IMG/VR virus record: IMGVR_UViG_3300029985_000036
Coordinates: 22,570-86,569 of that record
Direction: 5' to 3' (one strand)
Length of the DNA: 64,000 bases
Source: a virus
Shown here: in pieces, positions 1 to 64,000 of the stretch
Position numbering within the stretch: the stretch's first letter is position 1
Layout: every line of letters starts with the position of its first letter
Notes under the pieces: generated by a model
Seen by the model: only the letters and a program-made list of their open reading frames with translations
Database searches by the model: none
Told to the model about the DNA's origin: nothing
Made by a program: the position numbers and the translations under genes

Positions 1-454
1 CATCTGTTTTACCTTCATTGACATAAATGGCAGCTGATGCTTCCGCACAGTGGGTAATGGCTTTGAAGTGACGAGATGTACCGGCAGTTGCTTTACCACC
101 CTGACCAAATAATCCACCACTATGTTCATATGCATTGGTATTGAATTTACCACTGGTATGCATCTTTGTATACGAGTCTAGTAGCTTACCAATTGGCAGT
201 CCACGACCATTATCCGTTACAACAACTTGATAGGTATTTTTCTCAGCATCAAAACACAACATGACAAGAAGTTTACCAACCATCTCAGCCATAAGAGCAA
301 TCTCATCAATACCATTCGTGATGATTTCGATTGCTTGGTGAACAAGTCCTTCGATGCCAGTGGAGGGAAGTAATGCGGTGGGACGCATTCTCACGTACTC
401 TAGTCTCTCAGGACTCCAAATCGAATTTTCGTTGTATTGACCATATTCACTCAT
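1..454 (-). CDS. gyrB: Type II topoisomerase / DNA gyrase B-like subunit, N-terminal GHKL ATPase (runs off window)
   Basis: Manual translation from ATG 454: MSEYGQYNENSIWSPERLEYVRMRPT...EIITNGIDE...VTDNGRGLP...MHTSGKF...SGGLFGQG, the GyrB/ParE motifs. Confidence 0.85.
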   Translation of the reverse strand, partial: MSEYGQYNENSIWSPERLEYVRMRPTALLPSTGIEGLVHQAIEIITNGIDEIALMAEMVGKLLVMLCFDAEKNTYQVVVTDNGRGLPIGKLLDSYTKMHTSGKFNTNAYEHSGGLFGQGGKATAGTSRHFKAITHCAEASAAIYVNEGKTD

Positions 455-651
455 GGTAGTCTTTCTCCAACTGGTAGTGCATGGGGGTTTATTAAATAAG
501 AATTATTCTCAGAGACTCACTCCACAACAGGATGCGTTGTGTAGCGGTGCTGTTAGATTATACATAGAATGACTCCACGAAATAAAGGATTATTTGTCTG
601 TATTTAGCTGCATTCTATATCAGATGTATAGTGGTGCGTCAGGTGTTATTC

Positions 652-684
652 AATCTAATAATATATATCTAAAATACAGGTGAA
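652..684 (-). promoter_or_regulatory. Phage early-type promoter motif
   Basis: Minus strand TTCACCTGTATTTTAGATATATATTATTAG, matching the motif repeated about 14 times in the window; upstream of gyrB-like gene. Confidence 0.6.
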
Positions 685-786
685 TTGTCTCATCAAATTC
701 ATGATCCTTGTGTGACAAGCATTATGATATAATATAGAAGGAACCACACGGATTCTTAAATTTTAACACCGAAAGGCGCGAAGATT

Positions 787-1254
787 ATGAGTGATACAAC
801 TTCTGAAATGGTCGCGCCAACAGGTGTGACTGCTGATCTTGTCCAACTGGATCAAATTTTTGATGATGCCCGTGCAAAACGGAATGCTGTCGTCGACTTG
901 CTAACGCCCATTATCCATAAACTGACGATTAATACAACAGAAGCTCGACAGACTGAAGTACAGATGCAATTGATCAATACGTATCTGTCAACAATCAGTG
1001 CCAATGAAGCAGCTGCCAGTCGTCGTGTTGGTAGTAAACTGAAACAGGTTGAAGCAAACACTGCCAATAAACATAGTGCAGCAGTTGCCGAATTGTTGGC
1101 AAAGATTACAGTTGGATCTATTCAAATTGGAACAGCTTCTGTTCAGCCGAGTCCAGAACAATCAGAAGCTGATTTGGAACGAGCATTTTTAGAAAATGAG
1201 CTTGATCCTATTTCTGAGACTGAACTCAAAACAGATCATCGAGATATTGAATAA
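787..1254 (+). CDS. Hypothetical protein
   Basis: 155 aa ORF followed by a terminator hairpin. Confidence 0.75.
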   Translation: MSDTTSEMVAPTGVTADLVQLDQIFDDARAKRNAVVDLLTPIIHKLTINTTEARQTEVQMQLINTYLSTISANEAAASRRVGSKLKQVEANTANKHSAAVAELLAKITVGSIQIGTASVQPSPEQSEADLERAFLENELDPISETELKTDHRDIE

Positions 1255-1264
1255 TACGACAGAA

Positions 1265-1298
1265 TAGTTAGCTTCAGCCCTGGGGCTGAAGCTAACTA
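1265..1298. terminator. Bidirectional hairpin terminator
   Basis: TAGTTAGCTTCAGCCC-TG-GGGCTGAAGCTAACTA between convergent genes. Confidence 0.75.
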
Positions 1299-1302
1299 CA
1301 TG

Positions 1303-2553
1303 TTAAATTTTAGTTGAAAGAATAGTAATACCAATATCCGAAAGAGTTGCATCTTGTGACGCCGGTGCTACAAGTTGAAAGACATCTCCTGCAGCAAATG
1401 TTACTGCAGTAGTGCAAAAAAGAGTATTGGCCGTATGACTGCTGGCAGATAACAATATCCCAGCAATCGCAGTAGTTGTTCCACCTGAAATTTTATTAAT
1501 AACAAAAAGTGAAGATCCTGCTGAAACCACTCCTGCATATGAGAAAGTTCCGGTTAAACCAATAGGAATCGTTATTGCCATTCCCATAACAAGGTTATAT
1601 GTCTGAGCGGCATTAGGTTTTCCTTGAATAATAAACGATAGAGGAAAATCTAAAACCTCTGTAGGTAGCTCAGCATAAGTTAAAGTTTTATTAACCCAGT
1701 CAGTTCCGTTGTAAACCAATGCCTGATGATTGGTAGGTGAAGTAATAGCAGCATCTGTTGCACCGGAAATTGTGCTAGTGCCTGATGGTCCTTGAGGACC
1801 AACAACGTTACCAACATCGAAAATACCTGTAACAACTCCATTAACAGTTGCACTTAAAAGAAGATGTCCAGATACATTGATAGTAGCTCCAGTATAACCG
1901 TTACCGGTCAACCCAATTGAGCCATTCGTTCCATTAATACCATTTGTGCCATTGGTACCAACAACATTGCCCAAATCAATGGGACCAAGTGTAGAACCGC
2001 CAGCCGAGGTTGCTGTCAGTATCAGATGTCCTGATGAGTTGATCGTCGCACCACTGAACCCAGGTCCGATTAATCCGGTCTCACCGTTTGTTCCGTTGGT
2101 ACCGACAACTGCACCCAGATCAAGTGCTCCGACAACCGATCCAGCAATTGTCTGGGTTAAAAGAAGATGCCCTGATGAATTGATAGAGGCATCACTAAAT
2201 CCTGAACCACCGATTCCTGGGGACCCTGGCTCACCAATAACACTTCCGAGATCGTGGGTTCCCGCTGTACTAGTACCATCAACTCCAGTTAATACCAAGT
2301 GACCAGATGAGTTAATAACTGCGGCACTATAGCCAGGACCCGTGTCGCCAGTAATGGTTCCTGTAATAGAAACGGTGGTGTCATTGCTTAGATTAAAACT
2401 AAGTATTCCACCTGTTGAAATGCTTCCACCAACAATCGTTACCTGGGGTGGAATACCTAGATTGGAAATTGCGGCTGCTTGTGCCAAAGGACCAACGGCT
2501 GCAATTTCAGAAAAACAATTTTCAATAAGTAGGGGTTCATATCGTGCTGTCAT
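1303..2553 (-). CDS. Tail fibre / virion appendage protein with Gly-rich repeats
   Basis: Repeats of G(F/Y)SxAxINSSGHLxLT...DLGxVVG joined by collagen-like GxxG linkers; N-terminus paralogous to next gene. Confidence 0.7.
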   Translation of the reverse strand: MTARYEPLLIENCFSEIAAVGPLAQAAAISNLGIPPQVTIVGGSISTGGILSFNLSNDTTVSITGTITGDTGPGYSAAVINSSGHLVLTGVDGTSTAGTHDLGSVIGEPGSPGIGGSGFSDASINSSGHLLLTQTIAGSVVGALDLGAVVGTNGTNGETGLIGPGFSGATINSSGHLILTATSAGGSTLGPIDLGNVVGTNGTNGINGTNGSIGLTGNGYTGATINVSGHLLLSATVNGVVTGIFDVGNVVGPQGPSGTSTISGATDAAITSPTNHQALVYNGTDWVNKTLTYAELPTEVLDFPLSFIIQGKPNAAQTYNLVMGMAITIPIGLTGTFSYAGVVSAGSSLFVINKISGGTTTAIAGILLSASSHTANTLFCTTAVTFAAGDVFQLVAPASQDATLSDIGITILSTKI

Positions 2554-2602
2554 GATGTTGCATCCTAGTTCTTATTATTCAATTACAGGTGCATACTACA
2601 CT

Positions 2603-4816
2603 TTATGCTGGGACAAAATTGACTGTCGGAACACTGGTGTATGTAATAGATACCTGATCTCCAGAAACGACATTAATCCCACCTGATGTCTGTCCAGTTG
2701 GTACAGCAGTTGTCCCACGTTTAATTGTGATTGATGTTACCGCGCCACCGTTTACAAAGAGGACACCACGCGCCAAGGCCGTATTAACATAAGGTGAACC
2801 TGAAGGCACAATGGTTACAATCGCGCCACCGGCTGTAGCTGCACCAGATGTGAGTACTGCATTACTGCCTACCGTGAGACTACCAACGATCGTAGCGTTA
2901 CCTGCGCCATCATCAAGTAAGTTTTCTGCACCCGATAGAATGTGGCCTTTGAGGCTAACCGAGAACGTGGTGGCCTGATTGAGCACTGGAATTTGTCCCC
3001 AGGTCACACCTGCGCTACCGACACTGGTGTTGAGGTAAAGTTGTGGGATAGATGGAATGCCCTGATTGGTGTTGATGTAAACTGAACCTGGATTGGCCGA
3101 TGAGGTCGGTATACCAACACCAGTCGTGATCGTAGGACCCCCAGTTCCTCCTACAATTATAGATGGTATCATAAAAATACCAGTGTTATCTATATACCAT
3201 TTTGCAGTTAATGCTGTAGCTGCAGAATAAATATCATAGGCAGCAGTTGCACTATCTTTAATAAAGATACCAGATTGAAAACGACCAGTGCCACCTGAAA
3301 TTTGTAACCCATATGTTACTTTATTTGATCCCGTGCTAACGGCAAGAAAAGATCCTTTTGATGTAGCAGACAGTTGAATACTATCATCTGTTCCCGTATT
3401 GTTAGTGACATCGGATTCAATTGCCACACCGTATCCCTGAGTACCTGACGGATAGATTAAGTTAGGATTAAGTCCATACAGAGTTGAAGTCATACTGTTG
3501 GCTAAACCAACAAAATAACCAGCACTAATACCATACGATGCATTTGTTGCATCGTTGCGTACTTGCACAAATAAAGCTTGGTTGTTGCCACCTATTCCAG
3601 TCGGTGCATTGATCGCTTGAATACCAATAAGAGTGTGGCCGGTTGAATCTGTAAATCGTTGTTGAAAACCAAATCCTACAGTTGTTCCAACGTATTGTGA
3701 TGAAATTCCAGGAAATGTATAAAGACTTGGCATTGAAAATGGGCCAAGTGCCAGAGATGCTACTTGTGATCCTTCATTAAGGACTCCACTAAAATTATAG
3801 CTACCTGGTGGAATGATATATGAAACGCCATATCCCATGGTTGCATTAAACGCCAGATCATCGTGTGCAATCCCATCACCAACCGCACCGTTGTCTTTAA
3901 CTGTTGGTAAGGTAGCAAATCGATCGGCAAGGGTACGAGGTGTTATCCCGTGCGTACTAACCACACTTCCACTTAGTGTCGTAAATGCACCAGATGATGG
4001 GGTAGTAGATCCAATCGGCGTGTTGTCGACAGTACCTCCGGTAATATTACTACTGGATGGTCCTGTTGGACCTTGAGGTCCAACCACACTTCCAAGATCT
4101 ACTGTTCCGGTTACTACTCCAGCTGTCACTTGTCCCAGAATCAAATGACCAAAACTGTTGACAGCAGCTGAAATGTAACCAGATCCCGGTGTCCCATTTG
4201 TTCCATTGGTACCAACAACATTACCCAGATCAGTTGTTCCAGTAACGGTACCACCAACAGCTGTATTGGTTACAATTAAGTGCCCCAATCCGTTGATCGT
4301 AGCACTACTGAACCCGGGTCCAACTTGACCTGTAGTGCCGGATGTACCAACAACATTTCCAAGATCAACAGTTCCACTAGTAATACCACCTACAGAAGTT
4401 GTTGTTACAATTAGGTGGCCTGAACTGTTGATACTAATATCACTAAATCCAGGACCCTGCTGTCCGGCAGATCCATTACTTCCTGGTGCGCCAACAACAT
4501 TACCGAGATCTGTTGTACCAGAAACAACACCAGCTGTCGTCTCAGTCAAAATTAAATGACCAGATGAGTTAATACTGGCTGCACTGAATCCTGGGCCAAT
4601 TTGTCCGGGAGCACCTATAATGTTACCTGTAACTGTAACTGTGGTTCCATTGCTCAACACCAGAGCAAGAGATCCAGTTGGCGTTATATGACTAGATTGA
4701 ATAACAATAGGTGTTCCAATGCCAAGATTGGTTTGTGCGGACAGTTGAGCGGCAGGGCCAGCTGCAGCAATTTCACCAAGACAATTTTCTGCAAGTAAGG
4801 GTTCAAATGTAATCAT
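2603..4816 (-). CDS. Tail fibre/tailspike with repeats and probable beta-helix domain
   Basis: Same INSSGHL/DLGNVVG repeats, then TVKDNGAVGDGIAHDDLAF, a typical pectate-lyase-like beta-helix start. Confidence 0.7.
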   Translation of the reverse strand: MITFEPLLAENCLGEIAAAGPAAQLSAQTNLGIGTPIVIQSSHITPTGSLALVLSNGTTVTVTGNIIGAPGQIGPGFSAASINSSGHLILTETTAGVVSGTTDLGNVVGAPGSNGSAGQQGPGFSDISINSSGHLIVTTTSVGGITSGTVDLGNVVGTSGTTGQVGPGFSSATINGLGHLIVTNTAVGGTVTGTTDLGNVVGTNGTNGTPGSGYISAAVNSFGHLILGQVTAGVVTGTVDLGSVVGPQGPTGPSSSNITGGTVDNTPIGSTTPSSGAFTTLSGSVVSTHGITPRTLADRFATLPTVKDNGAVGDGIAHDDLAFNATMGYGVSYIIPPGSYNFSGVLNEGSQVASLALGPFSMPSLYTFPGISSQYVGTTVGFGFQQRFTDSTGHTLIGIQAINAPTGIGGNNQALFVQVRNDATNASYGISAGYFVGLANSMTSTLYGLNPNLIYPSGTQGYGVAIESDVTNNTGTDDSIQLSATSKGSFLAVSTGSNKVTYGLQISGGTGRFQSGIFIKDSATAAYDIYSAATALTAKWYIDNTGIFMIPSIIVGGTGGPTITTGVGIPTSSANPGSVYINTNQGIPSIPQLYLNTSVGSAGVTWGQIPVLNQATTFSVSLKGHILSGAENLLDDGAGNATIVGSLTVGSNAVLTSGAATAGGAIVTIVPSGSPYVNTALARGVLFVNGGAVTSITIKRGTTAVPTGQTSGGINVVSGDQVSITYTSVPTVNFVPA

Positions 4817-4894
4817 TTTATCAGATTCCTTCTATATCGGATCCTCATAAAATGATAAAGTTAATCATCATGTAAACAAAATTATAGAAGAAGA

Positions 4895-4927
4895 AGAAGG
4901 AGAGGGGACATAGTCCCCTCTCCTTCT
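4895..4927 (-). terminator. Hairpin terminator
   Basis: AGAAGGAGAGGGGAC-ATA-GTCCCCTCTCCTTCT. Confidence 0.7.
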
Positions 4928-4944
4928 CTTTCAATGAGTATTTA

Positions 4945-5691
4945 TTAAACAGTTGGCTTCTGAAGATTCACAATCCGTGCCTGTTCCTGCAGGAACATTA
5001 CAAGTGGGGCACACTTCAAACGGGACTGCAAAATATCTGGACGGATCTTTGAAGCATCTCCGATGTCTACACCATTCACGGCATGGCGAAACAGGGTATA
5101 GACAATCTCAGTGCGAAATCGAGATTGCATATCAAGTGCTGCAATCCCCTGAAGTGCAGCACCTTCCTGCATTACATCATTTTTGTGTTTAACAAAGAAG
5201 TCCCAGACTACCTGAAATACTTCAGGCGTTGGTGTTGCCAACAGACGAGCAACGATGTTGCCAAGCGTTTTTGCGGCATCTGAGAAATCTGCTTTTGCTC
5301 CACCACGACTGGTCAGATATCCTCTGTAGTTATCAAGCAACTCAACCAGGATACTCACCGCCTGAGACACAGGAGCTGTCGTAGGAGCCGGTGTTGGTTC
5401 GACAACAGGTGCTTCAGTGGAAACCGGCTCGACCACTGGAGCAGTGGTGGGTGCTGGGGTAGGAGCTGGAGTGGGCGCGAGGGTGGGAACGGGAGTTGTG
5501 GTAGGAGCAGGAGTCTGTATTACTGGAGCATCGGTGGGGGCAGGAGTAGGCGCTAGCGTAGGTGCCGGAGTCGGAGCAGGCGTTACCACAACGGGGGCTA
5601 CCGTAGGTTCCGGAGTTGGTATAACTGTAGGAACTGGAGCATCCGTCAGCACTGGTGTCGGATCGACCGGCGTAGATGGTTGGTCACTCAT
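4945..5691 (-). CDS. Hypothetical protein with Pro/Thr-rich N-terminal repeats (probable virion protein)
   Basis: PTPAPT repeats then helical domain; start refined to MSDQ at 5691. Confidence 0.7.
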
Positions 5692-5791
5692 TATAGTTTT
5701 CCTTGTACTGTATAGATTAAAACACAAAGATCCCGCAGGGCACGGTCATATCATGGTAGATTGTCGATATTCTTAATTAAAAAATCTACCT

Positions 5792-7147
5792 TTATATTGC
5801 AAATCTATTTAACGAGGTAATCTCAATCGATTTCGCTAAATTGAAATGCTTTGACTTTAATGCTGTTTTGGTGAAAACGCTGGTAACCGCCACCGAGACC
5901 ATCGTAATCATTTCTTGATCAATCGATCTAAACAATTCTCCCATGCAGGTAAAACAGTACCCTGCCTGTGTATGGCAATAGAGAGGCGACCGCATTTGTA
6001 CCGTCTGTCCAATATACTCAGTAATGTTATTAGCATCTAAGGTAATCAGTTTTCCATTAATCAAGATGTTGCGATAATAATAGTTTTTTGCCATATCTTT
6101 TGTCAGATTGACATGAAGATATTTAGTACTGCCACAATCATCACAGATAATCTTAGTATTTTGAAAAACACGAATGATGAATTTGGTTTCTTCACCACCC
6201 TTGGCCGTTTGAACCGCACTGGCAAAAGATCCGCGACGGATTTCATTACAGATGACTGGGAAGTCTTTAACTTTCCACCCTTCTTCAAGAGAGGTACCGA
6301 TGAAGTTAAACCCCTTGCCACCAAACTCTGGAATCATACCACCAGAAATGAGCATCATCTTACGATGAATGGAATAGGATTTATCATCTCTGTCATAAAA
6401 CAAAGTACTGACATCGCCTTTTAAGGAGGCTTTATCCATGGCAGTTAATTCAGTCTCAATTTGATTCATGACAATAGCATTACCAGCAGCAAGTTCTACG
6501 GCATGCTCTTTGAGAAGTTCATTTCGCCGTTTGATAATTTTAGGATCTACTGTAAGAGATCGTTCGGTTAAACTAGGAACAGACAATTCTGTGAAGTGTC
6601 CGATAAAATGAAGATTCCGAGAATAATGTTTAAGATTTTCAACACTGATCTTACCAGTACGAAGATTCTCAAAGATAAAGTTGTCTTCAATGCGCTGAAT
6701 ATCCCAAGTGGTATTGATATATGGAATAAGATCACCAAAGGAATCAGCTAAGATAGCATAGTTAAGAAGAAGTCGACCAATCGTTGTTTCTAGCTCGACA
6801 TCACCAGTATAGTTGATGATATCTTTAGGCTGTAGCATAATTTTACTGTTACGCTGACAGAGCTGTGGTGCAGTCTCAATACCAAGAGGAACCACTGTTA
6901 GCTCACGGTCTCCTTTATTGGAATAAATACCATCAACTCCAGTTACACTGTAGAGCTGATTGTTAATATTTAACAATTTCCCAGTATATATCCAGCACTG
7001 ATCATTGGGAATTGCATGACCCTCTACTGTTAAATGAGCTGTTGTCTTTTCAGTTTCAGTAAACAGATCAAGAAGCTGATCCCGAATAAGAAGAGCTGGG
7101 AGATTGTCCAGTATGTGTCGAAGAATCTGTGGAGCAAGTGTGTTCAT
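5792..7147 (-). CDS. rpoC: Virion RNA polymerase beta'-like subunit, C-terminal part (phiKZ gp80-like)
   Basis: TTIGRLLLN, QTAKGG, DDCGS, RSPLYC...CFTCMG zinc site, all RpoC C-terminal motifs. Confidence 0.85.
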   Translation of the reverse strand: MNTLAPQILRHILDNLPALLIRDQLLDLFTETEKTTAHLTVEGHAIPNDQCWIYTGKLLNINNQLYSVTGVDGIYSNKGDRELTVVPLGIETAPQLCQRNSKIMLQPKDIINYTGDVELETTIGRLLLNYAILADSFGDLIPYINTTWDIQRIEDNFIFENLRTGKISVENLKHYSRNLHFIGHFTELSVPSLTERSLTVDPKIIKRRNELLKEHAVELAAGNAIVMNQIETELTAMDKASLKGDVSTLFYDRDDKSYSIHRKMMLISGGMIPEFGGKGFNFIGTSLEEGWKVKDFPVICNEIRRGSFASAVQTAKGGEETKFIIRVFQNTKIICDDCGSTKYLHVNLTKDMAKNYYYRNILINGKLITLDANNITEYIGQTVQMRSPLYCHTQAGYCFTCMGELFRSIDQEMITMVSVAVTSVFTKTALKSKHFNLAKSIEITSLNRFAI

Positions 7148-8187
7148 TTATAAAACTCCCGTGCCAATTCAAGACATCTTCCCGTAATGAATAACTGAAG
7201 AGAAGTGTCATCTGTTGTAAGCAGATCTTTGAGACGCTGAAATGTTGCATCTACATTAGCTGTAAAACTTTCTTTTGTAGAATCTTCTTTCATACATCCC
7301 AGCATCAGAGACAAGATATCTGCCTGAGATAAATATGTTCCACGCAGTCGAAAATACTCTTCATACAGAGGAGTATTTGATTCAAACTCACGGGTAAATC
7401 TAATGACAAGAGCTTGTTCAACCGGATTGATAGATTCGGTCGGGGATTGCTGTTGTTGAAACATCCAAGCATAATTTGCTAATGTATCTGCAGTTGTTGC
7501 ATTGTTTTTATAAATACTAAGTCGATTATATTGCAATTGAATGTCTGCATGCAATCCCGTATAACTTGAATTTGCATATGTATAATCAACTGCTTTCAAT
7601 AACCAACTTGTATGTTTTTGTACATAATCAAGATATGATTGTAACATTTCTGAATCAACGGGGGCTTCAAATGGAATAGTGTCAGTTGCAAGAATTGACA
7701 ATACATAAGCATCAAACACTGGGGTTGATGTCAGTTTGTCGTGTAAAAATACATAGGTATCATAAAACGTATTATTGACATCTGGATAATCTAGTGCAAG
7801 ATACTCCAGTATATTCTGAATAGTAGTATTGTCAGGATCCCCACCTCCATCCTGTACTGTAGCCGTTATCCAGAGTTTAAATCCCTCGGTTTCAGAAATA
7901 CTCCGATACAATGGAGTTGGATATACAGCTTCAAATAACAGCAGTGTCAAATCAAGATGATACATATTGTCACATAAATCAGATCTTGCACAAAAGAACT
8001 CTAAGCCAATTTCATAAGACTCATCGATAAGAACAGAAAAGCATTCAAGAACCAAAGTTTGAGATGATATTTCATCTTCACTAATCTGTTGCTGCCAGAG
8101 TTCACCACCCAAATGAGCTCGTACTCCAGGAGAAACCGAGGCCATGCGTTCAAGAAGTGATGCATGTAGAGTCATGCTAATATCCAT
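7144..8187 (-). CDS. Hypothetical protein (phiKZ gp81 position)
   Basis: 347 aa ORF, stop overlaps start of RNAP subunit gene. Confidence 0.75.
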   Translation of the reverse strand: MDISMTLHASLLERMASVSPGVRAHLGGELWQQQISEDEISSQTLVLECFSVLIDESYEIGLEFFCARSDLCDNMYHLDLTLLLFEAVYPTPLYRSISETEGFKLWITATVQDGGGDPDNTTIQNILEYLALDYPDVNNTFYDTYVFLHDKLTSTPVFDAYVLSILATDTIPFEAPVDSEMLQSYLDYVQKHTSWLLKAVDYTYANSSYTGLHADIQLQYNRLSIYKNNATTADTLANYAWMFQQQQSPTESINPVEQALVIRFTREFESNTPLYEEYFRLRGTYLSQADILSLMLGCMKEDSTKESFTANVDATFQRLKDLLTTDDTSLQLFITGRCLELAREFYK

Positions 8188-8213
8188 TTCATGGGTTATC
8201 TAGGTATCTAGAA

Positions 8214-8245
8214 GATGGTACTTGTCCGATCGGACAAGTACCATC
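8214..8245. terminator. Perfect 32-bp palindrome, probable terminator
   Basis: GATGGTACTTGTCCGA|TCGGACAAGTACCATC. Confidence 0.65.
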
Positions 8246-8260
8246 GACTTCGATTTATCG

Positions 8261-8626
8261 TCATTTGGTACTAATCATCAAACAGATCAATTCAACATCC
8301 TCTGTGTATTCAAACACACGGAGGTAATACCCAATTGTTATCAAACATGTACCAATTTTGAGTGATGTTAATATGGTGTTTTGAAAACTATAAGCAATCA
8401 ATACTCCACAAGCTGCAGAAAGTATACTATTCAATATCCCTGTAGCCACCATTAAGACGCGATGGACTCGAAACACAATGGTGCAGTCGGTAGCAGACAA
8501 GACATATTTCAATACCATAACTGTCTGCTTAGAATCAAAATAACTGTAATCTGGTGAGATTTGATAATGCCGAAAGAACCAAATCAATGTGCCAATGCAG
8601 AGTCGATGGCACCGGGCAAGAAACAT
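8261..8626 (-). CDS. Small hydrophobic hypothetical protein
   Basis: 121 aa ORF with two hydrophobic stretches; start uncertain. Confidence 0.4.
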   Translation of the reverse strand: MFLARCHRLCIGTLIWFFRHYQISPDYSYFDSKQTVMVLKYVLSATDCTIVFRVHRVLMVATGILNSILSAACGVLIAYSFQNTILTSLKIGTCLITIGYYLRVFEYTEDVELICLMISTK

Positions 8627-10743
8627 CCAAACTCGTCCTTTGTGTATATATCACTGAGCAATGTCTGATCCTTACTATCAGTATATGCAATACCAAGTGA
8701 TCTCATCGTGACTATGAAGGGAGTCGAATTCGCATAGGTGATACCACGAATGTCAATGATCGGACGTAGAATTGCAGGAACCTGTTTAAGTGTCATTGGT
8801 ATCACCAATCGGGTAATCGCTCTTGGATTTTTGTCCATAAATCCAACAAGCCGTTCATACAATGGTGAATCGAATGCCTTAACTAATGCTAGATATCTAG
8901 GGTCTTTTAAGACCTTTCCATCTTGCAACAACGGAAGAACATATCCCTTCGATGGAATAACAAATTCACCAAACTTCGATCTAAAGACTTCTTCCCACAA
9001 CCTCCAATAATAGTGACTTGAAACTGCTGCATCCTTGTAGTCAGTCTCATTGCGAATGGGTGTTGTAGTCAGAAAAAGACGTTCCCCCGCTTCGAGTGAT
9101 TTGATTACTTTGTTTTCATGATCCAGAACACGTGTTAAACAATCTGCAACTTCAATTGTACCTTTTTCCATAACGGTATCAAAGATCCAATTTACAAAAT
9201 CCTTTCCAGCTTTCACTGTTTCTTTACACATTGCGCTAGATCGATAAGACAGTCCTTTAATATCTTCCTTTGATTTTGGAAGAACAAATCCTTCTTGGAC
9301 TGCAACACGTCCAGCATATTGTTTAGGAAGTGGAGTGCGAAGCATGAGAGGATAGAGGAACTCATTCTTCATTGCAATCCGATATCGATCTTCTCCTTCT
9401 GCTCCAAAGTTAGTACTCAATCGAGCAAATACTTGTTCTAGTGTCATTGTAATCAAAAATACTACAAATCCATTAATAGCATATGCATCTGGACCAAAGG
9501 ATACATGTCCAACATACCATTCAATCCAAGATTGTGTAGAAAAAATCACACTATCTGTATCTGAGATGATAACAGCTTTACGAATCATATTTGGATGTGA
9601 CATTGCATCTGCCACATCACAATCGACACGCAAGAATGTTGAAATCAGAGGTCCAATACCATTCAGTTTATTTTGCATGTGATTGCCAATAGCAATCAAA
9701 TGTCTGACCCCATCTGGTTCTTCTATCAGTGCATCAGATACTGGTTTTCGACCAATCAGATCTGCATTTAACCCAGATACCATGGCCAAGAGATCGCCAT
9801 TACAATTGAAGATATCTGTTGGCTTTGCAGTAGGATCAATTGTTACATCAGTTCTAAAGAATTCTTTTAAGTATGGACGAAATACATGTTCATTTCGAAT
9901 AAGAAGAGTCTTTAAACAATATGCATAATAAACAAATGTGCGTTCGTTCATAGAAAGAGATGCAATAAATTTAGTGAGAGCATTTCGAAGTTTTTCTGTA
10001 ATACGTTGATATAAACACAGACTGTGAATAAAGTGTTCAACTACATCACTGATGGTTGGAATAATAATTCCATATTGGGCTACAACAGATGCTAAGTCTA
10101 GAGGACATATCCGTACCAGTTGCATGCAATAATTAATACAGTGATCTGGTGTTGGAAAGTAGAAATTTCCTTCAAGCATCTTTTCAACATGAGCATAACC
10201 ACACATAATGCTATGCCGTGCTAGACTTGTAACAGCATTATATCCAGGTTTGTCATATAGAGGATTGTGGGCTGAACCAAAAGCTCCAGGAATGGAGTTA
10301 TTTTCAATCTTAGTTGAAGCTTGTAGATAGTTATATCGTTGTTCTAAACCACGGTCTCCGACAGAAGCCGCTTTTAACATTTTCTTCTTTAGAACTTTAC
10401 GAGTACCTATGTTATCTAGAATTTTTCGTTTAAGAAAACTTTCTTTGACTGAGGGTGGCATATAAATTACACCAGCTGGTGTAATGATGTTCTTTCGCAA
10501 GGTATCTGTATAAGTTAAAAGATCTGTTGTTTCAATTTTACCATTGCCGTATGATGGATAATTGATCATCTTTAGAGTCGGACGTCTTAACGATTTGGTT
10601 ACTTCATTGTTGATGAATGTTTGAATTTGAGCGACTGGAACATGAGGATATTGTCTACATAGAAATGCAGACATATTCTCACCATATGCCCGCAATAAGG
10701 AAACGGGATCTCTCTCATACGAATTGAATTTAAAGTAATCCAT
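8584..10743 (-). CDS. Divergent family B DNA polymerase subunit (phiKZ gp82-like)
   Basis: KIENNSIPG (PolB motif B-like), AVIISDTDSVIF (motif C), KQYAG, IKGL; position next to gp80/81-like genes. Confidence 0.75.
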   Translation of the reverse strand: MDYFKFNSYERDPVSLLRAYGENMSAFLCRQYPHVPVAQIQTFINNEVTKSLRRPTLKMINYPSYGNGKIETTDLLTYTDTLRKNIITPAGVIYMPPSVKESFLKRKILDNIGTRKVLKKKMLKAASVGDRGLEQRYNYLQASTKIENNSIPGAFGSAHNPLYDKPGYNAVTSLARHSIMCGYAHVEKMLEGNFYFPTPDHCINYCMQLVRICPLDLASVVAQYGIIIPTISDVVEHFIHSLCLYQRITEKLRNALTKFIASLSMNERTFVYYAYCLKTLLIRNEHVFRPYLKEFFRTDVTIDPTAKPTDIFNCNGDLLAMVSGLNADLIGRKPVSDALIEEPDGVRHLIAIGNHMQNKLNGIGPLISTFLRVDCDVADAMSHPNMIRKAVIISDTDSVIFSTQSWIEWYVGHVSFGPDAYAINGFVVFLITMTLEQVFARLSTNFGAEGEDRYRIAMKNEFLYPLMLRTPLPKQYAGRVAVQEGFVLPKSKEDIKGLSYRSSAMCKETVKAGKDFVNWIFDTVMEKGTIEVADCLTRVLDHENKVIKSLEAGERLFLTTTPIRNETDYKDAAVSSHYYWRLWEEVFRSKFGEFVIPSKGYVLPLLQDGKVLKDPRYLALVKAFDSPLYERLVGFMDKNPRAITRLVIPMTLKQVPAILRPIIDIRGITYANSTPFIVTMRSLGIAYTDSKDQTLLSDIYTKDEFGCFLPGAIDSALAH

Positions 10744-10897
10744 GGATCAATCCCATCAAAGTGTGTTGTGGATTCTATTAGATGTCCATCCCAAGTATGA
10801 AATAACGGTTCTTTAAATATATGTAATTTTGAATTTGGGTAAACCATTGCATGAGGCGAATAACCTTTTTTATTCATAGTTATACAGGAGCAATTTT

Positions 10898-11182
10898 ATG
10901 TCAGATGATATCCGCCAAGAATTGGATGAACACAAGAAAAATCTTCTTGAATTGAGGAAGCAGATTGTTATTTATCGTGAACAAAAAAGTGGTGATCGTC
11001 AATATACATCTCAAGATGGTGTATTGGTTGTTGCTATTGATGGGTTACTAACAACCCTCGGTACAACAGATCCAACTAAGATTACACTTGAATCTATTGT
11101 CAAGTTAGATGATGACATTCAAGAAGTGGTTCGGTCATCAGAAGTATTTCTCCAGAGGCATGCCCCGAATCCTGTTGTGTAA
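10898..11182 (+). CDS. Hypothetical protein
   Basis: 94 aa, AGGAG RBS upstream. Confidence 0.7.
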   Translation: MSDDIRQELDEHKKNLLELRKQIVIYREQKSGDRQYTSQDGVLVVAIDGLLTTLGTTDPTKITLESIVKLDDDIQEVVRSSEVFLQRHAPNPVV

Positions 11183-11243
11183 TATTCTTCTTCCGGTGTC
11201 TAGGTTTAATATACTGGAAGAACTTACAGAAAGATAATCAATA

Positions 11244-12068
11244 ATGTCAGTTCTTCCAGAGGTCATGAACATAGAGATACTCTCTGATAAATTTGTTGGT
11301 AATTATTGTAGAGATATATTTTATCGTCCCTATTTACGTAAGCTTCGCTACTTATATTTTGGTCTTGAACACAGTAACGATTTCTTTGTGTTCAGTGATA
11401 CAGAAGACCTTAAATTTAAGTATTGTGAAGCACTCCAAACAACAGGTATTGTTAAAATAACCAATGATCTACATCTTAGAGCAATCAACAATTGGTTTGC
11501 ACGTCGTGGGATCGATCGTTCTGTTCCGATGTTGGTATATTTTGGCACTTTAATGACATTGTTAAGTAAAATATCCTGGGAATCTCCAGACATTAAAGTT
11601 AGACAAACCCCAGAAGGAGTTGTTCTATTTTCAGTAGGAGAAGAAATTGATGTTATGATTGCTAGACCCTGTGATACATATTTCACGTTAACCAAATTAC
11701 AAGCTTATGTAGACAAATATAATACCATATTTTTCAATCCTACTCAACCAAGTCATCGGATATCTGTACCAGAAACAACAACTCCCAACAAACTGCAGCG
11801 TTTGTCGGTATCGTGTCAAGAGCTTTATGACAACGGTTTTCTTGATAAAGATTGTTTTGATGTTAATCTTATGCTTCTTGCAGGACGAGATGTATTGTTA
11901 ATCAAATCGCTATTACAAAAAAATACATCATACTCAAGTGGAATTCGTATCTGGTCAGATACCAGTCAACGATGTTTAAATTATGGCGGATACTATACGG
12001 ATGCGAATGTTTCACTATGTGGTATTCGCGATAATGTTTTCCTTTTTCCCAGAATCAAACCGGAGTAA
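11244..12068 (+). CDS. Hypothetical protein
   Basis: 274 aa ORF in operon with next gene. Confidence 0.7.
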   Translation: MSVLPEVMNIEILSDKFVGNYCRDIFYRPYLRKLRYLYFGLEHSNDFFVFSDTEDLKFKYCEALQTTGIVKITNDLHLRAINNWFARRGIDRSVPMLVYFGTLMTLLSKISWESPDIKVRQTPEGVVLFSVGEEIDVMIARPCDTYFTLTKLQAYVDKYNTIFFNPTQPSHRISVPETTTPNKLQRLSVSCQELYDNGFLDKDCFDVNLMLLAGRDVLLIKSLLQKNTSYSSGIRIWSDTSQRCLNYGGYYTDANVSLCGIRDNVFLFPRIKPE

Positions 12069-12073
12069 AATAT

Positions 12074-13516
12074 ATGTCAATCGATGATGATAATGAAGTT
12101 GTCCCAGTTGAAGATACAATTGTTCCACCAGAAGTGACTATCGTTCCAGTAGAAGATGAAGATTCGGAAGTAACTGAAGAGACGTCTGAAGAAGTAACAC
12201 CGGCACCTGTTATTGCCAAGATTCGTTTATTTCTAGAATCCCTAGACACCGAAGAATTATCTGCTTTGGTAGAGGCACGCCGTCGTCGTCTAGGAGATGA
12301 TGCTTTTATTGTTTCCGCAACATCTCCGGGTAATTATGACTATTTATTGTCTGAACTCAGTGGTGCTCATAGCATCGAAGCAGATCGGTCACGTGCTTCT
12401 ATTTCTTCTATCAAAGACTCTTCTTTGTTCAATACCAAATTGGTTCGGGGCGGAAAGACCATTCTTGGTACCATGAAGCCACATCGTGCGGCTGGAAATG
12501 GTGCGATGTTGACAGGTGCCGACGCATTGGCAGCACTTGCAATTCGTGATAAATGGATGAAACGTGTTCCACTTTATAACAGTGGATTTTCTGTTGATAT
12601 CATTGCACCAACATTGTCTGCGTTGAATACTTTCTTTAATAAAGCCCATGATGTTACCAATTCGTATGGTCGACAGTTTGGTGGATTGTTCTTCTATTTC
12701 CACGACTTGATGATTAAAGAAGCCATTGTAGAATTGGTACTTCCATTGATCATCAATTCTACTCTACGCAATGCAAAACGTGGTGACACCCTAGTTCGCA
12801 ATATCAAACTTGTTGATCTCAAACTGATTCTGAATGCCATTGGCGCATTGATGTTTCCTGATGGTTTTAATTTTACGCATGTATGTTCGAACCCAGATGG
12901 TTCCTGTACCCATCATGAAGAGGTGTTGATTGACATCAACAAACTTGCACGATATGATTTTAGCAAGTTGACTGATGACTGTATTCATCACATGACTCGT
13001 CTGACAGATATTACACCAACCCAATTGAACATCTATCAGGCACAGTTGGGCTTCAATGAAGTTGAGATTCGATACAAGCAGTATGGGTTCACCATGCAAA
13101 TGCCAAGTCTGAATGACTATTTAGACTACGGTCGTAGCTACAATAGTGAACTTCTTAGTAATGTATTTGTTTCAAATCCAGATGCTGTTGTTCGGGCTGT
13201 TATGTTCTCGTATTATCAGATCTATACTCCCTTTATAGCAAAACTTACCTTGTATAATGAGGATGATTCTGTTGATTTTTGGACACTAGACAAAGATACT
13301 ATCACTCATATGCTCCTGCGTCTCCAATCAGAAGACACAGAAGGCACATTGATCAAAAACTTCGATGACTTCATTGCCAATTCTGAAATCGGTCGTATCT
13401 GTTATCCTGCAGTTGCATGTCCTGCTTGTAACTATGTACCAGGGAGTGGCTATTATACAGTCGATCCGACCTTGGCTTTTTTTATTCAATCGCTAATGAA
13501 ATTAGACCAGACCTGA
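12074..13516 (+). CDS. Putative tail/baseplate-hub assembly chaperone (gpG-like, Zn-binding Cys pairs)
   Basis: 480 aa, GGAG RBS, HVCSNPDGSC and CPAC motifs, ends just after a T TTT TTT slippery site. Confidence 0.55.
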   Translation: MSIDDDNEVVPVEDTIVPPEVTIVPVEDEDSEVTEETSEEVTPAPVIAKIRLFLESLDTEELSALVEARRRRLGDDAFIVSATSPGNYDYLLSELSGAHSIEADRSRASISSIKDSSLFNTKLVRGGKTILGTMKPHRAAGNGAMLTGADALAALAIRDKWMKRVPLYNSGFSVDIIAPTLSALNTFFNKAHDVTNSYGRQFGGLFFYFHDLMIKEAIVELVLPLIINSTLRNAKRGDTLVRNIKLVDLKLILNAIGALMFPDGFNFTHVCSNPDGSCTHHEEVLIDINKLARYDFSKLTDDCIHHMTRLTDITPTQLNIYQAQLGFNEVEIRYKQYGFTMQMPSLNDYLDYGRSYNSELLSNVFVSNPDAVVRAVMFSYYQIYTPFIAKLTLYNEDDSVDFWTLDKDTITHMLLRLQSEDTEGTLIKNFDDFIANSEIGRICYPAVACPACNYVPGSGYYTVDPTLAFFIQSLMKLDQT

Positions 13517-13878
13517 TTTCAGATGTAAAATATCAAGACTATATCACACGGCTACGATATATTCAAGATACCGTTTTATCTGGAGTTAAAAATGGTATCG
13601 ATCGGTTCTCTGCAATCATTGCTTTCAATGAATCATTTTATCAACTGCGCACAACTGCACCTTCAATGTTAAATGATGTTGCATATGTTTCAAGAACTGG
13701 ATATCACAATACCATTTGTGAAATTGATCCACTTGCAAAACTAGTTGCACAATATCTCGTTACCACAGATTGGGTAGAACGATATGGTCTTTCCTATGAG
13801 GCCACTCTGCAGTTAACTTATGCAGAGTGGATTCGTATGCAAAATGCTCTCAATTCTCGATCAACCGTACCAAGTTAA
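13477..13878 (+). CDS. -1 frameshift extension of preceding gene (gpGT-like C-terminus)
   Basis: -1 frame open 13432-13878 with no ATG until 13666; ends ...VERYGLSYEATLQLTYAEWIRMQ... Confidence 0.55.
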   Translation, partial: FFYSIANEIRPDLISDVKYQDYITRLRYIQDTVLSGVKNGIDRFSAIIAFNESFYQLRTTAPSMLNDVAYVSRTGYHNTICEIDPLAKLVAQYLVTTDWVERYGLSYEATLQLTYAEWIRMQNALNSRSTVPS

Positions 13879-13907
13879 ATCTTATTAAAAGTATAGGGAT
13901 AAAATAT

Positions 13908-15788
13908 ATGCTCGACGGCCAACAAACGATTACTGGAAATCACAACGTTACCAACACCTTGAGTGGTACAGAGTTCTACACTCACGTGATTTCAACATGT
14001 CAACAGATTTATGATGTGTTGGTAGCACATTGTGGTCCCCATGCGACAGATGCACTTATCATTCAACCGAATGATGGACGAAATCTCAAAGATCCAATCT
14101 ATGCCATCTTCACCAAAGATGGCATTAACATTGTTCGATCTATCGAATTTGTAAGTCCCATTCAAAAACACATCCAAAACTTGGTTGCTTATGTTGGTAG
14201 TCGCGTTGATGCAAAAAGTCATGACGGCACAACAACTGCTATGTTGTTCTTTACCTCGTTGGTTATGGAGTATTACACCAACATTAACGATTGTTTGGTA
14301 GCAGGACAATTACCAGACTATCGGCTGATGAAAAAAGAGTTACATACCACCTTTCAGTTGCTGATTGATGGGTTAGAAGAGGCAGTTGTCACTGTTGATA
14401 GTTTTGCTAAAGACAAACAGCTTACACGAAAAGAAGCTGTTCGTTATGTCGCATATCATCAAGCCATGCTGTCTAGCAAAGGTGATACCGAACTATCTGA
14501 TGCTATTGTAGAGGTGGTTGAAACTCTACCTGTCGAGTTGTATGGATTGTTTTCTGTTTCTCAATCAAAGATTGAAACGGATCATCGATTCACAGTAACT
14601 CATGATGATTTTGATTTCACGATGAATGTCATCAGCAATCTTGATGATATGAATCATCGAATGGGAACTGAGTATCTGGCCGAGTCGTGTGATCTGATTG
14701 TCTCTGAAGATGATCTGGTCCGTGGCAACCCAGCACTTACGTTGATCGAAGATCATCTTACAAATGCACATGCAGGAAATCGTACTTGTGATTTAGTTAT
14801 TGTCACTAAATCCATGGATGCAACTCTCATCGGTATGATTTCAACGTATAATCGTAGCAACAAATACAAAATCATTGTATTTCCTTTCAGCACACACAAA
14901 CCCTATAGTAGTCGTGTTACTTTGTTAAGTGCCGTTGCTGCAGTAGCAAGTGTCTCTTCCTTGGTAGAACACGTCATTGATCCAACCCTTCCCTACCTCA
15001 TTCAGAATGCCAAAGTGCATTATCACAATCGTCGATTGTTCCTAAGCAATCTCTATCAGAAAGATGGTTCTCCTTATCATCCCTCATTTCAGGATAAACA
15101 TCGTTTTCTACCATATACCCTAATGGTAGCAGATATTCGAACTGAACTTGAAGGATTCACATCTGGTCGTCGTCGTATTGAAACTGCGGCCGATAGTGCC
15201 ATGTATGAAGACTATGTTGACATCTATCGTCGAATGATTAGTTCGGATATTCGCAATCTTCAGATTTCTGGAATGCGTCATGATACCCTTGCAGATCATG
15301 ATGTTCTGCAAGATGCATTTGGTGCTGTGTTATCTTCGCTTGAACATGGTTTTGTATTCGATGGATATCTCAAACTTCAGATTGCACTCGATCTAGAAGG
15401 GATTAGTAGTGATTCCGAGATGATCGTTAGTCGAACTGTTTGGAATGTTTTGAAAACTGTGCATAAGCGGGATGCACAAACCATAATTAAAATTGGACTT
15501 CAGCCAGTCCAGGAGCTTTCACAATTTGCTGACCGAATGGATATGGTTGCTTATCAAGTCAAAGCTAATCATAACTCATATCTTTACTATCCAGTGGATA
15601 GTGATCCTACTAAGCGACTTGATGAAACACAACCAGTTGGTAATGGGTTGATTCCAGAAGTAACGCCTGTTCTTCAACCAGCCGATAGCTATCGTGAATT
15701 GTTCAAGCGCGTAGAAGATCTACTGCCAAAGTTGATCAACACAAGCCGTGCTATTATTCCGAATACGGTTAATGCAACAACGACCTGA
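13908..15788 (+). CDS. groEL: GroEL/Cpn60-like phage chaperonin
   Basis: HCGP, FTKDGINIVRSI, HDGTTTA and QDAFGAVLSSLEHG motifs; start refined to 13908. Confidence 0.8.
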   Translation: MLDGQQTITGNHNVTNTLSGTEFYTHVISTCQQIYDVLVAHCGPHATDALIIQPNDGRNLKDPIYAIFTKDGINIVRSIEFVSPIQKHIQNLVAYVGSRVDAKSHDGTTTAMLFFTSLVMEYYTNINDCLVAGQLPDYRLMKKELHTTFQLLIDGLEEAVVTVDSFAKDKQLTRKEAVRYVAYHQAMLSSKGDTELSDAIVEVVETLPVELYGLFSVSQSKIETDHRFTVTHDDFDFTMNVISNLDDMNHRMGTEYLAESCDLIVSEDDLVRGNPALTLIEDHLTNAHAGNRTCDLVIVTKSMDATLIGMISTYNRSNKYKIIVFPFSTHKPYSSRVTLLSAVAAVASVSSLVEHVIDPTLPYLIQNAKVHYHNRRLFLSNLYQKDGSPYHPSFQDKHRFLPYTLMVADIRTELEGFTSGRRRIETAADSAMYEDYVDIYRRMISSDIRNLQISGMRHDTLADHDVLQDAFGAVLSSLEHGFVFDGYLKLQIALDLEGISSDSEMIVSRTVWNVLKTVHKRDAQTIIKIGLQPVQELSQFADRMDMVAYQVKANHNSYLYYPVDSDPTKRLDETQPVGNGLIPEVTPVLQPADSYRELFKRVEDLLPKLINTSRAIIPNTVNATTT

Positions 15789-15821
15789 TTGTGATACTAT
15801 GAGTTTTATGAGGAGTAGGTT

Positions 15822-16283
15822 ATGAGTGGTTCGACATTATTGGTAAATCAAGCTGTCATCGGAGAGACAGTTACATTTACGTCTAAAAATCCAGTCGATC
15901 CGACTGTGTATAAAGGCATTATCACAGGTATCATTACACCTGCTCTTGCCACCACCTTCGGTTTCGATTCTGTTTCTTACAATGCTGGAGTACAGCGAGC
16001 GGATCCTACCGTAGGTTCTATTTCTGTACTCAACTATTTTGTTATTACACTCACCAACAACCAGCCTGCTCCAGCTAATCGTTTGTTTGCAAATGAATGG
16101 ATCGCAGCTGGTTCTTTCTCAGTCATCCAGAGCGCCACTGTTTACAATATCAATGTGTATGATATTCCAGCAACTGGTCTCAATGCGATTATAACTGTTC
16201 TTCGTTCCGCTGGATTTAATGCGGTTCCTGTAACCGCCCCATCGGGAGCAGCCTTGAGTCAGGGTTCTACCACTACTCCGTAA
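15822..16283 (+). CDS. Probable virion structural protein
   Basis: 153 aa, GAGGAG RBS, preceded by TATGA late-type element. Confidence 0.65.
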   Translation: MSGSTLLVNQAVIGETVTFTSKNPVDPTVYKGIITGIITPALATTFGFDSVSYNAGVQRADPTVGSISVLNYFVITLTNNQPAPANRLFANEWIAAGSFSVIQSATVYNINVYDIPATGLNAIITVLRSAGFNAVPVTAPSGAALSQGSTTTP

Positions 16284-16378
16284 CATGGCACAGTGCATTT
16301 ATATCACCACAAACAACAACCGGTAATAAGCTGTTGTGGTTGATATATTTGTGTTGTTAATAAAAAAAGAAGAAGAAG

Positions 16379-16414
16379 AAGAGTAGGATGTGGCATATGC
16401 CACATCCTACTCTT
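16379..16414. terminator. Perfect 36-bp palindrome, bidirectional terminator
   Basis: AAGAGTAGGATGTGGCAT|ATGCCACATCCTACTCTT between convergent genes. Confidence 0.7.
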
Positions 16415-16418
16415 TCTC

Positions 16419-16772
16419 TCATTGTACTGAACGACCGGTCCATCCCTCGATCTTCATTGCTTCAGCCACATGTGGATCGAGAGTTGCATATGGTGCGCAA
16501 CAATACCAATCGAAGTAATCCCCACGCCCAATAATCGCGGCAATCAAATCCCCAGCAGAACGAAAGCTATAACCCGCAGTATCACCGTTGGTGTGTGTCC
16601 ACTCCATATTGGCGAGAGATCCCCACACGGCTTTGCAGAGATCATCATCATTCAGCATGTGCTCACCAAGAGCGCGATTGACAGCGACTTCAAACGTATC
16701 CTGTAGATCTAAAGCTCGACCTCCAGGAACACCACCAACACCACCAAAGCTCTTTGGTACATAATCTGACAT
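16419..16772 (-). CDS. Hypothetical protein
   Basis: ORF with AAGGA RBS before MSDYVP; contains YSFRSAGDLIAAI...YFDWYC. Confidence 0.7.
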   Translation of the reverse strand: MSDYVPKSFGGVGGVPGGRALDLQDTFEVAVNRALGEHMLNDDDLCKAVWGSLANMEWTHTNGDTAGYSFRSAGDLIAAIIGRGDYFDWYCCAPYATLDPHVAEAMKIEGWTGRSVQ

Positions 16773-16879
16773 ATTCAACGTCCTTCTGTTTAGAGACAAC
16801 CAAACGTGGGTTTACATTCCCAGTAGAATCGCGATCAACATAATTACCTCCTAAAATACCGGTATCCTAAAAGTCGATA

Positions 16880-17386
16880 TTAGCCTTGAATGACTACAGT
16901 TTCAAGTGCCAACCTAATACGTTTGCCGAATCTTGGTGTTTTACAAACATTGGCAACCTCACCAAAGGATTCCCAGAAACGAGGAGCCACTTCTTTGATC
17001 AGAATGTCATATTCAATGTCTTCAGCTACCGGTTTATTCAAGACGGCATATTGGGCGGTTACCATGGCTCCCATATGCCGAATGGTAATAACACCAGACC
17101 CATTATCAAAACGATCCATAACTGTTACAATTTCAGATGGATCAATTTCACCGTGTTCATGTAGAAGAAATTTCTGTTGTGCCTCATTCAGATTCGATTC
17201 GAGCTCCAGTGTATATACAACTGGTGCATAGATCGAACTGAATACCGGAGGTTCCACTGGAAGTTCTTCTGCTTCCTTTTTGATCGAAGCTGATTTTGTT
17301 TTTGAAGAACAGGAAGCAACAATTCCGATTCCACCAAGAACCAGCAGAGCAGTAGCAGAGATTCCAGCAACGAGTAGTTTTGACAT
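16880..17386 (-). CDS. Membrane-anchored / possible lipoprotein
   Basis: Hydrophobic N-terminus ending IVASC; AAAGG RBS. Confidence 0.7.
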   Translation of the reverse strand: MSKLLVAGISATALLVLGGIGIVASCSSKTKSASIKKEAEELPVEPPVFSSIYAPVVYTLELESNLNEAQQKFLLHEHGEIDPSEIVTVMDRFDNGSGVITIRHMGAMVTAQYAVLNKPVAEDIEYDILIKEVAPRFWESFGEVANVCKTPRFGKRIRLALETVVIQG

Positions 17387-17428
17387 GATGCACCTTTTGT
17401 GTTGAGTTTGGGTATAGCAGAAAGATCA

Positions 17429-17614
17429 TTACGCCATTGGGTATCGAGTGGATCTCCATACTGTCTTATTACAAATATCACCAAGATGCCATAATTGCAT
17501 ATCGGTGATATCATCACAAGAAGATTTGTGAATCTGAGGATATAGTTCATCCTCAAGAATCTGCACTGGGGAATACAGAAGGGGAGGATTATTGATCGGA
17601 ATCTCAATGGGCAT
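17429..17614 (-). CDS. Small hypothetical protein
   Basis: 61 aa, AAGGAG RBS, first gene after promoter. Confidence 0.55.
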   Translation of the reverse strand: MPIEIPINNPPLLYSPVQILEDELYPQIHKSSCDDITDMQLWHLGDICNKTVWRSTRYPMA

Positions 17615-17650
17615 GAGAAAACTCCTTTGAGTAAATACAGAGTTGTATTA

Positions 17651-17686
17651 CTTCAAATAAGTAATATATATTTCAATGAGAATGAA
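17651..17686 (-). promoter_or_regulatory. Phage early promoter
   Basis: Minus strand TTCATTCTCATTGAAATATATATTACTTATTTGAAG. Confidence 0.75.
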
Positions 17687-17692
17687 CTCCAG

Positions 17693-17724
17693 GTAGAACA
17701 GGATCCTAATGGATCCTGTTCTAC
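17693..17724 (-). terminator. Hairpin terminator
   Basis: GTAGAACAGGATCC-TAAT-GGATCCTGTTCTAC. Confidence 0.7.
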
Positions 17725-17734
17725 TTATGGGATC

Positions 17735-19228
17735 TCAGAGATTTTTAAGTCGAGCGGCATGGTAGAACAGTGGGTTCTTAATTAGGTTATTAGATAGTTG
17801 TTGTAAGATGTCATAATCTGAAGAAAGGGAGGCTGTGCGCAGTCCATCGAGAACCGATCCTCGAGACAATATACGCATGATTGTTCCCCAGAATAGCTGG
17901 CGTATTTTAAATCCATTTGTCTTTTTTATGTCACTGATAGTTTTTAAAAGATCTTTTGTATCATTGACAAAATATACTCGAAGTTCATCACTCAAGGAAT
18001 CATCTTTGAAAACAACCATATTGTTATGAAGAATATGTTCGAGGCGTAGTAATATTGGATCATATACATTGTTGTTAATGTAGAAAAGCATGCCAAATGT
18101 AGATATAAGGAATCCAAGTGATCCAAGAATAACTTTAATTGTAGTATGGGCATTAATCGCATCTGTTATAACAGACCGTGCTGCACCAATTGTATCTAAT
18201 TTTTTTAAAGCAGAGGCTAAAGCTGCACCAAGACCATGTCTAGAAACAAACTCATCTGCAATACGTTCATTATAACCAGCATTGGATTCTGTTATTACGA
18301 GATCTGAAGACTTATGAGAACTGCTATTAATAGTTCCAAATCGACCAGCTTCCATCAATCGGGAAACAAATGCTGAGGCCAATGATCCTAAAAAGTTTAA
18401 GGCAATACTAAATATAACTGGATTCAGACTCTTATTTTGTGCAGGAGTATTTTTTATATCAACAATGATCGTATCGAATGCTTTAGACCATTCGGTATTT
18501 GGGTGTTGTTTGACTGCAGTTTCTAATGTTGAAAGAGTAGTTATAGCTGTGGTATCATCAGCATTTTCACTAAGATATCGAATACTATTACCTGCTATAT
18601 CTGCTCGATGATATACATCAGCCATGTGTTCATATATACTAATAGCATGACCACATTCATGTAGAATGACAGCAGCATGTTCTTCTGCTGTCCATGGAAC
18701 AATAGTAATATTAGTTTCGTTTCCAAGATACGTGCATACAAATAAATGTAATTGCATCAAATAGTTTGATGGTTTTGCAGTAAATGCACCTTTAGTTAAA
18801 TCGATTGTTGTATCGAGAGAATCAAATAATGTTGGATTAAATTCTGTATTGCTATACGAAGAAGTTCCAGAAAAGAAATCTTGTCCGATTTCTGATTCCA
18901 TCCAATCTGCATTTTTAAACATAGGAACCATCATACAATTAAATATCCTGGCATCATGGCACATCACCATAGTGTTCATATTTAATTCTGTGGTTAAAAG
19001 TTGTTGTACTTTTGGACCAAATACATCATTGCCATATTTTTTGGCTGCTTTTAATCGTGCACTCGTTGCAATTGGAATCTTACCATCTGGTAATATAATT
19101 CTTGTTGTTTCTATCCAAGTAAGAAATTCATTACAAATGCTCACTAATTTCTTAGCAAGTGAACTTTCTGTCTGAAAAGCAATTCGTTCAAAAGAAGCAA
19201 TGGATTCAAACATAACACCAATCCCCAA
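17735..19228 (-). CDS. Virion head protein with zincin HExxH motif
   Basis: VILHECGH...ERIADEFVSRHGLG; N-terminal SFE/RIAFQ resembles processed phiKZ-type head proteins. Confidence 0.65.
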   Translation of the reverse strand: MGIGVMFESIASFERIAFQTESSLAKKLVSICNEFLTWIETTRIILPDGKIPIATSARLKAAKKYGNDVFGPKVQQLLTTELNMNTMVMCHDARIFNCMMVPMFKNADWMESEIGQDFFSGTSSYSNTEFNPTLFDSLDTTIDLTKGAFTAKPSNYLMQLHLFVCTYLGNETNITIVPWTAEEHAAVILHECGHAISIYEHMADVYHRADIAGNSIRYLSENADDTTAITTLSTLETAVKQHPNTEWSKAFDTIIVDIKNTPAQNKSLNPVIFSIALNFLGSLASAFVSRLMEAGRFGTINSSSHKSSDLVITESNAGYNERIADEFVSRHGLGAALASALKKLDTIGAARSVITDAINAHTTIKVILGSLGFLISTFGMLFYINNNVYDPILLRLEHILHNNMVVFKDDSLSDELRVYFVNDTKDLLKTISDIKKTNGFKIRQLFWGTIMRILSRGSVLDGLRTASLSSDYDILQQLSNNLIKNPLFYHAARLKNL

Positions 19229-19303
19229 AACCTACTATGTTGTATGCGACGGTCGGCTATAATAAGACCACTGCATACAACACAGTGGGGAAACTTATCA
19301 AAT

Positions 19304-19705
19304 TCAACTATGGGCCATTGGCTTGTGGCGAGAAGCAGCTGTTCTAAGAGGAAGTTGTGGCATAATCTGACGAATACGATCCGTTGCATATGCAACCATA
19401 CGTGCAGTATGACGATAGAGTAGTATTCCAACTGTAAGGTAAAGTAATTGTGCTATAATGGTAGTAAACATATCCCAGGATACCGGAACTGTAGGTATGC
19501 TTGTATAAAAGTTATACACAAGTAATATCACAGAAATCAAAATGGTTACATACGGAGACTGAATCTCTACATCATACCAAGCAACGGTTCGTTTGACCCG
19601 TTGAAGATAATGAATATTATCAGCAATTATGCAAGTAAAGAGTGCCAGTGTAACGAGCATCAATCCTACATTTGTCATTGAAATAATTACTGCGAGCATA
19701 CTCAT
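19304..19705 (-). CDS. Multi-pass membrane protein (possible holin)
   Basis: 133 aa with three hydrophobic segments. Confidence 0.55.
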   Translation of the reverse strand: MSMLAVIISMTNVGLMLVTLALFTCIIADNIHYLQRVKRTVAWYDVEIQSPYVTILISVILLVYNFYTSIPTVPVSWDMFTTIIAQLLYLTVGILLYRHTARMVAYATDRIRQIMPQLPLRTAASRHKPMAHS

Positions 19706-20088
19706 TATTCCTTACAATCGGTTAGTGTTCCCAAGGATATCGTATCTGTTTGTAGCCCATCTAAAGCAGCAAGTCGCTGTTGTAGATGCTCGATAATGTG
19801 GTGTAAGGCATCTATCGTTTGCTGTAATTCTATATTGTTTACAGTAAGAATATTCTTCTCATTGACATGAACATTAACTGTTTCATGTGCAAGGTCTTTA
19901 AGCCGATTGGCTTCAGCAAGATCTTCAGTAAGTCGGATAATATAATCATTCTTCTGTAATTCCCGACGATCGTCGCGTTGGTCTGCAATAAACCGTCGAT
20001 AATAGGAATATACAAAACCGATCACAACAGCAGCATACCGAATAACGTCGAGATGTTGCTGTACCCACTGAATGAGAAGGGCTTCCAT
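19705..20088 (-). CDS. TM plus coiled-coil protein
   Basis: N-terminal TM, heptad-rich C-terminus, AGGAG RBS. Confidence 0.65.
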   Translation of the reverse strand: MEALLIQWVQQHLDVIRYAAVVIGFVYSYYRRFIADQRDDRRELQKNDYIIRLTEDLAEANRLKDLAHETVNVHVNEKNILTVNNIELQQTIDALHHIIEHLQQRLAALDGLQTDTISLGTLTDCKE

Positions 20089-20143
20089 TCATTCATACTC
20101 CTATCCTTATGTCATATTAAACCCTCGGTATCATAATAACAAG

Positions 20144-20184
20144 CATCAGATAGAACACGTCATAGCAACGTGTTCTATCTGATG
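20144..20184 (-). terminator. Hairpin terminator
   Basis: CATCAGATAGAACACGT...ACGTGTTCTATCTGATG. Confidence 0.7.
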
Positions 20185-20210
20185 GCCTTAAATATCAAGT
20201 AACAAGAAGA

Positions 20211-21365
20211 TCAAGCAGCTTCTGGTTCTGGACCAGTTGAATCTCCACCGATGCATCCCATAACAGTCAATGTATTATGAACTGCATTGAGAGACATGTT
20301 CAAAGCAGCCGACATACAACAGAGGTTCGAGGATACTTGACAATGGACCATATCGGCCTGTGTCGTCATACCACAAGAAAGTGCTTCTTCAGCATCGACC
20401 ACATCGTCAGCAATCGCATCATCAATTGCTGGTGGAACATCGTTGTCGATTGATGTGACAAAAATAGCGGCATCCCGCAACTTAGAAACGATATCGTCCT
20501 TGCGAGCGAGCAAGTCCTTGACAGCTCCGATAAGAGATTTGGTAGTTTCCAACAGATCTCCAAGATTCTCACTGGTATAACCATGACCAGTAAGAGAATT
20601 CTCTGTTGGTTCCATCTGAGATGGAACATCACTCAACTGAAGCTGATGTGGATTGGTCGGATTGATGAACAATCCAGTGTGGTTACCAAGTTGCTCGACG
20701 ATTGCTTCCAACTTCTCTTTGTAAACATCCATCGCATCCCGATCGGTCGGATCAGAAACAACAATGTCAATTTCTGGCAATGCTGCAATCAATGCTTCAA
20801 TGCAGTTGTTGACATCAGAATAATGTACTGCTTCTGCAGATCCTGCCAACACAGAATCATCTGTGAATCCGTTGGAGAACACAGCAAGATAATGCCCAAC
20901 TTCAGCATCGAGATCTTCAATCTGTTCAGAGGTGGTATCAAACAGAGTGTCAACCGTATCTGCACTACTGTTGATCCAATTTCCAATCACACCAGGTTCC
21001 GTATCCAGAGCCTCATCAAGGCCACCGAGTGCATTCTGGGTCCGGGGATCTGTCTGTCCTGTCGCAATCATATCGAGAGTTTCGGTGCTTGGAAGATTTG
21101 AGATAATATTGCTGATCCGATTTTTCGGATTAACAAATTCCATCAACGCACGATTGATCCCAAATGCCCGAACAACAGCTCGAAATTGTCGCATGTCGGT
21201 GTAATCATGAATACGATGATTCATGGATTCAATACCAACAGTAAGTGCCGTTGCTATTTTGGTATAACGTACACCAGCCAGAAGCTTCTGTCGTGCACCT
21301 TGAATCTGCATGATGTCATCCCGTGGCTGGGGGATGGTAGTGATGAGTGAAAGACCGTTAAACAT
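20211..21365 (-). CDS. Probable internal head protein
   Basis: Start refined to MFNGL with AAGGAG RBS; acidic; G-I-E site fits S/A/G-x-E prohead protease consensus. Confidence 0.6.
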   Translation of the reverse strand: MFNGLSLITTIPQPRDDIMQIQGARQKLLAGVRYTKIATALTVGIESMNHRIHDYTDMRQFRAVVRAFGINRALMEFVNPKNRISNIISNLPSTETLDMIATGQTDPRTQNALGGLDEALDTEPGVIGNWINSSADTVDTLFDTTSEQIEDLDAEVGHYLAVFSNGFTDDSVLAGSAEAVHYSDVNNCIEALIAALPEIDIVVSDPTDRDAMDVYKEKLEAIVEQLGNHTGLFINPTNPHQLQLSDVPSQMEPTENSLTGHGYTSENLGDLLETTKSLIGAVKDLLARKDDIVSKLRDAAIFVTSIDNDVPPAIDDAIADDVVDAEEALSCGMTTQADMVHCQVSSNLCCMSAALNMSLNAVHNTLTVMGCIGGDSTGPEPEAA

Positions 21366-22254
21366 TATCGACTCCTTTATTTCCATTCGCTTCGACGGTA
21401 AACGTAGCGGCATATCGAACGCCACCAAAGTAGAGAAGAACGGCATCGAGACTTTGAACGTACTCGATACCCCATCGTGAGATGGCCATAGTTTCATCAG
21501 AACAAGCCTGAATTAACATGGGATCAAATGGTATCGCTGCGAGTGTGAAATCAGTAATGTTCAATGTCCGATCATAAGACCGGTTAATGATTTCGTCACT
21601 GAACCGCAAAAGATTGAGATGATAATACCGACATCCGATATAAAAGACAATCTTCAAAGCATTAAGCAGACGCTTGCGTTCTGGTAATCGGAACATCTCA
21701 TCGAGTACTGCAATAGTACGAATGATAGCTTCTGATGATGACACACCACCACGCGGATATGTGGCATTATAATGACACGTCTCAACTACAGCTTCCATAC
21801 TGTCATGCCGCTGAACGCGTGAGTTGTCAGTACGGTTTTGCATTTTTGCAAAATGGTTGAGAGCGTGTACCACTTCACTCGTAAGACATTTGTCATCTCC
21901 AAATGCCTTAACAAGATCACGGGACATCGTGTCTGTGATCAATTTGTAAAGCACTTGAATGTTATACACAATTGAACTATTGGCAAAAGTCTGCAACTGG
22001 TTCTGTTGAAGACGACTGGTGGAAAGAGTTGCACCATATGCCTGTTCCAACACTGAAGTATCAAGATCCAGAGTGCCCATACGATGGCTGTAGAGCTTTA
22101 CCAGACCTGGACTGGGAAATGCAGATTCAGGGACATGACTGAGAAGTTGAATATAGGCATGAACCAGATGAAAAACATCATGGAAATAGCCAGGTTTCGG
22201 AGGATTAATATCCTCTGGCAATTCAAGATATGGAGCCGTAGTTCCCGTTGTCAT
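21358..22254 (-). CDS. Hypothetical (probable virion) protein
   Basis: 298 aa in head-gene operon. Confidence 0.65.
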   Translation of the reverse strand: MTTGTTAPYLELPEDINPPKPGYFHDVFHLVHAYIQLLSHVPESAFPSPGLVKLYSHRMGTLDLDTSVLEQAYGATLSTSRLQQNQLQTFANSSIVYNIQVLYKLITDTMSRDLVKAFGDDKCLTSEVVHALNHFAKMQNRTDNSRVQRHDSMEAVVETCHYNATYPRGGVSSSEAIIRTIAVLDEMFRLPERKRLLNALKIVFYIGCRYYHLNLLRFSDEIINRSYDRTLNITDFTLAAIPFDPMLIQACSDETMAISRWGIEYVQSLDAVLLYFGGVRYAATFTVEANGNKGVDNV

Positions 22255-22261
22255 GGTGTTC

Positions 22262-23245
22262 TCACATCTGCTCGTAGCGGTCGATCAGTGCATCCAGTTT
22301 GGACAACTCGTCACTGTACTTCTGCAAAATCTCTTGTTTGCGAAGATATTCAGTAGACTGAGGATCCATCCGATCTGCATCCATCTGCAATACAACCAGT
22401 TTTGCCTGTACCCATTCACGCATTGCAATATTGCGCTTATACTTGGCACGAGAAAAATATCCAAAGGCTTCTCGTAAAAAGAGGATGGGCTGAAAAGCAG
22501 AGAATCCCTGCATGAGGTAACGGACACCAGGATAGTCATTAATATTGGCATAACTATCCAAGGTAGCGGCATCTGTATAAATTGAAACATCTCCGGTCTT
22601 GCGTACATTTTGCACGAGATACACAATCCCTCGAGTCGCACCACGGGAGAGAACATCTGTAACAAAATCAGCAACCGTCTTGCTTGAATTTTGAATAACA
22701 GCCATGCGATATGCAGGAGTTCGAATTGGATTATCTGGATTGTTATCCATCTGACCCAAGAAGAAACAGAACCAATCTGCTAGCAGACTTGAAAGATTAA
22801 TAAATCCAAAGATAGCAGCATGCGACAATTTCATCTGATCAAGTGCAATTTCACCATCATCCGTGCCGCCCTTGAATAACAAATCGAAATTGCTACGCAT
22901 GGTTTCATGATCTGCTAACACGATCTTTGTTGCAGCATAAATGCTACTGAAGAATTTAGAAGTTTCCTGTTGACGAGCACTTGAACTGAGTGATTTCACA
23001 TAGAGATCATAGCATTCTCGAGCCACAGTATTGCTTGTAGCACCACGTGTGGATAAAAGTTCTTTCTTGATATATTCAAACAATGCAGGATTGTGCTCAT
23101 ACGAGGAGATCACCAATCGCAAAGTGATGAGATTGTTATCAATCAGATCCAGAACATTGTTCTTATTGACGGGGTCGGCATCCTTGTGACGTTTAAACAT
23201 ATCAGCAAACATAGTGCTGATACTGCGAAAAATATCCATTGACAA
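22262..23245 (-). CDS. Virion head protein (phiKZ gp90-like)
   Basis: 327 aa, C-terminal coiled coil, size and synteny. Confidence 0.6.
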   Translation of the reverse strand: MSMDIFRSISTMFADMFKRHKDADPVNKNNVLDLIDNNLITLRLVISSYEHNPALFEYIKKELLSTRGATSNTVARECYDLYVKSLSSSARQQETSKFFSSIYAATKIVLADHETMRSNFDLLFKGGTDDGEIALDQMKLSHAAIFGFINLSSLLADWFCFFLGQMDNNPDNPIRTPAYRMAVIQNSSKTVADFVTDVLSRGATRGIVYLVQNVRKTGDVSIYTDAATLDSYANINDYPGVRYLMQGFSAFQPILFLREAFGYFSRAKYKRNIAMREWVQAKLVVLQMDADRMDPQSTEYLRKQEILQKYSDELSKLDALIDRYEQM

Positions 23246-23253
23246 TGTCCTTC

Positions 23254-24699
23254 TTAGAATTTAGGCGACCGGCCCTGGCCGAGGGCATTCATGACGGCCA
23301 CAAGGTCGAGACCGCTATCGCCCTTGTTCTTCAGTTTCATCTGATCGAAGGAAAAAGTCGCTTCGTCATCAAGACCGTTGTAATAAAAAGTAACCCGATC
23401 ATAGAGAGTGTCAACAACAACCAAGATCATTGCAAATGAGGTATTGAAAAAACTCTGACGAGATTGTGGGTTGGTAATATCAATACCACTTTCGACTTTT
23501 GCTCGCTGAACTGTTTCACGACTAAAGATCAATACCGAGTTGGCAATGTTGCGTGAACGAGCTGCCTGATCTTTCGTCAAGTTCATAAGAGCACGTCCGC
23601 GACTTGATGTCTGCTTATTAATAGCAGCATCAAGCACTCCCGTTGGATCCATGCGACGAAGCCGTTCCCGCCGAGTGGTAATGTCGCTGAGAGCAACAAG
23701 ATCTTTCCAAAATGAAATCTCACCGGTACGCCACTGCATTACACGTTGAGAAAAAGAAGGAATAATATCTTTACTGATAAAATGAACAGCCAATGCAGAT
23801 GGAATTAGGTATGGCGCTAGTTGAATGAGTAAATTCATTGTTACATTTGATAGAGGATTGTCAGGATTGGTAAGGGTGACTTCAATTACCTTACCTGCAG
23901 GAACATGATTATTACCATCAAGTTCAACTACTTTACCAGTGGCACTTGCTGAAGAAATAGTTCCTGCTGCAATCCCGACATTACGTTTTGCCAGTTTATC
24001 AGCGATTTCCTTTTCAATATCTGCTTTAGCAGCTTCTCGCTTATCTTTAGCAGCTTCTCGTACCGCACGCGCTTCATCAAATTTTGTACGAATGGCATCG
24101 CGGTCGGCCTCTCGGGTTGCACGAGCCAAATCAGCTGCTTCTCGAATCTCATCTCGTTTTTCGTCAGCTAACTTTTTAGCCTCTTCACGAGCGTTCTCAC
24201 GGGTAATACGATCGAGATCTGCTTGTCTTTTTTCCTGATCCTTGATAATATCACGGGCAGTTTTATCTATATCCCGTTGTTCACGATTGCGTTCACGCGT
24301 TTCCCGATCATGACTAGCGATTTGTCGTTCAAATTCATCATCCGCTGCACTGAATGTAGCAGCCACCGACTCGTGGGGTAGCATAGATTCAGTTGCTACC
24401 ACTCGCAACATCGACTGAACGTCACGATCTTTTGTAACAAATCGATTCATCTGCAATGCGGTTAATACAAATGCAGCATATTGAGTATGAACTGTCTTGA
24501 TGACATCAGTAACAATGGGATCTGCATACACAGCTTCGTCAATATAAACTCGACTGGTTATGCACAAAGGTTTAACGTATGACGTCAAACTGACTTGACC
24601 GGCATCCGCGATATCTTTACCACTATCCATTAGAGTATTTACTGTATTGTAGATCGTGGCAACGGAGGCGGCCGTTGCAGCAACTGAAATGGGATCCAT
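23254..24699 (-). CDS. Virion head protein (phiKZ gp89-like) with charged coiled-coil segment
   Basis: SLTSYVKP...SRVYID N-terminus, ATE cleavage-like site, WRTGEISFWKDL. Confidence 0.6.
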   Translation of the reverse strand: MDPISVAATAASVATIYNTVNTLMDSGKDIADAGQVSLTSYVKPLCITSRVYIDEAVYADPIVTDVIKTVHTQYAAFVLTALQMNRFVTKDRDVQSMLRVVATESMLPHESVAATFSAADDEFERQIASHDRETRERNREQRDIDKTARDIIKDQEKRQADLDRITRENAREEAKKLADEKRDEIREAADLARATREADRDAIRTKFDEARAVREAAKDKREAAKADIEKEIADKLAKRNVGIAAGTISSASATGKVVELDGNNHVPAGKVIEVTLTNPDNPLSNVTMNLLIQLAPYLIPSALAVHFISKDIIPSFSQRVMQWRTGEISFWKDLVALSDITTRRERLRRMDPTGVLDAAINKQTSSRGRALMNLTKDQAARSRNIANSVLIFSRETVQRAKVESGIDITNPQSRQSFFNTSFAMILVVVDTLYDRVTFYYNGLDDEATFSFDQMKLKNKGDSGLDLVAVMNALGQGRSPKF

Positions 24700-24881
24700 G
24701 AACTACCACCTTTCTTTTTCTACTAATATATCACTGAAAATAATACTAACGATAGACCATTATCGATGGAATACTATTTTCTTCATGTGAGTATGCCCAA
24801 AACTAATAGGCATCTAAACCATATTATGATTTGGCGCTAGTCTGCGCACTTATTGTCGATGCCACAAAATGGAATGGTAAT

Positions 24882-26030
24882 ATGGCCAATATCCCAACGG
24901 CGACACCTGCTCCAAGTTTAACCGCAGGTGCGGCTGCAATAACAAATTCTTTGTTGGATGCTCAGAGTGCAGCACTGGAGGAATTGTTTTCTCAGGCCAC
25001 TCAACAAACATTCCGTGCAGCAGGTACAGGAAGTTATCTTCAGCAATATCAAACTCTACTATCTCAATTTGATAGGTTTGGCATTAATGCCATGCTACCA
25101 AATCATGAGGTCGTTGGCTTTACATTTATTACCAGACCCAAATTAAATTTCTCAACAACATCCCTTCGACAAGATCGTATTTTGATGATGTTGGATACTC
25201 CAGATCCTGGAACTTTGCAATTTGCAATGCGTTGTTATTTGGACACGTATTATTCAAGTCGGTCTGATGTTCTACAAGTGGCTGCGAAATGTCCATTCTT
25301 CAATTCACAATCTCCTTTTTTAATTCCACTGTCAAACAATCTACTTTCTGTATCGGGATGGCCAGATCCAGTCATCGAAACTGAAACGACTGATGGTGGA
25401 TTTTTCAGTGAAGATATGACCATGGCTAAAGGTTCAGATCGACTGAATAAAACCTATGATATCACGTTGACATTTCGTGATATTCAAGGTGGATTTATTA
25501 TATCCATGTTGTGGATGTGGATCCATTATATCGAGTTAGTTGTTCGTGGTGATACCACTGCGTATCCTGAAGATATTGCTGCACGTCGGATAAATTATAC
25601 GTGTTCAATCTATCGTTTTGTAATGGATCCATCTCGTCAATTTATTACGAAATGGTCAAAAGCAACTGGTTGTTTTCCACGATCTGTGCCTATCGGTAAT
25701 ATCTTTAATTTCGGTGAACGAGAAAACTTTATCAAAAGTGCTGAACAATATTCAGTTCCATTCACTGTAAATAAAGTTGAAATCATGGATCCCATTATCT
25801 TTCGGGATTTTAACACAATTGTTAAACGATATTATCCGTTTGCTGGTAATCCAACTTCAGTTATAGCAGGAATGCAGGCACAAGACAATTTCATGGGTAT
25901 TCCTTATATCGATACATTAGGCGGTTTTAATAAATTGAATTTCTTGTTGGATCCAGGTACCACAGTAAAGGATCCCTTTATGGAAACACTGAAGCAGCTG
26001 AATGCTGCATATTTGGCAACACAGGCTTAG
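24882..26030 (+). CDS. Virion structural protein (phiKZ gp88-like, tail tube/baseplate related)
   Basis: FITRPKLN, SVSGWPD, YTCSIYRFVMD, GCFP motifs; divergent from gp89-like gene. Confidence 0.6.
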   Translation: MANIPTATPAPSLTAGAAAITNSLLDAQSAALEELFSQATQQTFRAAGTGSYLQQYQTLLSQFDRFGINAMLPNHEVVGFTFITRPKLNFSTTSLRQDRILMMLDTPDPGTLQFAMRCYLDTYYSSRSDVLQVAAKCPFFNSQSPFLIPLSNNLLSVSGWPDPVIETETTDGGFFSEDMTMAKGSDRLNKTYDITLTFRDIQGGFIISMLWMWIHYIELVVRGDTTAYPEDIAARRINYTCSIYRFVMDPSRQFITKWSKATGCFPRSVPIGNIFNFGERENFIKSAEQYSVPFTVNKVEIMDPIIFRDFNTIVKRYYPFAGNPTSVIAGMQAQDNFMGIPYIDTLGGFNKLNFLLDPGTTVKDPFMETLKQLNAAYLATQA

Positions 26031-26055
26031 AACTTGATCAGGAGAATAAGTTTCC

Positions 26056-29019
26056 ATGTTTGAAGATACAACACTCGCCTCATCAATTCTAGTAAATCCC
26101 GCTTCTGTGCAGAGTTTAGTGTTAACTGAATTTCAGAATCGCCTTGGTGGCACATATTCAGTTGCAGATCCAAACAATAGTTTCAATCTGTTACTGGAAG
26201 CCAGTTCTTCTATGAATGCACAATCTGTGCGATGGATGGAATCACAGTTTGATGCCCAATATGCAGTTCGTGCCACAACAAGTGCAGAACTTTACAACAA
26301 CATGTCAGATTTTGACTATCTGAGTATGGTAGCAGGACCTTCTATTACAACACTGAATCTTACCTTCAATGTAGATTATTTAATTGCAAATGCTGCAAAT
26401 TATAATACATTCTACAATCGAGTTACTATTCCTGTATGGACACAATTCACAGTTGGTCCGCTAACATTTGGTATCTATTATCCAATCAACATCGATATTA
26501 ACATCATTACCAATAGCATCAATGTTTTATGGGATACAACGACCAATAATCCTCTCAAACCACTAACTACCAATATGGTTCCATTTGTACAGTATAGTAG
26601 TGGCGGACTTAATCTTATTACTTTGACAATTCCAGTGGCTCAGTTTGCCACAGCAACCCAGACGTATCCTGTGGTGGCACAACAAGGATTCATTAAATCC
26701 ATTAGTTATGCCAATCAGTTCTATGCAGCCCGGGTATTTACCAATCTACCTTCTGGTACTTGGACTGAACTGGCATATACCTTATCTGAGACAGTTTATG
26801 ATCCTACAAATCCAACCGCAAAATTTGTTATTCAAAATGATACCAATATTCTTACTGTAAGTATTCCTCAGATTTACTTTACCAATGGTCAAATTGGTAA
26901 CCAAGTTCAAGTGGTTATTTATACTACGATGGGTGCTATTTCTATTGATTTGACAAGTGTCGAAGTATCCAGTTGTAACTGTGACTTTGGTCTAGGTAAT
27001 ATGGGAGTTAGTCCCAATGCTTTGATTCTGTCAAATCTAGCAACTATCGATTTGACACCAGCCGAAGTTACTATCACAGGTGGCTCTAGCGCATTAAGTT
27101 TTGCAGAGTTGCGAAATCTCGTTGTTAATGGGGGTCTGTACACATCAGTTCCTGTGACACCAGCTGAACTTACAGCTTATGCAGCCAAGCAGGGATTTTC
27201 AATTACCAAATATATTGACAATGTGACTGATCGTATTTACTATGCATCCAACACTATCAGTGGTGGACAAAATGGTTACATCATGGTAACGACAGCTACA
27301 ATTTCAGTACAACTTCCTTCAACAAATGGATTGTCTTCAAATTCTACTCTTCCTTCAACGGTCCTCAATTCGACACTACCTTCAACTATTCTTAATTTTT
27401 CATCTGAAAATGCTGTTACAATATTACCCACAACAATCTATTCGTATAATGCTCTGACCAATATCTGTACACCCCTAACAGATACTGCAGTGTCGGTTTT
27501 AACTGGAATGGCAAAACCTGCATTTGCGACAGAAGTCAATACCAATACTTATACACAATGTCCATTTCATATTGTTACTTATACCGGATCACAATATCCA
27601 CTGACCAAAAGTTTTGATTTAATGAATCCTACAGCAAGTACAATTCGGTACATTGCAGACAATGTCAATCTGACACCACAAATGTCAATTGTTTCCGCTG
27701 CTGTAATTCATAATGGTAATGGAACTCTTGGATACACATTACGTCTTGGTGTTACCAAAACAACAACCATGGCAACCATTGCAGAAAGTAACATCACAGT
27801 TTATCTGTCTGCAAATGACATAAATGGTGATACTTTTTATGGCGTAGCCACACTGAGCGGAACGGCTTCAACCAGTAACTTATATGTGTATGAACTTGCC
27901 ATTCCAACTACGTATTATATTTCACAACAAGATACCTTCCGTTCTTCGATGTTGACCTTTACAGGAAATGGGCTGACAACAATCGATATTTCATTGGCCA
28001 CTACATTTACAATCACATGTTTGATTGCACCCACTCTGTATCCAACAGTTCCTCAAAATATGAATTTGATGAATAACATTGCCGCACCTTATAATCAATT
28101 GTTGGGGGTATGTCAACAACAACTTGATGTTGTATTTGGTATGGATCTTTCCTCTCATCTGTACAATACTACAAATGCACTCTGGTCTTCAACGACATAT
28201 GCCGCATGGCCAACAAATGTTTATCAGACATATCCAGAAGATGTCTATGCCAAAGATCCCACAACTGGAGGGTTGGTGTATACTATTTCAGGAACACCAC
28301 CTGCTGTACATCTGACAAAACTACATAGTCAAGGAGATCAGATTCTTGATAGTAGTAACAATCCAATTTTATTATATGCAGCAGGAACACCTAAACTTGA
28401 TTCTTTAGGTAATCCTATTGTTTTAAACAACACAGCTCGTCAGTTAAACTATTATGTTTCTAGCATGATGTTTGACATGCGATTGTTTTACAGCAGTAAC
28501 ACAGCAGATGTTGCATTTGTTAAAAATCTGACCAATCAACTTCTGTCTTATTTTACAACATTAACGACAGTTCAAGGAAATCTCCTGGAACAAACGAGTC
28601 TGTATTATAAACCCAATAACACCATGGGCGTGGCAACATTCAGTTCAGGTAACAATACTCCACTTTCTCTGAATCTTGGATTTAGTTTTTCCTTTGTGGC
28701 TTATGTTTCTCAAGCAACCATAGACAATCCTGCATTGACAGCTGCGATTGTTGCTGACATCACGAGTATCACACAAACAGAAATGACAAAATCTATTATT
28801 TCACTAACAGAAATTGCAGATACCATTCGGTCACAACTGGTTGATACAATTATTAGCATTGACATTGAAGGTATTGATAATACCATGTCTTTACAAACTG
28901 TGATTGTTCCGGCTGGAACAACAAATCCAATTGTTGGTCAACAACTTGTTTATAGTAGTGCGACAGATTCTCTTACTCTAGGATCGAATATAACGATCCG
29001 ATTTGAATTGGCAGCATAA
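26056..29019 (+). CDS. Baseplate wedge-like virion protein (phiKZ gp87-like)
   Basis: 987 aa, DPNNSFNLLLE, LYNNMSDFDY, YTTMG, TGGS, DNVTDRIY. Confidence 0.65.
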   Translation: MFEDTTLASSILVNPASVQSLVLTEFQNRLGGTYSVADPNNSFNLLLEASSSMNAQSVRWMESQFDAQYAVRATTSAELYNNMSDFDYLSMVAGPSITTLNLTFNVDYLIANAANYNTFYNRVTIPVWTQFTVGPLTFGIYYPINIDINIITNSINVLWDTTTNNPLKPLTTNMVPFVQYSSGGLNLITLTIPVAQFATATQTYPVVAQQGFIKSISYANQFYAARVFTNLPSGTWTELAYTLSETVYDPTNPTAKFVIQNDTNILTVSIPQIYFTNGQIGNQVQVVIYTTMGAISIDLTSVEVSSCNCDFGLGNMGVSPNALILSNLATIDLTPAEVTITGGSSALSFAELRNLVVNGGLYTSVPVTPAELTAYAAKQGFSITKYIDNVTDRIYYASNTISGGQNGYIMVTTATISVQLPSTNGLSSNSTLPSTVLNSTLPSTILNFSSENAVTILPTTIYSYNALTNICTPLTDTAVSVLTGMAKPAFATEVNTNTYTQCPFHIVTYTGSQYPLTKSFDLMNPTASTIRYIADNVNLTPQMSIVSAAVIHNGNGTLGYTLRLGVTKTTTMATIAESNITVYLSANDINGDTFYGVATLSGTASTSNLYVYELAIPTTYYISQQDTFRSSMLTFTGNGLTTIDISLATTFTITCLIAPTLYPTVPQNMNLMNNIAAPYNQLLGVCQQQLDVVFGMDLSSHLYNTTNALWSSTTYAAWPTNVYQTYPEDVYAKDPTTGGLVYTISGTPPAVHLTKLHSQGDQILDSSNNPILLYAAGTPKLDSLGNPIVLNNTARQLNYYVSSMMFDMRLFYSSNTADVAFVKNLTNQLLSYFTTLTTVQGNLLEQTSLYYKPNNTMGVATFSSGNNTPLSLNLGFSFSFVAYVSQATIDNPALTAAIVADITSITQTEMTKSIISLTEIADTIRSQLVDTIISIDIEGIDNTMSLQTVIVPAGTTNPIVGQQLVYSSATDSLTLGSNITIRFELAA

Positions 29020-29026
29020 CAATACC

Positions 29027-29060
29027 CTAAGATGCTTCCCTGTGAGGGGAAGCATCTTAG
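29027..29060. terminator. Bidirectional hairpin terminator
   Basis: CTAAGATGCTTCCC...GGGAAGCATCTTAG between convergent genes. Confidence 0.7.
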
Positions 29061-29074
29061 TAATATGTCGTTTA

Positions 29075-30625
29075 TCAAGCAGCAAGTTTGGTGGCAAATC
29101 GTTTGGTTAACATAGTCAATACGGTATCTACAACAGCAGCACAAGTTGCCTGCGCCACTTCAACTTTACCGATATCGGTATGTTGTTTTACCGCCACTGT
29201 AAGTTCTGCATTGACTGCTTTGAAGAGAGTTTTGGTCATCGGATTGTCACGCATGGCAACCAGATATTCCAATGCAACATCTTCAAGGGGTTTCTGTGGC
29301 AACAGAACAAGTGAGCGCTGACGTTGCGCTTCGTGAGTATCTGTATTGTATTTTGCAGCATGCTTCCCACTCTTCAGCATCGTCTCATTATACTGATCGA
29401 GATGATGTACAAGTGTGTTCTGCAAGGCAGTTGCACGACTTGCGGCCGCTCGTTCCTGTAAAAGTGCAGATTTCTCACGTACCATTTTTTCAGTTCGAGG
29501 ATGCATACTGCGAATCGTTTCAGCAGACTGTCCTGTTGGTGGAATAGTGATGTGATCATTTAACTGAATATAGGAAAGATAATCATGGATCATATTTTCC
29601 GTCCCACCATCGAGTACGAATTGATCCAAAACAGATTTCTGAACAACACGTGGCGTCAGCAAGAGACGATCTGCCAGAGCTTTGTCTTTTGGCCAAATCA
29701 TGGCCGCCCGCAACAGTTTAATGTTAGCCGAGACAGTTTCAATGTTGTGCAGAATGTTATCAGCAACAGTTGAACTATCGGCCCCAACGTTCGTTAGCAT
29801 CGATGCACTTACCGTCTGCAATAAATTTTCGATTGCATCAATCTGAGTCGTCACGGCAACCACAGAGGTACCAAGATTCTTCTCAGTAAGTGTAGCTCGT
29901 GCAGTAAGTGCCCATTTACGATAGGCAATCGGAGACAGAATGATATCTGCAACTAGAGCATGTTGATTGTTCTCTGGAGACGCTGTTTCCAGAGCAGTTA
30001 CCAACAACGGTCGAATCGTAGCATCATTTGGAATAGCTTTGTTATCTCCAAAGGGCAACGCATGCAGAATCTTATCAGTATCATACGACTGTGTAGTATC
30101 CTTTTTGAAGCAATGTAGGCGATCTTGTGCAAACAACATCGCGGTAGAACGTACTGACTCTGAGTTCAGTTTGCCCCAAGAGAATTGTTGTAGTTCTGCT
30201 GCAGGACTGAAAGCAATTGCTTCTGGTATACGACTGGTGATAGTAGCAGCCATCTCATTGGCTTCTTTTGGAAGTGCTATGCGAAGATCGTACAGCGGAG
30301 TGGTGAGCTGTGCACTAATCCCACTGGCCATCTGATTCATCAGTTCCACCACCATTTCATCATCCTGACATAGAACAGGATACTGATCATGGAGTGCCGT
30401 AGCATCCATCTTTGGAGTATCACAGGCCGAGAGAAGTCGTTCTACACACAAACCCAAATCGTTGTTTGCCATGTAGCGAAATTTCGGATGTTGTGCTAAT
30501 CGTTCTGTGACAAGATCACTGATCTGAGTGGTTGAAAGAGGCTTCGACGCGCTGGACAACAGCGTGACGATCCGGGTTAATAGGTCATGTGTAACATTTA
30601 TCGTCATCGAGTTGCGCAATGTCAT
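29075..30625 (-). CDS. Probable virion protein
   Basis: 516 aa helical ORF, GAGG RBS, within structural cluster. Confidence 0.65.
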   Translation of the reverse strand: MTLRNSMTINVTHDLLTRIVTLLSSASKPLSTTQISDLVTERLAQHPKFRYMANNDLGLCVERLLSACDTPKMDATALHDQYPVLCQDDEMVVELMNQMASGISAQLTTPLYDLRIALPKEANEMAATITSRIPEAIAFSPAAELQQFSWGKLNSESVRSTAMLFAQDRLHCFKKDTTQSYDTDKILHALPFGDNKAIPNDATIRPLLVTALETASPENNQHALVADIILSPIAYRKWALTARATLTEKNLGTSVVAVTTQIDAIENLLQTVSASMLTNVGADSSTVADNILHNIETVSANIKLLRAAMIWPKDKALADRLLLTPRVVQKSVLDQFVLDGGTENMIHDYLSYIQLNDHITIPPTGQSAETIRSMHPRTEKMVREKSALLQERAAASRATALQNTLVHHLDQYNETMLKSGKHAAKYNTDTHEAQRQRSLVLLPQKPLEDVALEYLVAMRDNPMTKTLFKAVNAELTVAVKQHTDIGKVEVAQATCAAVVDTVLTMLTKRFATKLAA

Positions 30626-30667
30626 ATCTACCTCGTGTAGGTCATAAAATGGGGTTCCATAGAATGA

Positions 30668-30704
30668 CCACAGGGAACCACTTGTTATCTGAGGTTCCCT
30701 GTGG
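30668..30704 (-). terminator. Hairpin terminator
   Basis: CCACAGGGAACC...GGTTCCCTGTGG. Confidence 0.6.
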
Positions 30705-30712
30705 AATAAAGA

Positions 30713-32722
30713 TCACTTCTTGTTAGGAAGTCTGATACTTGGAACGAATCGTGACAACATTCTTGCAGGAAATGTATTACCCAACTGAGTTCCCCAGTAA
30801 GCACTACTAAACTTAGTTTCCATAAGTTGACCCAGTAGATAATTAGCTTTTCGTTTCAACTGACGATACCCTGTTAAACGATCTGCAATTCCCATACCGG
30901 ATAACGTCAGAAGATATTCTTGAAAATTACTGTTGGCACCAAATGCCTCATTAATTGCCGATTTTGTATCCCCGGTTCCAATTGCAGTATACATAACAGG
31001 AGATAAATCTTTAATCTCAAAACTGATGTCAATACAAGTGGGTAGAAAACCAGACGTCCACCCAAACTGATCAGCACCTCGTTTGACTGATATACTGGTA
31101 ATCATACCAAGTGGAACTGCAAACATACCTTTACAATATGCTCTACATATAAAAGGCGAGGTATATGCAGCAGCGCCAATGCCACGCGGTAACCCACCGG
31201 CGAGTATCAGTGCCAGTGGAATATACTGGCACTGAAGAATCGAATAAGGATCTCCGTATGGAGGTCTGAGGCTCATGTTAAAATGATAACTTTTACTGAA
31301 ACTACTGCTTTTCCAAACTTCTGGAAAATCGAGATTTCCGTTACCGGCTAACACTGTTGCAAGAGAAGCCGTTTCTGTTGAAAAGGCCGTAGCACTTTTA
31401 AGCGCCGCACCAATTGCTCCAATGATGCTATCAATACCAGCAATACCAGTTTGACCATTTGCAGTACCAAATTTTCTATCTTGAGCCGACTGTGCCGTTT
31501 GATTTGCAGCAGATGCAATACTGGATTCACCCGTTTCGTTTGAAAAAGATTCTGATGTATCAACCCCCTTTTCAACACGAAATCCTACAAAAAGTGAAGC
31601 ATCATACAACTGATTTTCAAATTCTGTAATAAAGTTTTTTAGAAACCCACCATTTTCATCGATAACGGTAGCATCTGCAGTTTGTTTAAGGAGTGCATCA
31701 TCGCTACTCTCAGCAGTTTTCGGATCAAAGCCTGTCATATACTGATATTTTTTGAGAAAAATTCGATATATATCAAACCCATATTTTTGAAAAATGTCAG
31801 GTAGTCCCGCGGTACTGGTGCCATTATTTGTCTGGATTGCACGAGCCAGCTGTTCTGCAGGCGTTAAATTCGAAATAGTCCCACCTGCTGACTGTGATGA
31901 ATTTGAATCTAAATAACCGTCTTTGGATAAACCCATATTAATTGTTAAGTGGAGAACAATCGAATTGACACATCTATAATAGAGAGGCATTGTCGATTTG
32001 AATTCATAATATTTGGTAATTTTAGTATCTGTAATTTTATTACCAAGATCAGTAAGAAAAGCCAGTGGAACTGGTGGTATGCTAATAAATGCACCAACCA
32101 CGGATCCTACTAATGATCCGATGGCAGTTGATGAAATTCCACTGTTCATCAGAGTTGCCAAATTTTGTTCAATGGCTGTACCATAAAAAGTAGTAAGATT
32201 ATTATACTTCGGTACTCCGAATGTAAGGTACAGAATTTGCTGTTGGTCATCATACATTTCACTGTATACACGACCCATACCCGAGTGTTCCGTATTACCC
32301 TGGCCATTAACAACTAAAAAAGGATGTTCTGCAACATCATCGGTTTCATTGAATTGGGGATAACAATTAATAGCATCGTTTCCACCAATGGACGTATCAC
32401 GACATTTTCCTTTGGTGTAATAAATAGGAAGTGTTGATTCTGGACTACTAGCGGGTCCGATATTGTTAAGAATGTTTATCATTGCTGGATCAAGGGCGGG
32501 CGCAGCCATAGTTCCAACTGCACTTGCCTTTCCAGTATGATCCCCAGGATCATCGTTTTGAGCCATATATGCCATAATTGCAGCATAACTAACGAAGTCA
32601 CCGTTTATATCAGTGACTCCATTAGCAAGACTTGGTGCCAATGTTACTGTAAAAATGTTCTTAATAAATGTAGCATCATCAAGAACATTTGGTGAATTTC
32701 CAGTGATGGTACCTGTGGTCAT
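30713..32722 (-). CDS. Tail tip/baseplate protein (phiKZ gp182-like)
   Basis: 669 aa directly downstream of tape measure; DTSIGGN, GMGRVYSE, FPEVWKSS, YTSPF motifs. Confidence 0.7.
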   Translation of the reverse strand: MTTGTITGNSPNVLDDATFIKNIFTVTLAPSLANGVTDINGDFVSYAAIMAYMAQNDDPGDHTGKASAVGTMAAPALDPAMINILNNIGPASSPESTLPIYYTKGKCRDTSIGGNDAINCYPQFNETDDVAEHPFLVVNGQGNTEHSGMGRVYSEMYDDQQQILYLTFGVPKYNNLTTFYGTAIEQNLATLMNSGISSTAIGSLVGSVVGAFISIPPVPLAFLTDLGNKITDTKITKYYEFKSTMPLYYRCVNSIVLHLTINMGLSKDGYLDSNSSQSAGGTISNLTPAEQLARAIQTNNGTSTAGLPDIFQKYGFDIYRIFLKKYQYMTGFDPKTAESSDDALLKQTADATVIDENGGFLKNFITEFENQLYDASLFVGFRVEKGVDTSESFSNETGESSIASAANQTAQSAQDRKFGTANGQTGIAGIDSIIGAIGAALKSATAFSTETASLATVLAGNGNLDFPEVWKSSSFSKSYHFNMSLRPPYGDPYSILQCQYIPLALILAGGLPRGIGAAAYTSPFICRAYCKGMFAVPLGMITSISVKRGADQFGWTSGFLPTCIDISFEIKDLSPVMYTAIGTGDTKSAINEAFGANSNFQEYLLTLSGMGIADRLTGYRQLKRKANYLLGQLMETKFSSAYWGTQLGNTFPARMLSRFVPSIRLPNKK

Positions 32723-32743
32723 AAAACAACTCCAATGTCAAAA

Positions 32744-35700
32744 TCATGCGGCATAACGAGGTTCCCGTTTCTTACTGACATCGAGTCCGTCATCAGAACC
32801 ATTTTTATTAGAAATCTGATTGGTAAGGTTATTGATAGTTGGTGCAATAACGGTAGGTGTTGCCTTTGATTGATTATTCATTTCAGCAAACACGCCTTTG
32901 TCGCCATATGCATCTTGTGTTGTTTTATGAAGATCCTTTAGAGTCTCATGAATGTTGCCACTCATAGATACCATTTTTTGCATAAGATCAGCCGTAGATC
33001 GGCTACTTGCAACTAGATCAGGATGCGTACTTGAAGTAGCAGCTGGTGTAGTCTGAGAAGGTACGGGTGCTGCTGGTATAGGTTGGCGTTGTGTTTGTGC
33101 TGAAGCCACGGCACTCCGAGTCGGTGCCATCACATTTTGAGAAGGTCCTGCATTACTACTTGCTATGTTAGCAGACGGAGTTGATGCCGCCGCACTAGGT
33201 CCAGCAGAAATACTGGTATTAGCAGAAGGTGGTGGGGTTATAGATGGCGAAGAGGAAGCTGAAGTATCTGCAATTTCAGTAGTGGGTCCTGCTGCAGAAG
33301 GAGAATCTCCACTTCCTGTCATCGTTGCAGATGTAGCTGTCGTATTATCAGCGGGTGCTGCACCTGGTGCTGCAGAGGCTACTGCGGTACCAGCAGTATC
33401 CCCTTGGAAAGCTTTTGCAACTGCACCATCTTTATTCTCAGGTGTAGTAACAATTTTGTAATTATTAGCACTATCACATGCAAGTTTGCTATTCGGACGA
33501 ATGTCTCTTTCATGAGCAGGTTGTCCACTCCATTGATCATAAACCCGAATGCCACCTGGAAATTTCGTGCTTGGTCCTAAGTAAATTGCAGCATGGGAAG
33601 AACCGTCGGTATGGTTGCCATATGCACCACTCTGATCAAATGTTGCAATAGCTGTTCCTGGTTTAAGATTAGGATTACCAACAACCGATTGTCCTGCTGA
33701 CCAGGATGACGTGTGTCCAATTCCAGCAGCACTTTTAACAAGATCCACACATTGACCAGAACCGATGGTACCACTCGGAAGACAAGCTGCTCCGCCTCCA
33801 AGAGTTCCAGAAGCACCGGGTTGTTGTGCAGATGCAGTCATAACTCCAGGAGATCCGGGAGCACCTGCTTTATTTTCATTAGCAGCACCCATAGAAGCAG
33901 CTGCTGCTTGTGGCGAAGATGCAGCAGAGGCAACGGTAGTTCCAGAAGCGGAATTAAACATTGCAATTTCTTGTTTGCGTCTATCTACCAAACCAGGAAG
34001 TTCATTACCTCCAGCATGTGTGAATTGACTTAACAATCCTGGAATTTTAGTAGCATCACCTTGTGCTTGTGAAATAACACTGGATCCACGACCCGTGTTG
34101 TAATCAAAAGAGGTTAAGGCATCTCGTTGATTAGCAGTTAGTGTAATGCCAGATTTTTTAGCAGCAGCATCGATTCGTGTTGCACTTTTAGAGAGTTCAT
34201 CATTAAGTCGTTGTTCAGCTATTTCCGGAGTGATGATTTCGTTTGGACCTGACGCTTTGGTTCCATAACCAGAAGTCCATTGTTTATAATCCCAGAAAGG
34301 TTTTGCAGTAAACTTGCCTTCTAGTTTCTTTACCATTCCAATTAAGGTGGGAGAAGAAGATCCATTATCATTGGAAGATGTAGTAGATGGAGATCCTGGT
34401 GCTTTCAATCCAGAATCAAAATGAAGATTCGAGATAGTAGCTGTATGTGCTGCGCGATTTGCAGCAGGCATCGCTGAATAATGTCCACCTCTTGGTGATG
34501 CTGGTACTGGTACATTTCTATAATCTGCATGCGGCGCAGAATCCATTCGTGGTGAAGGAACTGAATTATATCCAGGAGAGGACTGTGTCTTCGATGGAGT
34601 ATAATCATTGGCAGGGCTTTGTGGTGCTGTATAAGTAACAGGAGAAACCGTAGTTGAACCTGTGAGAGAAGCAGCTGCTGCTTGTGGATTAGCTGCGGGT
34701 GGGTTGGTATCACTTGGAATAGGGCTTACAGAATTAGCATGTTGAATAGCAGTAAGTGCAGCTGCCGCTCCTACCCCTTTGGATGTATCAACCGACGATA
34801 TTTTGGATGCAGAAAGAAATGCTTCTGGTGTGGGAACTTGGTTTTTATATGTGTCAATTAGAATAGAACTAAACTTGTTAAATTCATCTAAAATCATTGT
34901 GACATCAGAAGGTAGGATTTTAGATTCGTCACCCAATTGGTATTTATGATCTTGTAAAGTATTACGAAAGATTTTAAGAGTTGCGATGAACCTTCCCGTG
35001 ACCCATGATTTGAAATAGTCCATTGCAGCTGCATTTTTAGGATCAAACCCAAATAATTTAGCAAACTCTTGCAACTCTTCGGGCTGAAGTCTTGGTTCCG
35101 AGGTGTTGTTAAGAATTTTAATAACTCGGAGTTCGAGTGAAGCAACTGCCAATTGTTGTGAAGAGGTTACCCCATATGTCTTCATACGAGCTTTGAGAAA
35201 GATACCCTTGTTTCCAGTTGTAGCATCAATTAATGCATCTGTTTTTGATCGAGCTCGTTCAGCTAAGTAAATGCCCCCAACCAGTGCAGTGCCTATAGCA
35301 ACAGTTGCTAGAATTCCTGCACCTGCAGCTGCAATTCCTGCACCTGCAGCTGCAGCTTCACCCACTCCTACAATAGCGCTACCGATTCCTCGTATCGCGT
35401 TAACAGCACGTATACCATATCGGACACCGGTAGCAATACCAACTCCAGTAGAAACAACTTTTTTAATGGTACCGCTAAGAGATCCACCACCAGAGTCTTT
35501 ATTATTATCCTGAGGTTCTTTCTGATTCTGATCAGGAGAAGTTTTTGGTTTATCTTTACCCCATCCCAAACGAGGAAGTCCAAATCTAAACCCGCCTCCA
35601 CCGGTACGTCGTGATGCCCCTGCTGCATCTGGGCCAAACTGTTCCCGCTCTCGTTCATTGTGATCATCAAAACCATTTTCACGAACCGGGGCGGAAAGTC

Positions 35701-37003
35701 GTTCATCGAGTAGTTTATAGATTTTTTCTAGTTGTGCAGTAATCCGCTCACAGCATTCATCTTTACCCGTACGTTTGTGTTCTGTTTCCTCCATAGGAGG
35801 AGCTCGAGATCCCTCTGTAGCAGCAGCTGTCTCTTGTTTGTGAATCGGGTCTGTAGCAGGACCGTCTTGCGGTTTGGGTGCATTTTGTCCAGCAATAGAA
35901 CGTAGCAATTTGACAATTATGTTACGTTGAGAAGAACTCTTATCCCACAGTGTATCGGGATTCAGATTTTCCCTCAGATTATTTCGTTCTGCAAACGAAG
36001 CCGCCCCAGTTTTTACTGCGGTAAAGAGAGCATCTCTAACATCAGGTTTAGTACGAGTTGGCCAAATTGATGCAATATTTCCTCGTTCACGAAAGGAGTC
36101 CTTTGCAGATTTAACACCTTCATAAACAGCATTGCCAAATTTTGTTTTACGTACAGCATCGGTTGCATAACTGGCAGCAGCTGCCGCTTTTTCTTTGATT
36201 CCTAGATCCGGACGATGATCATTGCTAAAATAATCAGCGGCTGCTGGTGCCACTTTATTAACAGCAAAATCTTTTGCTTTACTAACAATAGCGGCACCAG
36301 CCTGATTTACTGCAGTATTAACAGCAGCAGTACGAATACGTCTGAGAATACCAACTGGTTTTACTATATCTGGAAGTTTGGTATTAATCTTAATCGCTTC
36401 AAGTTTGTTCTCCACCATATCGGCGAAGGCTTTGGTCAAAGTTACCAGATGATTTGTGGCATATAACTGTCTATAATTAAGCGCCAAACTTTGGCGCATA
36501 TAAGTAGTGCCAATAGTAGTCTGAAATTTAAGTATATTTTTAGAGGTAGTAAGTTGCTCTGCCTGTCCAGTAGTAACAGCTTGAAATCTAGAATTGAGAG
36601 TACGTTCTAGAATCAATGATGTTACTGCGGCACGACGATCTGCTGCTGTTTTAATAGATGGATCTTGTCGACTTAACAACGGCCCGAGCGAACGAGCAAT
36701 CGTCCCTCGTGCAGTTAAATATGGAGTTGCATTCAACATCACATCGTTTCGAAGTTGTGATGTTAGACTCAATACAGCTGGTGGTTTTATTACAATGGGT
36801 TTAAACTTGAGTGCCGCAGCAACTCCAGCATCTATCATCTCGTTGTATTGTGCACTATTGATATTAAGCTGATCAATAGTTCCTAATACAACTCCACCAA
36901 CAACTTCTTTGTCTGATTTAATAGGAGATACATGAACATGAATATGACTTGGGTCTTTATTTGCTTCTGCATTAGGACCAGACAGTTCTGGAATATCAGT
37001 CAT
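32744..37003 (-). CDS. Tape measure-like protein with C-terminal lysozyme and amidase domains (phiKZ gp181-like)
   Basis: 1419 aa; GH24-like (LEG..WD..WTSGYG..QRDALTSFDYNTG..GLVDRRKQE) and Tae2/BPSL0067-like (GQCVDLVK..PGTAIATF..HAAIYLG..VYDQW). Confidence 0.75.
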   Translation of the reverse strand: MTDIPELSGPNAEANKDPSHIHVHVSPIKSDKEVVGGVVLGTIDQLNINSAQYNEMIDAGVAAALKFKPIVIKPPAVLSLTSQLRNDVMLNATPYLTARGTIARSLGPLLSRQDPSIKTAADRRAAVTSLILERTLNSRFQAVTTGQAEQLTTSKNILKFQTTIGTTYMRQSLALNYRQLYATNHLVTLTKAFADMVENKLEAIKINTKLPDIVKPVGILRRIRTAAVNTAVNQAGAAIVSKAKDFAVNKVAPAAADYFSNDHRPDLGIKEKAAAAASYATDAVRKTKFGNAVYEGVKSAKDSFRERGNIASIWPTRTKPDVRDALFTAVKTGAASFAERNNLRENLNPDTLWDKSSSQRNIIVKLLRSIAGQNAPKPQDGPATDPIHKQETAAATEGSRAPPMEETEHKRTGKDECCERITAQLEKIYKLLDERLSAPVRENGFDDHNEREREQFGPDAAGASRRTGGGGFRFGLPRLGWGKDKPKTSPDQNQKEPQDNNKDSGGGSLSGTIKKVVSTGVGIATGVRYGIRAVNAIRGIGSAIVGVGEAAAAGAGIAAAGAGILATVAIGTALVGGIYLAERARSKTDALIDATTGNKGIFLKARMKTYGVTSSQQLAVASLELRVIKILNNTSEPRLQPEELQEFAKLFGFDPKNAAAMDYFKSWVTGRFIATLKIFRNTLQDHKYQLGDESKILPSDVTMILDEFNKFSSILIDTYKNQVPTPEAFLSASKISSVDTSKGVGAAAALTAIQHANSVSPIPSDTNPPAANPQAAAASLTGSTTVSPVTYTAPQSPANDYTPSKTQSSPGYNSVPSPRMDSAPHADYRNVPVPASPRGGHYSAMPAANRAAHTATISNLHFDSGLKAPGSPSTTSSNDNGSSSPTLIGMVKKLEGKFTAKPFWDYKQWTSGYGTKASGPNEIITPEIAEQRLNDELSKSATRIDAAAKKSGITLTANQRDALTSFDYNTGRGSSVISQAQGDATKIPGLLSQFTHAGGNELPGLVDRRKQEIAMFNSASGTTVASAASSPQAAAASMGAANENKAGAPGSPGVMTASAQQPGASGTLGGGAACLPSGTIGSGQCVDLVKSAAGIGHTSSWSAGQSVVGNPNLKPGTAIATFDQSGAYGNHTDGSSHAAIYLGPSTKFPGGIRVYDQWSGQPAHERDIRPNSKLACDSANNYKIVTTPENKDGAVAKAFQGDTAGTAVASAAPGAAPADNTTATSATMTGSGDSPSAAGPTTEIADTSASSSPSITPPPSANTSISAGPSAAASTPSANIASSNAGPSQNVMAPTRSAVASAQTQRQPIPAAPVPSQTTPAATSSTHPDLVASSRSTADLMQKMVSMSGNIHETLKDLHKTTQDAYGDKGVFAEMNNQSKATPTVIAPTINNLTNQISNKNGSDDGLDVSKKREPRYAA

Positions 37004-37040
37004 CGATAAGATTCCTCTAAATTAAAATATTGTAATAACC

Positions 37041-37919
37041 TTACTTAGCACTTTTAGGGACTCTATCTTGTTCTGGGGATAGAGCAGAACAGAGTTTTGT
37101 TTGGATAAATGTAAATATCGTTAAAATATCACATCGTGTTCTAATAAGGTGTTCTTGTTTTTCTACATGAACACGAGGATCTATCTCATTCCCAAAAATA
37201 GTTGGAGCAAATAGACGTTTACGTAAAAACTTAAGCGTTGTATATCCCTCACGAATATCTTCATGATCAAATAAAAGATTCAAATAATAGGTATAGATTT
37301 CATCATATTTCACAACTGAATCAAATGTCATTTTTGTAAAATCAATATAGTCGACAGTTACAACGACTTTCAATAGTTGTGAAAAATACAATCCTACAAT
37401 ATTTCGATCCATACGATTAAGTTGAAGCGGATATGTATTTATGATAAGTTGAATTGGATCTCGTTTGCTAATAACAGCAGAGTGATTGATATTAACAGCA
37501 ATTTGGGCTTGAAGTGTTACTATAAATTGAGTAACGGGTGAACTATGAAGAATCTTACTTGACCACAATGGATCAGCAATACGTGTCCGAATTTCAGCAT
37601 TGCTTAATTTAAAGGCTGGGAAATAATGAGCAATATCATTGAATTTACGGATTTGATATTCTGGTAATTTATCAATAATCGATCGATATAAAGCAAGATG
37701 TTCTTCTGGGGTTGATGTGTCTTTTCGTTCATCTCGAAAAGTCATCAATGCACCAATGTTGAAATCTTTAACCAATGCAAGATCCACATAAATCTGATCG
37801 GGAGTAATCAGATCCGATATAAGCATCTCTGCATTGAACCGTTTTAATTCCTCTTCATCGATCTGTAATGGTTTTTTATCTTTCTGTTGTGAGGTATCAG
37901 AGAATGAGCTATCACTCAT
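37041..37919 (-). CDS. Hypothetical protein
   Basis: 292 aa ORF upstream of tape measure gene. Confidence 0.7.
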   Translation of the reverse strand: MSDSSFSDTSQQKDKKPLQIDEEELKRFNAEMLISDLITPDQIYVDLALVKDFNIGALMTFRDERKDTSTPEEHLALYRSIIDKLPEYQIRKFNDIAHYFPAFKLSNAEIRTRIADPLWSSKILHSSPVTQFIVTLQAQIAVNINHSAVISKRDPIQLIINTYPLQLNRMDRNIVGLYFSQLLKVVVTVDYIDFTKMTFDSVVKYDEIYTYYLNLLFDHEDIREGYTTLKFLRKRLFAPTIFGNEIDPRVHVEKQEHLIRTRCDILTIFTFIQTKLCSALSPEQDRVPKSAK

Positions 37920-37989
37920 ATTAAAGATCCTAAAACAATATCATTGCGAGTCATACTATGACAATCGCGTCTTTGGAGAATAACATATT

Positions 37990-38478
37990 GTGCCTGTAAC
38001 CGTAACAAAAATCTTATCCTCTACAGAGTTTTTAGCTCTTAATAATGACGCAATGGCAAAAGGATATTATAATACAGATCCTCGAATCTTTACGCCGGGT
38101 ATGGCCTGGGAAGAAGATTGGATCTATGATCCTTTTGGTGTTCGTAAGGTAGCTGGTGGACACGTTATGATAAAATCTCCAACTGCCCCCAACAAAGAGT
38201 ATCTATCCATCCACTATTGGAAGGATTGGGCTCACATTAGACCACCCATCACAGTCGTGTGTCCTAACGGTGCCCACTGGGGTTGGGATCACAAATCTAG
38301 TAATGGTGATGGCTGGATTGTTACCAGTACAAACTCAGTGTTTTCATGTCACCCTTCCATTGTGGTTCCAGGATATCATGGATGGTTTAAGAATGGAACC
38401 TTTTCATCTGACCTAGAAGGTCGGGGTCCTACCGGTATTTCTAAACCTCTTCCAGAAGGATTGTTACCATGCAAGTAG
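37990..38478 (+). CDS. Hypothetical protein, DUF6527-like C-terminus
   Basis: GGAG RBS plus GTG; W..T....CHPSI....YHGWFKNG. Confidence 0.6.
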   Translation: MPVTVTKILSSTEFLALNNDAMAKGYYNTDPRIFTPGMAWEEDWIYDPFGVRKVAGGHVMIKSPTAPNKEYLSIHYWKDWAHIRPPITVVCPNGAHWGWDHKSSNGDGWIVTSTNSVFSCHPSIVVPGYHGWFKNGTFSSDLEGRGPTGISKPLPEGLLPCK

Positions 38479-39953
38479 ACGCTCCATTTAATGTAAAGCT
38501 TTTGGATGTTAATGCCTACATTCGATCTTGGTTTGTACATCCTGTTGTCGATCTTTCTTTTTATGCCCCCTCCTCAGGGAATGCCTTCTCTCAAACAGGA
38601 TTATTCTCAGAAACCATCTTTGGCACTCTGGGTTCAACAGAACGCATGGTAACCTTTGGTTATATTGCACTGAATACATCCGTTCTTCAGCCACTGATCT
38701 ACAAGAATCTCATTAAACTTGCAGCGCTTTATGAAGAGATTATAACGGGTAATGCATATGCCCGATTCAATGATGAGACACATGATTTTGTGCGATGTCC
38801 AGATCCTGAAAAGTTTAATGATGCAGGTACTGGATATACCTTCTTTATGAATCGGTTTAATGACATTCAATTTGCACGAAATGATTCAAGAATCAGATCT
38901 GATCGAATTGATATCATTGAGAAATTCCGAGACATTCTATTTTGTGATAAATTCTTGGTACTCCCTGCAGGTCTTCGTGATCTTGCAGAAGATCAAGGTG
39001 CTGTTACAACAGATGATATCAACAAACTTTATCAAACATTGTTGTCCTATAGTTTTGCTCTTCCTCCTCATTCCAATAGTACAATCTATGATGGAGTACG
39101 AACTTCTATTCAAAAGAAAGTCGTAGAAATATATGATTATATTGAAAATATTTTAACAGGTAAAAAGGGCTTTATTCAGGGGGTTTGGGGACACCGACAT
39201 GTAGCTCTTGGTACCCGGAATGTGATCACTGCAGCTTCATATGCGACCATGACGCCCAATGACCCACAGACCCTTCAACCAGATGAAACCAAGCTCGGAT
39301 TGTTTCAGACAGCAAAGGCTTTACAACCCATTGTTGTTCATCATATCAGAACCAGTTTCTTAGCACCAGTATTTGGAGAAGGCTCCAATCTGGTTCCTCT
39401 TACAGATCCAAAAACATATGAACTTGCCTATCGATCTCTCAGTAATAAAGAACTATCAAGATTTGATAATCCAGAGGCCATTGAAGATTGGATCTCTCGA
39501 TTTCAAAATGTTGATATCAGAAATCAACCCGTCACCATTTATGATGTCGAAGGTAAACCTTTTTATCTTTTAATGGTTTATGATGAGGGTGACGAGATCG
39601 CTCTCTTTCGAAGTCTGAATGAATTTCAGAATGTATTTCTTCGTGAAATTGATCATTCTAAAATTCGTCCCTTAACTTGGGCTGAGTTGATCTACATGGC
39701 TGCTTATAATGCATCTAATGGAAAACATGTATTCATCACACGGTATCCCGTTATTCAAGATGAATCTTGTTATCCGACGAAGATTCATCTGAGTTCTACT
39801 CAACCGGCTCGTGTTGTCAGGTTGATGAACACAGTTATTGATCAGGTTGTTTATACCTATCCTGAATATCCAATTCTGGGAAGACCCTTCCTCGATAGTA
39901 TCCAATTGGCGACATCTCGGCTAAGTGGTCTGGATGCAGACTACGATGGAGAT
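38469..39953 (+). CDS. rpoC: Virion RNAP beta'-like catalytic subunit (phiKZ gp180-like), exon 1
   Basis: GLFSETIFG, GYIAL, VLPAGLRD, GKKGFIQG, TRYP and catalytic DADYDGD at exon end. Confidence 0.85.
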
Positions 39954-41780
39954 TCAACTACTTATTGTTTTCTGACAGAAAACCCATAGCAATTCCTACA
40001 TAGTCACTTGCTTATGGACTTTTTAATTCTGACACTATATTATAGAATTTAAAAGAGTAACTATAATGTCAGAAGAAGAGTTTGTAAAAATTCCTCATTT
40101 TTCTAGATACTCCATTTCAAAAAATGGAACTGTCATAGAAGATGTAAAACACCAAATTGTTGTACCGACATACAACAGATATGGACTTCCAATCGTTGCC
40201 CTAAAAAATGAACGCAATAATTTGTGCAATATGTCTATTGCCAAACTTGTATTACTTACTTACAACCCACTTGTAAATAATAATTATCCTTATGTAACTA
40301 TTTCATATGTAGATAAAAATATAAAAAATATTGTCTTAGACAATCTTGAATGGAATTTTGTCATATATAAACCTCAATTTATTCCAGGTATTAATATACG
40401 AAATGATGAATTTGTAACTGTTTATGGAACAACAGATTACATGATTAATGCATTTGGTATTCTACTTAATAAAAAAGGTAAACAACTAACGGGACACACT
40501 GATAGCAGTGGGTATATTAAAACAGAAATTGATGGTGCCGGAACTACAAGTATCCATCGATTAGTTGCGCTTACATTTTTAGAACATCCGATTGATACAA
40601 CTGATCTGATTATAAATCACAAAGATGGAAACACCAGTAATAACTATTATAAAAATCTTGAATGGTGTAGTTATACCAATAACATTGATCATGCGTATGA
40701 TAACAAAATGAGAAGTCAAAATATTCCGATTTTAGCTATGGATATTGAAACTCGTGAGATTGTGAGTCATTATAGTTTACGTGATTTTTGTTATAATGTT
40801 GAGATTCCCCACATTGCGATTTGGTGGAGGTTGCGAAATAATAGAAATATAACTCCGTATCATGGATTTTATATCAAATATACTACAGATTTAAGGCCGT
40901 GGCCTAAAAAAGATGGTGTTGTCAATGTGTATGAAAAGAAAAAAATATTAATTAAAAATATGTCAAGTGGAGATGTAACTATTTTCACAAGCTATAATGA
41001 AATAACACGACAATATAAATTTCAAAAGAATTCTATTTTATATCAACTGAATAAACCAGAGCCGGAACCATATCACGGACTTCTTATTAAATTTGAAAAT
41101 GATAAACCTTGGCCACTATACAGCGAACAAGATCTTCATAAATATTCACTTAAAAAAATGCCACAGAGTAAGCCCATTTCAGTCTATAATACACAAACTC
41201 AAGAAACAAAAACCTATGAGGGAATTCGAGAGTTTTGTCGAGACATTAACTATAAAGCTGAGATGTTTATACGAGAAAAAGTCAAATCAAACAAACCCTT
41301 TAAACACTATGAAATAAATTATCTGTAACAATAGCGATTATGTCGGTAATCCTTATTGTAAATTGTTAATATGTTCCTGTCAGAAACAATAGTATACAGT
41401 CCATCTTGATGGTAACATCAAGAATGAATTCCCTTTAATTGTCTGGAATCTCCTGTTAAACTACATCGCTACAACGTGATCCCAAAGGATGTACGTGAAT
41501 GCTTGAAAAGATGTAGGTAGGGACAACCAGCAGCGAAGTTCTTCCGAAGCGTCGTGATGACGGATTGGGTGGAAACCGTTCAACGATCAGAGCCTTTCCA
41601 GCTTGTAGAGCCCCAGTGGGGCAGAAACGGGGGACATCCTATTCTCTGTCAATGAGAGGACAAAAGGTAGGATGAAGATATGATCTGCCCCGTGCGGTAA
41701 CGTACGGCAGGTGTCTGTGCACACCGGGTTGATAGAGAAGTATCTCTTTCGAGAGATACCACGGATCAACTGGACAAGGG
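39954..41780 (+). mobile_element. Group I intron in RNAP beta' active-site region, carrying HNH endonuclease
   Basis: Exon ends in U (GAT), intron ends in G; core elements AATTGTCTGGAA (P), AACCAGCAG (Q), GTTCAACGATCAG (R), AAGATATGATCTG (S) at about 41435-41690; splicing restores DYDGD-TVSAN. Confidence 0.85.
40066..41328 (+). CDS. Intron-encoded HNH homing endonuclease
   Basis: SIHRLVALTF...INHKDGNTSNNYYKNLEWCSYTNNIDHA, degenerate N-terminal duplicate, NUMOD-like C-terminal repeats, AT-rich. Confidence 0.9.
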   Translation: MSEEEFVKIPHFSRYSISKNGTVIEDVKHQIVVPTYNRYGLPIVALKNERNNLCNMSIAKLVLLTYNPLVNNNYPYVTISYVDKNIKNIVLDNLEWNFVIYKPQFIPGINIRNDEFVTVYGTTDYMINAFGILLNKKGKQLTGHTDSSGYIKTEIDGAGTTSIHRLVALTFLEHPIDTTDLIINHKDGNTSNNYYKNLEWCSYTNNIDHAYDNKMRSQNIPILAMDIETREIVSHYSLRDFCYNVEIPHIAIWWRLRNNRNITPYHGFYIKYTTDLRPWPKKDGVVNVYEKKKILIKNMSSGDVTIFTSYNEITRQYKFQKNSILYQLNKPEPEPYHGLLIKFENDKPWPLYSEQDLHKYSLKKMPQSKPISVYNTQTQETKTYEGIREFCRDINYKAEMFIREKVKSNKPFKHYEINYL

Positions 41781-41939
41781 ACAGTTTCAGCTAATGCTAT
41801 GCTATCGGATGAAGCTAATGCTGAGGTGCATGAATTTCTTGGTAGTATACAATCAGTTGTTAATGCACAGAAAGAAATACTGATAGGAGGTAAAGATCAA
41901 CTTATCAGATACAGCCTCTATGCATTAAGTCAAGAATAA
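41781..41939 (+). CDS. rpoC: Virion RNAP beta'-like subunit, exon 2
   Basis: TVSANAMLSDEANAEVHEFL...ALSQE*, 52 codons, continues DYDGD after splicing. Confidence 0.75.
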   Translation, partial: TVSANAMLSDEANAEVHEFLGSIQSVVNAQKEILIGGKDQLIRYSLYALSQE

Positions 41940-41955
41940 AAAATAAATGAACCTT

Positions 41956-41988
41956 TATCCAGTGTTGTGCATTGCACAACACTGGATA
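41956..41988. terminator. Bidirectional hairpin terminator
   Basis: TATCCAGTGTTGTGCA-T-TGCACAACACTGGATA. Confidence 0.7.
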
Positions 41989-41997
41989 TATTCTTCA

Positions 41998-42267
41998 TTA
42001 CTCAAAAGTCAATCGACATTGGGGCTGGAGGTTGTGTACTGGAAGTTGATAACTACTCGGTGTAGTTTGAGATTTGAATATTCCAACATCAACATTCAAC
42101 GCACGGGCCAATAATTGCAAAGATGCTTCTGAAAAGTCGAGGGTTCCTGACTCATATTGTGAAATTTGTTTTGGAGATATATCCATGACATATCCCAGAA
42201 CATTTCTCGTATAACCTCTCTTTTGTCGAGCTTCTTTAATACGAAAGCCGATTTGACACTTATCCAT
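41998..42267 (-). CDS. XRE-family HTH protein
   Basis: IGFRIKEARQKRGYT..LG....ISPKQISQYESG...LARALNV. Confidence 0.85.
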   Translation of the reverse strand: MDKCQIGFRIKEARQKRGYTRNVLGYVMDISPKQISQYESGTLDFSEASLQLLARALNVDVGIFKSQTTPSSYQLPVHNLQPQCRLTFE

Positions 42268-42290
42268 TTTAAACTCCGTACGATGCGAGA

Positions 42291-42884
42291 TTACGATTGA
42301 GTCGCAATCAGCTTATCAAGATTGACAAACCGACTAGCCATAGCTGCATACTCCTGATTTCGTACAGTACTGCTATTTTCCAGAGAGGAAGTGCGCAAAT
42401 CAACTAGCTCTTCAGGTGAAAACACATGTCCAACCTCAAGTATAGTTTGATTAAGCTCGTTTATCCGATTTTGATACTTCCATTCAATCATTTTAATCAG
42501 GGCAGTTTTAAGAGCTTGTGGATTCTTGCTGATTGAAACAGCATAAGTGTCTGCTTCAATTTCAAGTGTTTCATTATTCAATATACCAGCGACTTGCATC
42601 GTTTCAAAATGCTTCAAAACACTATGTCCGATTTCATGAAGCACGACATTGTGTTGTTCAGCTTCTGTCAACACTTCACACAGAGACGACACGATAAAGA
42701 CATATTGACTCTTTTTGGTGACACGCTTCTGAAAGCAAACTTCCGGTAAGTTCTTTTTCCATTCAGAAAACATGGAAGAAGACCCAGAAAATCCCATAAG
42801 ACAAGCACCACCCATCATATTCATACAAGTGAACAGTGCCGGAGAGGTGTTGATTTTGTCGACAACGATGACAGGGATAAACAT
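42291..42884 (-). CDS. Zincin/M48-like metallopeptidase-domain protein
   Basis: VVLHEIGH...EIEADTYAV...ALIKM; start refined using GGAG RBS. Confidence 0.7.
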   Translation of the reverse strand: MFIPVIVVDKINTSPALFTCMNMMGGACLMGFSGSSSMFSEWKKNLPEVCFQKRVTKKSQYVFIVSSLCEVLTEAEQHNVVLHEIGHSVLKHFETMQVAGILNNETLEIEADTYAVSISKNPQALKTALIKMIEWKYQNRINELNQTILEVGHVFSPEELVDLRTSSLENSSTVRNQEYAAMASRFVNLDKLIATQS

Positions 42885-42917
42885 AAGAATCTCCATTTGA
42901 TAGATATTGAGTTGAGG

Positions 42918-42953
42918 GTTCAATAAAGTGATATATGTCTAAAATAGAATGAA
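42918..42953 (-). promoter_or_regulatory. Phage early promoter
   Basis: Minus strand TTCATTCTATTTTAGACATATATCACTTTATTGAA. Confidence 0.7.
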
Positions 42954-42992
42954 GTTCATTATATGCAAAAAATAAAGAGACAATTGTATCAC

Positions 42993-43026
42993 TGATCTCT
43001 GGGATCCATATGGATCCCAGAGATCA
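42993..43026 (-). terminator. Perfect 34-bp palindrome terminator
   Basis: TGATCTCTGGGATCCAT|ATGGATCCCAGAGATCA with minus-strand U tract. Confidence 0.7.
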
Positions 43027-43046
43027 TCTTCTCATCTATTCAACGT

Positions 43047-43250
43047 TTAACTAAACGTAGCAGTCTCCTCAAGCCAATAATCATAGTTGACCGATCCCAT
43101 AGCCTGCTTAGAAAGATACGATTGATCATGATACGGTTTGAAGTTTATTTTGGCATTCTCGAGGATCCGCATCATCGACTGTAATCCTTTGGGTCCATCT
43201 ATAACCAAAGTGTGACATCTGTGAATATCGAAATACACGATAAAGTACAT
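43047..43250 (-). CDS. Small hypothetical protein
   Basis: 67 aa, AAGGAG RBS. Confidence 0.65.
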   Translation of the reverse strand: MYFIVYFDIHRCHTLVIDGPKGLQSMMRILENAKINFKPYHDQSYLSKQAMGSVNYDYWLEETATFS

Positions 43251-43295
43251 GGGATTACTCCTTGTTGGTTGAATTATATTCTTCGATTTGTCTGC

Positions 43296-43718
43296 CTATT
43301 CAATTTGACTTGGAACCTCATCGTTCAGTTCACGGATCCATTCAAACTTGCGGATTTTGGTAGCGATGTACGATGGCCAGGTGCCGATGTACCAGGCAGT
43401 ATTCATGACAGAATACATCAGCTGGTGCAGCACTGTTCCAGTCGATAGTGCAACCAGTCGATTGATCTCACGCTCGAGATTTGCAACTGTCCGATCGTCC
43501 CGATATTGCCAATGGTTGAGAGAAAAGTCCACCACGGCGATATCACGAGCTGCCCTGTACGCAAACAACAGAGGGCGACGCTGTTCTTGAAATATGAGTG
43601 AATATACGAAGAACGCCCGATCCCGTTCATCACTGTATTCTTGGGTGTAGCCAACAACATTACTGCGAAGCAATGCTTCAGCCATGTCGAGTTCATCATC
43701 AGTCAGAAACATGTTCAT
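43296..43718 (-). CDS. Hypothetical protein
   Basis: 140 aa, AAGGA RBS. Confidence 0.65.
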   Translation of the reverse strand: MNMFLTDDELDMAEALLRSNVVGYTQEYSDERDRAFFVYSLIFQEQRRPLLFAYRAARDIAVVDFSLNHWQYRDDRTVANLEREINRLVALSTGTVLHQLMYSVMNTAWYIGTWPSYIATKIRKFEWIRELNDEVPSQIE

Positions 43719-43835
43719 GATTGTTTTCCTTGATAACAGTATTTCTGACCATGATGGACAGAATGGGTTGATGTTATAGCATAGAAATTTTAGACAGGAT
43801 GTAGCGTAGTTTCTGGTGCAGGGTAGGGCGGTGGG

Positions 43836-44003
43836 TTAGGCGTAGAACGTGACCATGTTTTTGAAACTTTTGGTGAAACTGCCGTGGTTGGGTGCAAATG
43901 CATTGGTCCGCCCCTGAAAGATGTAGTGCAGTACCGCATGGATTTGTTTCCGAAGAAACCCATACAAAATACCAACTAGAAACCACGTAATAAGAGAGTC
44001 CAT
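43836..44003 (-). CDS. Small membrane protein (not in ORF track)
   Basis: AAGGAG RBS, MDSLITWFLVGILYGFLRK..., 55 aa. Confidence 0.55.
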   Translation of the reverse strand: MDSLITWFLVGILYGFLRKQIHAVLHYIFQGRTNAFAPNHGSFTKSFKNMVTFYA

Positions 44004-44047
44004 AACACAGCTCCTTAATACGATAAAAGATTGAATTATGTTGGTAT

Positions 44048-44082
44048 CTTCACTAAAATAATATATATCTGATTATCGATGA
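44048..44082 (-). promoter_or_regulatory. Phage early promoter
   Basis: Minus strand ...TCAGATATATATTATTTTAGTGAAG. Confidence 0.7.
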
Positions 44083-44108
44083 TATCATACATTCTACTAA
44101 AAAATAAA

Positions 44109-44152
44109 GAGACTATGATCAACTCAGGTATACCTGAGTTGATCATAGTCTC
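44109..44152 (-). terminator. Perfect 44-bp palindrome terminator
   Basis: GAGACTATGATCAACTCAGGTA|TACCTGAGTTGATCATAGTCTC. Confidence 0.7.
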
Positions 44153-44159
44153 GGTTTAC

Positions 44160-44540
44160 TCAATCCTTACGAACAACACCGCGGTTGTTTAGAAACGCAA
44201 TCAAATCCATCGCAACATATTTGAATGTCGGATCCGTCTGAAAGAAGATGGGATCGAACTCTACCACGGTATTCTCGACGAGACCCTTGTACACTTCCGC
44301 GGGGGTCTCTTCATCATAATACGCAACATCGTATCGACCAGTAAGTGGCACCAGACTAAAGCATCCCGCAGTACCATCCCGACGTCCGACGAGGACACAC
44401 TCTCTTTTCGGAATGGTTTTCGCACGCCAAGTCTCATTGAATTCTTGCATTGCATCATTCCGACCCGTGGGTCCGAACAGATTTGAAATGCAGAATGTCG
44501 GCGAAACAAACGAATTGACATTAAACATGGCACAACTCAC
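44160..44540 (-). CDS. Hypothetical protein
   Basis: ORF between promoter and terminator; start uncertain. Confidence 0.6.
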   Translation of the reverse strand: MSCAMFNVNSFVSPTFCISNLFGPTGRNDAMQEFNETWRAKTIPKRECVLVGRRDGTAGCFSLVPLTGRYDVAYYDEETPAEVYKGLVENTVVEFDPIFFQTDPTFKYVAMDLIAFLNNRGVVRKD

Positions 44541-44576
44541 TTACGTGTGAATAGATTTAGATACTTTGCTTTGTAT

Positions 44577-44613
44577 CTTCATTGTAGTGATATATATCTG
44601 AAATAGAATGAAA
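44577..44613 (-). promoter_or_regulatory. Phage early promoter
   Basis: Minus strand TTTCATTCTATTTCAGATATATATCACTACAATGAAG. Confidence 0.75.
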
Positions 44614-44652
44614 CGCTGTTTAATATTCAAATAAAAAAATAAAGAAACTTCG

Positions 44653-44685
44653 ATCCAGAGTCTTCCTTTGGGGAAGACTCTGGAT
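44653..44685 (-). terminator. Terminator of the ncRNA operon
   Basis: ATCCAGAGTCTTCC...GGAAGACTCTGGAT followed on minus strand by TTTCTTTATTTTTT. Confidence 0.75.
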
Positions 44686-45293
44686 GTACTATAGTTCCGA
44701 CGCTGTGCTCATGACCGTCCTGCTGACTTACCGTAATCGATACCAGAACGGATCCTAAGATCTCGTACTATTGGTGTATGATTATCGACGTCCTGGACGT
44801 GTGTCACCTTTTGGTATTGTCGGATAGGTGTGGGTGGTGTTGAGACCTCGTGAGGATCCCATCTCTGCTAGCTATTTGTGAAGCACTGGCATCCCATATT
44901 GCTTCTACAGACTCCAATTTATGGCTTCTGTACAGCCAGAGGCTCCTGTAGTCTGCAATTGGGCATTCACAAAACTCCTTTAGACGCTAGTGCGAGCTCC
45001 CCTCGCACGATTTTCGGCCATGTCATTACACTGCTTCCTCTGGTTATTTCTAATACAATGGGACGACAATAGTGGCGTGACTAATACCACTTTATCGACG
45101 GTATCAGACCACATTAAAGGTCCGATAAGTCTCAACAGCTTATGCGCCTACGTGTGTTCGTGCACGGGTGGTTCATCCGCTGTGTAACAAGCATCTCTCA
45201 ATCATGCATTCATGTTCACAACTGGGTGTGAATTATACATGTACACGAAGATCTGAATACTTGGGGTTGAGTTGAGACCAATGTGGTTCACCC
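44686..45293 (-). ncRNA. Large structured ncRNA (~600 nt) downstream of hammerhead 1
   Basis: No credible ORF; nested stems 44838-44846/45129-45137, 44875-44882/44966-44973, 44905-44910/44946-44951, 44990-44996/45002-45008. Confidence 0.55.
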
Positions 45294-45343
45294 GACATAC
45301 AAGCTTGTATGTTTCGCTCTTACCAAGGAGCTCATCAGGGGTG
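45289..45343 (-). ncRNA. Hammerhead ribozyme 1 (type I)
   Basis: CACCC CUGAUGA GCUC-cuugguaa-GAGC GAAA CAUAC-aagcuu-GUAUG UC/GGGUG: complete core, three stems, GUC cleavage between 45294 and 45293. Confidence 0.92.
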
Positions 45344-45633
45344 GAAAATCTATGGATGCAGGTGTACGAACAATGCCCGCAAGGCCTGCATCCATAGTTG
45401 CGCGGGTCCACAACTAGCTGTGGCAAAGGTGGCAGCGCCGGTGCCCCACAACCCCACGATCAACAAAGTTAGTTAACTTTGTTGCAGATAGCTATCGTAA
45501 CCCATCTCATGTATTGTGAGATGGGTTACGATAAGTCGCACCTTTCGATCAGTACAAACTAGCAATGTTTGGTTCTGCAGAACCAAACACAGACGCTGGA
45601 CCGATGGGGAGAATACAAGCGACCAAATTGTAG
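45344..45633 (-). ncRNA. Structured RNA between the two hammerheads
   Basis: Stems 45350-45362/45385-45397, 45461-45484, 45493-45509/45517-45533, 45566-45589, 45425-45431/45539-45545; no credible ORF. Confidence 0.6.
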
Positions 45634-45686
45634 ACATCCGACACACGTAGAGTGTGTTTCGACCTATAAGGTCTCATCAGGGATGT
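45634..45686 (-). ncRNA. Hammerhead ribozyme 2 (type I)
   Basis: ACAUCC CUGAUGA GACCU-uau-AGGUC GAAA CACAC-ucuac-GUGUG UC/GGAUGU; cleavage between 45640 and 45639. Confidence 0.92.
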
Positions 45687-45694
45687 TGTAGCAA

Positions 45695-45967
45695 AGTTGA
45701 CTTAGAGAATCAAACGGAAATATTTGTAGAGACTAGACTACCATATTCTCCAATTTGTTGTGACCCTAGTAAATGAATAGTGCAACCTATCAATAGATAA
45801 AACAAAGGGGCACCAGTGTTCTACTATGTACACGATTCAAACCAGGGACAAATCAGAGACGATCATCTACTCCACCCGAAGAGTCCATCCAGACAATACC
45901 GATGGGGGTCTTTTCCGTGTCACGTGTTCTCGACAGGACTTGCGTCCCTTGATTCTCTAAGTCAACT
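45695..45967 (-). ncRNA. ~270-nt RNA domain closed by perfect 19-bp stem
   Basis: AGTTGACTTAGAGAATCAA (45695-45713) pairs with TTGATTCTCTAAGTCAACT (45949-45967); internal GGAC-GCAA-GUCC GNRA hairpin. Confidence 0.6.
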
Positions 45968-45978
45968 CTAAAGAAAGC

Positions 45979-46068
45979 AGATCCTTTCTCAACTTTCGGA
46001 TCTATTATCAACCAGCATGCGGTACAATAACAATTAGAGTTTCATTATTGTGCTGAGACATATTGACA
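45979..46068 (-). ncRNA. Unknown pseudoknotted RNA motif, copy C
   Basis: AUGUCUCAGCACAAU..AUUGUACCGCAUGCUGGUUGAU..GAUCCGAAAGUUGAGAAAGGAUC. Confidence 0.7.
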
Positions 46069-46133
46069 GGGTCACTTACCTAATACCAAAGCTCCAACAC
46101 ATCAATAGGTGATAATATTTTTGTTATAGAAGT

Positions 46134-46263
46134 GGCCCTTTCTCAACCTTCGGGTCCTCATCAACCAGCATGCGGTATAACTTACTCAGGGTTACAGTCT
46201 ATCCCAACAGCCAAGAAGGAACAACTGTAATTGATTATGAGGGTTATGCTGAGACATATCATG
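46134..46263 (-). ncRNA. Unknown pseudoknotted RNA motif, copy B (long variable stem)
   Basis: AUGUCUCAGCAUAAC..GUUAUACCGCAUGCUGGUUGAU..GACCCGAAGGUUGAGAAAGGGCC. Confidence 0.7.
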
Positions 46264-46342
46264 CGCGTACAGACTAATTCTGAACGCTCAATGACAGGTT
46301 GCTGTCTAACTAAACTCTTTGTAATTGTTCCTCTAAAGGAAC

Positions 46343-46426
46343 GATCCTTTCTCAACTTTCGGATCTTCGTTAATCAGCATGCGCTACATTACTGCGGGGC
46401 AGAGATTGTGCTGAGACATGTCAACA
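46343..46426 (-). ncRNA. Unknown pseudoknotted RNA motif, copy A
   Basis: AUGUCUCAGCACAAU..AAUGUAGCGCAUGCUGAUUAAC..GAUCCGAAAGUUGAGAAAGGAUC. Confidence 0.7.
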
Positions 46427-46534
46427 GGGGAGAATCCATTGACAGATTAACGATACACTCATTTTCCACATAGAATAATTCTAGTGGGTGATTTGTTACT
46501 CCAACATCTATAAATTACAGATGTCTTTGTATAT

Positions 46535-46570
46535 CTCATAATTGTAATATATATCTGAATATGGATGAAC
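46535..46570 (-). promoter_or_regulatory. Phage early promoter driving the ncRNA operon
   Basis: Minus strand GTTCATCCATATTCAGATATATATTACAATTATGAG. Confidence 0.75.
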
Positions 46571-46599
46571 TTTATCCATATAATTATTAAAAGGTTCTT

Positions 46600-47080
46600 T
46601 TATTTTGCAGACCAAAGGATTTCATTAAATTCGTCAGTGGACACATTATGACATTGAACCAACGTGGCTTTTATTTCTGCCAAAGTTACTTTTCCAACAC
46701 CACCATTATCTCGAATACCATCTCGTATGAGATCTCCAACGGTATATCCATCAAAACGTGATGCTGGAATTACCAGTTTAAGTGACCACCGAGTACGATG
46801 TGTAAGTGATCCTGTGCCAATAAAATCCTTTAATAACATACTGCGGATATCGGCTGGAATTATATGTGTATTTTCCAGATACTTTTGGACACGTCGATAT
46901 CTGAGAACAATCGATTTTATCGTAGTCCCTGCTCGATTAAAGTATCGACCTGCTTCTATAGGTATGTCCCGCATCGACATAATCGGCTACTTCTTTTTCT
47001 GTAAATCCTCGAGCTTTGATACTTTTAATGGATTGTCTATTCTGATGGTGTTGAACATCGAAATCGGTTACATCAACCAT
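46600..47080 (-). pseudogene. Frameshifted HTH plus RNAP alpha-CTD-like gene
   Basis: RBS-led ORF 47080-46937 (..EVADYVDAGHTY) and ORF 46980-46600 (EAGRYFNRAGTTIKSIV..LTHRTRWSLK..TVGDL..GVGKVTLAEIKATL) join into one HTH near 46957. Confidence 0.55.
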
Positions 47081-47117
47081 GATGCATTTTCCTTTTGTTG
47101 AATGGCATAGAGTTTAA

Positions 47118-47145
47118 GAGAAGGAACTCTACAGAGTTCCTTCTC
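47118..47145. terminator. Hairpin
   Basis: GAGAAGGAACTCT-AC-AGAGTTCCTTCTC. Confidence 0.55.
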
Positions 47146-47162
47146 CTAAGATTATTTTGTAG

Positions 47163-47423
47163 TTAATCGACAAGCGATGGAGTAATTAATGTTTCAATAT
47201 AAGACAGGGCTGCACGCGTATCAATGAACCAATGCATTATATCAACATCAGGATCAACTTGAAAACGAGTCACCCATTCTTCATAGGGTGCCTCGAGAGA
47301 TGAGAATTTAGGATGTCGCTCATTACGAGATTCAGTTGGGTACTCAATTCCCAGCCTGTATATCCAAAAACACAAGGAACGGTATTGTTCGATGAAATTG
47401 CAAGGAGAATTGACGACACTCAA
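47163..47423 (-). CDS. Hypothetical protein
   Basis: 86 aa ORF, start uncertain, weak promoter motif at about 47480. Confidence 0.45.
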   Translation of the reverse strand: MSVVNSPCNFIEQYRSLCFWIYRLGIEYPTESRNERHPKFSSLEAPYEEWVTRFQVDPDVDIMHWFIDTRAALSYIETLITPSLVD

Positions 47424-47559
47424 GTTGAAACTGGGTCATAAGAAAACATCATCTGGAGTTATTGGTATCTCATATCATTTAAATAATATATCTATTTATT
47501 GAGATTTCAAAATCTGCGGGACGTAAGATGTTATCTCATCCCATCTTCCATTTATGATT

Positions 47560-47850
47560 TTTCGGATTCTATAGGATGGTATCTAGTAAACTAATTAATT
47601 ACTTACTTCTTATTTTTCTAATTTCATTTTTTTATTTATAAAAAAATTCCGTCTTTACTTATATAAGTTATTTTTTCTTCTTAAGTAAAAAATAACTTAT
47701 AGTAGATATTTTATACTTTAACACTTACGTCAGATATGAGTTTACCAGATCCCTCTTCTTCTTCTAGAAGGGGTCGGGTGGAGCCCGACCCCTTCTAGAA
47801 GAAGTATATAATCTATCGTCTATATAAGGGCATTGTAAAATAAAAAATAA
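47560..47850. other. AT-rich non-coding region with two inverted repeats (candidate origin/regulatory locus)
   Basis: IR 47662-47676/47687-47701 and 21-bp-arm hairpin 47758-47804. Confidence 0.4.
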
Positions 47851-47863
47851 CACAGGAAGATAG

Positions 47864-47897
47864 AGATAGGCACTGGGATTAATCCCAGTGCCTATCT
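47864..47897 (-). terminator. Perfect 34-bp palindrome terminator
   Basis: AGATAGGCACTGGGATT|AATCCCAGTGCCTATCT. Confidence 0.7.
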
Positions 47898-47909
47898 ATA
47901 GGTTACTCA

Positions 47910-48200
47910 TCAAGTTCTAATGGTTGGAATGATCTCAAAGGTACCAGGTCGTTGTTCAGCAATAGTCAACTCTGATTGCATGATGGACACAGTCCATACT
48001 GCGGTTGCATATTCACAAAAATGGGTGGTAAACCTATTCACTTGGGTTTGAAAAGAGTCAGTAACTATCTTTTCAGCCAGAGAGTAAAGCATTTCAGTAG
48101 AATGACTACCAATCATTCCCTCTGTAATCTCAACTGCACAAGTGGCAGATACAACTGGGTCATGATTACCCAGCTTACGAGTTAAAACACCAACGTACAT
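47910..48200 (-). CDS. Hypothetical protein
   Basis: 96 aa, AAGGA RBS. Confidence 0.65.
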   Translation of the reverse strand: MYVGVLTRKLGNHDPVVSATCAVEITEGMIGSHSTEMLYSLAEKIVTDSFQTQVNRFTTHFCEYATAVWTVSIMQSELTIAEQRPGTFEIIPTIRT

Positions 48201-48230
48201 GATACTATTCCTTATATTTCTGAAGAAAAG

Positions 48231-48686
48231 TTAATTCTGGATCACAAGTTGGGGATGTTGAAATCCATAGGCAACTAATCCGTTCCTATCATCAAGACTC
48301 AACATATCATTTTTAATCACGGTTTCCCCCATAATTGAATATAAAGTCTCTCCATCTTTCACATAATGCCATACCCACAGAGGGAGTAATAGCAATTGAC
48401 TGGTTTTAGTCCATCGGAAAAACCCCAAGTTGACCAGATCCTCAATTGGTACTGTAGCCAGTTCTTCTATGCTATAGGTTGGGTTTTTCTTGCTCCAAAT
48501 GGAGTCAGTTTGGTTTTTGACCACACTGTCAATTTCTGTGCAGCGGAAAGTGCGTGACCATCCTCCAATGTATTTCCCATTTGTGTCATGGATTGCAGCA
48601 TCAGTGCCGTTGTAGTGTGCTGTTCCACAGGCAGCTGCCTTCGCAATTGTTAAGAGGCGAGTACGCAGTTCAGTTACGATATCCAT
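48231..48686 (-). CDS. Hypothetical protein
   Basis: Start refined to MDIVTEL; contains LLLLPLW...LDDRNGLVAYG. Confidence 0.65.
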   Translation of the reverse strand: MDIVTELRTRLLTIAKAAACGTAHYNGTDAAIHDTNGKYIGGWSRTFRCTEIDSVVKNQTDSIWSKKNPTYSIEELATVPIEDLVNLGFFRWTKTSQLLLLPLWVWHYVKDGETLYSIMGETVIKNDMLSLDDRNGLVAYGFQHPQLVIQN

Positions 48687-48846
48687 GATAGGATCTTTCT
48701 TCAAGGTTGGAATTGTTACAGGGAGAAGTGGTGCGCAGAAAACAACTGAAGAGGAAGTCCAAGAATTTCCACTTGTGGCATAGGTGGGCATTTTCTGTAA
48801 CAGTTAAACCACAGAATTTTATTAATCTTACAGACACCCCAGGGAA

Positions 48847-49077
48847 CTACTCATTGTAGTGCCTCAGTAAAGGTAATACTGTAACGATGTCACCAACACT
48901 GTATGGATGTCTTGGTACGTCTGGTGGATAAAGGATATAAGGAATCCACCGCTGACCAGGAGCAAGATGATATTCCCGAATATCATCGTCAAATTCGATG
49001 GTAGTACCAAGCGCATTTTGTGAAATGACACTATATGGAACCATGGAATATGTCTTTTGACATTTGGCATGTATCAT
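48847..49077 (-). CDS. Small hypothetical protein
   Basis: 76 aa, AAGGA RBS. Confidence 0.55.
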   Translation of the reverse strand: MIHAKCQKTYSMVPYSVISQNALGTTIEFDDDIREYHLAPGQRWIPYILYPPDVPRHPYSVGDIVTVLPLLRHYNE

Positions 49078-49130
49078 ATTAAATTCCTTTCATGAAGTTG
49101 TGGTTAAGGCTGACATTGAAGTTAGAAGGG

Positions 49131-49694
49131 TTACTTTTTAAACCCTTCCATTGTTGCTTTTGCTACACGAGTACCCAACTCTTCATTGTTAAATCTCCTG
49201 GCAACGATGTGGGGAGTTCCAAACATGTCACTTATTGTGTAGATATGAATTGATCCAGACTTAATGGCAGCAATTGCTTCATCTTTTGTCCATCGGTACC
49301 ACCCGTTGCTGGGATTACGAATTTCTGTTGTTTCACCGATTCTGATGAAGAAAGACGCTTCTTCTTGAAGATCAACAAACACCATCGGTTCATCATGATA
49401 GTAGTTCCACAGATTACCCCGTTTGACGAGCGAAATAGAATCTTCCGTAACAGAGGTGGTGCCTGCTGGTATATTGATTGTATAGATCGGCCACGGGGAT
49501 CCATCGTAACATGTTTCGTGAATCCGACGATAGTCGACCTCGACGATTGTTGTCAACCCACGTTCTGTGGAAACCAGATCGAACTCCCAGAATTTTGTTT
49601 CCGGCAATAACACCCGTGATCGATATTCCCGACGCTCCGTATCAACAAGAAATGTAACACGATCGCCAATCTGAAGTAAGTTTCTATGTGTCAT
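49131..49694 (-). CDS. Hypothetical protein
   Basis: Start refined to MTHRN with AAGGA RBS. Confidence 0.65.
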   Translation of the reverse strand: MTHRNLLQIGDRVTFLVDTERREYRSRVLLPETKFWEFDLVSTERGLTTIVEVDYRRIHETCYDGSPWPIYTINIPAGTTSVTEDSISLVKRGNLWNYYHDEPMVFVDLQEEASFFIRIGETTEIRNPSNGWYRWTKDEAIAAIKSGSIHIYTISDMFGTPHIVARRFNNEELGTRVAKATMEGFKK

Positions 49695-49707
49695 TGTTGT
49701 AGTCCTT

Positions 49708-49920
49708 TTATTGGAAGTTATAGAATTCGAGTGGGCCAAACATGACCTTGTGGGTGCCTTTGGGAACATCCAGTTGGTCATCGATTTTTCCACGACCCAA
49801 GATTCGCCCGTTGGTGTTGGTGTATACCACAACATTGGGCACACGGAGTCCATCTGTTATATGAACGGGAATCTTTTCCAATTCAAACAGATTCTTCAGA
49901 ATCGTCGCAGTTTTGCTCAT
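49708..49920 (-). CDS. Small hypothetical protein
   Basis: 70 aa, AAGGA RBS. Confidence 0.6.
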   Translation of the reverse strand: MSKTATILKNLFELEKIPVHITDGLRVPNVVVYTNTNGRILGRGKIDDQLDVPKGTHKVMFGPLEFYNFQ

Positions 49921-49946
49921 GATACTTTCCTTTCAAGGAATTGAGA

Positions 49947-50138
49947 TTATCTGGGAACACACTCAGCTTTAACCAGCGATTGTCGCAGGTTCCGTTCGAT
50001 CATGACCCGAACATCAGTGCAAGTTTTCATAGAAGTGAACTCTTGCGTCTGCACTTCAGTCTGACCACCAACTGGACGTCCGTCGACAATACCATGTGTG
50101 CCAAGTATGATGATAAGCACAAATGCAAGATGTGGCAT
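49947..50138 (-). CDS. Small secreted/membrane protein
   Basis: AGGAG RBS, hydrophobic N-terminus, F.S...C...AEC pattern. Confidence 0.55.
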   Translation of the reverse strand: MPHLAFVLIIILGTHGIVDGRPVGGQTEVQTQEFTSMKTCTDVRVMIERNLRQSLVKAECVPR

Positions 50139-50140
50139 GA

Positions 50141-50323
50141 TTAGCTCCTGAGAATTGAAGGTAATCCATAAAGTACCAGTGCCATTACAATGACCCAACC
50201 AAGAATTATACTCCAAAACAGGATTTTTGTAACCCGCTGATGGTGTAGAAATTGCTCTTTAGCCCCGGCATAATGCTCATGTAATCTGCGGAGTAACTCG
50301 GCCAACTGGTCAAGAGACAGCAT
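50141..50323 (-). CDS. Small membrane protein
   Basis: 60 aa with C-terminal TM. Confidence 0.45.
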   Translation of the reverse strand: MLSLDQLAELLRRLHEHYAGAKEQFLHHQRVTKILFWSIILGWVIVMALVLYGLPSILRS

Positions 50324-50390
50324 TTACAGTTTCTCTTCATCAGTAAGTGAATCAAGCCAATCTTGATCTTCCTTTGATCTTTTCTGCATC

Positions 50391-50648
50391 TTACTTTTCC
50401 ATTGTTGGTAGTAGGTTGGCATCAATTGAAAGTAGTTGTGTTAGAATTTCTGAGGGAATGTCTCTCACATCTAACGATGGATATAATTGTTCATTGTTGT
50501 GCATAATTGTAAAACACATGACAATGAAATTATAGGTCGAGATAATTCGAGTTGCTTGCAAACTGTGTTGGTTATTGATACAGGGAATTCTAAATAATTT
50601 TAAGTGGGTTGCTGCCATGATCAATTGATCATCAGAAAGTTTAATCAT
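50391..50648 (-). CDS. Hypothetical protein, paralog of 51547-52008 N-domain
   Basis: Shared DI..EIL.QL...DA pattern. Confidence 0.55.
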   Translation of the reverse strand: MIKLSDDQLIMAATHLKLFRIPCINNQHSLQATRIISTYNFIVMCFTIMHNNEQLYPSLDVRDIPSEILTQLLSIDANLLPTMEK

Positions 50649-50658
50649 AAGAAGTAAC

Positions 50659-50913
50659 TTATTTCAAACGGTCGGTGTAGTATCCCACAGCGATACCAGT
50701 TCCAACCAAAACAGCTCCCACAACAATGCCCACACACAGGGTTTTAAGCCGTGAGTATGGCTTCTTGTTGGACAAATTCTGTTCCTCGTGTTGATCGAGT
50801 TCATGAAGTTGTTGATCAATCTTCCGAATGACTCGAAGGTCATTTTTATTTCTGGCGATACTGCGTTGTACCAATTCTTCTTTTAGTGCAGCCAGATGTT
50901 TTGCTTGTAACAT
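50659..50913 (-). CDS. C-terminally anchored coiled-coil protein
   Basis: AGGAG RBS, start MLQAK, C-terminal TM. Confidence 0.65.
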   Translation of the reverse strand: MLQAKHLAALKEELVQRSIARNKNDLRVIRKIDQQLHELDQHEEQNLSNKKPYSRLKTLCVGIVVGAVLVGTGIAVGYYTDRLK

Positions 50914-50949
50914 AACAAATCTCCTAAAGCTATGGATACATGAATGTAT

Positions 50950-50985
50950 CTTCAAATAAGTAATATATATCTATGTAATTATGAA
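50950..50985 (-). promoter_or_regulatory. Phage early promoter
   Basis: Minus strand ...TAGATATATATTACTTATTTGAAG. Confidence 0.75.
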
Positions 50986-51005
50986 ATCCTGAAATATACA
51001 AAAAA

Positions 51006-51042
51006 TATACAGTAGTCTGGGATCTTCCCAGACTACTGTATA
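51006..51042 (-). terminator. Hairpin terminator
   Basis: TATACAGTAGTCTGGGA-TCT-TCCCAGACTACTGTATA. Confidence 0.7.
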
Positions 51043-51046
51043 CAAC

Positions 51047-51448
51047 TTAGTCACGAACAAGCCATATCGATTGACCAAGAAAACCAATCAACAGGTTTCC
51101 AACAAGTGGAACGGCCTGACCTGCGGGATACTTTGCAATAGCGACCTGCAAATCTTCTGTTGTAACGACTACTCCATGAGTAGTAGCCATTGACATACCT
51201 GCATTGAAGGCATTCAGAATTTTAGATGCGGTGGTATCTAAGACAGTTGCGATGGCCTGAAGAGTAAGAACCGTCAGTTCAGTCTCTCCATACTCGATCC
51301 GTGAAATGGCTGACTGTCTTTTGTTTAGCGCAACAGCAAGGTTGCTCTGACTGAGTTGTTTAGTGTTTCGTGCAGCAGCTACCACCTGCCCAAGAATGGC
51401 CGACGGGGTGGTGATCCAAGTCAGCGATTGTACGGACGTATTTGACAT
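51047..51448 (-). CDS. XRE-family HTH protein
   Basis: LGQVVAAARNTKQLSQSNLA..QSAISRIEYGE..LTV.TL..IA..L. Confidence 0.85.
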   Translation of the reverse strand: MSNTSVQSLTWITTPSAILGQVVAAARNTKQLSQSNLAVALNKRQSAISRIEYGETELTVLTLQAIATVLDTTASKILNAFNAGMSMATTHGVVVTTEDLQVAIAKYPAGQAVPLVGNLLIGFLGQSIWLVRD

Positions 51449-51546
51449 GATAGCCTCCATGATATTAAACCCGATTTTCGATCGTGAGGTTAACCGAGAT
51501 CCGCTCGGATTGTGTTCTAGCTTATCTGATCTCGGATCAGATGGGA

Positions 51547-52008
51547 TCAGTCACGATTTGCAAGAAAGGCGAGGCCACCAGCTACCGCAGCTCCGACTGC
51601 AACACCTTTGCAGATATTTGAGAAGAACTTCCACTTTTTGATAGAAGCATTGGCAGTTGTGACCTTTTCCTCAAGTAGTGTAAGCTCCCGGTCAGACTGG
51701 ATCTTTTGTTCCAGCATATCACACCGCCGACGAAGTTCCTTATCACTCTGACAAACATGTGCCGTGTATTCAGCAGTAACTTTGAAATCGGCGTCAATCA
51801 ATTGACGAAGAATTTCGTCTGAAATGTCGTCGATGATAACAGCATTCGGCACACTGCTGTCCTCTGCATGCAACAAGTGGTATGCGCATATCAGTCGCTC
51901 GGCTTGAGTGATAGTTGAATTTGCACCAATCCAAGAGAACAGCCGAAGCTTCTTTGTAAACAGCTCGAGTTGAACTGCAGTAAGTGAGGTCTGTGATACG
52001 TTTTCCAT
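51547..52008 (-). CDS. Coiled-coil protein with C-terminal TM
   Basis: 153 aa, AGGAG RBS. Confidence 0.7.
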   Translation of the reverse strand: MENVSQTSLTAVQLELFTKKLRLFSWIGANSTITQAERLICAYHLLHAEDSSVPNAVIIDDISDEILRQLIDADFKVTAEYTAHVCQSDKELRRRCDMLEQKIQSDRELTLLEEKVTTANASIKKWKFFSNICKGVAVGAAVAGGLAFLANRD

Positions 52009-52044
52009 AACAAGTCTCCTGTTTTTCGGGATGGGTGAAGTCGA

Positions 52045-52482
52045 TTAAGCAACTGAGTCCATGGTAATTGTGATAAACCGATCCGGGTTAAACGCCTCAC
52101 GGATGGTAATCGATTCTCCCATCAGTAGTTTTTCCAGCTTGGTAAACTCCACAAGACTGTTTCCCATGAGATCTTGTGGGCTCAGGGGATCCAGATGATC
52201 GATTCCGGCGATGGAGAAGAAGTCGCTGTCGAGACATCGCTGATAGATCCGGATCGTCTGATTTTCGTAGGAATGGTCATGCATTTCTGCATCCCAAACA
52301 AGATTCTCAATCACATCAGCCGACCCGGTTACTTTCAACGAGAGATTGGCAAACATGCCACCCTTGTAAAGACCATAGAAATTGCGACCTCTTTCCAAAC
52401 CATAGCCAGTGGTGTCATCGTTGCGAACGATGTTGTATTTTTCCATCAGAGCGGAGAATTCCGTAATAGATTTGAACGACAT
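52045..52482 (-). CDS. Hypothetical protein, paralog of 59210-59692
   Basis: F.ALM.KYN and EKLL.GE.I motifs shared. Confidence 0.7.
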   Translation of the reverse strand: MSFKSITEFSALMEKYNIVRNDDTTGYGLERGRNFYGLYKGGMFANLSLKVTGSADVIENLVWDAEMHDHSYENQTIRIYQRCLDSDFFSIAGIDHLDPLSPQDLMGNSLVEFTKLEKLLMGESITIREAFNPDRFITITMDSVA

Positions 52483-52535
52483 GAGAGTGCTTCCTTTTGA
52501 TGATAGAGTTTATAAAACTACTATCTTGGTTATAG

Positions 52536-52572
52536 CTTCAATTTGATAGTATATATCTGAATCTGGATGAAA
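52536..52572 (-). promoter_or_regulatory. Phage early promoter
   Basis: Minus strand TTTCATCCAGATTCAGATATATACTATCAAATTGAAG. Confidence 0.75.
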
Positions 52573-52693
52573 CGCAGTGTTAGTTGTTCTACCAAATTAT
52601 CAGAGAATACCCCTATGAAAAGGTGAGTCAAACTAACATGAGATAGTAAATTAAACAAACAAAAAATACGAAACTCACTAGATCAAACAAAAA

Positions 52694-52731
52694 TCGAACA
52701 GGGGGTTGGGCTTTCGCCCACCCCCTGTCGA
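52694..52731 (-). terminator. GC-rich terminator after tRNA-like RNA
   Basis: ACAGGGGGUGGGC-GAAA-GCCCAACCCCCUGU followed by U-rich run on minus strand. Confidence 0.7.
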
Positions 52732-52799
52732 GTTGTTGGAATCGGACCAACGACGATATGACGCAATGCATATGTTTTACCAACTAAACTAAACTCTGA
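52728..52799 (-). ncRNA. Degenerate tRNA-like RNA
   Basis: GAGUU/AACUC acceptor, UA-GUUU-AGUUGGUA-AAAC D arm, AUAUG-8nt-CAUAU anticodon arm, GUUGG-UCCGAUU-CCAAC T arm. Confidence 0.65.
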
Positions 52800-52835
52800 T
52801 TTCAAATAAGTAATATATATCTGAATCTGGATGAA
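52800..52835 (-). promoter_or_regulatory. Phage early promoter
   Basis: Minus strand TTTCATCCAGATTCAGATATATATTACTTATTTGAAA; shares a ~34-bp exact direct repeat with the promoter at 52550. Confidence 0.75.
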
Positions 52836-52964
52836 ACGCAGTGTTAGAATATGCCATCGAATCATGCTATGTAATCAAATTATTCTTTTTGAGAGAATGA
52901 AACTTATCGTAACAATAAGCTTTTAAATAATTGTTAGTATGATATCAGTGATGGAGAATGGCTT

Positions 52965-55900
52965 GTGGATGATATACAAAGTGGTCCAGAAATTGCAGTA
53001 GAACGTGGAGTTTATTCTACGTTTCATCAAAACATGGTGTCTTGGCGTCAGGCTAACATAGGAAGCAAACTAGTTCCCTTTGATAATCTCTGTTTGCCTA
53101 ACAATAGTGTTCTCCATGTGGTAGATCAGTTTCTCACACACCCAATTACAACTGTGCTTCCAGATCTCACAAATCCTCTGATAAAAAATGAGACCTATGT
53201 AAAATATCTAGAGACTCTTCAAACCATTCCTGGAGAGGATGCTCCATTACCAATCACTGAGAAATACCGATTCCGAGCCGTCCGATACAATCAAGAGATT
53301 CGTGATTTCTGGATCGCACATCGTGATATCAAACGACCTGCTTCTCGAGATGCCATGATTCATCGGGCAATGACACTTCCCATTATTAACTACAATGAAA
53401 TCTTAACTGCACAGATTATCGGTGGAACATTTCTCTATTATCGTCAATTTGATTTATTGTTTCGTACCATTCTTAATACAATGATGACAATCACTGATAA
53501 ACATCAGTGGTTACAAATTCCATTGTCTCGAACTCTTTATACCAAAATGCAGTTTATGCAAACATTTGAAACGATCAATTACCAGACCGTTCGAATCAAG
53601 AATGATCCATCATTTTTCTTTTTAATTCACTTGATTAATTTTGTTTCAAAAACTGCAACAAATTCTTTGTTTGATCAAATTCCAGTTGCAATGTTAGATA
53701 CTTTTAACATCATCATGACGGCGGGTGATAAAGCAGTTATTTACAATCTGGGTGATCTCAAAAATATCTTTGATGATCGTCCAGATAACAACTTTTATCA
53801 GATGGTTATTCGTCATGTCAATACCTTGAAATTGGCAGGATTTGCCCAACACGATATCACAGGGTTGGATGAAGATGCTTATACAAAACTTATTGAAGAT
53901 GTAGCTCCAGATGATATCCATGCAGTTGATCCAACGGTTGAATCTCCTGTTGTTGAGCCTGAGACACCAAGTCCGTTACTGTCACCCGGTGCCAAAGGGG
54001 TTTCTTTTGTCGCTCCTTCTTCTAGTGTCAAGTTACATTCTGAACCAAAAACACTTGCTCCACCTAAGGTAATTCCTCCATTAGAACCATCAAAAACACC
54101 TGGTGCACACAGTGATTCAGTAAGCAAGAAATTACCAGAATTTCTGACACATACCCCACTGCCAACTGTGGAACCGGCTGAGCCGACTTTACCACCAGTT
54201 ATTACAACACTTCCCCAAGCACCAACCTCATTGATTACCACCATTGATCAAGGTGCATATCATGCAATTCAGACAGCAACCCATCTATCTGAAGATCAAC
54301 GGAATGCTGCAATTAAAGCGGCACAGCTCTATAAAACATTGTTGTTAGATGGGGTTACCATTGAAGCACATTTGTCTCAGACCGCTGAACCGAAGATTGG
54401 TGACAGTCATCTAGGTTTTCTAAAAAACAAAGTTGTTGATCAGTCGATGTTGAGTTCATCGGCTATCGATTTAGACAAACACTATCTTGAACACGTCATG
54501 GCTAAAGATATTGCTTCGGTAGTTTCTTGCATGGCAATTAATGGTATGTTGTTGGTTAAAGTCGAACAACGGGATGAAATTACGCAGCTCAATCGTATTC
54601 GTCATTACAAAACAGTATATCAAGATCTGATGGGTCGGCGACATACAGTCAGCTTCAAGTTCCCAGTTGTATCAACAGATGGTACCATTATGATTAATGG
54701 TATTGAAAGCCGAATGATCAAACAGCAAGTGAACTTACCCATTTGTAAAATTGATAGCAATCGTGTTTCATTGGCCTCTAGTTACAACAAGACACTTGTT
54801 GAACGGGTTGGTACCAAAGCTCATAACTTCAATGCATATATCACTCGATATATTGCTGCAATTTATAAAGCAAAAGTTGGACTTACTATTGGTTATGGTA
54901 GTCTAACGACTTCTGTAAAACTTCCTTATGATTACAGTTCATTAGCGGCTCGTTATAGTACTCTTGATTTTAAAGATACCACTATTGATACCTATCCTGT
55001 ACAATATAGATTCATCTTCGATTATGATAAACGGTTTGGTGACTTTCATGTACCGAACTATACCGAAGCAGAAAGTACCTTTACCCACGAAGGTAATTTG
55101 TTCAATCAAACTGCAATGTATGGTGAGACAAATGCATTACCAGAACACGAGTTCAAGGTAGCAGATCTTAAATGGATCCTGCAATACGCCGATACAGATC
55201 CTGAGAGATTACTTAAGGCGGATACTCTGGCTCCCATTTTGGTAACCAAAGATGCAAAAGGTCGACTGGTCACCATTGATGGATTTCATCGACTGACAAA
55301 AGCAGTTGCTGAAGGATTGCTAACACTTCCTGGCAAGCTCATACCACACGACATGCTGATGCGGTATTCATTGGGTGCAGATTCTGGTCCTGCCGGTGAA
55401 GCACTCAAACCATCCAAACTATCATATCCCATTATTCGGGCGAATGCGTTAAGCGCCTATGAAAAACACTATGGTGTTTACTGCGGAACCTCTCGTCGAA
55501 ATGGTTATACATATCGCATGTTCTTTGGGTATGATAACACGATTCGATTCATTGGTCCTAATAAAGGTATGACACCAGAAGCAACTCAATTTGCAAAGAA
55601 CTTTACAACTATATTGTTTGATACCTTTGATAATCTCGTTCCACCACCCAAACCACTTTCAGAATGGACAGAACTTAAGATCCTCGATAAGGTCTTTCCT
55701 GTTGTATTTATTCTCGGATTTGAATATGGTATTCAGCGGGTTCTGGATCATCTTAAACTGGAGTATCAATTTGTTCCAAATGGTACCCGATTCCCTCGGA
55801 CTCCAACTACGATTGTCATACCCTTTGCTGATGGTAGTTTAGTATTTGACCGATACCCCCTCCTCAACAGTTTTATTGTTGCGGGGCTATTAAAGTTCAA

Positions 55901-58079
55901 TACCAAACCTTATGAATTTTCTCAGTTCAATCATCAGGATGTATATTACACCCTTCTGCGGAATGCAAACATATCACTTAACTATCTCAAAGGCATCTCT
56001 GACTTCTTCAAACTATTTGTTGATCCTATCACACGTGATGTATTGCTTCGTATGCATGAACCAACTGAAGTTGGTAGACTGTTGGTAAGAGCAACAGAAA
56101 TGTTGACGACTGAAGATGCTATTCCTTCAGCAAGTATGCGTAATCATCGACTGCGTGGATATGAACGATTTACGACAACTCTTTACAATGAGATGGCTCG
56201 TTCTTATGCTACCTATAGTCGACAACGTGGTAATCGTAAGTCATATTCTATCAATCCAGAAGCTGTTTTCTTACGGTTAATCCAGGATCAGACACTTCAT
56301 ATTGTTGAAGAAATTAATCCAGTTGAAAACATTAAAGATAAACATGCTGCTACTTACACTGGCAGTGGCGGTCGAACTGCACAAAGCTTTGTTGTGGAAG
56401 ATCGTCAATTCCCTGCGGATGGTATTGGTGTATTGTCAGAAGCCACGCCGTATAGTGGCAAAGTGGCTATTAACACCTATGTCACAGCAGATCCTCTAAT
56501 TGATAATATCCGTGGTATGTTTGCTCTGGATAATGTTGATATTGAAAAGTTGGAACCAAGTCAAATTATCAGTGTTCCTGCTTTATTGATGCCAGGTTCG
56601 ACTAACGATGACGGTAAGCGCGCAGCTTTCCTGTCGATCCAGCTACATCACCATGTCCCATCTGAATATTCAGAAACTATGCGGGTACGAACTGGGTATG
56701 AAGCAGTATTGGCACATCGTACCAGTGAAATATATGCATGTTCTGCAAAACAAGATGGTGTAGTCGAAGAAATCAATAACGATCTTGGGTTAATCAAAGT
56801 TCGTTATGTCCAACATGTATATCCACCATTTAAGTTTGATCGAGTCTCTAGTTCATCTGCTATCCGTAGTAAATTCACTGAAGTTGCAACACGAGAACTT
56901 GCTGCCAATCATCCAGTTTATGTGGCACAAGCTGATGCAAAAACCACTGAATTTCATCTTCATGACATCTACATATTTAACAATATGTTGCTGCAGGTTG
57001 TAGATATTCTTCCATTGGCAGATATTGATACAATGCCAATGAATGAGTATTTAACTTCTTCAGCTAAAGATACACTTCATGGTGAAAAACAATCCGTTGT
57101 TGTGAAGTTTATGCGGATCCTACACGATCCTTCAGATGAAGTGGATATCTTCAAATTTGGTACTAAATTCACCAGTGCTGCTGGATCTTTTGTAAAGCAA
57201 AAAGTTGTTTGTAACGTTACTGTTGGTGAAAAAATTCATCGTGGTGACATTCTTGCTTACAATACAGGATTCTTTGAACTGGATCCATTTGATCCAAAAC
57301 AGGTCACATGGAAACATGGTATCATGGCAAATGTTGCTTTGATAGAAGGCAACGACACCATCGAAGATTCTAATGCCATCACACCTGAATTTAGTAAACG
57401 TCTTGAAACGGCGTCTTCTCATTTGCGTACCTTACAAATTACAGCAAACACTATCATCCGTGATCTCAAGCCAATTGGTACTGTCGTTCAAACCACAGAC
57501 TTACTTTGTACTTTAGAAGATGCAGATATTGCATCTTTGTCAGATGCTGATAATAACTCTATGTTGGAATTGTTAACCAGTTTAAATCGCAAAGCACCAA
57601 GAGCCCGATATCATGGAGAGATAGCTGAAATTGACATGCTCTATTCATGTCCATTATCAGAGATGCATCCATCGCTTGCTGCTCTTGCTAAATTAATCAA
57701 TACTCGTAAATCTCTATTGGCAGAAGCTGCTTCTGGTACCCACAAATCAGTTGATTATGCCGCGCCTGCACAGGTGACTGTTGGTACAAAATTCCATGGA
57801 ATTGAATTCTTGGCAGACACTGTCATGTTGATGTTTTATATCACAGAAGACATTGATCTTGGTGCTGGTGATAAAATTGTTCTGATGAATCAAGCCAAGA
57901 GTGTTACGGCCACAGTCACTGAGAAACCAATGGAAACAGAAAGCCACTATCCGGTGGATATGCTTTTCTCTGCAAAATCTGTTAACAACCGAATCATCAC
58001 AAGTCCAACAACAGTGGGTTTTGCAAATCGAGTTCTTGCTCATCTTGAGACCTGTTCAACAGATCTCTACTTTGACTAA
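52965..58079 (+). CDS. rpoB: Virion RNA polymerase beta-like subunit (phiKZ gp178-like)
   Basis: 1704 aa; INGI..RMIKQQ, RLRGYER, TYTGSGGR, SEATP.SGKVA, NDDGKRA, RTGYE, EDS, GDK, VDMLFS motifs. Confidence 0.9.
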   Translation: MDDIQSGPEIAVERGVYSTFHQNMVSWRQANIGSKLVPFDNLCLPNNSVLHVVDQFLTHPITTVLPDLTNPLIKNETYVKYLETLQTIPGEDAPLPITEKYRFRAVRYNQEIRDFWIAHRDIKRPASRDAMIHRAMTLPIINYNEILTAQIIGGTFLYYRQFDLLFRTILNTMMTITDKHQWLQIPLSRTLYTKMQFMQTFETINYQTVRIKNDPSFFFLIHLINFVSKTATNSLFDQIPVAMLDTFNIIMTAGDKAVIYNLGDLKNIFDDRPDNNFYQMVIRHVNTLKLAGFAQHDITGLDEDAYTKLIEDVAPDDIHAVDPTVESPVVEPETPSPLLSPGAKGVSFVAPSSSVKLHSEPKTLAPPKVIPPLEPSKTPGAHSDSVSKKLPEFLTHTPLPTVEPAEPTLPPVITTLPQAPTSLITTIDQGAYHAIQTATHLSEDQRNAAIKAAQLYKTLLLDGVTIEAHLSQTAEPKIGDSHLGFLKNKVVDQSMLSSSAIDLDKHYLEHVMAKDIASVVSCMAINGMLLVKVEQRDEITQLNRIRHYKTVYQDLMGRRHTVSFKFPVVSTDGTIMINGIESRMIKQQVNLPICKIDSNRVSLASSYNKTLVERVGTKAHNFNAYITRYIAAIYKAKVGLTIGYGSLTTSVKLPYDYSSLAARYSTLDFKDTTIDTYPVQYRFIFDYDKRFGDFHVPNYTEAESTFTHEGNLFNQTAMYGETNALPEHEFKVADLKWILQYADTDPERLLKADTLAPILVTKDAKGRLVTIDGFHRLTKAVAEGLLTLPGKLIPHDMLMRYSLGADSGPAGEALKPSKLSYPIIRANALSAYEKHYGVYCGTSRRNGYTYRMFFGYDNTIRFIGPNKGMTPEATQFAKNFTTILFDTFDNLVPPPKPLSEWTELKILDKVFPVVFILGFEYGIQRVLDHLKLEYQFVPNGTRFPRTPTTIVIPFADGSLVFDRYPLLNSFIVAGLLKFNTKPYEFSQFNHQDVYYTLLRNANISLNYLKGISDFFKLFVDPITRDVLLRMHEPTEVGRLLVRATEMLTTEDAIPSASMRNHRLRGYERFTTTLYNEMARSYATYSRQRGNRKSYSINPEAVFLRLIQDQTLHIVEEINPVENIKDKHAATYTGSGGRTAQSFVVEDRQFPADGIGVLSEATPYSGKVAINTYVTADPLIDNIRGMFALDNVDIEKLEPSQIISVPALLMPGSTNDDGKRAAFLSIQLHHHVPSEYSETMRVRTGYEAVLAHRTSEIYACSAKQDGVVEEINNDLGLIKVRYVQHVYPPFKFDRVSSSSAIRSKFTEVATRELAANHPVYVAQADAKTTEFHLHDIYIFNNMLLQVVDILPLADIDTMPMNEYLTSSAKDTLHGEKQSVVVKFMRILHDPSDEVDIFKFGTKFTSAAGSFVKQKVVCNVTVGEKIHRGDILAYNTGFFELDPFDPKQVTWKHGIMANVALIEGNDTIEDSNAITPEFSKRLETASSHLRTLQITANTIIRDLKPIGTVVQTTDLLCTLEDADIASLSDADNNSMLELLTSLNRKAPRARYHGEIAEIDMLYSCPLSEMHPSLAALAKLINTRKSLLAEAASGTHKSVDYAAPAQVTVGTKFHGIEFLADTVMLMFYITEDIDLGAGDKIVLMNQAKSVTATVTEKPMETESHYPVDMLFSAKSVNNRIITSPTTVGFANRVLAHLETCSTDLYFD

Positions 58080-58099
58080 AAAATAAAGATAGCTAAGAA

Positions 58100-58129
58100 A
58101 AGAGAGGACCGCAGCTGCGGTCCTCTCTT
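58100..58129. terminator. Perfect 30-bp palindrome, bidirectional terminator
   Basis: AAGAGAGGACCGCAG|CTGCGGTCCTCTCTT between convergent genes. Confidence 0.7.
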
Positions 58130-58147
58130 ACTAGTTTTGTTTCCACA

Positions 58148-58321
58148 TCACTTGGGGGTAATATTCATTTTCTTCCAGTAATCTCGAAGAAGGTTATCAT
58201 TCCTAGCTTTGAGACAATCAAAAGATGCGTTAACCCCTTCCATAATCGAATTAACTTTGGGGTCGTTAGCAGTCTTTGCGGAAGTATTTTCCGATACGTC
58301 ACGGATTGTGAATTCACGCAT
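58148..58321 (-). CDS. Small hypothetical protein
   Basis: AGGAG RBS before MREFTIR. Confidence 0.55.
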   Translation of the reverse strand: MREFTIRDVSENTSAKTANDPKVNSIMEGVNASFDCLKARNDNLLRDYWKKMNITPK

Positions 58322-58395
58322 AGAAAGTCTCCTATTAAGAATGAAAGTGGTCGGCGCAGTCAGTGAACAACCTCTTGATTTCATCTCGTGAGAGA

Positions 58396-58593
58396 TTACC
58401 GACGGTTGTCGTGGTGGCGCACCTCACGGAAGGTGACGCAATGACCCGACCGATCCGTCTCTTGCATATACCGAAATGCTTCGTAGCAGCGCCGATGGGA
58501 ATCATAGCGATCCCACCAGCGGCTGTCACCCAGCTTCTTGTTGACGAGGTAGTCCTTGATGGAATCAATTTGGTTCTGGGTGAGACACGCCAT
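58396..58593 (-). CDS. Small hypothetical protein
   Basis: 65 aa, AGGAG RBS. Confidence 0.55.
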   Translation of the reverse strand: MACLTQNQIDSIKDYLVNKKLGDSRWWDRYDSHRRCYEAFRYMQETDRSGHCVTFREVRHHDNRR

Positions 58594-58624
58594 GGTAGGT
58601 ACTCCTGATATAGTCGATGGATGA

Positions 58625-58759
58625 TTATGCAGCCAGCTTTTCTGCGAGAGCCAGTGCAGCTTTTGCCTGTTTGTGCTTCTGGTTGATATTCACCGCATCG
58701 GCGATCGAGATACCAACGGTGACACCGAGAAGAAGAAGACTTGCACCGAGACGTAACAT
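58625..58759 (-). CDS. Small membrane peptide
   Basis: AAGGA RBS, MLRLGASLLLLGVTVGISIA..., 44 aa. Confidence 0.55.
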   Translation of the reverse strand: MLRLGASLLLLGVTVGISIADAVNINQKHKQAKAALALAEKLAA

Positions 58760-58815
58760 GGGATTATTCCTTTTGATGAAGATGGTAGAAAATGATCGCA
58801 GCCAACTGACTGTGA

Positions 58816-58971
58816 TCACACGGCAGGTTTGGGAGGAGTAGCGTCCAGGACCTGGATCTTCTTGATGATCGAGTGGATCTGGAAAAATCGGGTGAGCGTG
58901 AAGACACGGCACGTCAGACCGACTGCAGCAACGCCATACACAAGACCCCTGATGAGTTTTTCTTCAGACAT
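58816..58971 (-). CDS. Small membrane peptide (not in ORF track)
   Basis: GGAG RBS, MSEEKLIRGLVYGVAAVGLT..., 51 aa. Confidence 0.5.
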   Translation of the reverse strand: MSEEKLIRGLVYGVAAVGLTCRVFTLTRFFQIHSIIKKIQVLDATPPKPAV

Positions 58972-59025
58972 GAAACATACTCCAGTTGATGGTTATACGT
59001 GAGATCGCGTGATAGTTCCGAGCAA

Positions 59026-59151
59026 TTACTTCTTGCAGGCTCGGATGAAATAGCCGATCGCACCGATGCAGGCAGCAGTGGCGAGTGCAGCACTGATTGT
59101 CTCATCGAGCGTGAGGTTCTTGATCTTTTGAACGAACGAAGTATCGGACAT
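59026..59151 (-). CDS. Small membrane peptide (not in ORF track)
   Basis: AGGAG RBS, MSDTSFVQKIK...AALATAACIGAIGYFIRACKK, 41 aa. Confidence 0.55.
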   Translation of the reverse strand: MSDTSFVQKIKNLTLDETISAALATAACIGAIGYFIRACKK

Positions 59152-59209
59152 GATAGTCTCCTGTTAGTTGATAGGATCTGGTGATGATCACCAGATCCTT
59201 ATTGCAATG

Positions 59210-59692
59210 TTAGTCGTGAGTCTGCAGCAGCTTTACGTCGATCCAGTCGGTCGGACTGGCGATACACGGAGAGTTGCCGTCGACATAGTCGTATTCATGG
59301 AACCGAATGGTCTCACCCGCCAGCAGCTTCTCAACAAGCGTGAGATCATCGCCATACATACCAAGAGGGAAGTTGCCATTCATGATGGCAGTACCGCAGA
59401 GAACAAAGTTAGACGTCTCACCAGGAAACTGTTGGTAAACAGTGATTGCCGACTGTTGGATGTTCGGCAGGCCGTTACGCAACGCATGACGACGATGAAT
59501 CGCGAACCTGCCTTCGGACATGACAATAACGAGCGGCAGATTGACGTACACACGACCATGGGCATCCGTGCTATCAAACAAGTAGTCGATATCCGGCGTT
59601 GCAATTGGATTCTTATCACCCATGCGGTGACTGGAGGTCGAAACATTGTACTTGCGCATGAGGGCATTGAATGTCGTGCGAGTGTGGGCCAT
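59210..59692 (-). CDS. Hypothetical protein, paralog of 52045-52482
   Basis: GGAG RBS before MAHTR; shared motifs. Confidence 0.65.
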   Translation of the reverse strand: MAHTRTTFNALMRKYNVSTSSHRMGDKNPIATPDIDYLFDSTDAHGRVYVNLPLVIVMSEGRFAIHRRHALRNGLPNIQQSAITVYQQFPGETSNFVLCGTAIMNGNFPLGMYGDDLTLVEKLLAGETIRFHEYDYVDGNSPCIASPTDWIDVKLLQTHD

Positions 59693-59783
59693 TGATATTA
59701 CTCCGATTATAGACACTCATGTGAGTTATCTATGGGTTGATTGGTAGATAGTTTACAACGATATCAACTATACCGGTTGTATT

Positions 59784-59820
59784 CTTCAATTCAGTAGTAT
59801 ATATCTGAATCTGGATGAAA
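59784..59820 (-). promoter_or_regulatory. Phage early promoter
   Basis: Minus strand TTTCATCCAGATTCAGATATATACTACTGAATTGAAG. Confidence 0.75.
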
Positions 59821-59834
59821 CGCAGATACATACC

Positions 59835-60380
59835 TTAGTGAATGGTCACACACATAGCTTCGAGACGAGCAATACGTGGTGCAATCCATGCCTCAATTGA
59901 GGCACGAATCGTCTGTGCAATTTCTTCAGGAACGGCTTCTGTTTCACCAACTGATCTTGGAAGAACAAATTCCATGTTAAAGGTTACCATGTTATTCAAG
60001 GCCGAGATCAACACAGCAGGAGAGTTGCCTTTACTCACGGAATACGCATCAGCAGCATATTCAAACTCCTGGTTTACACACACGCCAGCCTCAACATCGT
60101 CTAGATGACCAAGTGCATAATGGCCCTCTTCGTGGCCAAGGACTGCTGCCAATTCTGCAGGTGATAGATAGTCCAGTGCCTCTTCCAACACGATGACATA
60201 GTGATCATCGATTGTGATATTGTGTTCCAAAATCACTGCTGGCTGACTGGCATACCATTCAGTAGAATTGGATTTGTCGCTACACGTCACCAACCCGATT
60301 CCCCCAATGGACAGATAGAACATCCGATTATCGCTCGAGATTTCGGCATTCTTCGGAATGACAACTTGACCAACAAACAT
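59835..60380 (-). CDS. Zincin/M48-like metallopeptidase-domain protein
   Basis: ELAAVLGHEEGH...EYAADAYSV...LISAL; AGGAG RBS. Confidence 0.75.
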   Translation of the reverse strand: MFVGQVVIPKNAEISSDNRMFYLSIGGIGLVTCSDKSNSTEWYASQPAVILEHNITIDDHYVIVLEEALDYLSPAELAAVLGHEEGHYALGHLDDVEAGVCVNQEFEYAADAYSVSKGNSPAVLISALNNMVTFNMEFVLPRSVGETEAVPEEIAQTIRASIEAWIAPRIARLEAMCVTIH

Positions 60381-60429
60381 GACACAACTCCTACATAGAG
60401 TGAATGATTTTAGATACATCTGGTTGTAT

Positions 60430-60465
60430 CTTCATTGTAGTGGTATATATCTGAAATAGAATGAA
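60430..60465 (-). promoter_or_regulatory. Phage early promoter
   Basis: Minus strand TTTCATTCTATTTCAGATATATACCACTACAATGAAG. Confidence 0.75.
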
Positions 60466-60495
60466 ACTCACTAAATCATATAAAAAAATAGTAGA

Positions 60496-60525
60496 TGACA
60501 TGCTGGGGAATTCCCCAGCATGTCA
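60496..60525 (-). terminator. Perfect 30-bp palindrome terminator
   Basis: TGACATGCTGGGGAA|TTCCCCAGCATGTCA. Confidence 0.7.
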
Positions 60526-60555
60526 GTACCCATTTGCAGCAGTTTCGATTGAAAC

Positions 60556-60765
60556 TCAATGTTGTTTTATTGCACCACTAAGAACCAATCGTCCGAAACA
60601 ATGATAGACGAAGTCTTCTGAAACTTTCTGTGTTTCAACAAGCTTCAAGATGACAGTTCGGATCGAGTCCTTGTCATTCAATAAGATATAGATACGTGCA
60701 ATCATCTCCTCTTCTGTGATTTTCCGAGAATCGGATGTGGAATTTTTATCATCGAGATTTGACAT
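60556..60765 (-). CDS. Small protein paralogous to C-domain of 61054-61407
   Basis: EEE..A.IY..LND...F.YHC.G.L.LSGAIK shared. Confidence 0.7.
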   Translation of the reverse strand: MSNLDDKNSTSDSRKITEEEMIARIYILLNDKDSIRTVILKLVETQKVSEDFVYHCFGRLVLSGAIKQH

Positions 60766-61053
60766 GATGGTATCCTGATAGATGATGGGATTGAAGTGTT
60801 CGTGTATCGTTTTATTGGGTTATCTCAAACCGATATTAACACCACTGTTTTTGGGTTCGTGCCATAACGCCTGACAGCAAGATAGCTTCGAACCAGAACT
60901 GTGGATATCCATTACAGGTTCGTTGGACATGGTCACAGTTTGCATTCCACTCTGTTTCATTCTTACTGCTCTGCATCAGAGTCACAACTTCTTGTTCAGT
61001 CATTTGTTTTCCTTTGTGTTTGTAGGATACTCTTAATTTTGGATAAACTGCAA

Positions 61054-61407
61054 TTATTTGATAGCTCCGCTTAAAATTAATTTACCATAACAGTGATAGA
61101 AGAACTGAGATGATATGTTGTGAGAAGTGGAAAGTTCAGTAATGATATTTCCAATTGTCATTCCATCGTTTAGCATCAAATAAATGTAGGCAACAATTTC
61201 TTCTTCAGACGGAAGAGGTGAAGTTGGAGGTAGTAAATCTTTTATAGAAGCACCCGCTAAGGTTTCTCCACCAAGATGTGCAACAATCAATTTACGTAGA
61301 AGTTTAGAAATGGATTGATCTGTTGCCTCAAGATAATAATCCAATTGTTGTTTGATATCAGCCGGGATTCGAACACTCATAATAATTGAGGGCATAGACT
61401 TTTTCAT
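61054..61407 (-). CDS. Ribbon-helix-helix (CopG-like) DNA-binding protein with extra C-domain
   Basis: IMSVRIPADIKQQLD......SISKLLRKLI. Confidence 0.75.
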   Translation of the reverse strand: MKKSMPSIIMSVRIPADIKQQLDYYLEATDQSISKLLRKLIVAHLGGETLAGASIKDLLPPTSPLPSEEEIVAYIYLMLNDGMTIGNIITELSTSHNISSQFFYHCYGKLILSGAIK

Positions 61408-61429
61408 GGTAGACTCCCTTCAGTGTATT

Positions 61430-61463
61430 ATCAAAATTGTAATATATATCTAAAATCTAATGA
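61430..61463 (-). promoter_or_regulatory. Phage early promoter
   Basis: Minus strand TCATTAGATTTTAGATATATATTACAATTTTGA. Confidence 0.7.
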
Positions 61464-61511
61464 TTTTTAAATCATATAAAAATCGCATGGCCTCACGCCA
61501 TATAACTGTTA

Positions 61512-61547
61512 TTTCAAAGTAGTAGTATGTATTTGAAATTAGGATGA
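61512..61547 (-). promoter_or_regulatory. Phage early promoter variant
   Basis: Minus strand TCATCCTAATTTCAAATACATACTACTACTTTGAAA. Confidence 0.55.
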
Positions 61548-61565
61548 ACTTAAAAATAAATACAT

Positions 61566-61599
61566 GTAACGATCTTCCCAGTTTAGGGAAGATCGTTAC
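61566..61599 (-). terminator. Hairpin terminator
   Basis: GTAACGATCTTCCC...GGGAAGATCGTTAC. Confidence 0.7.
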
Positions 61600-61611
61600 T
61601 GTCGTGTTATA

Positions 61612-61902
61612 TCAGGTTGTGTGATTATCCATATACGTTGGTGGTAATAGAGTCGGAGTTTCACAAAGTCTATCATTAATAATAGAGAAGAGACGATCAC
61701 TACATGTACCATCTTGATTGTTCAATCTCACCCAAATGGAATCGGAACTTGTCACAGGAAGAAGTGTAATGGATTCTACAAGATTTGTATTGAAAACAAT
61801 CGTAGTGCCATGAATCGCAAAAAACGTTTCAACCTCAATGGTAGAATCATCTTCAAATCGGCTCATACTCGTTGTGAAGGGAAAACTCGGCGAACTCTTC
61901 AT
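61612..61902 (-). CDS. Hypothetical protein
   Basis: 96 aa, AAGGA RBS. Confidence 0.6.
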   Translation of the reverse strand: MKSSPSFPFTTSMSRFEDDSTIEVETFFAIHGTTIVFNTNLVESITLLPVTSSDSIWVRLNNQDGTCSDRLFSIINDRLCETPTLLPPTYMDNHTT

Positions 61903-62129
61903 GTAGCAAAATTCCTTCGTTTAAATGACAAATGACTTTAGGATACAAAGTTTTAGAAAAGGGGTAACAAGAATTACAGTATCCCTTCATAATATCTATA
62001 CTACTTTAAAAATAGACATTACTCAAAAGGTTCTTCATGTTATGGTCATAACCTGTACTAAAATATGACTGTGGCTGCACGAATCATCTTATAGAGTTTG
62101 ACCATACTCTCCAATTAAGGATTGCCAGT

Positions 62130-63539
62130 ATGAGTATTGTCCATGGATTCCTATACGATTCGGCCTTCTTGAATGTGGGTAGTGGAATCGATCCAGTTCG
62201 TAAAAATGGTGGAATGTGCGTGCTGTCTTCTCAGGCATTATCATATTTTGTTAATCCTCAAGAATTCACAGATCCACGCACAGCCCGTGCCACCAACCTC
62301 AATGCTTTGTTTTCAACTAAGTCACGATTGATTGTTGACCAAAGTGAATTCAGTTCTTTTCTAAGTGATACACAAACCATTTGGACAACAACAGAACGAG
62401 ACAATCTGTTTGCTATTATTGATCAATTATGTTTTGCATATAATTCAAGTGCAACTTCTGCTCAAATCGAATTGGCACTGGCAACCTGGCCCCAATATCT
62501 GACATCAAGTTTTGTTTACAGCACAACACATACATTATCGACGGTTTATGATACCACACCAGCAACAGCAATTACGTGTCCTGACTATGTGACATTCTTC
62601 TTTGTAATTGCAAATGGAACCCAATACCAACTGCGAATCTGGTTGAACAATGCATTGTTTTATGCAGACTATCCGTTGTCAACCATTTCTGTTGTTGTAC
62701 CCCCATTGCCATTGTCTGAGCTGTATACACTGAGTATTACATCAGCTACTGACAATGTGTTTAATACTGCACGAATCTCTAGCAGCACGAGTCAACAAAG
62801 TTTGCAGAGTTATATTCAATCTGGACAATATAGTGGATATTATGCACAGAATGTGGTATTTGTAGATGGTTCTGGAAATTCAGCAGCAGTAGAATTTAAT
62901 CTTCTGTATAATGGATGTGTTCCTGGAGCAATTGCAGTACGAACAGCGATTCGTAATTTGATCATTGCTACCATTGCAGGTACCGATACTGTTGCTGGAG
63001 TTGGAACATTGGCAGGATGGAAAGCGTTAATTCCATCTATGTTTGTGACAGAAGTTTTCTATTTGGTACCGATGTGGGATGCTACGACATCACTTATTAA
63101 TGTCATCATCTATCCCAACATTGTTTCAATTGCAAAAGTATTTACGGATATTGAAAAAGCTCTTTATGATTTGCAAGTTGGTTACATTACAGCTAATTTG
63201 GATATCATGACAGCCTACTACAATTCCATGACAGTACTTGCAGTACCAGATACGGCCAATGATCCAACTCGACTCTCTTTGATAGGTGAACATTCAACAT
63301 ATCAAGAAGTCGCTACGACCAATCCAGCATTTGCTTCTATGACCATTTCAACACAGCAGTTTTCATCTCTGTTGGGATCAGCCCTCTCTGCTGCCTTTGG
63401 AAACGCAGTTGTTAATTCGTTGTTGTCCACATATACCCCTCCGAATGATACAAGAAGCTATATCACATTCACAGTAGCTGATGTGATTTACTATGTCATG
63501 ACCAAAGCTTCCTATCTTAGTTTGGTGAACACGCCATGA
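62130..63539 (+). CDS. Probable virion structural protein
   Basis: 469 aa, AAGGA RBS, Ser/Thr-rich; LRIWL....F.ADYP and FYLVPMWD pattern. Confidence 0.65.
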   Translation: MSIVHGFLYDSAFLNVGSGIDPVRKNGGMCVLSSQALSYFVNPQEFTDPRTARATNLNALFSTKSRLIVDQSEFSSFLSDTQTIWTTTERDNLFAIIDQLCFAYNSSATSAQIELALATWPQYLTSSFVYSTTHTLSTVYDTTPATAITCPDYVTFFFVIANGTQYQLRIWLNNALFYADYPLSTISVVVPPLPLSELYTLSITSATDNVFNTARISSSTSQQSLQSYIQSGQYSGYYAQNVVFVDGSGNSAAVEFNLLYNGCVPGAIAVRTAIRNLIIATIAGTDTVAGVGTLAGWKALIPSMFVTEVFYLVPMWDATTSLINVIIYPNIVSIAKVFTDIEKALYDLQVGYITANLDIMTAYYNSMTVLAVPDTANDPTRLSLIGEHSTYQEVATTNPAFASMTISTQQFSSLLGSALSAAFGNAVVNSLLSTYTPPNDTRSYITFTVADVIYYVMTKASYLSLVNTP

Positions 63540-64000
63540 TTCCATTACCAGCAATACAGTCTACCTGTTCTTATACATTCACCACAGGATTTACCTCCCT
63601 GAATGGTATTTATACTGTTGATGAATTGCTTTCATTTAAGGAGGCCATCACAACAGGTATTGATTTTGTTATCAATCTTTACACTCCAGCAGGACTTCCT
63701 TCTAGTCAGTATACCACAGATGCCAGTTCTTATCAAACTGATATTGTGTTATATCTGGTTCCTGCAAATGGTGGTACCCCAATCTATGCACCGGCTTCTA
63801 TATTGGCAACAGTACCGGATCCTATGATTGGGTGTTACAATAATTTAGCTATTGGTGTATCTCTGGGATTATTTGCTGATCAGACAACTCTTGCCTGGAT
63901 TATCTCAGAACTCAATTCTATTATTGGGGGAGTGGTTGGTGTATCCAGTCCTGTTAAACTTTATAGTCTTGGTACAACATATATGTCGGTTGCAGATTAT
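63536..64000 (+). CDS. Hypothetical (probable virion) protein, runs off window
   Basis: ATGA overlap with previous stop; open frame MIPLPAIQSTCSYTF... to window end. Confidence 0.65.
   Translation, partial: MIPLPAIQSTCSYTFTTGFTSLNGIYTVDELLSFKEAITTGIDFVINLYTPAGLPSSQYTTDASSYQTDIVLYLVPANGGTPIYAPASILATVPDPMIGCYNNLAIGVSLGLFADQTTLAWIISELNSIIGGVVGVSSPVKLYSLGTTYMSVADY

Follow-up and report, generated by a model that had tools for sequence, protein, structure and literature searches.

In phages, hammerhead ribozymes are usually found between small protein genes. Phages also encode tandem RNA decoys, as in the RNA anti-CRISPRs, and the tRNA/stable RNA operon of phage T4, which includes the species 1 and 2 RNAs, gives a polycistronic transcript that is processed into several stable RNAs. 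The T4 processing is performed by host RNases, with no built-in ribozymes, and the cargo consists mostly of tRNAs. Type I hammerheads, several per transcript, are described in polycistronic transcripts of phages and prophages (Perreault et al. 2011, PMC3088659), and HDV-like theta ribozymes are described adjoining the tRNAs of gut phages (PMC10879173). The large ROOL RNAs have an average size of 581 nt (Weinberg et al. 2017, PMC5737381), and ornate RNAs of the ROOL/GOLLD type are the subject of a cryo-EM preprint (10.1101/2024.12.08.627333). The pseudo-ToxI repeats are tandem phage RNA decoys (PMC3475682), and hammerheads are carried by retrozymes and viroid-like circular RNAs (PMC5680766, PMC7761336).

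The locus described here lies in a stretch of 64,000 nt, termed the window, from an uncultured giant phage from peat; all coordinates are those of the window. The source record, a phage record, has 86,569 nt and is a fragment only 38% complete. The locus is a gene-free unit of about 1.9 kb on the minus strand. We read it, with a probability of roughly 0.55, as a stand-alone, self-processing non-coding RNA (ncRNA) transcription unit of a phiKZ-like jumbo phage. It is similar to the phage hammerheads of PMC3088659 in the type I consensus core and in the presence of several hammerheads to a transcript. However, the hammerheads reported there bracket protein genes, e.g., ardA, whereas the three segments of this unit are ORF-poor, highly folded RNA. 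The unit and the T4 operon would be alike as phage polycistronic non-coding transcripts that give rise to several RNAs, as is proposed here. The features are listed below in the direction of transcription.

46530-46570, minus strand: promoter motif, phiKZ-type, core TATATTAC, with a consensus of about 40 nt common to 12 other copies in the record
46343-46430, minus strand: module copy 1, with helix P1 at 46425-46421/46373-46369 and box UCUCAGC at 46416-46410
46134-46270, minus strand: module copy 2, with a longer insert, box at 46254-46248 and anti-box at 46147-46141
45980-46069, minus strand: module copy 3, with helix P1 at 46067-46062/46012-46007 and box at 46058-46052
45695-45967, minus strand: 273-nt domain, closed by a perfect 19-bp stem
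45634-45686, minus strand: hammerhead A, type I, stems I/II/III of 6/5/6 bp, predicted cut after C45640
45344-45633, minus strand: inter-hammerhead domain with perfect hairpins, including one of 17 bp at 45493-45533
45289-45343, minus strand: hammerhead B, type I, stems I/II/III of 5/4/7 bp, predicted cut after C45294
45272-45293, minus strand: 22-nt leader, from the hammerhead B cut to the RNA end, with the stem I 3′ strand and box GGUCUCAA(C)
44692-45271, minus strand: 3′ RNA of about 575-580 nt, from RNA-library contigs
44653-44685, minus strand: terminal hairpin, 14 bp, 100% complementary, the probable unit end together with a U-rich tract
44629-44647, minus strand: U-rich tract, separated by a 5-nt spacer from the terminal hairpin stem
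44573-44613, minus strand: next promoter motif downstream, extended consensus

No open reading frame longer than 80 aa overlaps positions 44541-46599 on either strand, which agrees with the claim of an initial annotation of this DNA that about 1.9 kb here are without a credible ORF. These 2,059 nt form the largest gap in the record that is free of ORFs of at least 90 aa. The runner-up has 962 nt, and ORFs of this size cover 85% of the 86,569 nt. Six of the longest small frames in the unit (57-80 aa) gave no Pfam match at E≤0.1. The G+C content of the unit is 0.42-0.49 vs. about 0.30-0.40 just upstream. The genes that flank the unit are orphans; for the upstream 126-aa protein no relative was detected in viral contigs or phage records, and a search of 5.8 billion proteins returned only the protein itself.

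The head of the unit carries an exact match to the motif TCAGATATATATYAC at 46544-46558. With up to 2 mismatches allowed, the window contains 13 matches to this motif, every one of them on the minus strand, vs. an expectation of 0.43, and none of 100 shuffles reached 13. The motif is AT-rich, recurs ahead of transcription units and contains the core TATATTAC, which is the phiKZ promoter core given in a table of phiKZ, OBP and N1M2 promoters (PMC7058600). It thus corresponds to promoters of the phiKZ-type virion RNA polymerase. The minus-strand phage promoter motif that the initial annotation had placed at this position was confirmed, and its view that the stretch forms a non-coding unit of its own, headed by a promoter motif that recurs in the phage, is supported. 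The promoter may be of the early class, an assignment that comes solely from its likeness to the phiKZ core. One copy of the motif heads the ncRNA unit and another heads a tRNA-like gene; thus the motif appears to drive RNA genes as well. At the opposite end, a hairpin plus U-tract terminator had been proposed at 44653-44685. The hairpin is indeed perfect, but the U-rich tract is 5 nt away and the combination is not called by a simple terminator scan; the terminator is not canonical.

Both predicted ribozymes read CUGAUGA ... GAAA ... UC, in agreement with the type I hammerhead core (RF00163, clan CL00010), which comprises C3 U4 G5 A6 N7 G8 A9, G12 A13 A14, A15.1-U16.1 and H17 (PMC3088659). 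In each, three helices surround the core with stem I open, and in an 81-nt context the canonical three-stem fold has the minimum energy and is also the centroid. A type I descriptor requiring the core, three stems and H17 matches only hammerheads A and B on both strands of the 86.5 kb. When applied to 200 Markov-1 random sequences it gave a mean of 0.01 matches, and none of the 200 gave two. Thus the two hammerheads claimed earlier are present with complete cores, and C17 is at 45640 and 45294 as was proposed. Among the Rfam covariance models, hammerhead A matches Hammerhead_1 with 29.0 bits (E=2e-4), below the gathering score of 34, and hammerhead B matches HH9 with 19.4 bits (E=0.19), below the gathering score of 52; neither is reported by an Rfam scan at the gathering threshold. 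The scores are lowered because of the long stem III inserts. As read from the sequence, loop II of hammerhead B (UGGU) could pair with ACCA at 45286-45283, 2 nt past stem I, and hammerhead A displays no visible stem I/II tertiary contact. Ribozyme cutting of the transcript is considered likely on the basis of this sequence anatomy.

Eighty other viral loci with the same hammerhead core were examined, and up to 5 hammerheads are found in one locus. The 48 adjacent hammerhead pairs in these loci flank open frames that occupy a median of 0.94 of the segment (at least 0.6 in 31 of the 48). In the three segments of the present unit the open-frame share is 0.22-0.55, and thus the cargo differs from the usual hammerhead case. 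These shares bear on a reading in which ribozymes separate a series of very small protein genes (products <80 aa), an arrangement known from other phages. Small genes with hammerheads between them are the common case, and the minus strand of the segments does contain open frames of 54-63 aa. However, the share of open frames is far from the median of the other loci, no Pfam match was found among the frames searched, and the frames traverse long perfect hairpins. A small-protein operon at this locus is therefore very improbable.

The 5′ half of the unit contains a repeated module that is able to fold into a pseudoknot. An nhmmer search finds exactly three copies in 86.5 kb, each of about 90-140 nt, in accord with the three copies of a structured motif that had been noticed before. 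In addition to P1 and the box, copy 1 has a variable hairpin, the conserved CGCAUGCUG, and a hairpin at 46365-46343 whose loop holds the anti-box GUUGAGA (46356-46350). Copy 3 shows hairpins at 46051-46024 and 46002-45980, the second with the anti-box at 45993-45987, and copy 2 has P1 and P4 helices that are weaker than those of copies 1 and 3. Box and anti-box pair at 7 of 7 positions in each of the three modules. Within the 1.9 kb the box UCUCA[AG]C is present 5 times vs. 0.20 in shuffles and the anti-box GUUGAGA 4 times vs. 0.13; for neither did any of 2,000 shuffles reach the count. Pairs in the module copies were counted by coordinates, as a MAFFT/RNAalifold treatment of the three copies misaligned copy 2.

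An RNA contig of about 90% identity represents a natural variant of this region. Of its 14 listed substitutions, 6 are in modelled helices and all 6 keep pairing; these are one-sided transitions, each with about a 1 in 2 chance of keeping the pair, and do not constitute a real covariation test. Four of the other 8 substitutions are in the variable hairpin loop. In module copy 3 the variant keeps all 4 changed helix positions paired. A further candidate helix, CAGCA/UGCUG, is broken twice in the variant contig and was rejected.

The module array presents three near-identical exposed sequences, CGCAUGCUG and a GAAAGUUGAGAAA loop. As tandem structured RNA copies, the modules are similar to pseudo-ToxI repeats and RNA anti-CRISPRs, which suggests multivalent protein binding. 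They differ in their length of 90-140 nt with variable inserts, and there is no known partner toxin or CRISPR repeat. It is conceivable, and we propose this tentatively, that the array sequesters a protein of the host or phage by multivalent binding, as a sponge or decoy.

Downstream of the modules, the 273-nt domain is closed by strands 45695-45713 and 45949-45967, which are 100% complementary over the 19 bp, as had been claimed for a domain of about 270 nt. Its folding energy has a z of -7.1 vs. shuffles. A retron msr-msd reading of this domain was dropped on the criterion that an RVT_1 gene accompany it; no RVT_1 match is found in the 86.5-kb record, which is 38% complete. Four perfect hairpins are found between the two hammerheads, and the predicted product from this region, 45639-45294, has 346 nt. 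The folding energy of the inter-hammerhead piece has a z of -6.5 vs. shuffles, and that of the 3′ domain a z of -4.1. Thus the stem-rich domain of about 290 nt and the structured domain of about 600 nt that had been described are found where they were placed.

The 346-nt piece could itself be the point of the locus, if excised and circularised in the manner of retrozymes or viroid-like RNAs. It resembles these in being an RNA of a few hundred nt bounded by two hammerheads, which would leave 5′-OH and cyclic-phosphate ends on one 346-nt RNA. The stem I helices of the two hammerheads differ by one compensated pair, so that joining could produce a chimeric stem I that has a single C-A mismatch. 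However, the hammerheads are not identical repeats, unlike those of retrozymes, and the piece is present as a single copy in a DNA phage. Among the contigs of four RNA runs no circular junction joining the hammerhead ends was reported, and RtcB is not encoded in the 86.5-kb fragment (38% complete). A circular RNA as the purpose of the locus is highly improbable.

Evidence at the RNA level comes from contigs of four peat and permafrost RNA runs from four studies, the set covered being runs with a larger word share than X21-X24; such contigs show neither strand, level nor cleavage, and RNA libraries can contain DNA. The 3′ domain is represented by contigs spanning 44692/44697-45271/45278. The 5′ half is represented by contigs at 45769-45955, which lies within the 273-nt domain, at 45909-46110 (the variant), at 46159-46310 and at 46232-46474. 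Contig-free regions, which give no evidence either way, are 43000-44691, 45279-45768 (both hammerheads and the piece between them) and 46475-48000, save for a 34-nt poly-T match.

Two RNA contigs, each from a different study, terminate at 45271, one of them passing directly into the Illumina read-1 adapter, and a third extends to 45278. The adapter junction marks 45271 as the end of a discrete molecule and fits a minus-strand RNA in a stranded library. This sole sharp RNA end is 22 nt downstream of the predicted hammerhead B cut and is at the first pair of a closing helix. The end that had been predicted at 45294/45293 was not seen, and no contig of the four runs ends at this site or at 45640/45639, the contigs skipping 45279-45768. 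The 3′ RNA in the contigs therefore lacks 22 nt of the predicted ribozyme product. The end of the RNA species seen in contigs is not made by ribozyme cutting, and since it is off the hammerhead site it must be the product of an additional step or of a different nuclease.

This displacement of 22 nt, to the first pair of the closing helix, has to be weighed in favor of a second reading, whereby the locus is an ncRNA unit whose products are set by nucleases of the host or phage (RNase E, III or P, or exonucleases), the hammerheads being weak, slow or vestigial. Both ribozymes are under the Rfam gathering scores, hammerhead A lacks a visible tertiary contact, and RNase III could plausibly act on the perfect 19-bp and 17-bp helices. 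Yet both hammerheads have complete cores and all three stems, chance would very rarely place two such matches on one strand at a distance of 346 nt, and other viral contigs commonly contain similar hammerheads, also in arrays. We regard definition of the RNAs by nucleases as unlikely. The discrete end in the RNA library also bears on whether the locus functions at the DNA level, as a replication origin, packaging site or protein-binding array, with inverted repeats that act in DNA and an RNA that is incidental. Several perfect 14-19-bp inverted repeats in an ORF-free stretch would be expected of such an element. In addition to the RNA end, however, the hammerhead cores are on one strand only, the promoter and hairpin have the same orientation, and the G+C content is raised with no AT-rich unwinding region, so that a DNA element is quite improbable.

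In the preferred reading of a self-processing ncRNA unit, a phage polymerase that reads TATATTAC-type promoters would start near 46535 and produce a minus-strand RNA of about 1.9 kb, with the hairpin plus U-tract (44685-44629) as its probable end. The two type I hammerheads, whose ribozyme anatomy is intact, would cut co-transcriptionally after C45640 and C45294 to give three RNAs. These would be a 5′ RNA of about 0.9 kb with the three pseudoknot modules and the 273-nt stem-closed domain, a 346-nt middle RNA with many perfect hairpins, and a 3′ RNA of about 640 nt. Trimming by 22 nt would then take the 3′ RNA back to the base of the first helix that closes it and yield the 575-580-nt species, the 45271 end being seen in contigs only. 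The cargo would consist of structured RNAs whose families we infer to be absent from the catalogues.

The 575-nt RNA is a large ornate RNA of the ROOL size class. It corresponds to ROOL/GOLLD in size and in its phage/prophage setting, and all are large (about 580 nt), intricately folded, phage-encoded and present in RNA libraries. However, the 3′ RNA is made behind a hammerhead, unlike ROOL/GOLLD, and the ROOL/GOLLD Rfam models give no match at E≤10 over 44300-46900. With the theta ribozymes the unit shares the presence of small self-cleaving ribozymes beside phage ncRNA genes, apparently defining RNA ends. Theta ribozymes are of another class and have tRNA cargo, and the end observed in the present unit is off the ribozyme site. 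An HDV-like fold starting at 45271 was dropped by eye; its best P1 partner forms 5 of 7 pairs, with no Rfam match. A variant of the 3′ RNA from run X18 has 22 substitutions, which on the 580-nt minimum-energy fold keep pairing at 6 positions, break it at 7 and are unpaired at 9; these counts are uninformative, as the changes cluster with indels in 45010-45067, where the alignment is not structural.

The 3′ RNA contains an anti-box, GUUGAGAC, at 45136-45129, and a second box at 44845-44839. Position 45271 is exactly the 3′ edge of a box that pairs with a module-type anti-box, and therefore the box/anti-box fold may define RNA ends. A reading can be built on this in which two or more RNA classes, the pseudoknot module and the RNA of about 575 nt, are new to catalogues. 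The box/anti-box may then be a new self-cleaving fold or an exonuclease-blocking knot like the flaviviral xrRNAs, with the hammerheads only freeing the pieces. This reading is doubtful. A divergent fourth copy of the pseudoknot module may stand where the 3′ RNA begins.

Homologous sequences were sought outside of the record. A blastn search with the 2-kb stretch gave no match in 50,697 phage records. A 17-mer from the module loop is found in 51 stretches of viral contigs, all unrelated coding DNA, and a longer module pattern in 5 stretches of metagenome contigs, all chance matches in coding or unrelated DNA. The module pattern has no matches in genome contigs, a 21-mer from the 3′ RNA has none in viral contigs, and when 1.2 Mb of collected loci were searched by nhmmer with both halves of the module, only the window's own copies were found. 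The RNA polymerase beta has relatives at 58-75% identity among proteins (P0003-P0012), several of them from contigs of over 190 kb, and neither a single-protein scan nor an alignment scan of genome contigs gave their loci. An alignment scan of viral contigs with the RNA polymerase gave only three loci (G001-G003), 47-50% identical, with protein genes upstream of the polymerase gene. The ncRNA unit is absent from all three, which show no notable Rfam match and no convincing hammerhead (best 16.3 bits); the promoter motif is the only part of the unit common to them. Thus no homologous locus was found in the viral, metagenome and genome collections searched.

The absence from three relatives, together with the orphan flanking genes and the tendency of hammerhead pairs to bracket a single small ORF in the 80 other viral loci (median share 0.94), is what a decayed remnant of a hammerhead-punctuated small-protein operon would show, the ORFs having degenerated and the RNA having no function of its own. 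Decay is difficult to reconcile with the strong folding z-scores, the three conserved modules with matched box and anti-box, and the G+C of 0.42-0.49 vs. about 0.30-0.40 just upstream. The RNA contigs also include the variant of about 90% identity, whose changes spare helices. We consider a remnant improbable.

A hammerhead-separated ncRNA unit in a jumbo phage was not found in the literature searched; the supplements of PMC5737381, PMC3088659 and PMC10690425 could list these RNAs. The last of these presents 10,006 candidates, and its main text is without mention of jumbo, hammerhead or ribozyme. The unit suggests that three or four structured RNAs of a phiKZ-like jumbo phage are missing from the catalogues. 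Here phage hammerheads are situated between folded non-coding domains behind a promoter of the phage itself, and peat RNA libraries contain discrete pieces. The unit is a concrete case for asking whether ribozymes act as built-in processing signals of phage RNA "operons". The phiKZ-like phages are reported to shield their DNA from host defences and to leave RNA exposed; thus RNA-level tools of take-over or counter-defence would be of special interest in these phages.

A conserved 48-nt half-module is found in other RNA contigs with different flanks, and its printed ends can again form a hairpin. The module, present also in other peat RNA contigs, is thus a candidate for a wider family. In these other contexts the half-module has a mean word depth of 43-133 in a peat metatranscriptome.

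The locus lies in the longest part of the 86,569-nt virus record without ORFs of at least 90 aa (44541-46599; 2,059 nt), the runner-up of 962 nt being less than half as long. No ORF of more than 80 aa overlaps it, no Pfam match was found for six of its longest small frames, and ORFs of at least 90 aa cover 85% of the record. Thus the initial annotation's about 1.9 kb without a credible ORF in a dense genome is borne out. The G+C content is 0.42-0.49 over most of the locus, compared with roughly 0.30-0.40 directly upstream. All elements listed in that annotation were also recovered by a repeat finder:

Locus: two-part direct repeat, three copies
Locus: perfect 19-bp stem, strands 235 nt apart
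Locus: perfect 17-bp hairpin
Locus 3′ end: perfect 14-bp terminal hairpin
Both borders of the locus: 34-nt repeat

The runner-up gap (41329-42290) follows an HNH endonuclease gene (40066-41328) and has a G+C that peaks at 0.51; a search of 39800-42400 at E≤1 gave no match to any Rfam family, group I introns among them.

The record encodes an RNA polymerase beta-like protein of 1,704 aa that matches phrog_3148 (898 bits) and shares 28-34% identity with its counterparts in Erwinia, Ralstonia, Pseudomonas and other jumbo phages; the record is thus that of a distant phiKZ-like jumbo phage. A CheckV completeness of 38% suggests a full genome of about 230 kb. Eleven peat metagenome runs contain at least half of the locus's sampled words, and three of these runs may be where it comes from. 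Neither a reverse transcriptase nor an RtcB gene is encoded in the 86.5-kb fragment (38% complete).

The 34-nt border repeat is a promoter-like motif. With up to two mismatches, TCAGATATATATYAC has 13 copies in the window (0.43 expected), on the minus strand every time. Over the whole record, a consensus of about 40 nt (TTCAT..., TCAGATATATAYYAC, ...TGAAGATAC) is found upstream of ribosome-binding sites, a tRNA-like gene and the ncRNA unit, with 13 occurrences in 86.5 kb, all minus strand. The core, TATATTAC, is the phiKZ sequence in Table 2 of PMC7058600, and the motif resembles the OBP and N1M2 promoters of that table. One copy is at the 5′ border, so that a phage promoter motif does head the unit on the minus strand; its “early” timing would follow from the likeness to phiKZ-type promoters. 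An exact copy directly precedes the following gene:

52730-52836, minus strand: tRNA-like gene, Rfam tRNA 35 bits (cut-off 29)

ARAGORN finds no tRNA at this position. The placement indicates that this promoter type drives at least one stand-alone RNA gene besides the ncRNA unit. At the unit's 3′ end, the 14-bp hairpin is followed by a 5-nt spacer, a U-rich tract and the next promoter copy. The hairpin and tract of the proposed terminator are present, but the spacer separates them and a simple terminator scan does not call them.

Two hammerhead motifs punctuate the unit:

45634-45686, minus strand: hammerhead A, stems 6/5/6 bp, C17 at 45640
45289-45343, minus strand: hammerhead B, stems 5/4/7 bp, C17 at 45294

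Rfam at gathering thresholds reports nothing over the locus. In E-value mode, Hammerhead_1 matches hammerhead A end to end (29 bits, E=2e-4) and HH9 matches hammerhead B (19.4 bits, E=0.19); the suggested Rfam check thus recovers both, but under the gathering cut-offs of 34 and 52, respectively. Both have the full catalytic core that Perreault et al. 2011 (PMC3088659) use as hammerhead criterion. Our type I descriptor, applied to both strands of the 86.5 kb, matches these two only; in 200 random sequences matches averaged 0.01 and two were never seen together. Folded within 81 nt of local sequence, each adopts the canonical structure both as minimum-energy fold and as centroid. With full cores, three stems and these folds, but sub-cut-off scores, A and B would be hammerheads by anatomy and not by score, and the annotation of two hammerheads stands in that sense. 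Loop II of hammerhead B could pair over 4 bp, as a pseudoknot, with bases immediately beyond stem I; no comparable stem I/II contact is seen in the sequence of hammerhead A. The sequence G(G/A)UGAACCAC is found twice, at 45283-45293 (3′ strand of hammerhead B stem I and tail) and 115 nt further, inside the 3′ RNA, at 45168-45178.

The structured motif, or module, of which three copies had been claimed in the locus, is present in exactly three copies in the record. Its elements, read from the sequence 5′ to 3′, are:

1. outer helix P1
2. box UCUCAGC
3. variable hairpin
4. invariant CGCAUGCUG
5. P1 return strand
6. 5-bp hairpin, 13-nt loop with GUUGAGA (anti-box) complementary to the box

Box and anti-box pair at 7 of 7 positions in each copy. 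Copy 2 exceeds the others in length and has a weaker P1 and a weaker hairpin. The 1.9-kb transcript has five boxes (0.20 in shuffles) and four anti-boxes (0.13), those beyond the three modules being in the 3′ domain. The tandem, near-identical, exposed module sequences suggest possible multivalent protein binding. The three cargo pieces are far more stably folded than shuffles; z is -7.1 (273-nt stem-closed domain), -6.5 (346-nt inter-ribozyme piece) and -4.1 (3′ domain). At E≤10 the cargo has no match to any Rfam family, among them ROOL, GOLLD, group I and II introns, RNase P and the other self-cleaving classes.

Parts of the locus are found in eight peat or permafrost RNA runs. Four of these, from four studies, were compared with 43000-48000; the evidence consists of Logan contigs, which show presence and not level, strand or cleavage:

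44697-45271: RNA contig, 575 nt, exact
44692-45180: variant RNA contig (run X18), 22 substitutions, 27 gap letters
44834-45271 and 45015-45278: RNA contigs
45769-45944 and 45808-45955: RNA contigs
45909-46110: variant RNA contig, depth 133
46159-46310 and 46232-46474: RNA contigs

The 575-nt RNA is in the size class of ROOL (mean 581 nt in PMC5737381), with no match to the ROOL model. The depth-133 variant has 14 listed substitutions, four of them in the variable-hairpin loop. Another six affect modelled helices, namely P1 (three), the box (one) and the 19-bp stem (two), and pairing is kept in all six; since all are one-sided transitions, they lend the model modest support, short of covariation. 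An alternative helix was dropped, as this variant breaks it twice. Module copy 2 is replaced here by 30 other letters, and thus module copy number varies. The X18 variant has an 18-nt deletion, 44923-44940, which by eye would coincide with a small terminal hairpin; its other changes cluster at 45010-45067, together with indels.

Further RNA contigs (depths 43-48) match only the module's conserved 48-nt half and then diverge, and their printed ends again allow a hairpin directly ahead of CGCAUGCUG. Thus the module is present in other sequence contexts in peat. The conserved half-module, 45979-46027, is found in three further contigs of run X20 at a mean word depth of 43-133 (11 for the 575-nt RNA), and one 177-nt X20 contig carries it twice, 147 nt apart.

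The contig end at 45271 is found twice, in two studies, once with the read-1 Illumina adapter directly adjoining it, so many inserts ended there. Given a stranded library, this would be a weak hint that a minus-strand RNA starts at this position. The position immediately follows a box and is the first pair of the helix that closes the 3′ RNA's initial 147 nt. However, the end expected at the hammerhead B site (45294/45293) was not seen; 45271 is 22 nt downstream. The proposed ribozyme-punctuated ncRNA operon thus keeps its ORF-free unit, motif and two hammerheads, but lacks this end. We consider a self-processing non-coding RNA unit somewhat better than an even bet (about 0.55). The main rival, an ncRNA unit whose RNA ends are set by nucleases and not by its ribozymes, is rather unlikely; readings as a remnant, a DNA element, a circular RNA or a micro-protein locus share the rest.

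No homologous locus was found in viral, metagenome or genome contig collections. Three IMG/VR relatives with polymerases 47-50% identical, one record being 91% complete, have protein genes where the ncRNA unit might be expected and no convincing hammerhead; only the promoter motif of the locus matches them, with many copies in all three. Closer relatives, at 58-75% polymerase identity, exist outside this comparison. More than 120 viral stretches came up in a scan for hammerheads sharing stem II. By our descriptor, the 80 loci examined contain 107 hammerheads of type I, with 48 pairs of neighbours on the same strand. Between the two ribozymes of a pair, the longest open frame has a median share of 0.94 of the segment. 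This ORF-filled spacing matches the prophage operons described by Perreault et al. (PMC3088659). In contrast, the open-frame shares of the three segments of the locus are 0.22, 0.55 and 0.30. Its ribozymes are ordinary and its cargo is unusual: ORF-poor folded RNA between hammerheads, unlike the usual small-ORF segments of other viral loci.

In other viral contigs, type I hammerheads form arrays of 3-5 at intervals of about 250-900 nt, with one small ORF per segment:

L080, 7501-10028: hammerhead array
L103, 370-1370: hammerhead array
L091, L137 and L144: hammerhead arrays

These arrays display two alternating hammerhead sequence types, which resemble hammerheads A and B.

What the first reader, a model, noticed from the sequence alone, without database searches (positions are those of the whole stretch)
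45289..45686. Twin hammerheads release a 346-nt structured RNA that could circularise
Seen: two complete same-strand type I hammerheads with different stem sequences; cleavage would free 45639 to 45294 (346 nt). The fragment has 13-, 17-, 10- and 12-bp hairpin arms, a long-range AAAGGUG/CACCUUU pair and a possible pseudoknot (45376-45380 with 45402-45406). Established: the products carry 5'-OH and 2',3'-cyclic phosphate ends, the RtcB substrate, and tandem hammerheads generate circles in retrozymes. Inference: a phage-encoded circular or exonuclease-resistant RNA.
Basis: partly seen in the sequence, partly recalled or inferred. Interest (0 to 1): 0.78.

Follow-up and report, generated by a model that had tools for sequence, protein, structure and literature searches.

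The report
Twin hammerheads in phage RNA operon
Two genuine-looking self-cutting hammerhead RNA motifs sit in a gene-free early transcript of a giant peat phage and most likely chop it into separate linear folded RNAs, a variant of a layout known in phages since 2011; nothing I could test supports an RNA circle.

Summary
Two complete type I hammerhead motifs lie on the minus strand (45686-45634 and 45343-45289). Their cuts fall at 45640|45639 and 45294|45293, which bounds a 346-nt piece. My descriptor finds 2 in the window against a mean of 0.02 in 300 shuffles. Both score below Rfam's cut-offs.

They sit in a 1.9-kb ORF-free unit in a phage that encodes multisubunit RNA polymerases. The unit has its own repeated promoter-like motif and a terminator-like hairpin.

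An unrelated peat phage (L003/L008) carries four hammerheads of the same design in a similar RNA-rich block. Three of them directly precede paralogous RNAs.

In four metatranscriptomes the RNA downstream of hammerhead 2 is assembled, and it stops 15-22 nt short of the cut in three runs. No contig crosses either cut and no joint was reported.

The circle is unsupported. The two hammerheads are not repeats of one unit. The joined ends would not rebuild stem I (-1.5 against -8.7 kcal/mol). No RtcB or RNA ligase is in the 38% of the genome held.

Best reading: ribozyme punctuation that yields linear RNAs. This scan has noted hammerhead-flanked non-coding RNAs in other phages before.

The parts
46544..46559 (-). 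Promoter-like motif (TTCAGATATATATTAC) heading the ORF-free unit; inferred early promoter for the virion RNA polymerase
   Evidence: The motif has 11 matches at up to 2 mismatches, all on the minus strand, against 0.15 expected. Exact copies also head the next gene (44587-44602) and the odd tRNA-like gene (52810-52825). Conserved AT-rich motifs of about 10 nt upstream of early operons are described for jumbo phages with their own RNA polymerases (PMC7598289, passage). RNA polymerase subunit families were found.
45634..45686 (-). Hammerhead 1 (type I); predicted cut between 45640 and 45639
   Evidence: Direct reading. Rfam Hammerhead_1 29.0 bits, cut-off 34, full-length match. Descriptor hit. 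Three-stem fold in the centroid.
45294..45639 (-). 346-nt piece between the two cuts: a 296-nt hairpin-rich body (45639-45344) plus most of hammerhead 2 at its 3' end
   Evidence: Coordinates. MFE -137.3 kcal/mol, z -6.5. No ORF of 80 aa or more under table 11, TAG=Q or table 4 that survives as a gene candidate. No similarity to the other modules or to the phage records.
45493..45533 (-). Perfect 17-bp hairpin in the body
   Evidence: I1
45350..45397 (-). Perfect 13-bp hairpin with a 22-nt loop, just upstream of hammerhead 2
   Evidence: I2
45566..45589 (-). Perfect palindromic hairpin (12-nt arms with no spacer; about 10 bp plus a 4-nt loop when folded)
   Evidence: (I3)
45461..45484 (-). Perfect hairpin, 11-nt arms 2 nt apart (9-10 bp when folded)
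   Evidence: (I4)
45289..45343 (-). Hammerhead 2 (type I); predicted cut between 45294 and 45293
   Evidence: Direct reading. Rfam HH9 core match 19.4 bits, cut-off 52. Descriptor hit. Three-stem fold in the MFE and the centroid.
44692..45293 (-). 3' RNA whose 5' end hammerhead 2 would make; this is the part of the unit seen in RNA libraries
   Evidence: RNA contigs at 44697-45271 (X1), 44834-45271 (X3, adapter letters follow 45271), 45015-45278 (X4) and 44692-45180 (X2, a variant with 22 other letters and 27 gap letters). None crosses 45293/45294.
44629..44685 (-). Terminator-like 14-bp hairpin (44685-44672 with 44666-44653), followed after 5 nt by a U-rich run
   Evidence: Direct reading. 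The consensus scan did not flag it because the T run starts more than 2 nt after the stem.

Best explanation
HH1 and HH2 are active type I hammerhead ribozymes. They act as punctuation in a purely non-coding early transcript of about 1.9 kb in a jumbo phage that carries its own RNA polymerases.

As the RNA is made, each ribozyme folds and cuts itself after its GUC. This yields three linear RNAs:
- a 5' piece of about 0.9 kb, holding three copies of an unclassified knotted motif and a 270-nt module, and ending in HH1
- the 346-nt middle piece, a hairpin-rich body ending in HH2
- a 3' RNA of about 0.6 kb that runs to the terminator

Because the motifs are type I, the whole ribozyme stays on the upstream product as a folded 3' cap with a 2',3'-cyclic phosphate. 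The downstream product starts with a clean 5'-OH only 5-6 nt into its own sequence. The ribozymes therefore set exact 5' ends, uncouple the folding and decay of neighbouring RNA modules, and leave ends that the usual 5'-phosphate- and 3'-OH-dependent decay routes handle poorly.

Shown: motif integrity, rarity by chance, the ORF-free promoter-to-terminator setting, the same design in a second phage, and RNA contigs of the 3' RNA that stop just short of the HH2 cut.

Inferred: cleavage itself, the early timing, end protection, and any role of the middle piece. I take the middle piece to be a separate linear RNA, by analogy with the second phage, where the piece between two hammerheads belongs to a paralogous RNA family.
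For: - Core and stems are complete for both motifs.
- 2 sites observed against a mean of 0.02 in 300 shuffles.
- Both fold as hammerheads in context.
- There is no ORF of 90 aa or more between 44541 and 46599, and alternative codes do not rescue one.
- The promoter-like motif has 11 hits on one strand against 0.15 expected, and one heads this unit.
- A terminator-like hairpin closes the unit.
- PHROG RNA polymerase subunit families match at E 1e-135 and 2e-269.
- A second phage (L003 and L008, one phage at 99.99% identity, no tblastx similarity to the window) has four type I hammerheads of the same build on one strand, downstream of the same knotted motif.
- Three of those four are followed at once by paralogous RNAs with a shared 5' segment. 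Two of them bound a 363-nt piece.
- Across the six distinct hammerheads, the 17 columns that are identical in all six (all conserved core positions plus the G-C, A-U and C-G pairs adjoining it) are invariant. 97.9% of 96 pair cells are paired. 13 of 17 pairs change on both sides.
- RNA contigs of the 3' RNA end at 45271, 45271 and 45278 in three runs from three studies, one with adapter letters beyond the end. None crosses the cut.
- Perreault et al. 2011 showed cleavage for clustered phage and prophage hammerheads in vitro and in E. coli, and proposed transcript processing (PMC3088659, passages).
Against: - Both motifs score below Rfam's curated cut-offs. The four in L003 are also missed at gathering level.
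- Stem I is only 5-6 bp and open. I found no loop II/flank pseudoknot above chance in any of the 6 motifs. The tertiary contact that fast natural hammerheads use is therefore not evident, and cleavage could be slow.
- The pairing statistics are inflated, because the six motifs were picked by a descriptor that demands pairing.
- No orthologue of this very locus was found, so neither motif nor the middle piece has true comparative support.
- The RNA ends lie 15-22 nt from the predicted cut, not on it. Contigs cannot show true ends. DNA carry-over in the libraries was not excluded by laying a silent stretch.
- No type I hammerhead of this build is in 5 cultured phiKZ-like phages (0 of 5), so this is not a general jumbo-phage trait.
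Confidence: 0.6

Rival explanations
1. After double cleavage, the 346-nt piece is joined end to end into a circular RNA that accumulates. Joining would be by a host or phage RtcB-type ligase or by reverse hammerhead ligation.
For: The ends would be 5'-OH and 2',3'-cyclic phosphate, which is the RtcB substrate. Monomers released by type I hammerheads in animal retrozymes are circularised efficiently by RtcB in vitro: up to 80%, against 1-3% self-ligation (PMC7229834, passages). The size of 346 nt lies in the 170-400 nt range of those circles (same passages). The fold is very stable (z -6.5).
Against: The two hammerheads are not copies of one unit, and there is no tandem repeat. The junction would not rebuild HH2's stem I (-1.5 against -8.7 kcal/mol). 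In the predicted fold the ends are about 50 nt apart along the chain rather than side by side, and the circular fold is 5 kcal/mol worse than the linear one. No RtcB, Rnl1, Rnl2 or 2'-5' ligase family is in the 86.6 kb held, though the Rnl1 control matched nowhere and only 38% of the genome is held. No joint was reported in 4 RNA runs, but the piece has no cover there, so this is not evidence of absence. Perreault et al. looked for circular products from clustered phage hammerheads and report none.
Confidence: 0.08
2. Ribozyme-mediated splicing. After both cuts, HH1 remains on the 5' piece and docks the 5' end of the 3' RNA in its stem I. It then religates, removing the 346-nt piece like an intron.
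For: HH1's stem I 5' strand pairs with the first nucleotides of the HH2 3' product almost as well as with its own partner (-5.3 against -6.5 kcal/mol; 5 pairs including one G-U). Perreault et al. list spliced products as a formal possibility.
Against: Short G-rich stem I strands make such a match easy to get by chance, since the six motifs use few sequence types. No contig joins 45640 to 45293. The 3' RNA contigs stop at 45271-45278 without running on into HH1 sequence, and one runs into adapter. Hammerhead ligation yields are low (1-3% in PMC7229834).
Confidence: 0.03
3. The motifs are not working ribozymes here. They are decayed or very slow, and the region acts as one long structured RNA in which they are just hairpins. 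Alternatively the ends seen in RNA data come from host RNases.
For: The scores are below the Rfam cut-offs. Stem I is short and open, and no tertiary contact is detectable. The RNA contig ends are 15-22 nt from the predicted cut. Long perfect hairpins nearby could be RNase III sites.
Against: Every conserved core position, the A15.1-U16.1 pair and the GUC triplet are intact in both motifs and in four more in another phage, while the stems differ with compensation. Two such sites by chance occurred in 0 of 300 shuffles. No RNase III family is in the held record, although the host's enzyme remains possible.
Confidence: 0.1
4. The cuts are real, but the 346-nt piece is only a spacer or by-product. 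The purpose of HH2 is to make the 5' end of the 0.6-kb RNA, and the purpose of HH1 is to free the upstream modules. The middle piece is then degraded.
For: Only the 3' RNA and parts of the upstream modules appear in the RNA contigs (absence of cover is weak evidence). The middle piece has no detectable relative anywhere I searched. It has no complementarity longer than 12 nt to the rest of the 86.6 kb.
Against: The fold is exceptionally stable, with four perfect hairpins and a closing stem. In L003 the piece between two hammerheads belongs to a paralogous RNA family, not to spacer sequence.
Confidence: 0.19

Closest known systems
Clustered hammerhead ribozymes in prophage and phage operons (Perreault et al. 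2011, PMC3088659; passages read)
   Same: Several hammerheads lie close together on one strand of a phage transcript. Processing of a long transcript into unit-length RNAs was proposed there, and circular or spliced products were considered and not detected.
   Different: In that paper they flank protein genes or short gene blocks, many are type II, and many use a pseudoknot. Here both are type I with a short open stem I and no evident pseudoknot. What they flank is ORF-free structured RNA in a promoter-to-terminator unit of a jumbo phage. I could not see that paper's supplementary figures and dataset, which may hold non-coding examples.
Metazoan non-LTR retrozymes and satellite repeats with type I hammerheads (Cervera and de la Pena 2020, PMC7229834; passages read)
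   Same: Type I hammerheads spaced a few hundred nucleotides apart. The released piece carries 5'-OH and 2',3'-cyclic phosphate ends and lies in the 170-400 nt range.
   Different: Retrozymes are tandem DNA repeats of one unit, so both ends belong to the same ribozyme, and the RNAs are shown to be circular. Here the two ribozymes and their flanks are unrelated in sequence, and no circle is seen.
Orphan structured RNAs found next to hammerhead and twister ribozymes (RAGATH motifs; recalled from Weinberg and co-workers, not read; only a search listing of 3 papers that mention the name)
   Same: Unclassified folded RNAs sit in the neighbourhood of self-cleaving ribozymes in phage-like DNA.
   Different: No RAGATH family reaches its cut-off here. 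RAGATH-1-hammerhead scores 24.5 bits against a cut-off of 56.3 on HH1, and nothing matches the middle piece.
Engineered ribozyme-flanked RNA cassettes (ribozyme-guide-ribozyme designs and twister-flanked circular RNA expression; recalled, the latter mentioned in a PMC7229834 passage)
   Same: A 5' and a 3' self-cleaver release an RNA of exact length with 5'-OH and cyclic phosphate ends from a longer transcript.
   Different: Cassettes built for circles place the two ends side by side in a stem for RtcB. Here the predicted fold leaves HH2 (about 50 nt) between the paired 5' end and the 3' end.

Membership tests
Hammerhead ribozyme, type I (Rfam RF00163, clan CL00010) | Conserved core CUGANGA ... 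GAAA, A15.1-U16.1 pair and an NUH cleavage triplet | tested here: met
   Both motifs read CUGAUGA, GAAA with A-U, and GUC. The same 17 columns are invariant across six motifs.
Hammerhead ribozyme, type I (Rfam RF00163, clan CL00010) | Three helices around the core, with stems II and III capped and stem I open | tested here: met
   Stems I/II/III are 6/5/6 bp (HH1) and 5/4/8 bp (HH2) by the descriptor. The same fold appears in the centroid of a 471-nt context.
Hammerhead ribozyme, type I (Rfam RF00163, clan CL00010) | Score at or above the family's curated gathering cut-off | tested here: not met
   29.0 bits against 34 (HH1, Hammerhead_1) and 19.4 against 52 (HH2, HH9). No hammerhead at gathering level in the window or in L003-L011. 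This is a scoring threshold, not a structural feature. The long stem III and the short stem I cost bits.
Hammerhead ribozyme, type I (Rfam RF00163, clan CL00010) | Compensatory change in the stems among related copies | tested here: inconclusive
   13 of 17 pairs change on both sides, 97.9% of 96 cells are paired, and 0 of 500 shuffles reach this. However, the six motifs were chosen by a descriptor that requires pairing, and no orthologue of either motif was found.
Hammerhead ribozyme, type I (Rfam RF00163, clan CL00010) | Tertiary contact between stem I and loop II (loop-loop or pseudoknot) for fast cleavage | tested here: inconclusive
   The best loop II/flank match is 4 bp for HH2 (67% of shuffles do as well) and 2 bp for HH1. 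None of the 6 motifs is below 0.05. Non-canonical contacts cannot be scored.
Hammerhead ribozyme, type I (Rfam RF00163, clan CL00010) | Self-cleavage at the predicted site | not testable with these tools
   There is only indirect evidence: RNA contigs stop 15-22 nt short of the HH2 cut and none crosses it.
Retrozyme / viroid-like hammerhead circular RNA | Tandem repeats of one unit, so that both ends of the monomer come from the same ribozyme | tested here: not met
   No alignment at E <= 1 involves the 346-nt piece among 8 pieces compared. HH1 and HH2 differ in all three stems.
Retrozyme / viroid-like hammerhead circular RNA | Joined ends rebuild a hammerhead stem I (needed for self-ligation) | tested here: not met
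   -1.5 kcal/mol for HH2's strand with the 5' end of the piece, against -8.7 for the native stem.
Retrozyme / viroid-like hammerhead circular RNA | Circular molecules detected (back-junction, RNase R resistance) | tested here: inconclusive
   No joint in 4 of the 24 listed RNA runs. These are contigs only, and none covers the piece.
Retrozyme / viroid-like hammerhead circular RNA | A 3'-phosphate/5'-OH RNA ligase is available | tested here: inconclusive
   RtcB, Rnl1, Rnl2 and 2'-5' ligase families give 0 matches in the 86.6-kb record, which is 38% complete. The Rnl1 control matched in no control genome. The host is unknown.
Clustered phage/prophage hammerheads (Perreault et al. 2011) | Two or more hammerheads on one strand within one phage transcription unit | tested here: met
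   Both lie on the minus strand, 346 nt apart, between the promoter-like motif at 46559 and the hairpin at 44685-44653. The phage identity rests on RNA polymerase, DNA polymerase and virion protein families.
Clustered phage/prophage hammerheads (Perreault et al. 2011) | They flank individual genes or short gene blocks | tested here: not met
   What they flank is ORF-free under table 11, TAG=Q and table 4.

The most novel reading that the evidence does not exclude
The 346-nt piece is deliberately excised and then rejoined. One route is a ligase-made circular RNA, in which case a DNA phage would be producing a viroid-sized circle from two unrelated hammerheads. The other route is an intron-like segment whose removal lets HH1 ligate the upstream RNA to the 0.6-kb RNA; HH1's stem I strand fits the HH2 3' product at -5.3 kcal/mol. 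Either would be the first natural case of hammerhead-driven circularisation or splicing in a bacteriophage transcript.
Probability: 0.1. Interest if true: 0.8.

Novelty: new variant of a known kind. Interest (0 to 1): 0.42.

Why it matters
The biological role of most bacterial and phage hammerheads is still open. In this locus the ribozymes have no genes to separate. They bracket folded non-coding RNAs in a unit with its own early-type promoter and terminator, in a phage that brings its own RNA polymerase. A second, unrelated peat phage uses the same build four times, three of them directly in front of paralogous RNAs.

That points to a simple, testable job: making exact 5' ends and separate lifetimes for phage non-coding RNAs. 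It also provides a short natural cassette in which end chemistry, stability and possible ligation can be tested. The RNA whose 5' end HH2 would make is present in peat and permafrost metatranscriptomes, so at least that part of the unit is expressed in nature.

I found no paper in the searched library that links hammerheads with jumbo phages in this sense. One search returned 3 papers, all on CRISPR, judged from listings only.

Tried and rejected
Relatives of this locus
- blastn (distant mode) of 44500-46700 against 50,697 phage records: no match.
- Both flanking proteins against IMG/VR: 0 confirmed loci each.
- Both flanking proteins against 5.8 billion proteins: only their own 90% clusters, 1 hit each.
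- The knotted-motif pattern in IMG/VR: 0.
- The L003 unit pattern in IMG/VR: 0.
- The metagenome scan gave 9 stretches. By blastn only 3 (L003, L006, L008) resemble the window, and only in the knotted motif. None resembles the hammerhead region or the 346-nt piece.
- The middle piece therefore has no comparative data.

Coding and known RNA families
- Recoding (TAG=Q, TGA=W) as a way to make the region coding: rejected.
- Known RNA families for the middle piece: none.
- Antisense target in the held genome: the longest match is 12 nt, which is chance level.

RNA cover
- No contig of runs X1-X4 lies on 45279-45768, which holds both hammerheads and the middle piece. The 3' RNA and parts of the upstream modules are covered in the same runs.
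- A hole in contigs proves nothing, so I do not count it against a stable or circular product.
- I laid 4 of the 24 runs listed. All are contigs, so true ends, strand and level cannot be read. I did not lay a silent stretch to exclude DNA carry-over.

Other checks
- Tertiary contact: no loop II/flank pairing above chance.
- RNase III in the phage record: none.
- Cultured phiKZ-like phages (phiKZ, 201phi2-1, EL, OBP, PhiPA3): 0 of 5 hold a match to model R1 at E <= 0.1. The same model finds both sites in the window's own record.
- Supplementary files of PMC3088659 (figures S2, S3 and the alignment dataset) were not opened. They may hold non-coding examples that would lower the novelty.
Full report
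WHAT IS THERE

On the minus strand the sequence holds two complete type I hammerhead motifs.

HH1 (45686-45634) has a 6-bp stem I (ACAUCC/GGAUGU), the core CUGAUGA, a 4-5 bp stem II, GAAA, a 6-bp stem III and GUC. The cut falls after C45640.

HH2 (45343-45289) has a 5-bp stem I (CACCC/GGGUG), the same core, a 4-bp stem II with an 8-nt loop, a 7-8 bp stem III and GUC. The cut falls after C45294.

It consists of a 296-nt body followed by all of HH2 except the 3' strand of stem I.

The body holds four inverted repeats that are 100% complementary, with arms of 17, 13, 12 and 11 nt. The whole piece folds far better than shuffles: -137.3 kcal/mol, z -6.5, 0 of 100 shuffles as good.

MORE THAN CHANCE, AND IS IT A HAMMERHEAD?

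At its curated cut-offs Rfam reports no hammerhead in the window. In a local E-value search HH1 matches Hammerhead_1 over the full model at 29.0 bits (cut-off 34). HH2 matches the HH9 core at 19.4 bits (cut-off 52).

A descriptor of my own requires the core, at least 3 bp in stems II and III, a U before a non-G cleavage base, and at least 4 bp in stem I. It finds exactly these two sites in 64 kb on both strands. In 300 dinucleotide-preserving shuffles the mean is 0.02; 6 shuffles have one site and none has two.

In the centroid fold of a 471-nt context both motifs form the canonical three-stem junction.

I did not find the tertiary contact that fast natural hammerheads use. Stem I is short and open, and the loop II/flank complementarity is at chance level. 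Cleavage is therefore likely, but its speed is uncertain.

SETTING

There is no ORF of 90 aa or more between 44541 and 46599. Reading TAG or TGA as sense does not create a convincing one.

A 16-nt AT-rich motif occurs 11 times at up to 2 mismatches, always on the minus strand, against 0.15 expected. Exact copies stand at three places:
- 46559-46544, just after the upstream gene
- 44602-44587, before the next gene
- 52825-52810, before a tRNA-like gene

A 14-bp hairpin followed by a U-rich run lies at 44685-44629. The hammerheads thus sit inside a promoter-to-terminator unit of about 1.9 kb.

That unit also contains three tandem copies of an unclassified pseudoknot-like motif at 46425-45975 (another finding of this scan) and a 270-nt module.

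The contig is an 86.6-kb IMG/VR record judged 38% complete. It encodes multisubunit RNA polymerase subunits (PHROG matches at 1e-135 and 2e-269) and a divergent family B DNA polymerase.

A review of such jumbo phages describes conserved AT-rich motifs of about 10 nt upstream of early operons, read by the virion polymerase (PMC7598289, passage). That this unit is early is my inference from that description.

RELATIVES

I found no relative of this very locus. A metagenome scan with the knotted-motif pattern returned 9 stretches.

Two of them, L003 and L008, are one phage (99.99% identity over 9.1 kb). They share no protein-level similarity with the window. They carry four type I hammerheads of the same build on the motif's strand. 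The other 7 stretches carry none.

In L003 the predicted cuts are at 10869|10868, 10506|10505, 9645|9644 and 9444|9443. Three of the four cuts are followed at once by paralogous RNAs with a shared 5' segment. The first two cuts bound a 363-nt piece. The third hammerhead starts 4 nt after a tRNA with a four-base anticodon.

An alignment of the six distinct hammerheads keeps the 17 columns that are identical in all six (all conserved core positions plus the G-C, A-U and C-G pairs adjoining it). 13 of 17 stem pairs change on both sides and 97.9% of cells are paired. These numbers are inflated, because a pairing descriptor selected the motifs. They do show that six different sequences satisfy one fold.

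The same model finds nothing in five cultured phiKZ-like Pseudomonas phages (0 of 5).

RNA EVIDENCE

24 metatranscriptome runs from peat, permafrost and one bioreactor hold parts of the unit. I laid four of them, from four studies; all are kept as contigs.

The RNA downstream of HH2 is assembled in all four:
- X1: 44697-45271
- X3: 44834-45271, with Illumina adapter letters beyond 45271
- X4: 45015-45278
- X2: a roughly 90% variant at 44692-45180

The contigs start just before the terminator hairpin. Three of them stop 15-22 nt short of the HH2 cut, and none crosses it. Parts of the upstream modules are also assembled (45769-45955, 46159-46474). No joint of any kind was reported.

This fits HH2 making the 5' end of a discrete RNA of about 0.6 kb, but contigs cannot prove ends. 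Nothing covers 45279-45768. I record that gap only as a gap.

THE CIRCLE

Circular hammerhead RNAs of retrozymes and viroid-like agents come from tandem repeats of one unit. Both ends of a monomer then belong to one ribozyme, and RtcB-type ligases close them efficiently (PMC7229834, passages).

Here the two ribozymes and their flanks are unrelated. The 5' end of the piece would pair with HH2's stem I strand at only -1.5 kcal/mol, against -8.7 for the native partner. In the predicted fold the 5' end pairs about 50 nt before the 3' end, and the circular fold is 5 kcal/mol less stable than the linear one.

No RtcB, Rnl1, Rnl2 or 2'-5' ligase family is in the held 38% of the genome. The host is unknown, so a ligase cannot be excluded.

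Perreault et al. 2011 raised circular and spliced products for clustered phage hammerheads and report that they detected neither (PMC3088659, passage).

HH1's stem I strand would accept the 5' end of the HH2 3' product almost as well as its own partner (-5.3 against -6.5 kcal/mol). That makes a splice-type ligation conceivable. No contig shows that junction, and so short a match is easy to get by chance.

MECHANISM I COMMIT TO

I read this as ribozyme punctuation of an early non-coding transcript (confidence 0.6). Each type I hammerhead stays on the upstream product as a folded 3' cap with a cyclic phosphate. It gives the downstream RNA an exact 5'-OH start.

The products are three linear RNAs. 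The 346-nt one is most likely a separate hairpin-rich RNA, by analogy with L003. A mere spacer role remains a serious rival (0.19).

Other rivals are inactive motifs (0.10), a circle (0.08) and a splice (0.03).

COMPARISON AND NOVELTY

The kind is known: clustered hammerheads in phage and prophage transcripts, with processing proposed in 2011.

The variant here differs in three ways:
- The ribozymes flank only non-coding RNAs.
- They lie in a self-contained early-type unit of a jumbo phage.
- They are type I with a minimal-looking stem I that Rfam's cut-offs miss.

A second phage repeats the design in front of a paralogous RNA family.

My searches of the held library found no paper that links hammerheads and jumbo phages in this sense (3 papers, all about CRISPR by their listings) and no report of phage hammerhead circles (listings only, apart from the papers named above).

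This scan has already noted hammerhead-flanked or hammerhead-containing non-coding RNAs in other phages, several of them jumbo phages. Within the scan this is therefore a further example, not a first.

LIMITS
- No orthologue, so there is no true covariation for either motif or for the middle piece.
- RNA data are contigs only.
- Only 38% of the genome is held.
- The host is unknown.
- Supplementary files of the papers were not opened.

Noticed in passing
L003:9100-12500 (minus strand); same in L008: A second peat phage has an RNA-rich block that contains two copies of the knotted motif with small ORFs between them, four type I hammerheads, and three paralogous units of roughly 330-365 nt that each start right after a hammerhead cut with a shared 5' segment. 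No Rfam family reaches its cut-off there except the tRNA.
   Followed up: partly
L003:9695-9771 (minus) and window 52730-52796 (minus): Both phages carry an odd tRNA. ARAGORN calls a four-base anticodon in L003. In the window, Rfam sees a tRNA at 35 bits with an 8-nt anticodon loop that ARAGORN misses. It has the early-type promoter motif in front and a GC-rich hairpin behind. In L003 a hammerhead starts 4 nt after the tRNA.
   Followed up: partly
L003:10115-10170 (minus): By eye, a tRNA-like remnant with D-arm-like and T-arm-like segments and a CCA-like end but no anticodon arm lies at the end of the second paralogous unit. I did not test it.
   Followed up: no
window 45975-46425 (minus): Three tandem copies of a motif with invariant segments, a variable hairpin insert and a possible pseudoknot. 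No Rfam match at E <= 10 apart from one chance-level sRNA hit. Another finding of this scan already covers it.
   Followed up: partly
window 45010-45067: In run X2 the RNA contig of the 3' RNA is a natural variant. 19 of its 22 substitutions and 2 of its 7 listed insertions or deletions are packed into this 58-nt segment, while the flanks are identical. This is a ready-made test of covariation for the 0.6-kb RNA.
   Followed up: no
window 45271: RNA contigs from two studies end exactly here, 22 nt inside the predicted HH2 3' product, one of them followed by adapter letters. This could be a secondary 5' trimming site, a reverse-transcription stop or duplicate reads.
   Followed up: no
window 658-61454, minus strand: The promoter-like motif TTCAGATATATATYAC has 11 matches in the window, all on the minus strand, and 2 more in the first 22.5 kb of the record. 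It marks a one-directional set of putative early units.
   Followed up: partly
window 45634-45686 with 45288-45293: HH1's stem I 5' strand can pair with the first five nucleotides of the HH2 3' product (5 pairs including one G-U; -5.3 against -6.5 kcal/mol for its own partner).
   Followed up: partly

Follow-up and report, generated by a model that had tools for sequence, protein, structure and literature searches.

Three repeats on the minus strand of a viral DNA stretch are copies of a structured RNA domain of 85-130 nt, in which the loop of a 3' hairpin pairs with an upstream strand to form a pseudoknot. Comparison with homologues makes it very probable that this is a genuine structured RNA family having this pseudoknot, and we regard it as a new family of hammerhead-associated structured phage RNA. 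New natural RNA folds whose pseudoknot is supported by covariation are uncommon, and this one comes from a phage hammerhead neighbourhood, the kind of place that was the source of three ribozyme classes (PMC6765202). If the motif does not cleave, it is a conserved, expressed RNA domain of which a jumbo phage of the nucleus-forming type carries three copies at the start of a long non-coding operon, and would point to RNA-based decoy or scaffold roles in phage infection, which are almost unexplored. Non-coding operons punctuated by ribozymes are present in at least two unrelated peat phages.

Three copies of the motif in one window

The window, by which we mean the whole 64,000-nt stretch analysed here, comprises bases 22570-86569 of an 86.6-kb IMG/VR virus record whose completeness is put at 38% by CheckV. 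The virus is a phiKZ-like jumbo phage from peat. Its RNA polymerase beta protein (1704 aa) is only 28-34% identical to those of phiKZ-like jumbo phages; near-identical DNA turns up in 16 DNA runs, of which one is marine and the other 15 carry the label peat metagenome, and in part also in eight RNA runs from peat or permafrost. Positions 44500-47000 have no DNA match among the 50,697 phage records of the INPHARED collection, close relatives of the neighbouring proteins and of the RNA polymerase beta protein were not found in IMG/VR, and a phage protein query against 5.8 billion proteins matched only itself.

In the fold defined here, helix P1 closes the domain and is followed by an invariant UG and by the 5' strand of the pseudoknot, UC(U/C)CAG(C/U), which abuts a hairpin, P3, that is free in length and sequence; a conserved single strand, A-N-CGCAUGC-N-G, then goes back to P1. 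Two or three nt past P1 lies the 5-bp hairpin P4, whose 13-nt loop, GAAR-(G/A)UUG(A/G)GA-AA, forms the 7-bp pseudoknot with that 5' strand. Two covariance models, R1 and R2, were built from the copies, which in the window are the following:

46343-46426, minus strand: motif copy A (R1 100.3 bits, R2 95 bits); P1 is GUUGA/UUAAC, P3 is short and the J box is AGCGCAUGCUG; the UGUC box and the 5' strand of the knot lie at 46416-46410, the 3' strand of the knot at 46356-46350; P4 pairs 46365-46361 with 46347-46343
46134-46263, minus strand: motif copy B (R1 93.4 bits, R2 86.4 bits); a long insert makes P3 about 45 nt longer than in copies A and C; P1 is weak; P4, GACCC/GGGCC, contains one A-C mismatch; the pseudoknot pairs 46254-46248 with 46147-46141
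45979-46068, minus strand: motif copy C (R1 106.3 bits, R2 100.1 bits); P1 is UGUCAAU/GUUGAUA (46068-46062 with 46012-46006); pseudoknot strands at 46058-46052 and 45993-45987; P4 pairs 46002-45998 with 45984-45980

A first-pass annotation, made from the letters of the window, had placed three minus-strand copies with shared boxes here; they are real, and the boxes stand far above chance. The 3' box CCGAARGTTGAGAAAGG occurs three times in the window, solely at the three copies even when three mismatches are allowed (0.22 expected by chance; three reached in none of 100 shuffles). At these three places the 5' box ATGTCTCAGCAYAA also matches without a mismatch, and the fourth match that it acquires elsewhere with two mismatches is at chance level (four found, 1.64 expected). 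A repeat search recovered the same three-copy families (D1, D3 and D5). The models score the copies at 93-106 bits (R1) and 86-100 bits (R2); with filters off, the next best place in the window reaches 11.5 bits with R2, and a covariance-model search of the whole 86.6-kb record found no fourth copy. The conserved fold alternates with variable segments of 65-79 nt that follow each copy.

Homologues and covariation

Scanning of JGI metagenome contigs with the P4 hairpin word yielded three contigs, L170, L171 and L172, and the covariance model from the copies, the check that the first-pass annotation had proposed, found members on all three: one copy on L171 (1.7 kb; R1 69 bits), and the same two copies on each of L170 and L172 (R1 51 and 35 bits). 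L170 and L172 overlap at 99.99% identity, represent the same phage and were counted once; the working alignment (A2) thus holds six distinct sequences from three contigs (three from the window, one from L171 and two from L170). Protein comparison of L170 and L171 with the window found no linking similarity. A relative about 88-90% identical to the window appears in peat RNA libraries, as a 466-nt contig (run X20, depth 132.8) and a 213-nt contig (run X18) that are 18-23 letters apart from copy C and its flanks. The P4 words of two further copies lie on the 466-nt contig, spaced by about 203 and 158 nt against 209 and 154 nt in the window; from this agreement the three-copy layout seems conserved. 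X18 and X20 together appear to contain at least three additional variants of the motif.

Across the six sequences, P1, P3, P4 and the pseudoknot together are paired in 89.5% of cells, against 80.8% in shuffles, none of 500 of which reached the observed pairing; slid partners pair in 27-46%. Changes on both sides are seen at 10 of 24 pairs, the slid controls of the covariation test giving 0.04-0.14 against 0.39. The signal is distributed unevenly among the helices. P3 has both-side changes at all five counted pairs and ranges in length from about 15 to more than 60 nt, and P4 has such a change at one of its five pairs, with the single A-C mismatch. In the pseudoknot all 42 cells are paired and two of the seven pairs are compensatory, both changes coming from a single sequence, L170 copy 2, where UCCCAGU with AUUGGGA stands in place of UCUCAGC with GUUGAGA; the chance of this double compensation is estimated at about 1 in 190. 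By our own mapping, the RNA-library relative has replaced the G.U pair of the knot by A-U (place 46053), and P1 of copy C carries five changes there, one of them U-A to C-G, none of which breaks the pairing. In the common register P1 is paired less well (68%) than any other helix; in L170 its 5' strand lies 40-50 nt further upstream, past an extra hairpin inserted between P1 and the UGUC box, and forms 8-9 bp with the core kept. Among unpaired positions the UG, A-N-CGCAUGC-N-G, GAAR and AA elements are conserved, with one U-to-C change in each of two lineages; about 17 unpaired nucleotides of the fold are invariant. Nested minimum-free-energy folds of the three window copies are not stabler than shuffles (z -0.57, +0.40 and -1.25); the z values are -1.83 and -2.29 for the L170 copies and -3.44 for L171.

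The main structural claims of the first-pass annotation withstood this comparison: its compensating changes are confirmed in the stems of the copies, its fixed core around a differing inserted stem held (P3 length is free, the junction boxes are fixed), and its pairing of UCUCAGC with GUUGAGA is backed by covariation in the homologues. A rival local helix, CAGC/GCUG (P2), is chosen by RNAalifold because that program cannot draw knots. It was dropped for showing zero compensatory change and for its mismatches, an A-C in L170 copy 2 and another created by the G-to-A change at 46053 in the RNA-library relative. Both CAGC/GCUG and the pseudoknot can form in most members, and a two-state switch is possible. 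An AUG/CAU mini-helix was also dropped, being lost in the RNA-library variant.

The same annotation had named a simple DNA repeat as what would be left if covariation or structure were lacking; covariation is present. It is barely credible that the copies act as a DNA-level repeat, such as protein-binding iterons, or represent a repeated coding segment, rather than RNA. They are indeed three direct repeats with fixed boxes, and one IMG/VR look-alike (L308) is a coding repeat, but their stems change on both sides with the boxes fixed, the length differences between stems are not divisible by three, no reading frame stays open from the first copy to the last, and the region occurs in RNA libraries in a non-uniform pattern. 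Moreover the G.U pairs work on one strand only and, being invariant, make the fold strand-specific.

Comparison with known RNA families

The lack of a match to known ribozymes or common riboswitches, noted in the first-pass annotation, holds against Rfam 15, including its RAGATH models. The window copies have no match at gathering level, and at E values up to 10 none was found in 3.5 kb of the locus, in the copies alone (481 nt) or in the two L170 copies; within the copy region the sole Rfam hit, at 18.8 bits to a Pseudomonas sRNA model, is due to chance. Models of the pistol, hatchet, twister, twister-sister, HDV-like, hairpin and glmS ribozymes gave no match at E up to 10, a result that applies to unpermuted forms, as permuted ones would be missed by the Rfam ribozyme models. 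Hammerhead models gave zero hits on the copies, and the letters following GCUG differ from the hammerhead in six of six copies; a permuted hammerhead was rejected because the copies are without a CUGANGA box, and an HDV-like fold was rejected on strand order. Literature searches found no description of the motif. The family is absent from Rfam 15; the motif may already be listed under another name, for example among the HRIMA motifs or the RAGATH candidates of 2015.

The features that mark RAGATH-type candidates are both present: a secondary structure supported by covariation, and a recurrent place near hammerheads or twisters, here in the window and in L170. RAGATH models in Rfam 15 leave the motif unmatched, RAGATH-1 being touched by the hammerhead only. 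Like the RAGATH and HRIMA orphan motifs, it has a covarying fold, lies on the same strand beside hammerheads and comes from phage DNA or metatranscriptomes.

Among established ribozymes, pistol offers a close architectural parallel: there a hairpin loop pairs with an internal-loop strand between two stems, the hairpin lies 5' and the opposite strand of the internal loop holds a short G-U site. The motif is likewise small and phage-associated, and its hairpin loop pairs with an internal-loop strand so that the knot stacks between helices; unlike pistol, its hairpin is 3' of the other stems, its opposite internal-loop strand comprises 11 conserved nt, and its conserved letters differ. A type I hammerhead at 9686-9640 of L170 can form a loop-to-tail pseudoknot from the same word pair that the motif uses, and such hammerheads occupy the same loci as the motif; the motif, however, is without the conserved CUGANGA box and the three-way hammerhead core.

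A gene-free unit with hammerhead cores

The minus strand from about 46560 to 44630 (about 1.9 kb) is without any ORF longer than 80 aa, and the three copies stand at the head of this unit, whose other features are:

46542-46558, minus strand: promoter-like word TCAGATATATATTACAA, which precedes copy A by about 115 nt; transcription of the non-coding unit probably starts in this region
45634-45686, minus strand: type I hammerhead 1, with complete core CUGAUGAG...CGAAAC...GUC, about 300 nt downstream of copy C
45289-45343, minus strand: type I hammerhead 2, with the core pattern and a weak HH9 match; predicted cut after GUC at 45294
44629-44683, minus strand: by eye, a hairpin with a 12-bp stem and a T-rich tail behind it, where the non-coding unit probably ends

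The word TCAGATAYATATYAYTA, with up to three mismatches, occurs 14 times in the window, every time on the minus strand (2.64 expected), and a sigma-70 consensus scan of the window showed no enrichment. In the form TCAGATATATATYACTA this word, whose sites include 44585-44601, 46542-46558, 52808-52824 and 60438-60454, is likely a phage-specific promoter. L171 has a similar promoter-like word at about 289-305. RNA-library contigs end at 44692-44697, near the hairpin at 44629-44683, which a terminator scan passes over because its T run begins more than 2 nt past the stem. Two further minus-strand elements lie outside the unit: a perfect 20-bp hairpin with a T tail at 44075-44157, a strong terminator after ORF 44160-44540 whose Rfam matches (plastid psbM 3'UTR and microRNA models) are due to chance, and a weak tRNA-like match at 52730-52796 (Rfam 35 bits), on which ARAGORN makes no call.

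Hammerhead 1 scores 29 bits with the Rfam model Hammerhead_1 (E 2.7e-4), below the gathering score of 34. The hammerhead core pattern is found twice in the window (45311-45338 and 45656-45680; 0.02 expected), about 300 and 650 nt downstream of copy C (within 300-750 nt) and on the same strand, and four times in L170 (0.17 expected), again on the strand of the copies and 1.05-2.5 kb downstream; none was found within the 1.7 kb of L171. The hammerhead setting proposed at the outset is borne out by these same-strand cores in the window and L170, and the association of the motif with a hammerhead array recurs in two unrelated phage contigs.

L170 displays several additional elements. Its four cores lie in 1.5 kb of gene-poor DNA (9440-10920, minus strand), one hammerhead being directly 3' of a tRNA (9771-9698). 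Just 3' of its cut, this tRNA-linked hammerhead (9604-9686, minus strand) has two GUCUCAA boxes with which its stem II loop, UUGAGAU, can pair, using the same words as the motif's knot. A second repeat, GGCACGCA...AAGGCGAU(A/U)GC, follows three cut sites, and two of its copies continue ...CUCAUUGAAAUGGG; it is a further unrecognised RNA element.

The genes around the copies bear on two readings. In L170 the order is a GNAT acetyltransferase gene, copy 1, a 59-aa zinc-ribbon-like ORF, copy 2 and a 154-aa ORF for which no Pfam family was found; downstream of the window and L171 copies no gene or ORF was found. A cis-acting riboswitch or translational operator, in which a ligand-dependent knot hides the purine-rich GAGAAAGG(A/G), would draw on the likeness of that word to a ribosome-binding site, on the division of the invariant GAAAGG among knot, loop and P4, on the alternative pairings of P2 and pseudoknot, which suggest a switch, and on L170 copy 1, where an AUG lies 8 nt past AGGA. 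We nevertheless hold this to be very unlikely: the three window copies and the L171 copy have no start codon at a suitable distance, better L170 ORFs start 30 and 60 nt on, one with its own AGGAAGGA, the downstream genes share no common function, and no gene class recurs after the motif.

The alternation of conserved fold and variable spacer could recall an array of guide-RNA scaffolds, in which the 65-79-nt segments after each copy would serve an RNA-guided protein; RAGATH-18, an orphan associated with hammerheads, proved to be a nuclease guide for IS607 TnpB (PMC11061315). Such a role is highly improbable here, as no TnpB-, IscB- or Cas-like gene is seen beside the locus, P1 and P3 vary among copies, unlike the repeats of guide arrays, and the L170 copies precede genes rather than spacers.

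RNA libraries, processing and self-cleavage

Assembled contigs of four RNA runs were mapped to the locus; contigs of this kind cannot reveal RNA ends, partial cleavage or dips in depth. The copies are covered by contigs from two of the four runs (X18 and X20), and other parts of the locus in all four. This non-uniform coverage argues for RNA rather than DNA carry-over. Positions 45279-45768, comprising both hammerheads and the 346-nt piece between them, are covered in none of the four runs, with RNA on either side. A 243-nt contig (46474-46232) spans copy A whole and another (46310-46159) overlaps copy B; contigs of the relative at 45904-46110 contain the pair-preserving changes in P1 of copy C, and its 466-nt contig, starting at P4 of copy A, continues unbroken across the homologues of B and C. 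Within the limits of such contigs, the locus has one adapter-marked RNA end, at 45271, and none in any copy. Contigs from X17 and X19 end exactly there, and that from X19 has the Illumina adapter directly behind, which marks 45271 as a true 5' end of RNA; it lies 22 nt past the predicted cut of hammerhead 2.

These data bear first on the possibility that the motif is a new class of small self-cleaving ribozyme. Here the pseudoknot of P4 loop and internal loop would combine with the conserved UG and CGCAUGC strands into an active site, and the copies and hammerheads would dice the phage transcript. The compact pseudoknotted fold with its invariant junction nucleotides is what such a reading calls for, as are multiple copies at intervals on the same strand as two hammerheads in the window and four in L170, and the lack of a consistent downstream gene. 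Three ribozyme classes came from hammerhead-type neighbourhoods, but the published base rate is low, most neighbourhood motifs being without cleavage when tested: in the portions of the two reports that treat them, further neighbourhood motifs 'did not cleave' (PMC6765202), and of ten HRIMA motifs tested, cleavage was seen in none (PMC10085705). In addition, no ribozyme model matches, RNA-library contigs cross whole copies, one of them at depth 132.8, and the adapter-marked end lies at 45271 and not within the copies; the unbroken contigs tell weakly against fast, complete self-cleavage. We therefore think a ribozyme unlikely. Equally unlikely is that it will prove to be the eleventh or so natural small self-cleaving ribozyme, with a pistol-like knot in a different strand order, working together with the hammerheads to cut the non-coding operons of jumbo phages into defined RNAs.

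The RNA end at 45271 is also pertinent to a signal for processing or stability that is read by protein, either a mark for cutting by a host or phage RNase or a block to exonucleases, from which defined RNA pieces would survive. The RNA ends of the locus do not match the hammerhead cuts, the 5' end at 45271 falls at GGUCUCAAC, a word resembling the motif's pseudoknot strand, and the L170 copies flank a small cistron. Yet no RNA end is seen in the contigs at the copies themselves, the resemblance of the word may be chance, and one end does not need three tandem blocks; we judge this role quite unlikely. The word GGUCUCAAC occurs twice in the 3' RNA of about 600 nt, at 45264-45279 and 44832-44847 (minus strand), and the X19 contig, 44834-45271, extends between the two. 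Both words can pair with GUUGAGAC at 45137-45130, and they are the same words as those of the motif's pseudoknot.

A possible recognition module

The reading we prefer, tentatively and at somewhat less than even confidence, is that each copy is an independently folding, non-catalytic recognition domain, displayed in several copies. Its partner would be a small ligand or a protein, and three copies on a stable stretch of processed phage RNA could act as a decoy, sponge or docking scaffold. In L170, where single copies lie between cistrons, the same partner could be recruited to the messenger. The two alternative pairings of CAGC, with GCUG and in the pseudoknot, may make the domain a two-state switch. 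A classical riboswitch is not what we envisage, because no ORF follows the window copies and the downstream genes of L170 are mutually unrelated.

The decoys CsrB and RsmZ are stable non-coding RNAs with several binding modules, each a simple GGA hairpin loop. The motif resembles them in presenting several copies of one module on a non-coding RNA and differs in that each module is a four-helix pseudoknotted domain. Nor do its details fit binding of the CsrA type: the G-G-A/G lies in the P4 stem rather than in a loop, and is GGG in two of six copies. Against a recognition module stand the intricate fold with about 17 invariant unpaired nucleotides, which suits a ribozyme as well as an aptamer, and the placement of several copies along the strand of hammerheads, the classic setting of self-cleaving ribozymes; the covariation, moreover, comes from six distinct sequences.

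Searches for further members

The family looks rare, with three phage lineages known and nothing more found in IMG/VR. There the exact 3' box occurs at 51 loci, nearly all of them one gene end plus its ribosome site, and none of the 51 has the 5' box; the 5' box together with the J box occurs at 11 loci, none with the 3' hairpin. A looser J-plus-loop pattern gave 104 loci, of which 99 (L066-L164) reached at best 16.8 bits with R1, and R2 found nothing on the other five at E up to 1. A knot-variant pattern matched 11 viral loci and at least 120 in genome_contigs; no R2 member was found among the matches listed, and a UGUCNCAR box lies within 110 nt in none of these 131. A P4-only pattern matched three viral loci, of which L307 and L309 score just 12 bits and L308 (24 bits) was rejected as a coding DPNVVKG repeat. 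R2 gave no match on five acidobacterial genomes and a 151-genome sample of that phylum, in a search run without a positive control.

Five loci from Acidobacteriaceae (L201, L207, L219, L236 and L288), pre-selected by the search pattern itself, score 13.7-26.5 bits with R2 and were rejected, being without the 5' box and P4. They share an element of their own (192-285, 7483-7574, 288-371, 2458-2540 and 5400-5516, respectively), for which no match to Rfam families was found and which is probably unrelated to the motif. It consists of CGCAUGCCG in a hairpin, a closing stem of 9-11 bp and GAAAAUUGAGAAAAGAUCC, and resembles the motif's 3' half. Two of the five loci, L201 and L236, have a 16S rRNA gene call, and in both the element is on the strand opposite the gene, about 480-530 nt upstream of it.
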